Source of the DNA: a virus
Taxonomy: Duplodnaviria; Heunggongvirae; Uroviricota; Caudoviricetes
IMG/VR virus record: IMGVR_UViG_2695420427_000009
DNA length: 19,124 bases
Direction: 5' to 3' (one strand)
Below are positions 1-19,124 of this stretch, in pieces. The notes beneath the pieces were generated by a model. It was not told the origin of the DNA. It saw only the letters and a list, made by a program, of their open reading frames with translations, and made no database searches. Position 1 is the first letter of the stretch, and each line of letters begins with the position of its first letter. The position numbers and the translations under genes are program-made.

Positions 1-105
1 TCCGTTATTGTGTTCTGTTAGTTTGTGCCTAAGTTAACGCGTTATTAGTTATCTTATTCTCAAATTGTGTTACGATAATCCGAGCGGATAATCAGGAGAG
101 GAAAG

Positions 106-2001
106 ATGAGCAAAGTAAAAATCGGTGAATTAATAAACTCACTTGTTAGCGATGTTGAGTCAATAGATAACTCTGACCGTCCTCAAGGGGAGAAAACAAA
201 AAAAATAAAGGCTGTTGCATTAAAATTTAAAAATGCATTATTTAATGACAAGCGAAAGTTTAGGGGGAAAGGATTAGAAAAAAGAATTACAGCCAACACA
301 TTCAATGCCTATATGAGCAGGGCCAGAAAACGGTTTGATGATAAACTTCATCATAGCTTTGAAAAAAATATACATCGCCTATCTGAAAAGTATCCTTTAT
401 ATAATGAGGAGCTATTGTCATGGCTTTCTCTACCTGCTGCCGATATTCGCCAGAGAATGTCAGCTTTACAGGCAAAATTAAAATTAATTCTCCCTCTATC
501 AGAAGATTTATCTAATATCAGAATTGGCGATAACAAAAGTCATAATAAGTTATTGAAATTATCAAATAAATATAAAGAGTGGCAATTCGCCATTTCTGAT
601 TTAACTAGCGATAACTGGAAAGATAAGCGCGATTATTTATATAAATTACTACAGCAAGGATCTGCCTTACTTGAGGAGTTGAATCAGCTAAAAGTTAACC
701 ATGAGATTCTCTATCATCTTCAACTAAGCCCTGCCGAACGTGCATCTATCCAGCAACGATGGGCGGACGTTCTGCACAATAAGAAACGTAACGTGGTGGT
801 CATTGATTACCCTAAATATATGCAAGCTATTTACGATATTATAAATAGCCCTGCTACATTAAATAATCTAAACACTCGTTCAGGTATGGCTCCTTTGGCA
901 TTTGCACTTGCTGCATTGTCAGGAAGACGAATGATTGAGATTATGTATCAAGGTACATTTACTGTTTCTGGTAAGTATACCGTTGATTTTTTAGGCCAAG
1001 CTAAAAAAAGAACTTCTGATGATATAACCAGAAAAATATATACATTATGCGAAGCAAAAACATTTGTTTATTTAATAAATGTACTTCGCTCATGCCCAGC
1101 AGCATCTGATTTTGATGATGTCGTTAAAGGTTATGGAGATAACGACACACGCTCTGAAAACGGACGTATTAATGCCATATTAGCAAAGGCTTTTAACCCG
1201 TGGGTTAAATCATTTTTCAAAGATGACCGCCGTGTTTATAAAGATAGTCGTGCTATTTATGCCCGTATTGCGTATGAAATGTTTTTCCGCGTAGATCCTC
1301 GTTGGAAAAACGTAGATGAAGATGTTTTCTTTATGGAAATTTTAGGCCATGACGATGAAAACACTCAATTACACTATAAGCAATTCAAGCTGGCCAACTT
1401 CTCAAAGACATGGAGGCCAAATACTGGAAACGAAAATACCAGGCTGGAAGCATTGCAGCAGCTTGATGACGAAATGCCTGGATTCGCCAGAGGAGATGCC
1501 GGGGTTCGTCTGCATAACACAGTTAAGCAGCTGGTAGAGCAGGACCCCTCTATAAAAATCACGAACAGCACTCTAAGAGCGTTCAAATTTAGCCCAACAA
1601 TGATTAGTCGATACCTGGAATTTGCTGCTGATGCTCTGGGGCAATTTGTTGGCGAAAACGGACAATGGCAACTGAAAATAGATACTCCAGAAATCGTTAT
1701 GCCTGACGAAGAAGAACTGGAAGCAATACCTGAACTGGCGGATGAATTATCAGAGGATGACGATCTGGATGACGACGAAATTGAGATAGAGGAAGAGGAA
1801 GAGGAAGATAGCGTAGAAGAACAGCAACCGCCTGCACCTTCTTCGCCTGTATCTAAGCCGGTATTTAAGCCGGTGAGAAATATTGGTGATGGCTCATACG
1901 TTGTTGAGTTTCATTATAATGGCCAGAATTATGCGTGGTCCGGCAGTGCAAACAGCCCCATGTCAGCAATGCAGTTAGCATGGCTGACATATTTCGGTTA
2001 A
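106..2001 (+). CDS. telN: Protelomerase (telomere resolvase) TelN, 631 aa
   Basis: Long ORF preceded by RBS caggagagg; length and sequence strongly resemble N15 TelN as I recall it; acidic DE-rich C-terminal region typical of this family. Confidence 0.9.
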   Translation: MSKVKIGELINSLVSDVESIDNSDRPQGEKTKKIKAVALKFKNALFNDKRKFRGKGLEKRITANTFNAYMSRARKRFDDKLHHSFEKNIHRLSEKYPLYNEELLSWLSLPAADIRQRMSALQAKLKLILPLSEDLSNIRIGDNKSHNKLLKLSNKYKEWQFAISDLTSDNWKDKRDYLYKLLQQGSALLEELNQLKVNHEILYHLQLSPAERASIQQRWADVLHNKKRNVVVIDYPKYMQAIYDIINSPATLNNLNTRSGMAPLAFALAALSGRRMIEIMYQGTFTVSGKYTVDFLGQAKKRTSDDITRKIYTLCEAKTFVYLINVLRSCPAASDFDDVVKGYGDNDTRSENGRINAILAKAFNPWVKSFFKDDRRVYKDSRAIYARIAYEMFFRVDPRWKNVDEDVFFMEILGHDDENTQLHYKQFKLANFSKTWRPNTGNENTRLEALQQLDDEMPGFARGDAGVRLHNTVKQLVEQDPSIKITNSTLRAFKFSPTMISRYLEFAADALGQFVGENGQWQLKIDTPEIVMPDEEELEAIPELADELSEDDDLDDDEIEIEEEEEEDSVEEQQPPAPSSPVSKPVFKPVRNIGDGSYVVEFHYNGQNYAWSGSANSPMSAMQLAWLTYFG

Positions 2002-2012
2002 AGCATACAGTA

Positions 2013-2036
2013 AAGGCACCGAATTAACGGTGCCTT
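2013..2036. terminator. Hairpin between convergent telN and ant operon (AAGGCACCG-aattaa-CGGTGCCTT), probable bidirectional terminator
   Basis: Perfect 9-bp stem with 6-nt loop, 12 nt after the telN stop, followed by a U/G-rich tract gttgtgtg; sits between convergent genes. Confidence 0.4.
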
Positions 2037-2172
2037 GTTGTGTGACCTACCTCGCCTGCCCCCTGCAAAGGGCAGAAGTAACGGAGGAAACGCGGCTGCA
2101 ACCACAGACATCACCGCCCCGACTGCGAGGCTTCCCTTCTCTAAGAAGGGCATAAATTCGGGCTGGTCAACC

Positions 2173-2955
2173 CTATTTATTGGTGATTTCTGCTGGCTTT
2201 AGCTGCGCGGATAACTGCTCAAGTTTTTGAACTGCCAGTTCAAAATGCGCGGGTAACGCCTTTTCCAGATCAGAGTTAATATCGGTGATGGGTAAATCAC
2301 CACACGACATACTCCGCCTACCCCCACGAACAACATCACGCAACAACTCTCGTTCATACGTGCGCATGTTCCCCAATGCCGACTCAGCAGCCGTCAAAAT
2401 CCGGCGCAGTTCTGCCGTAATTGCTGGCAAATCATCAACCGTTATGGGGTTCGGGGATGGATTACGACACGCCCGACGCAAAGCTAACCATACACCGCTA
2501 ATCCAGGCATTTCGGTACTGAAAACTTTGTGCTATATCGTTAATCAGCCCTCGCAGATACTCTTTCTGCCTCCAGTTCAACGGCTCCGCTGCTCGCATTG
2601 GCTCAGGCTCGATGTAAACGTACTCTCCATTTTTGCGAATAGAGGGCAAGACTTCGTTCGTTACCCATTTGCGAAACCGCCAAGCTGTTGTGCCTTGCTT
2701 CACCGCGTCACGGCAGCGGAGGATCAGGGTGTATAGACCTGACTCTGAAATAATATTTAGCTTTTGCTCTCCGCCAGGGGTGTAACTTAAAGTTACACCC
2801 TTTTCATCCTCATCCAGAGACATTAGCGCCTTCCGGGAATTAACGAGTCTTAAAGCATCACATACATCCTTAGCCACAAACCACGGCTCACCGTTAATCA
2901 TCACTACACGAACCTGATGCTCTTCCTGAAAGGAAAAGACTGCTAACGCGCTCAT
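2173..2955 (-). CDS. BRO-N domain protein, antirepressor-like (260 aa)
   Basis: N-terminus FSFQEEHQVRVVMINGEPWFVAKDVCDALRL...EKGV...GGEQKLNIISESGLYTLIL...WVTNEVLPSIRKNG is a typical BRO-N / P22 Ant N-terminal-like domain; start overlaps the stop of the upstream ORF (operon). Confidence 0.75.
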   Translation of the reverse strand: MSALAVFSFQEEHQVRVVMINGEPWFVAKDVCDALRLVNSRKALMSLDEDEKGVTLSYTPGGEQKLNIISESGLYTLILRCRDAVKQGTTAWRFRKWVTNEVLPSIRKNGEYVYIEPEPMRAAEPLNWRQKEYLRGLINDIAQSFQYRNAWISGVWLALRRACRNPSPNPITVDDLPAITAELRRILTAAESALGNMRTYERELLRDVVRGGRRSMSCGDLPITDINSDLEKALPAHFELAVQKLEQLSAQLKPAEITNK

Positions 2956-3185
2956 TCAGCCTCCTTATCGCGCAGCAAGTGCGACGAGAGAGACGCAGAA
3001 TATCCCTGTGCTTCATGCGTTAACTCACACGCAATCTGCAGAAGTTTTCCAGCCTCTGAGAGGTAAATCGACGCCTCACAACTGGAGACTGTCCGATGGG
3101 CTGATGATACGAGCGCATAGACCTGAGCCAGACGTTCATCCAACGATTCCAGCAGGCCAACAGTGTTCATTTTTACCTGATTCAT
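2952..3185 (-). CDS. Hypothetical protein, 77 aa, middle gene of ant operon
   Basis: ORF translationally coupled at both ends (its ATG overlaps the stop of the Icd-like ORF; its stop overlaps the start of the BRO-N ORF); no recognisable motif. Confidence 0.5.
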   Translation of the reverse strand: MNQVKMNTVGLLESLDERLAQVYALVSSAHRTVSSCEASIYLSEAGKLLQIACELTHEAQGYSASLSSHLLRDKEAE

Positions 3186-3346
3186 GCAGCCACCTCGCGC
3201 ACCGGAATACGGGCAGACAATACCAGGACAAACCGGCTGGCGAACTGGCGACGAGCTTCCCGTTCAGATGACGCGATAGTGGAAAGATGATGAATGTGGG
3301 ACTTTTTGTCTGTGCGAACGACTGCCGCAAATTTGAATTTGAACAT
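3182..3346 (-). CDS. Icd-like small protein (54 aa), candidate cell-division inhibitor
   Basis: Hand-translated ORF MFKFKFAAVVRTDKKSHIHHLSTIASSEREARRQFASRFVLVLSARIPVREVAA, below the ORF-track length cutoff; GGAG RBS 9 nt upstream; stop overlaps ATG of next gene (ATGA); the F.F.AV.R...EREARR...F.L...AR.PV pattern matches my recollection of P1 Icd-like proteins. Confidence 0.5.
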   Translation of the reverse strand: MFKFKFAAVVRTDKKSHIHHLSTIASSEREARRQFASRFVLVLSARIPVREVAA

Positions 3347-3512
3347 GGTATGCACTCCGTTTTATTGGTCGTGCTACCACCAGAGTTGCGAATCTCTTTA
3401 TTGGTGGTAGCCCAGGCGGGGTTCGCAATACCGGTAAACGAAGAAACCGGCCCGACCGAAGTCAGCCCCACCTGAGCCACCATAATTCGGATATGCGCAG
3501 GTCTATACACAC

Positions 3513-3589
3513 AAAAAAACACGCTGGCGCGTGTTGTGCGCTTCGTTTTGCCAGGATTGCGAAGTCCCGACTGCGGGATTTACCGCAGC
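3513..3589 (-). ncRNA. Candidate c4/CA-like small regulatory RNA upstream of the Icd-like / antirepressor operon (~77 nt)
   Basis: Minus strand: promoter-like TTGACG-N18-TAAAGT, then a short transcript with three hairpins (CTGCGG-uaaauc-CCGCAG; CUUCG with a 14-nt loop; CACGC-gcca-GCGTG) ending in a U7 run, a canonical intrinsic terminator; loop sequence UUCGCAAU is complementary to AUUGCGAA in the downstream mRNA leader. Boundaries approximate. Confidence 0.4.
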
Positions 3590-3595
3590 GAGGTG

Positions 3596-3625
3596 ACTTT
3601 ACCTCCAAAACGACGCACACGTCAA
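3596..3625 (-). promoter_or_regulatory. Putative sigma70 promoter of the small RNA / ant operon (-35 TTGACG, -10 TAAAGT, 18-bp spacer)
   Basis: Read by eye on the minus strand; hexamer matches 5/6 and 4/6. Confidence 0.3.
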
Positions 3626-3645
3626 TAATTTGCAAAGACATTTTA

Positions 3646-3665
3646 CCCCGTGACCAGTCACGGGG
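3646..3665. repeat. Perfect 20-bp palindrome CCCCGTGAC-ca-GTCACGGGG (copy 1 of palindrome family B)
   Basis: 9-bp perfect arms, 2-bp centre; lies between the lipoprotein gene stop and the ant-operon promoter; core GTGAC-NN-GTCAC recurs at 8917 and 14851. Confidence 0.6.
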
Positions 3666-3726
3666 ACAGGTGTTTTTATAGTTTGCTTGAACAAACGATC
3701 AGAACATGAACAATGTTATTGTTCCG

Positions 3727-4539
3727 TTATAAGAAAGCCTCACGCGAACGGAACACCCACTCTAGCTGTACTGGATAAATTTCTCCCGTTTTAATATTTA
3801 TTAGGCGCGCGGCTAATAACTCACCCATAAAAACCTGAGTTTTATGGCTCATATCTGACGGGTTAAAAATAGTAGGTGATGTTATATCAATATGATTACT
3901 GCTTAACCCATTTATCTTTGCTAAATATTCAATTCTAAGGTCTTTTACATTAACATCTTTTGGTATTTGTCCTTTTATATCAATATCTGCCCATATTGTT
4001 TCAGGGTTCCCTTCATTTATTTGTGTACTACCAAAGATAATTTCGGCACCTAAAGTATTTAACACTTCTACATCAGCAGATATTCCAAAAGCATTAGCAC
4101 CAACATAGCTTCCATGCTTTGTTATTTCAGAGGAATCGACATGAAAACCATACCATCCAGACATATCTCGAGATGTTATCACGCTATCACTACCGCTATT
4201 CTCAACAAAATCACGGTTAAGATATGTTCCTGAGTATGTGATACTTCTAGGGATAGACAAACCTTGAGATGTTAAAACGTTGTTGTATGGCGCGTATGTT
4301 AATGAGTGAACGACATATCCACGCCATGAACCATCATCTATCTTTGATGCAATAATTCTATTAAATTCCTTACCTGTGAGTATTTTGCTGCTAAAATCAC
4401 CAACAGAGTTGATAGGTACTCTTTTTTCTTTTTCGAATTTATACTCAACGTCCGTTGATGCCTTATTATCATATTGATAAGTGCATCCAGATAATAACAA
4501 GATAGAGAGTAATAAAGCTGTTGTTTTTTTGTTACGCAT
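3727..4539 (-). CDS. Lipoprotein of unknown function (270 aa), AT-rich moron
   Basis: N-terminus MRNKKTTALLLSILLLSGC is a signal peptide with lipobox LSGC; mature part is Ser/Thr/Gly/Tyr-rich; the gene is visibly more AT-rich than its flanks. Confidence 0.8.
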   Translation of the reverse strand: MRNKKTTALLLSILLLSGCTYQYDNKASTDVEYKFEKEKRVPINSVGDFSSKILTGKEFNRIIASKIDDGSWRGYVVHSLTYAPYNNVLTSQGLSIPRSITYSGTYLNRDFVENSGSDSVITSRDMSGWYGFHVDSSEITKHGSYVGANAFGISADVEVLNTLGAEIIFGSTQINEGNPETIWADIDIKGQIPKDVNVKDLRIEYLAKINGLSSNHIDITSPTIFNPSDMSHKTQVFMGELLAARLINIKTGEIYPVQLEWVFRSREAFL

Positions 4540-4628
4540 AATATTAACTTAACCTATTTGATTAATAATATGTTATTCCATTAAATAAAATATGCCGAGA
4601 ACGGTTTAACTTGAACAGTCATCACTAT

Positions 4629-5024
4629 TCAATCAACTTTTTTAGCATCAGCCATACGCTTCAACCAGTAATCAACAATCGGCTGCTCATCCACAGAATG
4701 TTTACCAGGTATAACTCGCCAGCTATCTTGCGAAAATCTGCCGTACTTACGCGGGAATAGGCCTTTCTTTATCTCCCGCCATGTACTAGGAAAACCATCC
4801 ACAAAAGTACCAATTAACAGGAGAGGGACAAAAATCAGAGCTACAAACCATCGTGCAAGAAAGTGTTCAACAACAACATTTTCACCGTTGTAGTAATACG
4901 CATACGCATCCAATATGCGAATTTTCCTTACCTTAAAAATAGCCTTATGTTGAGAACGACTTAACTTGATACGAATGTATCCCTTATCCAAAGGGGATTC
5001 GTATTTGTATGATTGAACAGCCAT
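4629..5024 (-). CDS. Hypothetical membrane protein (131 aa from ATG at 5024; ORF track extends to a GTG at 5036)
   Basis: One predicted TM helix (WFVALIFVPLLLIGTFV); GGGG RBS-like motif upstream of the ATG; follows the 108-aa ORF on the same strand with a 2-nt gap. Confidence 0.6.
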   Translation of the reverse strand: MAVQSYKYESPLDKGYIRIKLSRSQHKAIFKVRKIRILDAYAYYYNGENVVVEHFLARWFVALIFVPLLLIGTFVDGFPSTWREIKKGLFPRKYGRFSQDSWRVIPGKHSVDEQPIVDYWLKRMADAKKVD

Positions 5025-5026
5025 TT

Positions 5027-5353
5027 TTAACCCCACTCACCATCAGCAAACAAAGCGTTATACTCTGACAATGGTAGACGGTTGCCCTCGATGTAGAGAT
5101 TCAGTTCATACTTCGTCTCCGGGTTTTCCTTGTCGGCTCGTTCCCAACGCTCAGCAGCCTCACGCGCCAATAATTCCACTGCTTTCAGATAATCCTCCGT
5201 ACGGAACCAGCCAAAGATAAGGCCACGATCTGTTACAGCCCAGGCAAACTTTTTTTCTTCCTCCTGGATAGCCTTAATGCGTCGATCGCATTCATCCCGG
5301 CAAAACTGCAGCTGACGGTAATCAAGTTTGTCCAAAAATGCAGTAGTAGACAT
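5027..5353 (-). CDS. Hypothetical protein, 108 aa
   Basis: ORF with GGGGAG RBS 7 nt upstream of the ATG; same strand as and downstream of repA. Confidence 0.65.
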   Translation of the reverse strand: MSTTAFLDKLDYRQLQFCRDECDRRIKAIQEEEKKFAWAVTDRGLIFGWFRTEDYLKAVELLAREAAERWERADKENPETKYELNLYIEGNRLPLSEYNALFADGEWG

Positions 5354-5357
5354 ATTT

Positions 5358-5549
5358 TTACTCCCCGTTCACCGAAAAATCACGATAGAAACGTTTCCAC
5401 ATACGATAAGTCTGCGCGAGTTGTTCACCACGAAACATCGCCTTCCTGGCCTTCATGTTTTCCTTGTGAGACTTTCGATCTATGAACCAAAACCATTGCT
5501 GGAACACACAAAGCAAGAGACACAAAGATAATATCCACTGATTACCCAT
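5358..5549 (-). CDS. Putative small single-TM protein (63 aa), possibly coupled to repA
   Basis: In-frame ATG 2 nt after the repA stop codon gives MGNQWILSLCLLLCVFQQWFWFIDRKSHKEN..., a hydrophobic helix plus basic tail; the longer 102-aa form in the ORF track would overlap repA by about 125 nt. Confidence 0.35.
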   Translation of the reverse strand: MGNQWILSLCLLLCVFQQWFWFIDRKSHKENMKARKAMFRGEQLAQTYRMWKRFYRDFSVNGE

Positions 5550-8500
5550 AGAAAGCGCCCTGCTCTTCGTAGCTGCATGGGCTATTCCCGGTAATGTATT
5601 CACGTAACCGCCGCAGTTCATTGCTGGATAAGTGATCCATGAACTCTGTGAGGTACAGAGATGCAAACGTCATAGCTATGCTAGCTGATGACCATGATGA
5701 CATAGTGGCCAGCTCCTCACCGGAAAGCGCACTCATCGCCCAGGACTCAGGTACAACCACTGGCAACACAGCCAAAGCCTCAGAAATTACTGAATGAGGG
5801 GCGTTTTGAACCTGCTCGTTTGTGGATCGCGTTTTATCATCCATATATATATTGAGATCCAAATCGCGATCCATTTCGATGGCGGTCTTCTCGGCTTTAC
5901 GCGTTTTCAGGGTTAGGCCATCTTTCTGACGCTGAGCAAGAATATCCAGCATAAATGCCGCTGATTCAGGCTCAACAAAACGCAAGGTTGGACGCTTATC
6001 GCCGTCTCTGCCGCGACGTTTACCTGTTTTAAGGCCAAGAGAGTCGCAAATGTTTTTAAACAACGCTTCCGGCACTTTAGGCTTCCCTTTTGGCGTCATA
6101 AAACCACCAATGTGCAGAACGTTATTCAACAGGTCACGGCGTTCGGCTGTCATGAGGTTATCTCGAGCAAATTTGAGACGCTCCTGAGTCGCCTCGCCGG
6201 TCATAGTCTCAGGGTTGATACCGCAGTCGATAAAGTACTGCCGGAGAGTTGCTGATTTAAGCGCATAGAAACCGCGCGCCCCGACTTCAACAGTAGGAGT
6301 AGCTTTTACCTTGTGATCGATTATTCCAGGGAATTTAGTTTTAAAGACATCATCAGCCTGCTCGCGAGTCATCGCGGTCACTACAAAATATTGCCACTGT
6401 CCCGCCTGACGGTATGCGTAGGTAAAATTGATGGCTGCTTCTTCCCGGTCGTAACGACGAGCTGTTACCTCATCTAAAAGCATTGTTTCATAGCGGCGAA
6501 CTTTGTCTCGAGCACCATCGAAATAGAATTTCAGCGTGCCTTCTTCAACCGGTAGTTTCAGTTCGTTTTCAATATCCCAGCGGACAAGTTTTGCCTGTTC
6601 TTCAAGCGTCAGCGCGCGTTTTTTTAGCAGTTCTTCACGCTCTGATTCTTGTGGAGTTTCTGTATTGAGATGCAGATCCAGTGTCTGTTCCCACACAATA
6701 TCCCGCGCTTCTTTACGCAGCTCTTTACCGATATCATTCGCAGCATAATCGGTGGCCAGCGGCGATACCTTATAACCGTCGCTGTGCATGATGCAGATCA
6801 TGTTGCTGGCGTAGTCGTTACGCGCAGTCGCTTCAATAGCGGCTGCTTTAATTTTCATCCTGGTAAAGTCGGTATTGGCCACCCCCATTGATATACGGTC
6901 GCCATCGAAAACGACATCCGTCAGTTCACCGTTCATACCTGCGGTAGCAAGCAATGCCTGGGCGAATGCTCGTTCTATTTTTTGCGGGTCAGTTTCACGT
7001 TTTGCACGAGCTTTATCAAAGCCGATAATAAATTCTTTTGCTGTACGGTCGCGGCGTAGCATTTGCACTGCGTCGCTGGGTACAACTTCACCACAGAACA
7101 TGCCGAAATGACGGTCAAAATGTTTTTGCTCAATCGACACGCCGGATGAAATAGACGGGCTATAAATCAGGCCGTCGTATTTTTTGACCATCTTTTTCGG
7201 TTGATTGGTAAATGCTTCAACTTCTGGCTCTGGTTTGTTTTTCTGGTTTACACACAGAAATTTCTTACCAGGAAAATGCATTCTCAGGGTGGCGGTCACA
7301 TCTTCTGCAAAGGTGGAGCTGTCGGTGGCCAACATGATTTTTTCGCCATTCGATACAGCTTTCACCACCTCGGTCATAATGCGATCTTTTTCTGTATAAA
7401 AAACCCGGATTGGCTCACCTGTTTCGCGGTTGCGAACATCAACAGGTAATTCAATTACGTGGATCTGCAGCCATGCCGGTAAACCTAGTTCTTCACGGCG
7501 TTTCATAGCCAGTTCAGCCAGGTCAACCAGCAGATCGTTCGCATCAGCATCCACCATTATTGGGTGTTGTTCCGTTCTGGCCAGCGCGTCAATTAACGTA
7601 TTGAATACAGCCACCGGGTTTTCCATAGCCCGACCGGAAAGAACGGCACGTAGCCCTTGCGTGGCCTCGTCAAAGCCAAAATAGTCGTGCTGGCGCATCA
7701 ATGGTTGCCAGCAGTTTTTAACAATCGAGTTTATGCAGATGGTCAGTTTACTGGCGTATGGAGCCATTTCCTGATAGCCAGGGTCCTGATAGTGCAGGAT
7801 ATCGGCTTTTACACCTTTTCCTTCTGTCATCATTTCCCACAGGCCACCAATAAGGGAAACACGGTGAGCAACAGAGATACCACGTTCTGAGCTATGCATT
7901 AAAGGTCGTAACAATCCAGTAGATTTGCCGGAACCCATACCAGCACGAACGATGACTATCCCCTGTAGTGATTGCACATACTTCAGGACGTCATCGGTCA
8001 TTACCGAAGTTTCAAAACGCTTATAGGTGATATGTTGAGGACGTTTATTGGGATCAGTTATTCGTTCGCTGAATGAGCGCGGAGCCTGGGCAATACGGCA
8101 CTTTTTATTCAGGCGACGGGCAATGTGGTCTTTTACCGTAGCGCGATAGATATTTTCCAGCCCAATTTCACGCAGGGCGATGCAGAACATGTTAAATAAG
8201 TCTGACGGACTGTTAGGAACCGGACAGGTTAGCATGCCAATATCCACTGCTCTCAGCAGCTCTTTGGCAAAAGTACGACGGTTATCCCGCTTAATTGTCT
8301 TCAGGCGGTTGAGCGTCAGAGATAGCAAATCAGTGCCAGTTTTCAGGCGGTTTGCAGTTGCAAACAGTTGACGTGCTGTTTCACGAAGTCCACGTAGTTT
8401 GTGCAGGTCGTTGAAGTCACTGCACTCCATTTGCGGATCGTCTTCAAAAGTTGGATAGACGCAGCGGACATCGTTGAATTTCGATAAGATTTCATAGCCA

Positions 8501-9537
8501 GTCCGCAGGCCGGTATTCCCTTTTCCTTCTGTAGCTGATTTCCGGTCATTATCCAGTGCGCAGGTGATTTTTGCCGCCGGGTACATGTTTACCAGTTGTT
8601 CCACAACATGAACCATGTTGTTAGCGGATACAGCGACAACCACAGCGTCAAAGCGTTTATCTTTTTTCGTGGCAAGCCAGATGGATGCACCAGTAGCAAA
8701 ACCTTCTGTAACAGCGATGTTTTGCGCCCCTTTCAGCTCACCGATAACAAAGCAGGCACCGACGAAATCGCCGCTGGTTACGGCGCTGGTCTGGTATTTT
8801 CCACCTTGTTTGTCGATTCGCTGCCAACCAACAATACGACCATCGTAACGACCGTCCAGGTGAGCCAGAGGGATAGCCATATACGTGGTTGGCCCCCTGC
8901 TCCATTTTGCGCTGTCGTGACTGGTCACGCGACGCACATCACACGAATTAAAAACGTCACGAATACCTTTTTTAATCGCATATGGCCATGAGCCGTCTTC
9001 TGCAGGAGCATGTTCCCAAGCACTGTGGAATGCCAGCCATCCCAGCAAACGTTCATGGTCCATTTGGTTGTTTTTCAGGTCATTAATTCGTTTTTGTTCT
9101 TCACGGCGACGACGTGCTTCGGCCTGACGTTCTATTCTTGCCCGTTCTTCTTCCGGTTGTGCGACCACGGTCGCATTATTCCGTTGTTGCTCACGGCGAT
9201 ATTCAGAAAACAGGAAGGAGAAACCGCTCCATGAGCCAGCATCGCTGCCTTTATGGACGAAGTTAATGAACGGGTAATCAATCCCTTTGCTGTGTTCCAG
9301 CCGGGAGTAAATTTCTACGCGTCCTTTGAGGCTCTTTTCGAGAGCTTCTGGGGATGTTTTATTGTATGAAGAGTAACGCTCAACACCCCCGCGAGGGTTG
9401 AGTTGGATGTTGTCGGAACAGGCAGACCAGTTGATACCAGCCATCTGTGCCAGCTCGGTTAGTTCATCCCGTGCTGCTTCAATTAGCGAGAACGGATCGC
9501 TGCCAAAGCGATCCGCATAGAAATCGTTTAATGTCAT
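5542..9537 (-). CDS. repA: Replication protein RepA, primase-helicase (1331 aa)
   Basis: Size matches N15 RepA (~1320 aa); N-terminal primase-like region with acidic motifs (TEGFATGASI, ALDNDRKS); central Walker A VRAGMGSGKST; located between the ant region and cB as in N15. Confidence 0.9.
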   Translation of the reverse strand: MTLNDFYADRFGSDPFSLIEAARDELTELAQMAGINWSACSDNIQLNPRGGVERYSSYNKTSPEALEKSLKGRVEIYSRLEHSKGIDYPFINFVHKGSDAGSWSGFSFLFSEYRREQQRNNATVVAQPEEERARIERQAEARRRREEQKRINDLKNNQMDHERLLGWLAFHSAWEHAPAEDGSWPYAIKKGIRDVFNSCDVRRVTSHDSAKWSRGPTTYMAIPLAHLDGRYDGRIVGWQRIDKQGGKYQTSAVTSGDFVGACFVIGELKGAQNIAVTEGFATGASIWLATKKDKRFDAVVVAVSANNMVHVVEQLVNMYPAAKITCALDNDRKSATEGKGNTGLRTGYEILSKFNDVRCVYPTFEDDPQMECSDFNDLHKLRGLRETARQLFATANRLKTGTDLLSLTLNRLKTIKRDNRRTFAKELLRAVDIGMLTCPVPNSPSDLFNMFCIALREIGLENIYRATVKDHIARRLNKKCRIAQAPRSFSERITDPNKRPQHITYKRFETSVMTDDVLKYVQSLQGIVIVRAGMGSGKSTGLLRPLMHSSERGISVAHRVSLIGGLWEMMTEGKGVKADILHYQDPGYQEMAPYASKLTICINSIVKNCWQPLMRQHDYFGFDEATQGLRAVLSGRAMENPVAVFNTLIDALARTEQHPIMVDADANDLLVDLAELAMKRREELGLPAWLQIHVIELPVDVRNRETGEPIRVFYTEKDRIMTEVVKAVSNGEKIMLATDSSTFAEDVTATLRMHFPGKKFLCVNQKNKPEPEVEAFTNQPKKMVKKYDGLIYSPSISSGVSIEQKHFDRHFGMFCGEVVPSDAVQMLRRDRTAKEFIIGFDKARAKRETDPQKIERAFAQALLATAGMNGELTDVVFDGDRISMGVANTDFTRMKIKAAAIEATARNDYASNMICIMHSDGYKVSPLATDYAANDIGKELRKEARDIVWEQTLDLHLNTETPQESEREELLKKRALTLEEQAKLVRWDIENELKLPVEEGTLKFYFDGARDKVRRYETMLLDEVTARRYDREEAAINFTYAYRQAGQWQYFVVTAMTREQADDVFKTKFPGIIDHKVKATPTVEVGARGFYALKSATLRQYFIDCGINPETMTGEATQERLKFARDNLMTAERRDLLNNVLHIGGFMTPKGKPKVPEALFKNICDSLGLKTGKRRGRDGDKRPTLRFVEPESAAFMLDILAQRQKDGLTLKTRKAEKTAIEMDRDLDLNIYMDDKTRSTNEQVQNAPHSVISEALAVLPVVVPESWAMSALSGEELATMSSWSSASIAMTFASLYLTEFMDHLSSNELRRLREYITGNSPCSYEEQGAFYG
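5824..5872. other. Origin-like structure inside the 3-prime part of repA: inverted repeat GGATCGCG / CGCGATCC flanking AT-rich CATATATATATT, with three GATC sites
   Basis: Seen directly in sequence; N15 ori is reported to lie within the 3-prime part of repA (established knowledge); exact correspondence not verifiable here. Confidence 0.3.
8916..8929. repeat. Palindrome CGTGAC-tg-GTCACG (copy 2 of palindrome family B), inside repA coding sequence
   Basis: Exact 12-mer GTGACTGGTCAC shared with 14851-14862 and, in opposite orientation, with 3650-3661. Confidence 0.6.
9158..9175. other. SopB-type centromere-like palindrome TGTGCGACC-ac-GGTCGCA (copy 1 of family A), inside repA coding sequence
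   Basis: Arms TGCGACC / GGTCGCA with 2-bp centre; 6 of 7 arm positions match the F-plasmid sopC core TGGGACC-AC-GGTCCCA as I recall it; same element at 11602 and 16589. Confidence 0.6.
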
Positions 9538-9586
9538 TTTTTAGCCATTCCATGCGAATTATGTTTTTTCGGGTTGAAAAAATCCG

Positions 9587-9653
9587 CAGGAGCAGCCACA
9601 ATAAACGCATCTTGAATTGACGGAATCCGTCGCGTTACTGTGGCTGCTTCCTG
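9587..9653. promoter_or_regulatory. Long inverted repeat in the repA leader (CAGGAGCAGCCACA ... TGTGGCTGCTTCCTG, ~14 bp arms, 38-nt spacer containing palindrome GACGGA-a-TCCGTC)
   Basis: Seen in sequence 50-115 bp upstream of the repA start codon; function inferred (leader structure or countertranscript). Confidence 0.35.
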
Positions 9654-9660
9654 AAAAGGA

Positions 9661-9688
9661 CCCGAGTTTGCCGACTCGGGTTTTTTTT
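9661..9688 (+). terminator. Intrinsic terminator on the plus strand (CCCGAGT-ttgccg-ACTCGGG followed by T8), antisense to the repA leader
   Basis: Perfect 7-bp GC-rich stem followed directly by 8 T; there is no plus-strand gene upstream for at least 4 kb, so it would terminate a short antisense transcript or act on the minus strand as a weak cB-repA attenuator. Confidence 0.5.
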
Positions 9689-9782
9689 CGTCTTTTTTCT
9701 GCTGCTGTAACCTGAGTCAACCCACAGAACATATGCTCTGCATTAAACCAGATTTACAGCAAACAATAAACCCCGTATTAAG

Positions 9783-10379
9783 TCATCTACCCTCAACCAT
9801 GAATGATTTGATCGTTCCGACTATTTGGTGAACAAATTCAAGATCGCTTTTCCTGAAGATAGCGCGTTGTGAATTTGTTCCGTCCAGATAGTAATTTTCA
9901 TCATCAAAACGGGCCAGGCGCTGGATGGTGATATTTCCTGCAGTATCACGAACCAGAACATCCTCGCCGGGGACCAGTTCCAGCGCAGAATCGACCAGGA
10001 GAAAATCGCCAGGCTGATAGTTTCCCTGCGCCAGATTGCTGATAGTTAACGCATAAACAGTATTGCGCTGGCTGATGAATGGCAGGAATCGCTCAGTATT
10101 TGGAACCTGTCCTGGCTTCCACTCTTCATCAGGTCCACTTTCAGTTGTGCCAATAACAGGAATGCGATCAGGGTCATATTCTGTCCCATACAGCACCCAA
10201 TGCACTGGCTTGCGTAAGCATTTAGCCAGGGCAATACCTATCTCCAGTGACGGCATTACGTCGCCACGTTCTAAGTTTTGGACGCCTGCAATAGAGATAT
10301 CGACAGCCTCAGCAACTTCTCGCAACGTCAGCTTCATCTCTAAACGGCGTGCTTTCAGTCGTTCGCCTCGTGTTTTCAT
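9783..10379 (-). CDS. cB: Prophage repressor CB (cI-like; N-terminal HTH_XRE, C-terminal S24/LexA-like fold), 198 aa
   Basis: HTH LTLREVAEAVDISIAGVQNLERG at the N-terminus; divergent from the Cro-like gene across an operator-bearing intergenic region; size matches N15 CB. Confidence 0.8.
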   Translation of the reverse strand: MKTRGERLKARRLEMKLTLREVAEAVDISIAGVQNLERGDVMPSLEIGIALAKCLRKPVHWVLYGTEYDPDRIPVIGTTESGPDEEWKPGQVPNTERFLPFISQRNTVYALTISNLAQGNYQPGDFLLVDSALELVPGEDVLVRDTAGNITIQRLARFDDENYYLDGTNSQRAIFRKSDLEFVHQIVGTIKSFMVEGR

Positions 10380-10401
10380 AGCTTAATCATAAATGATCTT
10401 C

Positions 10402-10443
10402 TTATAGCTGGCTATAAAATTTATTTATTATAGCTGGCTTTAA
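10402..10443. promoter_or_regulatory. Operator pair in the cB-cro intergenic region: TTATAGC-tg-GCTATAA (10402-10417, perfect 16-bp palindrome) and TTATAGC-tg-GCTTTAA (10428-10443)
   Basis: Two 16-bp sites spaced 26 bp centre to centre; the second abuts the cro ATG; an additional palindrome ATCAT-aa-ATGAT sits at 10386-10397. Confidence 0.6.
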
Positions 10444-10692
10444 ATGAGATTTATTGCTTATAATAACCGCATGAAACCAGAAGAACTTATTCGCCACTTT
10501 GGCAGTGTAGAAAAAGCAGCGGCTGGGGTAGGTGTAACACCCGGTGCTGTTTACCAATGGTTAACCGCTGGAGAGATTCCTTCATTGCGGCAAAGTGATA
10601 TTGAAGTTCGTACTGCTTACAAGCTGAAGAGTGACTTTACAACTCGGCGGGTAAAGCAGTCGATTAAGGAGAGCCGTAAGCGTGGAGCTTGA
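10444..10692 (+). CDS. cro: Cro-like HTH regulator (82 aa)
   Basis: Small ORF divergent from cB with HTH SVEKAAAGVGVTPGAVYQWL; an alternative start at M10 (10471) is possible. Confidence 0.7.
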   Translation: MRFIAYNNRMKPEELIRHFGSVEKAAAGVGVTPGAVYQWLTAGEIPSLRQSDIEVRTAYKLKSDFTTRRVKQSIKESRKRGA

Positions 10693-11392
10693 GTATATAC
10701 GCAGCTGCGTCTCCACGGCATTGGCTGATATTCATTATCGCCAGCGTGGCATCCTAGAGGTCCAGCTTGAGCAGATGCGTCTAGGCAGATCAGGACGCTT
10801 TAACAATAAACCAGTCCGGTCAATCAGTGTAGGTGATGATAACTCATACGAAGTGTCCGTTCCTGCTGAGCCGGTTAGATTCCACCAGGGGAAAACATTT
10901 AAACAATCATCAATGTTGCTCACTGATATTGATTTTCAGAGCGCCAGCTGGCGCAGGGCTATTGGTCAGTTGAATAACGAGGAATCAGCCTGGCTTTATT
11001 ATTGCTACGGATGCAAGCCTGATTACAACAATGATGTGATTGTTTGTCAGTGGTTATGGCTTGATTTTCTGGTTGCTCATTCGGGGGGCGGCTTTAAAAA
11101 AATGAAGGCCTCCACGAAAAAAGCCATGCGGAAATTGATTTATTACGCGGCACAGCAGGTTAAATCAGAACTTACGTGTGCTGAGGCAGTTGATGAGAGA
11201 GAACAGGACAGGCATCTGAGTTTTCTACTGAATATATCTATTGATAGCTGGAGACAAGATTATAAAGAACGCTGGCTTTTAATTAAGTCGCGATGTCTGA
11301 GCTTAAATCGAACTGCATTATTAAATGCGGCGGAGAAGCGCAGTGAAATCATCAAACGCCATCGGGCAGGAAGTGCCATTCTGCCTTTGTAA
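10682..11392 (+). CDS. Q-like putative late-gene antiterminator (236 aa from GTG 10682; first in-frame ATG at 10775)
   Basis: Assigned mainly by synteny (cB-cro-Q order as in N15 and lambdoid phages) and a Cys-containing motif YYCYGC; no motif I can verify by eye. Confidence 0.4.
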   Translation: MELEYIRSCVSTALADIHYRQRGILEVQLEQMRLGRSGRFNNKPVRSISVGDDNSYEVSVPAEPVRFHQGKTFKQSSMLLTDIDFQSASWRRAIGQLNNEESAWLYYCYGCKPDYNNDVIVCQWLWLDFLVAHSGGGFKKMKASTKKAMRKLIYYAAQQVKSELTCAEAVDEREQDRHLSFLLNISIDSWRQDYKERWLLIKSRCLSLNRTALLNAAEKRSEIIKRHRAGSAILPL

Positions 11393-11399
11393 ACAAGTT

Positions 11400-11645
11400 A
11401 TGTTCAGGAAACCGTCGAAGCCAGAATTAAGGTATTCGGGGGTAAGAAATGAATATGTTATCTGGTGTCCAACTTGTGGTTACAGGACACGACCAGATAG
11501 TAATAAGCAGTCTGTAATTGCCGATTGGTATTTATCAAATCAGCCAGGTAATAAGCATATAGAAAATCTTTGGATTAAGCGTTACTTGGAAATCAGAGAG
11601 GGTGCGACCGTGGTCGCACAAGAAAATGAAAATAACGCCATTTAA
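11400..11645 (+). CDS. Small Cys-containing protein (81 aa), unknown function
   Basis: First ATG after the Q-like stop; sequence MFRKPSKPELRYSGVRNEYVIWCPTCGY...; its 3-prime end contains a family A centromere-like palindrome. Confidence 0.45.
   Translation: MFRKPSKPELRYSGVRNEYVIWCPTCGYRTRPDSNKQSVIADWYLSNQPGNKHIENLWIKRYLEIREGATVVAQENENNAI
11602..11619. other. SopB-type centromere-like palindrome GTGCGACC-gt-GGTCGCAC (copy 2 of family A)
   Basis: Perfect 8-bp arms; the 18-mer is the exact reverse complement of the core at 16591-16608. Confidence 0.6.
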
Positions 11646-11829
11646 GCAGGGGCCGATGACGCATGATGAAGCAGAGCGTCTTTCAGATACTTATCGGCGG
11701 CGTGGTAAGAAAGTTCTGGTTGTTCGTTCTGATTTTTTAGGTGATGGATATTGCGTTTATGTTCATTTACCTGAATCAGAAAGAACGCCAAAACCATCCA
11801 GAACATATCAACAGAAAATTTGGGTATAG
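11626..11829 (+). CDS. Hypothetical protein (67 aa)
   Basis: ORF-track entry 11602-11829 trimmed to the first ATG; basic small protein; start uncertain. Confidence 0.35.
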   Translation: MKITPFKQGPMTHDEAERLSDTYRRRGKKVLVVRSDFLGDGYCVYVHLPESERTPKPSRTYQQKIWV

Positions 11830-11852
11830 ATAAACGTTGAGGAGAATTATTC

Positions 11853-12452
11853 GTGACTAATCAGATTATTTACGACAGGAAACGGTCTGATGTAATGATT
11901 GACCTTGAAACAATGGGTACTAACACATGTGCTCCAATTGTTTCTATCGGGGCAGTGTTTTTTTCTCCAGAAAGTGAGGAATTAGGTCCTACTTTTTATG
12001 TACCAGTGAATCTCAGAAGCTCGATGTTGAATGGTGGTGTCGCCGATGGTGATACCATTTTATGGTGGTTGAAACAGAGCAAGGAAGCCAGAGCCGCAAT
12101 TTGTACTAATGATGCCCTTGATATTAAGGATGCACTTTTTGAATTATCACACTTTATTACTTGCCATGCATGTAATTTAAAAAAATTGAAAGTATGGGGA
12201 AATGGAGCAACGTTCGATAATGTAATTTTACGCGGTGCTTATGAGCGCGTTGGCTTAGCCTGTCCGTGGGAATATTTTAATGATCAGGATGTTCGAACAA
12301 TCGTTAACCTTGGTCAGTTTATTGGTTTTAATCCTAAAAAAGATATGCCATTTGATGGCGAACGACACAATGCCCTGGCTGATGCTATTCATCAGGCTAA
12401 ATATGTATCAGCAATTTTCTCCCGTCTTGTAAAAGGGCAAGGAGAATCGTAA
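11853..12452 (+). CDS. DEDDh-type 3-prime to 5-prime exonuclease (DnaQ-like fold), 199 aa
   Basis: GTG start 7 nt after GAGGAG RBS; motifs MIDLET (Exo I), WGNGATFD (Exo II), ERHNALADA (Exo III with His). Confidence 0.75.
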   Translation: MTNQIIYDRKRSDVMIDLETMGTNTCAPIVSIGAVFFSPESEELGPTFYVPVNLRSSMLNGGVADGDTILWWLKQSKEARAAICTNDALDIKDALFELSHFITCHACNLKKLKVWGNGATFDNVILRGAYERVGLACPWEYFNDQDVRTIVNLGQFIGFNPKKDMPFDGERHNALADAIHQAKYVSAIFSRLVKGQGES

Positions 12453-12871
12453 TGGCAAAGGCTTTTACACCAGAACAGAGGGAAGAACTGAATAAACAAA
12501 TTGTGGAACTCGTGCGCCTGAATGGACGAGGAACGGTTAGGCAACTTGCGGATGAAACTGGTATTAGCCGGTGTGCTGTTAGTCGTTTATCAAGAGAGCT
12601 TGCTGCCAGTGGTGATTTGTATATCTCTGGCTCCGGGATATTTCTGTCTGCACAAGCACGCAAGGACTGGCAAAACGCCCGTAAAAAACTATCAAGAGTA
12701 AAGCCGAAGACATCGGTAGTGGTTGATCCAGACCTTATCTGGTCATTACCTGACGGAGAAATACGTCGTTACGACAGGCGCTTGAACATGATTTGTCACG
12801 ATTGCCGGAAAAGTGAAGTTATGCAGCGTGTGCTGGCTTTTTATCAGGGAAATTTTCAGGAGGTGGCGTAG
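12452..12871 (+). CDS. HTH DNA-binding protein (139 aa), unknown function
   Basis: HTH-like TVRQLADETGISRCAVSRLSRELAASG; start overlaps upstream stop (TAATG). Confidence 0.55.
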   Translation: MAKAFTPEQREELNKQIVELVRLNGRGTVRQLADETGISRCAVSRLSRELAASGDLYISGSGIFLSAQARKDWQNARKKLSRVKPKTSVVVDPDLIWSLPDGEIRRYDRRLNMICHDCRKSEVMQRVLAFYQGNFQEVA

Positions 12872-13161
12872 TGAATATCGACACCACGATAACGATCGAT
12901 ACGGCCCTAAATATCGGTCTGGCACTTCTCGGTTGGTTTTACATCATGTTCAGTGCGGGGAAGTGGGCGGCCTCTGTTTTTCTAAAGCAGTGGGGAAAGC
13001 ACCGCAAACAGGAAAGACGCCAGAAAGTGTTAGAGGCGTTCTATGACGCATTTGAACTTAGCCGCATTGAGCCAGGCACAACAGCCAAGATAGCGACAAA
13101 AGGCGACCTGATGATAGTGATGTTCCGACAGGAGAGAGCAGAGAAAGGGGAATCAGCATGA
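12871..13161 (+). CDS. Small membrane protein (96 aa)
   Basis: GTG start 5 nt after strong AGGAGGTGG RBS; N-terminal TM helix ALNIGLALLGWFYIMF. Confidence 0.55.
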   Translation: MNIDTTITIDTALNIGLALLGWFYIMFSAGKWAASVFLKQWGKHRKQERRQKVLEAFYDAFELSRIEPGTTAKIATKGDLMIVMFRQERAEKGESA

Positions 13162-13736
13162 AATTTTCCAAATTTTCTGAGTTGGTGAATCGTATTTTGT
13201 CCAACAACCACAGCCATCGTCGCGATATGGATGTAACAATCGTTATTCATTCGCCTGGCAGCATTGGTTCAACACCTTCAGTTGAGGTTCAGTCAATTCA
13301 CGCTGGTTTTGATTGGGATTCCGGGAAAGTGCTTATTTTCCCATCACAGCCACTGACCACGCTAACACCAGAACAGATTACTGATATCACTGATAGTGTG
13401 CGCAAAGGTCAGTCCTGGCACGCATATCAGGAATACAAAAAGCATAAAGAGCAGTTGGAAAAATTGTCTATTGAGCTGGAAGCTGCAAGAAAGCGAATTT
13501 CAGAACAGGGAAATAAAGTAATACCAGTGTCAGCTGAATTGCCACCTGCAAATGAAAGTGTTCTGTTATTTGATGCTAACGGAGAAGGCTGGCTGATTGG
13601 CTGGCGTTCTCTCTGGTACACCTGGGGACAAAAGGAAACCGGAGAATGGCAGTGGACATTTCAGGTCGGGGATCTTGAAAACGTCAATATCACTCATTGG
13701 GCAGTAATGCCGAAAGCACCGGAGGCTGGAGCATAA
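13158..13736 (+). CDS. Phage protein with DUF551-like C-terminal domain (192 aa)
   Basis: ATGA overlap with upstream gene; RBS GAAAGGGG; C-terminus ...GWLIGWRS...THWAVMPKAPE resembles DUF551 proteins common in lambdoid phages. Confidence 0.55.
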   Translation: MKFSKFSELVNRILSNNHSHRRDMDVTIVIHSPGSIGSTPSVEVQSIHAGFDWDSGKVLIFPSQPLTTLTPEQITDITDSVRKGQSWHAYQEYKKHKEQLEKLSIELEAARKRISEQGNKVIPVSAELPPANESVLLFDANGEGWLIGWRSLWYTWGQKETGEWQWTFQVGDLENVNITHWAVMPKAPEAGA

Positions 13737-14512
13737 TGATCACGTTTACCGACAAAGAACTGATTAAAGAAATCAAAGAGCGAATCGGTAGCCTGGACGT
13801 TCGAGACAATATTGAGCGCCGTGCTTATGAAATTGCACTGGCATCGCTGGAAGCAGATCCAGTTGCTTATATTTTCAAACATCCAGCCGGAAAATTATTC
13901 TGGTCGTTGACCGATGAAAGCAATAAAGAACAACCGGACGTGATTTCTGTTTATGCTGCCTCACCTGCACCGATATCGTCGGAGGCCATTGAATACGCAA
14001 TTGAATACATCCGCAGTATCGCTTTTCACATCGATGAAGACGATTACCACGGCAAACATATTGCGTATTTCATGCGACAAGCATTGGCCTGGCTGGAAGG
14101 GCATTCATGCAGCGACGACAGGCTGGGTAAGGCCGACAATCAACCCGCATCTGGTAACCAGGCTGCCGAATCCAATCGCGGTAATGAGTGGACTGGCAAT
14201 CCTGATATTGATAACGCCATCATCATGCTCGATCGCATAGATACGCTGGAAAATTGCGATGATGACCGTATTGAGGCGGTTAAGGCTGTTTTGCGTAGAC
14301 TGGCTGGCAACTATCCGGTAATTCCGGATGGTTGGATAAGCTGTAGTGAGCAAATGCCAGATGATGGTCGTATTCAGTTTTCTGTTTCACTTCCAGCAGC
14401 ATGTGGTGGAGATAAATATTTTATTGATGGTGTATTTCAACCTTTGAGATATGAGCGTGACTGTGAAAAAGCGGTTGTGGCCGCTGGCGGTGTAGTTAAT
14501 TGGGTTAAGTAA
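13736..14512 (+). CDS. Phage protein with DUF551-like C-terminal domain (258 aa)
   Basis: Start moved to the ATG overlapping the upstream stop (ATGA); the ORF-track start at 13697 would overlap the previous gene by 40 nt. Confidence 0.55.
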   Translation: MITFTDKELIKEIKERIGSLDVRDNIERRAYEIALASLEADPVAYIFKHPAGKLFWSLTDESNKEQPDVISVYAASPAPISSEAIEYAIEYIRSIAFHIDEDDYHGKHIAYFMRQALAWLEGHSCSDDRLGKADNQPASGNQAAESNRGNEWTGNPDIDNAIIMLDRIDTLENCDDDRIEAVKAVLRRLAGNYPVIPDGWISCSEQMPDDGRIQFSVSLPAACGGDKYFIDGVFQPLRYERDCEKAVVAAGGVVNWVK

Positions 14513-14527
14513 TTTTTAGGAGGATTT

Positions 14528-14854
14528 ATGGCGCTGACACCGGCAGAACGGCAAAGAAGACGCAGGGAACGGTTGAAGAAGGAAGGAACATCAAGACGTG
14601 ACTGGATTCTGGAACCTGACGAGTTACGTATGTTGGGGGAAATTTGTGTATTGCGTAGACCAGGGCGAGTTCCATATTCAGAGAACGAAGTCATCGGACT
14701 GCTGATCAGGAAAAACTATAAGGAGTTGCAGAAACAGCTATCTACTACTTGTCCGCGATGTGGTCAAAAAATGCCTGTTTCAGAATGCATTTTTGATGGT
14801 GAAGGCTCATGCCACCTTACAACCACGAGGCTGAAACTTGCGCTCAAAGTGTGA
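14528..14854 (+). CDS. Hypothetical basic protein with C-terminal Cys cluster (108 aa)
   Basis: Strong RBS TAGGAGGA 5 nt upstream; Arg-rich N-terminus (RQRRRRERLKKEG) and CPRCG...C...C Zn-ribbon-like tail. Confidence 0.6.
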   Translation: MALTPAERQRRRRERLKKEGTSRRDWILEPDELRMLGEICVLRRPGRVPYSENEVIGLLIRKNYKELQKQLSTTCPRCGQKMPVSECIFDGEGSCHLTTTRLKLALKV

Positions 14855-14862
14855 CTGGTCAC
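14851..14862. repeat. Palindrome GTGAC-tg-GTCAC (copy 3 of palindrome family B), spanning the stop codon of the 14528 ORF
   Basis: Exact 12-mer identical to 8917-8928. Confidence 0.6.
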
Positions 14863-14872
14863 GGAGGGATAA

Positions 14873-15028
14873 ATGGACAAAAAGGCATTGCTTTTTGAAA
14901 TGATACGAAAACGGAGCGAAAAGAGCTTTTCTGATGGTGGTGATGGGCTTTTGAAAGTGGTTGGGCGAGGCGTAGGAAGGGAACATAAGTATCGGACTAC
15001 AAAGATATTTAACCAGTTAATCCATTGA
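14873..15028 (+). CDS. Small hypothetical protein (51 aa), absent from the ORF track
   Basis: ATG preceded by GGAGGG RBS at 7-nt spacing; MDKKALLFEMIRKRSEKSF... Confidence 0.35.
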   Translation: MDKKALLFEMIRKRSEKSFSDGGDGLLKVVGRGVGREHKYRTTKIFNQLIH

Positions 15029-15029
15029 A

Positions 15030-15046
15030 AGTTGGCTATAAAATTT
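15030..15046. promoter_or_regulatory. 17-mer AGTTGGCTATAAAATTT, 16/17 identical to the right half of the cB-cro operator plus flank (10406-10422)
   Basis: Direct comparison within the window; suggests a CB operator half-site and/or a shared -10 element TATAAAAT. Confidence 0.45.
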
Positions 15047-15054
15047 GAGTTTTA

Positions 15055-15074
15055 CCCTGTAATTTTATACAGTA
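15055..15074. promoter_or_regulatory. LexA (SOS) box CCCTGTAATTTTATACAGTA
   Basis: CTGT-N8-ACAG with AT-rich spacer and 3-prime TA; the only such site in the window; 23 bp upstream of the 15097 ORF. Confidence 0.6.
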
Positions 15075-15096
15075 TCAAATAACCTTTTTTAATTAA

Positions 15097-15315
15097 ATGG
15101 TATTAGATTCAATGACTGAAGCACCTGTATCAACTCTTGAAGAACTCGGATCAAACCTAAAAGACATCGACGCCGTTTTGGATCTGGTTAGCGTTGCTCT
15201 GGCTTCTCCAGAAGCCAGCTTGCATCTTGGCGAGATTTCACGACTTGTTAGTATGTCGCGGGAGATTGCTCAGAATTGCCAACAAGTTATTGCTGTTGAG
15301 TGTTTACATCATTGA
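15097..15315 (+). CDS. Small protein (72 aa) under a LexA box, candidate SOS-inducible antirepressor (N15 AntC-like role)
   Basis: ORF directly downstream of the LexA box; no strong RBS (alternative start at 15112); functional call is inference from context. Confidence 0.45.
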   Translation: MVLDSMTEAPVSTLEELGSNLKDIDAVLDLVSVALASPEASLHLGEISRLVSMSREIAQNCQQVIAVECLHH

Positions 15316-15321
15316 TACACA

Positions 15322-15341
15322 CCCCGCCCTTCTGGACGGGG
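15322..15341. terminator. GC-rich hairpin between convergent genes (possible bidirectional terminator)
   Basis: CCCCG...CGGGG stem with 4-nt loop; no clean U tract on either strand. Confidence 0.3.
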
Positions 15342-15358
15342 TAGCGAAAAGGGTCTAA

Positions 15359-15646
15359 TCAATAGACGGCATTAATATTAATCGTTGCACCGCATGCTTG
15401 GGCATATTTTGATAAAGTTTTCATGCTTGCCCCTAAAGGATTGCTTTCCAGGCGGCTGATAGCTGACGGGCGCAATCCCATTCGTTCAGCCAGAGCTGAC
15501 TTCGTTAAACCTGCTCTTTCCCTCATTTCGTATAACATTTCGACCATCTCCAGCTCTTTATCGGCCTCTTCATATCCTTTGATGGCTTCTGGAGTGTTGA
15601 GAAGTTTTTCTTTTACTTCGTTAAACGGGATGCCTTTCGCTTTCAT
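15359..15646 (-). CDS. HigA-like antitoxin, HTH_XRE family (95 aa)
   Basis: HTH LTKSALAERMGLRPSAISRLE; start overlaps toxin stop (TGATG); located downstream of toxin as in HigBA-type modules. Confidence 0.75.
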   Translation of the reverse strand: MKAKGIPFNEVKEKLLNTPEAIKGYEEADKELEMVEMLYEMRERAGLTKSALAERMGLRPSAISRLESNPLGASMKTLSKYAQACGATININAVY

Positions 15647-15957
15647 CAGTTCATCTCCTTCAGGCGAGTTCTGGCGATTTCGATAGCCTTCACCGGTGTT
15701 TTCTGTGTCTTTTTTACAAATGCATGCAATAGATAAATTTCGTTACCAGTCGCGTAGGCGTACAGCGTTCTTGCGATGTTTTTATCCCCTACTCGTAGTT
15801 CAAAAAGCCCTCCACCTATTACACGGCTATGGGGCATCTTCAGTTTGTTGCCTTCTTTCTCCAGTCGCTCAATTAATCTGGTCATGCGACCTCGCAAATC
15901 ATCTGGTAGTTCAAGCAGTTCATCCAGTGCTGCAGGGTGGGTTATCACGTTAAACAT
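15646..15957 (-). CDS. RelE/ParE-superfamily toxin, HigB-like / phage Gp49-like (103 aa)
   Basis: GGAGG RBS 8 nt upstream; sequence ...GGGLFELRVGDKNIARTLYAYATGNEIYLLHAFVKKTQKTP matches the Gp49-like toxin pattern; toxin-first gene order. Confidence 0.75.
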   Translation of the reverse strand: MFNVITHPAALDELLELPDDLRGRMTRLIERLEKEGNKLKMPHSRVIGGGLFELRVGDKNIARTLYAYATGNEIYLLHAFVKKTQKTPVKAIEIARTRLKEMN

Positions 15958-16015
15958 ATTATAGCCTCCATATCCATAAAATACACCAAAACAAGAAAAC
16001 AGCGCAAATTAAAAA

Positions 16016-16033
16016 TTTCACTAAAAAGTGAAA
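16016..16033. promoter_or_regulatory. Palindromic operator candidate TTTCACT-aaaa-AGTGAAA in the divergent promoter region of the TA module
   Basis: Perfect 7-bp arms with 4-bp spacer, about 60 bp upstream of the toxin start codon. Confidence 0.45.
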
Positions 16034-16122
16034 AATAACACTGGATGTGTTCGTTTGGCAGAGTTACAGTTCGTGTCATTGAGGGGCAATAACCAACTAA
16101 CTATATGAATTTGGAGGATATT

Positions 16123-16344
16123 ATGAATTATCAAGGTAACGAAAAAATGCGCGACGACGTTGCGGAGATAGCTAACGAACTGTATGAGTTGTGGCAGAAG
16201 GTTGAACGTTTCGAAAAGGAATATGGTTTCAACAGTACCAACCTAGCAGACCGACTGGCTGGTCGCTTAGTTGGGACTATGGGGCCAAAACTGGCTGAGT
16301 TGAACCGCTTTATGGCTGATGTTGATTTCCAGTTTCAAGATTGA
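16123..16344 (+). CDS. Hypothetical protein (73 aa from ATG 16123; ORF track starts at 16105)
   Basis: GGAGGA RBS lies inside the 16105 ORF, 6 nt upstream of the second ATG, so 16123 is the more likely start. Confidence 0.5.
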   Translation: MNYQGNEKMRDDVAEIANELYELWQKVERFEKEYGFNSTNLADRLAGRLVGTMGPKLAELNRFMADVDFQFQD

Positions 16345-16357
16345 TTAGAGAGGCGTT

Positions 16358-16585
16358 ATGAATATTAATGAAATTCGTGGAAATATGACTGAAGCGGCCC
16401 TGAGTGTGGAATGTGTTATGCGTGGATACCCACGCATTTCCCTGAAAGAGTTAAGCGAAGCCTGTTTTTTGAGTCAAGCTGCCGTTGAATTTATCATCGA
16501 ACAGATGATCTGTTTTGGGGTTGCAAAGCGTAGCGGGTCTGGTCGATATTCTTTGACCGATGAATATAAGCAGGCAACTTTCTAA
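16358..16585 (+). CDS. Small putative winged-helix DNA-binding protein (75 aa)
   Basis: RBS GAGAGG upstream; sequence ...ISLKELSEACFLSQAAVEFIIEQMICFGVAKRSGSGRYSLT resembles small wHTH regulators; weak assignment. Confidence 0.45.
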   Translation: MNINEIRGNMTEAALSVECVMRGYPRISLKELSEACFLSQAAVEFIIEQMICFGVAKRSGSGRYSLTDEYKQATF

Positions 16586-16588
16586 AAA

Positions 16589-16610
16589 CTGTGCGACCAC
16601 GGTCGCACAG
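16589..16610. other. SopB-type centromere-like palindrome CTGTGCGACC-ac-GGTCGCACAG (copy 3 of family A), intergenic
   Basis: Perfect 10-bp arms with 2-bp centre, 4 nt after the stop of the 16358 ORF. Confidence 0.65.
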
Positions 16611-16693
16611 CACAAAAACGAAAAAGCTTGGCAAAATGACGGTTTTTAGTTATTGTTTTGTTAAGTTGGGTTTTTTGTACCCAATAGATAACA

Positions 16694-16717
16694 AGCCGCC
16701 TTTATGGCGGTTTTTTT
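16694..16717 (+). terminator. Intrinsic terminator (AGCCGCC-tttat-GGCGG followed by T7)
   Basis: GC stem followed directly by TTTTTTT on the plus strand. Confidence 0.6.
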
Positions 16718-16734
16718 GTGCCTGAAAAGTGGGC

Positions 16735-16760
16735 GCAGGACAAGTTGCAGCTTGTCCTGC
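16735..16760. promoter_or_regulatory. Strong hairpin / palindrome GCAGGACAAG-ttgcag-CTTGTCCTGC
   Basis: Perfect 10-bp stem, 6-nt loop; no U tract; upstream of the methyltransferase gene. Confidence 0.4.
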
Positions 16761-16803
16761 GGTCAACCCATGCCAGAGCTATAGGCTGAACCTAAAGCCC
16801 ACC

Positions 16804-16817
16804 CGCGATGCGCATCG
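16804..16817. promoter_or_regulatory. Perfect 14-bp palindrome GCGATGCGCATCGC immediately upstream of the methyltransferase
   Basis: Seen directly; overlaps the alternative upstream ATG (16808) of the methyltransferase ORF. Confidence 0.4.
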
Positions 16818-16852
16818 CCGGGTTAGCTTACCCAGGCAAAAAAATAATAGCT

Positions 16853-17929
16853 ATGTTCAAAACCACTAATATTCATGGCGCACAACTCGTTTGCGCAGAT
16901 TCTCTGCAATTTATCAAAACCATCCCTGATAACTCGGTCAATTTGATTGCAACAGACCCACCATACTTCGGCGTAAAGGCTAACGCATGGGATAACCAGT
17001 GGGATAGCGATGCTGACTTTTTGGGGTGGATTGACGAATTTTTGGCAGAATTTTGGCGGATATTGGCCCCTAATGGCAGCCTGTATATGTTTACCGGCTC
17101 TCGCCTTGCGTCAAAAATTGAATTATTAACTCGCGACCGTTTCAATGTTCTGAACCATATCATTTGGGCTAAACCCAGTGGTATGTGGCGCGGTTGTCAT
17201 AAAGAAAGTTTAAGGGCTTATTTTCCTGCTACTGAAAGAATATTATTTGCAGAGCATTACGGCACGTCAGGTTATGCTAAAGGTCAGTCAGGTTATGCTT
17301 CAAAATGTGCAGATTTAAGAAAAAATATTTTTTCTCCACTAATTGATGCTTTTTCGCTGGCTCGCCGTCAGTTAGATATATCAGCCGCAGACATTAATTC
17401 AGCGACAGGAAAGCAGATGTGTTCACACTGGTTTTCTTATTCGCAGTGGCGGCTTCCATCATTAATTGATTTTAATAAACTATGCGAATTATTTCGCAGG
17501 AAGGCAGATTCACTCGGTGTCCCGTGTCCATATCCTTTTAATGTTGATTATTCAGAACATGAAAAGCGTTATAGCGATCTGAAATTGCATTATGAGGAAG
17601 AAAAGAAGCAGTATGATGATTTGAAGGCTCAGTATGAAAATTTACGCCGTCCATTTCATGTTACTGCTGATGTACCTTATACCGATGTATGGGAGTTTCC
17701 TCCTGTGCAATATTATCCTGGCAAGCACCCATGTGAAAAACCTGCAGCGATGATGGAACATATTATAAAGAGTAGTTCACGCCCCGGAGATATCGTTGCC
17801 GATTTCTTTATGGGATCAGGCTCAACTATTAAAGCTGCGCTGAAGTTAGGACGTCAGGCAATAGGTATTGAGATTGAGGGCGAACGTTATCTTCAGACAG
17901 TTGATGAAGTGAAAAAGTTATTTGAGTAA
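16853..17929 (+). CDS. Orphan DNA methyltransferase, beta-class (N6-adenine or N4-cytosine; motif IV DPPY before motif I FxGxG), 358 aa
   Basis: N-terminal DPPY and C-terminal FFMGSGST with an intervening target-recognition region; no restriction endonuclease partner visible; start could be the upstream ATG at 16808. Confidence 0.75.
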   Translation: MFKTTNIHGAQLVCADSLQFIKTIPDNSVNLIATDPPYFGVKANAWDNQWDSDADFLGWIDEFLAEFWRILAPNGSLYMFTGSRLASKIELLTRDRFNVLNHIIWAKPSGMWRGCHKESLRAYFPATERILFAEHYGTSGYAKGQSGYASKCADLRKNIFSPLIDAFSLARRQLDISAADINSATGKQMCSHWFSYSQWRLPSLIDFNKLCELFRRKADSLGVPCPYPFNVDYSEHEKRYSDLKLHYEEEKKQYDDLKAQYENLRRPFHVTADVPYTDVWEFPPVQYYPGKHPCEKPAAMMEHIIKSSSRPGDIVADFFMGSGSTIKAALKLGRQAIGIEIEGERYLQTVDEVKKLFE

Positions 17930-17943
17930 CTGGAGAATATATT

Positions 17944-17972
17944 CCCCTGCCGTTTTTGGTAGGGGTTATTTT
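17944..17972 (+). terminator. Probable intrinsic terminator after the methyltransferase (CCCCTGCC-gttttt-GGTAGGGG followed by TTATTTT)
   Basis: Stem with G-U pairs followed by a U-rich tract, 15 nt after the stop codon. Confidence 0.45.
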
Positions 17973-18024
17973 CGCCATATAGTTTCCAAGCCGAAACCTC
18001 AGCAACTATTGCGAGGTAAGAGAT

Positions 18025-18297
18025 ATGAAGATGGATGAACGATACAGCAGTGCATCTTATGGTAGCGCTGGTCTTGCTGCGTTCTTTGCCAGCCTGTCAT
18101 TGCAGGATTGGGGCTTCATTATCGGTGTCGCGTTCAGCATTATCCTCGGTGTGCTTACATACCGGCTCAATAAACGCGAGCAGATGAAGCGCACGAAGAT
18201 ATTGCAGGACATATTGGATAAAACTAATACCAATAATCTTTCTGCTACAGCGATGGTTATTGGAGAGCTGGGGAAGAGAGCACCGAAGGAAATATGA
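18025..18297 (+). CDS. Class II holin / pinholin-like (90 aa) with dual-start motif
   Basis: RBS GAGG; N-terminus M-K-M (Met1-Lys2-Met3 dual start); two TM segments ([13 protein letters not shown] and [18 protein letters not shown]); immediately upstream of the endolysin with overlapping start/stop. Confidence 0.75.
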
Positions 18298-18794
18298 TGC
18301 AGTCATCATTACGCAAAGCTGTCACAGCTGCTATTGGTGGCGGGGCTATTGCCATAGCATCTGTGCTCATCTCTGGTCCGAGCGGCAACGATGGTCTGGA
18401 AGGTGTGAGACATAACCCCTACAAAGACATCGTTGGTGTATGGACTGTATGTTACGGGCATACAGGAAAAGACATTATGCTCGGTAAAACGTATACCGAA
18501 GCAGAATGCAAAGCTCTCCTGAATAAAGACCTTGCTACTGTCGCCAGACAAATTAACCCGTACATCAAAGTCGATATACCGGAAACAACGCGTGGTGCTC
18601 TTTACTCGTTCGTTTACAACGTGGGTGCAGGCAATTTCAGAACATCGACACTTCTTCGCAAAATCAACCAGGGCGATATCAAAGGTGCATGTGATCAACT
18701 ACGTCGCTGGACATATGCTGGCGGTAAGCAATGGAAAGGGCTGATGACTCGCCGTGAGATTGAGCGTGAAGTCTGTTTGTGGGGGCAGCAATGA
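18294..18794 (+). CDS. SAR endolysin, T4-lysozyme-like muramidase (166 aa)
   Basis: N-terminal signal-anchor-release segment [20 protein letters not shown]; catalytic pattern E-x8-D-x5-T in [16 protein letters not shown]. Confidence 0.8.
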
Positions 18795-19124
18795 GCAGAG
18801 TAACCGCAATTATCTCCGCACTGGTTATCTGCATCATCGTCTGCCTGTCGTGGGCTGTTAATCATTACCGTGATAACGCCATCGCCTACAAAGAACAGCG
18901 TGATAAAAAAGTCAGTGAGCTGAAGCAGGCGACCGCCACCATCGCTGACATGCAGCAGCGTCAGCGTGATGCTGATGCACTTGATGCTAAATACACGAAG
19001 GAGTTAGCTGATGCGAAAGCTGAAAATGATGCTCTTCGGCGCAAGCTTGATAATGGTGGTCGGGTGCTCGTCAAAGGAAAATGCCCTGTGCCATCCTCAG
19101 CCGAAACCTCCAGCGCCTCCGGCA
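18791..19124 (+). CDS. Rz: Rz i-spanin (3-prime truncated by window end)
   Basis: ATGA overlap with the endolysin stop; [30 protein letters not shown]... N-terminal TM plus coiled-coil-like periplasmic region; closely resembles lambda Rz as I recall it. Confidence 0.8.
19026..19124 (+). CDS. Rz1: Rz1 o-spanin lipoprotein embedded in the +1 frame of Rz (3-prime truncated)
   Basis: Hand translation [33 protein letters not shown]: lipobox VVGC followed by Pro-rich segment; entirely inside Rz in a different frame. Confidence 0.7.

Follow-up and report, generated by a model that had tools for sequence, protein, structure and literature searches.

Positions 18025-19124 of the window (by which we mean the whole stretch of DNA that was analysed, 19,124 nucleotides) hold a four-gene lysis cassette composed of holin, endolysin, Rz and Rz1, all of them on the plus strand and with coordinates that were rechecked by translation. 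This cassette is most likely an ordinary pinholin-type lysis module carried by a linear plasmid-prophage of E. coli that resembles N15, the pinholin part being predicted from homology, and we consider it quite probable that this telomere phage-plasmid uses the same lysis route as phage 21, with a pinholin, a SAR endolysin and a two-component spanin. The genes, their order and overlaps, their homology, their motifs and their conservation are supported directly. The four reading frames are intact within the window and are accompanied by Shine-Dalgarno (SD) sequences and overlapping stop and start codons. A chance origin of the cassette is dismissed on the similarity of the endolysin to R21 (E 3e-104) and of the holin to phrog_1350 (E 1.5e-30). 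Only the holin was not previously known; the rest of the cassette belongs to already known types. The importance of the result is mainly in annotation, with little beyond: a protein annotated as 'hypothetical protein' in the majority of the records listed, and in 13 of the 15 complete E. coli replicons among them, could be described as a probable pinholin with an antiholin.

Endolysin and spanins

The endolysin gene (18297..18794, plus strand) encodes a GH24 lysozyme of 165 aa (PF00959, E 5e-48). Its ATG at 18297 corresponds to Met1 of R21, and the PhiR46_1 annotation places the start there too, while an alternative ATG at 18294 would give a protein of 166 aa. The protein is 93.3% identical to R21 (PDB 3HDE; the R21 structures are 3HDE and 3HDF) and 94.5% identical to RrrD (4ZPU, E 5e-105), and the NCBIfam scan gave for it matches below cut-off only. 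The sequence-only reading had assigned to this endolysin an N-terminal SAR domain and an E-x8-D-x5-T catalytic pattern, and both were found. The putative SAR segment (18318-18374) is hydrophobic and rich in G/A/S (61% G/A/S/T over an 18-residue window), contains no Cys and differs from that of R21 at 2 of 19 residues, and the catalytic motif E35-x8-D44-x5-T50 (18399-18446) is intact. The E-x8-D-x5-T motif has been stated, and R21 named a SAR endolysin, in the literature (PMC9239132), and the phage 21 record names R21 likewise. According to its 93% identity to R21, the endolysin would be exported by Sec, tethered to the membrane and released on depolarisation. An antisense ORF (18309-18698, 129 aa, TTG start) was rejected as a gene, since its whole length is antisense to the endolysin gene, which is strongly conserved, and it is unsupported.

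Rz, the inner-membrane spanin subunit (18791..19124, plus strand, up to the window end), matched PF03245, the periplasmic coiled-coil domain (E 1e-18, 68 bits against a cut-off of 25.4), and phrog_13 (E 2e-53). Its start overlaps the endolysin stop (ATGA), and the part present in the window includes an N-terminal transmembrane domain (TMD; residues 4-23, 18800-18859) and Cys98. Rz1, the outer-membrane lipoprotein subunit (19011..19124, plus strand, also up to the window end; phrog_3198, E 1.9e-11), is preceded by the SD sequence AAGGAG (18997-19002), 8 nt upstream of its start, and has a VVGC lipobox (19056-19067) that ends in Cys19 and is followed at +2 by Ser, a residue that sorts to the outer membrane, and then by a proline-rich stretch. 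As (19011-18791) mod 3 = 1, Rz1 lies in the +1 frame of Rz. That an Rz1 with these features is nested in this frame, and that both spanins are cut by the window end, had already been noticed and proved right, 111 of 155 Rz codons and 38 of 68 Rz1 codons being present. Because just 38 of the 68 Rz1 residues are inside the window, the PF06085 score of the fragment (22.0 bits) falls below the cut-off of 27.9; the NCBIfam scan gave no model for Rz1. The start and the frame of the embedded gene are seen in the window and the end of Rz1 lies beyond 19124, the whole embedding being seen in 97%-identical relatives. In PhiR46_1 the full lengths are 155 aa for Rz and 68 aa for Rz1, which is wholly contained within Rz, and in one of these relatives (L001) the Rz1 gene stops 41 nt short of the Rz CDS end and its mature product has 8 prolines.

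The closest comparison for the cassette as a whole is phage 21 (OL657228), which has the same gene order and overlaps (S stop with R start, R stop with Rz start, and Rz1 in the +1 frame of Rz). Identities to the window proteins are 93% for the endolysin, 70% for Rz over the part present and 54% for Rz1, and in a direct comparison with phage 21 the C-terminal parts of both spanins were found to diverge. The Rz1 of lambda has 60 aa, compared to 68 aa here. The lambda spanins (PMC5295617) resemble those of the window in the N-terminal TMD of Rz, in its periplasmic cysteines (99 and 152 in lambda, 98 and 153 here), in the lipoylated Cys of Rz1 (20 in lambda, 19 here) and its second Cys (29 in lambda, 27 here), and in the presence of a signal sequence with a lipobox and of a proline-rich stretch. 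Moreover, Rz1 lies wholly within Rz in the +1 frame both in lambda and in the relatives of the window, which itself holds only the N-terminal parts.

The holin and its relatives

The holin gene (18025..18297, plus strand) encodes a class II holin whose long form has 90 aa and begins M1-K2-M3. It was identified from its ORF, from the match to phrog_1350 ('holin'), from homology to S21 and HP1 Hol, from hydropathy and from an AF2 model. By hydropathy, TMD1 comprises residues 8-26 (18046-18102) and TMD2 residues 29-46 (18109-18162), and many K and R residues are found in the tail (47-90), so that a small two-helix protein with a charged, net-positive C-terminal tail and an N-in/C-in topology is predicted. 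The AF2 model was of modest confidence (mean pLDDT 67) and was used for helix boundaries only, placing helices at residues 3-22, 26-66 and 72-85. The exact protein is found on at least 1000 public contigs.

An alignment with the S and R proteins of phage 21 had been suggested as a check on the cassette, and in the case of the holin blastp aligned it with S21 at 38% identity over 53 aa (E 4e-6), covering both TMDs. The identity to HP1 Hol is 26% over 54 aa, and hhalign with the family profile gave probabilities of 93.7% against S21 and 89.8% against HP1 Hol. The best Pfam match was PF16080 (HP1 holin; E 1.5e-5) with 25.3 bits against a gathering cut-off of 28.8, and PF04971 (P21 holin S) reached 22.0 bits against a cut-off of 26; these scores place the protein in neither of the two families. 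Precomputed PF16080 matches are recorded for many near-identical holin homologues. As the protein is below the Pfam cut-offs and the NCBIfam scan gave no model for it, its placement rests on pairwise and profile comparison of short, biased membrane segments. By these comparisons it is a distant relative of S21 and HP1 Hol or a subfamily of its own, and not an S21 orthologue. That it represents a third pinholin branch, between the S21 and HP1 families, is a tentative idea that we consider rather unlikely. The traits that distinguish it are a near-absent inter-helix loop and a long cytoplasmic tail that opens with LTYRLNxREQ, the most conserved block of the family, and this tail might mediate the timing or gating of the holes, replacing or adding to the exit of TMD1.

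The two named relatives bear on the function of this protein. S21 (in its forms S21-71 and S21-68) and the window holin are both class II proteins in which the dual start contributes Lys2, TMD1 is of weak hydrophobicity and a YG(T)SAG motif is found, and their second TMDs have in common IGVxxSxxLGxLTY. In the window holin, TMD1 has a mean Kyte-Doolittle value of 1.01, 68% G/A/S/T and Hessa free energies that sum to +5.5 kcal/mol, against 2.03 and -0.1 kcal/mol for the hydropathy and free energy of TMD2. The same asymmetry between TMD1 and TMD2 is found in S21, in which TMD1 has values of 0.39 and +8.3 kcal/mol. TMD1 is thus SAR-like by composition and could be able to leave the membrane. Within TMD2, G34-xxx-S38-xxx-G42 aligns column by column with G40, S44 and G48 of S21 by blastp, MAFFT and hhalign, and we take these three S21 residues to be those of its glycine zipper. 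Across the family, G30 and G34 never vary, and most members have S or G at position 38. The existence of a glycine-zipper motif in TMD2 of S21 has been described (PMC9025707). The two proteins differ in the loop between the TMDs, of ~2 residues here and ~7 in S21, and in the cytoplasmic tail, of ~44 residues with a predicted extra helix (72-85) here and ~16 in S21, so that their dynamics could differ.

S21, whose partner is a SAR endolysin, counts in the literature as the prototype of the pinholins (PMC9636201), and HP1 Hol kills cells without release of beta-galactosidase and also has a SAR endolysin as partner (PMC7312051). The Hol/Lys pair of the Haemophilus phage HP1, on which PF16080 is founded, likewise consists of a small two-helix holin directly before a SAR-type lysozyme (PMC7312051). 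HP1 Hol differs from the window holin in having 78 aa and neither a dual start nor an antiholin, with its sequence beginning at the position of the window Met3, and an N-in, C-out topology has been reported for the overexpressed protein (PMC7312051). The lack of a dual start and this unusual activated topology indicate that the family is mechanistically non-uniform. The HP1 lysozyme is closer to P1 Lyz than to R21 (PMC7312051).

The partners of the holin were compared in the nine homologue loci, phylogenetically non-independent, that have an intact downstream endolysin gene. In all nine, the encoded lysozyme has at its N-terminus a hydrophobic segment rich in G/A/S, located just ahead of the catalytic Glu and called SAR-like from its composition alone, and some of these segments could be cleavable signal peptides rather than SAR domains. 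These lysozymes are 32-85% identical to the window endolysin. A holin family that keeps exported SAR-type partners while the partners themselves are swapped offers a simple comparative argument for pinholin function. SAR-endolysin pairing is no proof of pinholes, because the large-hole holin P1 LydA also works with a SAR endolysin (PMC9025707). In fact, the 90-aa protein might be a class II holin of the canonical kind, with large and non-specific holes, whose position next to a SAR endolysin is fortuitous, and depolarisation would still free this endolysin; both LydA and LydC of P1 support lysis with a SAR endolysin, and holins and pinholins closely resemble each other in sequence (PMC9025707). 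This explanation would also fit a protein that is below both Pfam cut-offs and that, compared with S21, is longer in the tail and shorter in the loop, but both of its detectable named relatives, S21 and HP1 Hol, are reported as pinholins (PMC9636201, PMC7312051), the features linked to the pinhole pathway of S21 (weak hydrophobicity of TMD1, glycine zipper in TMD2) are all found, and none of the nine loci pairs the holin with a lysozyme devoid of an N-terminal hydrophobic segment. We therefore regard a large-hole holin as improbable. The predicted pinholin identity is well supported by homology and by the S21-like features, which suggest that the holes would be small. The pinholin/SAR-endolysin pairing that had been proposed by analogy to phage 21 is thus upheld at the level of sequence, and the analogy drawn to P1 is defensible, since a study of 2022 (PMC9025707) showed that LydD of P1 is a pinholin.

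The dual start of the holin

The M-K-M beginning that was recognised in the sequence-only reading is confirmed by the second ATG at 18031, from which a short form of 88 aa (MDERY...; 18031..18297, plus strand) can be translated; the corresponding sequence in S21 is MKSM. The long form is predicted to be the antiholin and the short form the active pinholin, the net side-chain charge of the N-terminus being 0 in the former and -1 in the latter. A dual start, that is, an upstream Met, K/R and a Met before D/E, is kept in all 21 aligned homologues, down to 45% identity. It has the form M-[KR]-(x)-M in 19 of the 21 as called, and in the two remaining ones, both of Moellerella, the codons ATG GGA TTA AGA ATG (MGLRM) provide an upstream Met in frame. 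The spacing of the motif varies (MKM, MRM, MRIM, MKWIGGMM, MGLRM), and its retention while the spacer changes fits better with selection on the motif than with plain inheritance.

Is it possible that a single start is used, with M-K-M being an ordinary N-terminus without antiholin function and the holin level alone setting the time of lysis? The example of HP1 Hol, a relative that lacks the dual start (PMC7312051) and begins at the Met3 position, would be in agreement with this, as would an upstream hairpin (see below) that on its own is statistically non-significant. Against it are the conservation of Met-K/R-Met before D/E in 21 of 21 homologues despite the changing spacer, the functionality of the dual-start motif in S21 and in lambda S (PMC9636201) and the delay of S21 pore formation by positive charge at the N-terminus (bioRxiv 10.1101/2021.04.20.440580). 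Use of a single start is, in our opinion, somewhat less probable still than a large-hole holin, and we favour translation of the holin from both starts.

The mRNA upstream of the first ATG could form the hairpin ACCUC-AGCAACUAUUGC-GAGGU (17996..18017, plus strand), whose 3' arm holds the SD sequence GAGG (18013-18016), 8 nt before the ATG of Met1. Hairpins whose 3' arm falls in the purine-rich sequence ahead of the first ATG were predicted in 9 of the 11 family members that were folded and also in S21, with stem sequences that differ among the members. The individual z-scores were between -0.1 and -2.3, none of them significant, and the whole stretch 17985-18075 folded no more stably than its shuffles (z -0.47). 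Such a hairpin may set the ratio between the two holin starts, and we report it as a weak comparative observation only.

Proposed lysis pathway and exchange of the module

A consensus scan found, at 16628..16720 (plus strand) and upstream of the methylase-lysis operon, a probable late promoter (TTGGCA-17-TATTGT) and, after it, a terminator hairpin (16693-16713) with a T-run. This stretch aligns with the -35 and -10 signals and the terminator stem-loop annotated in N15, which suggests that it probably has promoter and terminator function. A second terminator-like hairpin, CCCCTGCC-GTTTTT-GGTAGGGG plus a T-run (17944..17975, plus strand), was detected by the same kind of scan between the methylase and holin genes, and in N15 a stem-loop at the same relative position, the gap between genes 52 and 53, carries the annotation of putative terminator. 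Presumably, Q antitermination allows late transcription to pass the 17944..17975 hairpin, and the window carries a Q antiterminator gene (10682-11392; PF06323, E 2e-84). In phage 21, pR', a terminator and two tRNA genes precede the cassette and Q lies immediately upstream, whereas the window has a methylase gene and a second terminator in between, and its Q gene is ~5 kb away. An Rfam scan of 16300-19124 (E <= 1) gave only AgrB and ctRNA_pGA1, at chance level and far below the gathering score.

In the pathway that we propose, late transcription would start at the promoter upstream of the methylase gene and pass the two terminators, presumably by Q antitermination, and the holin mRNA would be translated from two starts, Met1 giving the 90-aa form with the extra Lys and Met3 the 88-aa form. 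Both forms would enter the inner membrane as two-helix hairpins, from which the weakly hydrophobic first helix would later exit, the long form being the slower in this step. Through its G-xxx-S-xxx-G face, the second helix would then assemble small channels that collapse the membrane potential. The endolysin, exported by Sec and anchored in inactive form at the periplasmic face through its N-terminal SAR segment, would be freed by this depolarisation, refold in the manner of R21 and cleave the murein. A P1-type disulfide switch would not apply because the SAR segment has no Cys. Finally, Rz in the inner membrane and Rz1, the outer-membrane lipoprotein, would disrupt the outer membrane. The pinhole size, the exit of TMD1, the use of both starts and the read-through of the terminators are the steps that we infer.

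That the cassette is instead a decaying remnant in a cryptic element such as DLP12, with its lysis role lost, is very unlikely: the endolysin closest by identity is RrrD of that cryptic prophage and in one homologue locus, from Yersinia ruckeri, the endolysin gene is frameshifted, but the four frames are intact within the window, with their SD sequences and stop/start overlaps, the exact holin protein occurs on so many contigs, the protelomerase, replication, repressor and Q genes of the window are intact, and PhiR46_1 and YDC107_1, deposited as complete phage genomes, carry the same cassette at 97% DNA identity.

The element that carries this module is of the same kind as N15 (NC_001901), with a protelomerase, a RepA-like primase, a CB-like repressor and Q. 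N15 also shares the layout of the operon (promoter, terminator, adenine methylase gene, terminator, holin, lysozyme and spanin), and its promoter and terminator DNA is homologous to that of the window. The lysis genes 53, 54 and 55 of N15 differ from those of the window, which indicates that the module has been exchanged. N15 gp54 is 33% identical to the window endolysin, and gp55 is a DUF2514 protein whereas the window has a lambda-type Rz with an embedded Rz1. N15 gp53 (101 aa) was considered as a holin relative and rejected, as blastp gave no match. Similarity of the DNA to lambdoid phages begins at ~18304, that is, at the holin/endolysin boundary. N15-like phage-plasmids thus exchange lysis modules with lambdoid phages at this boundary.

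The holin also appears to re-assort freely among N15-like, P22-like, lambdoid and P2-like phages, each time beside lysozymes that would be exported. In Moellerella, the family member is located in a P2/HP1-like late operon, between the tail-X and lysozyme genes.

Organisation of the lysis cassette

The plus-strand region 18025-19124 contains four closely packed reading frames according to the sequence, the ORFs and their translation, and the coordinates and descriptions given in the sequence-only reading were all correct. The holin gene (18025-18297, +) codes for 90 amino acids and has GAGG 8 nt 5' of its first ATG; the M-K-M beginning attributed to it is indeed present (M1-K2-M3). The lysozyme gene follows (18294-18794, +) with two neighbouring ATGs at 18294 and 18297, the latter of which is aligned with Met1 of R21 (the SAR endolysin of phage 21), is the annotated start in the closest phage record and has the better spacing from GAAGGA. 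The ATG of Rz (from 18791, +) overlaps the lysozyme stop, and Rz1 (from 19011, +) is preceded by AAGGAG. As had been noticed, both genes extend past the window end, Rz after 111 codons and Rz1 after 38, and Rz1 is nested in the +1 frame of Rz (220 mod 3 = 1). An antisense ORF of 129 aa with a TTG start opposite the endolysin gene (18309-18698, minus strand) was rejected as being without support and most likely spurious.

The endolysin matches PF00959 (E 5e-48) and is 93.3% identical to R21 and 94.5% identical to RrrD from prophage DLP12, whose structures have been solved (3HDE and 3HDF for R21, 4ZPU for RrrD). Its N-terminal 19-residue segment is without Cys and presents two conservative differences from that of R21, and the catalytic motif E35-x8-D44-x5-T50 is intact (motif and SAR domain as defined in PMC9239132), in agreement with the SAR domain and the E-x8-D-x5-T pattern originally described. 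Its identification as a SAR endolysin is as secure as homology can make it, and export and release of this kind are predicted from it.

Regarding the spanins, Rz matches PF03245 (68 bits) and phrog_13 (E 2e-53), has a TMD at residues 4-23 and a cysteine at position 98 (Cys98), and is 70% identical to phage 21 Rz over the part present. Rz1 matches phrog_3198 (E 1.9e-11) and carries the expected VVGC lipobox (VVG followed by C19), with Ser at +2 and a second Cys at 27, together with a proline-rich stretch of 10 residues. In Escherichia phage PhiR46_1, which is 97% identical over the cassette DNA stretch, Rz has 155 aa with its second Cys at 153, and Rz1 has 68 aa, lies wholly within Rz and has 8 prolines in its mature part. 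These features agree with the descriptions of lambda Rz/Rz1 (PMC5295617), the comparison that had been proposed.

The holin and its relatives

The holin is the sole part of the cassette that was not already known. It is named 'hypothetical protein' in most sources, its identical sequence being present on at least 1000 contigs, and it falls below the gathering cut-off of both nearest Pfam families, PF16080 (HP1 holin family; 25.3 vs 28.8) and PF04971 (P21 holin S family; 22.0 vs 26). The NCBIfam scan gave no model for it, and PHROGs placed it in phrog_1350 'holin' (E 1.5e-30). When aligned with the phage 21 holin S21 (taken from the phage 21 genome record), as had been recommended for both phage 21 proteins, it showed 38% identity (E 4e-6) across 53 residues that take in both membrane segments, and a profile of 21 family members aligned to S21 with 93.7% probability (hhalign); the values for Hol of Haemophilus phage HP1 were 26% over 54 residues and 89.8%.

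As in S21, the two membrane segments are asymmetric in hydrophobicity, TMD1 (residues 8-26) being weakly hydrophobic (mean KD 1.0, G/A/S/T 68%, Hessa sum +5.5 kcal/mol) and TMD2 (residues 29-46) strongly so (KD 2.0, -0.1 kcal/mol). Furthermore, G34-xxx-S38-xxx-G42 in TMD2 is in register with G40, S44 and G48, which we take to be the glycine-zipper residues of S21. A glycine zipper is present in TMD2 of S21 (PMC9025707). The dual start amounts to one extra N-terminal positive charge (net 0 in the long form from Met1, the predicted antiholin, vs -1 in the short form from Met3, the predicted pinholin). An AF2 model of modest confidence has helices at 3-22, 26-66 and 72-85. The protein differs from S21 in its inter-helix loop of ~2 residues and its tail of ~44 residues, and the start of this tail, LTYRLNxREQ, is the most conserved block of the family.

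Both S21 and HP1 Hol are reported to be pinholins with SAR endolysin partners (PMC9636201, PMC7312051): S21-68 forms heptameric channels of ~2 nm and is no substitute for lambda S (PMC9636201), and HP1 Hol causes cell death without lysis or beta-galactosidase leakage (PMC7312051). The proposal of a pinholin/SAR-endolysin pairing as in phage 21 was supported as an interpretation, with one refinement: the holin is not orthologous to S21 but forms a branch of its own, largely unannotated and related to the S21 and HP1 pinholins alike. The comparison with P1 is acceptable because P1 LydD is a pinholin (PMC9025707). In Moellerella (loci L012 and L013, 2501-2761), a member of the family lies inside a P2/HP1-like late operon (capsid, small terminase, gpL, tail-X, holin, lysozyme, Rz-like, gpR, gpS); the label 'potassium channel protein' that one source gives it is probably a mis-annotation.

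Proposed lysis pathway and alternatives

The cassette is a further example of a well-known type of system. In the best-supported reading, which we consider quite likely, an antiholin and pinholin pair would set the time of membrane depolarisation, the R21-type SAR endolysin would next be released and refold, and the embedded Rz/Rz1 spanin would finish lysis. Because SAR endolysins can function together with canonical holins too, P1 LydA being an example (PMC9025707), a large-hole holin in place of the pinholin was considered, and we find it rather unlikely. Ten homologue loci were inspected for the partner lysozyme, from Salmonella phages UPF_BP1 and 29485, Providencia phage PSTCR3, Proteus phage BPM-V3, Rahnella, Yersinia aleksiciae, Moellerella and two Y. 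ruckeri prophages, and nine had an intact gene, in every case starting a few bases at most from the holin stop. The partner lysozymes are 32-85% identical to that of the window, including N15 gp54-like ones, and all nine, from loci that are not independent, present a G/A/S-rich hydrophobic N-terminal segment directly before the catalytic Glu (SAR vs cleavable signal peptide judged by composition only); none of the nine is a plain cytoplasmic lysozyme. In Y. ruckeri CP084643, the SAR lysozyme gene of one prophage copy (L014, ~2777-3330) is frameshifted directly after an intact holin gene, and the other copy (L015) is intact.

A single functional holin start was entertained because HP1 Hol is without a dual start (PMC7312051), and appears improbable. 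An M-[K/R]-(0-5 residues)-M-D/E start was found in 19 of the 21 called homologues, down to ~56% identity (MKM, MRM, MRIM, MRWIGGVM and MKWIGGMM). The other two, both from Moellerella, are called from MDELY but have an in-frame ATG GGA TTA AGA ATG (MGLRM) directly upstream in the DNA. Conservation of the motif while the sequence varies points to selection on it. Decay of the cassette is very improbable.

A 9-bp interrupted hairpin at 17996-18017 is predicted to sequester the GAGG Shine-Dalgarno. Similar hairpins, with the 3' arm within the purine-rich stretch directly 5' of the first ATG, were predicted in 9 of 11 folded family members and upstream of S21; their stem sequences differ, and none was individually significant against shuffles. 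Lambda has an sdi element, of which the 17996-18017 hairpin is, tentatively, a possible counterpart.

Host element and upstream operon

The whole window is an N15-like linear phage-plasmid, with genes for a protelomerase with TelK domains (106-2001), a BRO-N protein (2173-2955, minus), a RepA-like primase of 1331 aa (5542-9537, minus), an HTH/S24 repressor (9783-10379, minus) and a Q antiterminator (10682-11392). The Escherichia phages that match it best are PhiR46_1 and YDC107_1, of which YDC107_1 is assigned to Ravinvirus; the top 15 E. coli entries listed are replicons 36-75 kb long. N15 shares the layout (promoter, terminator, adenine methylase gene, terminator, holin, lysozyme, spanin) and its promoter and terminator DNA can be aligned with the window; however, its lysis genes differ: gp53 has no match to the window holin, gp54 shares 33% identity with the endolysin, and gp55 belongs to the DUF2514 proteins. 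By megablast, over 250 lambdoid and P22-like phages resemble the window from ~18304 onwards, 8-10 bases into the endolysin gene, from which we infer a mosaic module joined where holin and endolysin meet. At the DNA level, only two phage records share the holin and the sequence upstream of it, and as a protein the holin is present in only 7 of 50,697 phage records.

A promoter-like site, TTGGCA-17-TATTGT, followed by a strong terminator hairpin (16628-16720), aligns with the N15 promoter signals and terminator stem-loop annotated upstream of gene 52. Together they probably represent the late promoter under Q control and the first terminator of the methylase-lysis operon; the Q gene lies ~5 kb upstream. 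Between this terminator and the methylase gene, the very conserved leader contains a 10-bp inverted repeat (16727-16760), GCAGGACAAG-TTGCAG-CTTGTCCTGC, whose stem in N15 differs by two compensatory changes and one mismatch and which had no above-threshold match in Rfam. For the adenine methylase ORF (PF01555, 16808-17929) the start is ambiguous: the longest ORF runs from 16808 (MRIAG..., 1122 nt), as annotated in PhiR46_1, the YDC107_1 annotation begins at the equivalent of 16853 (MFKTT...), and that of N15 more internally (855 nt vs 1122 nt). Finally, a Gp49-like ORF (DUF891, PF05973; 15646-15957) followed by a 95-aa ORF, a helix-turn-helix protein by the YDC107_1 annotation, on the minus strand at 15359-15957 looks like a HigB/HigA-type toxin-antitoxin pair.
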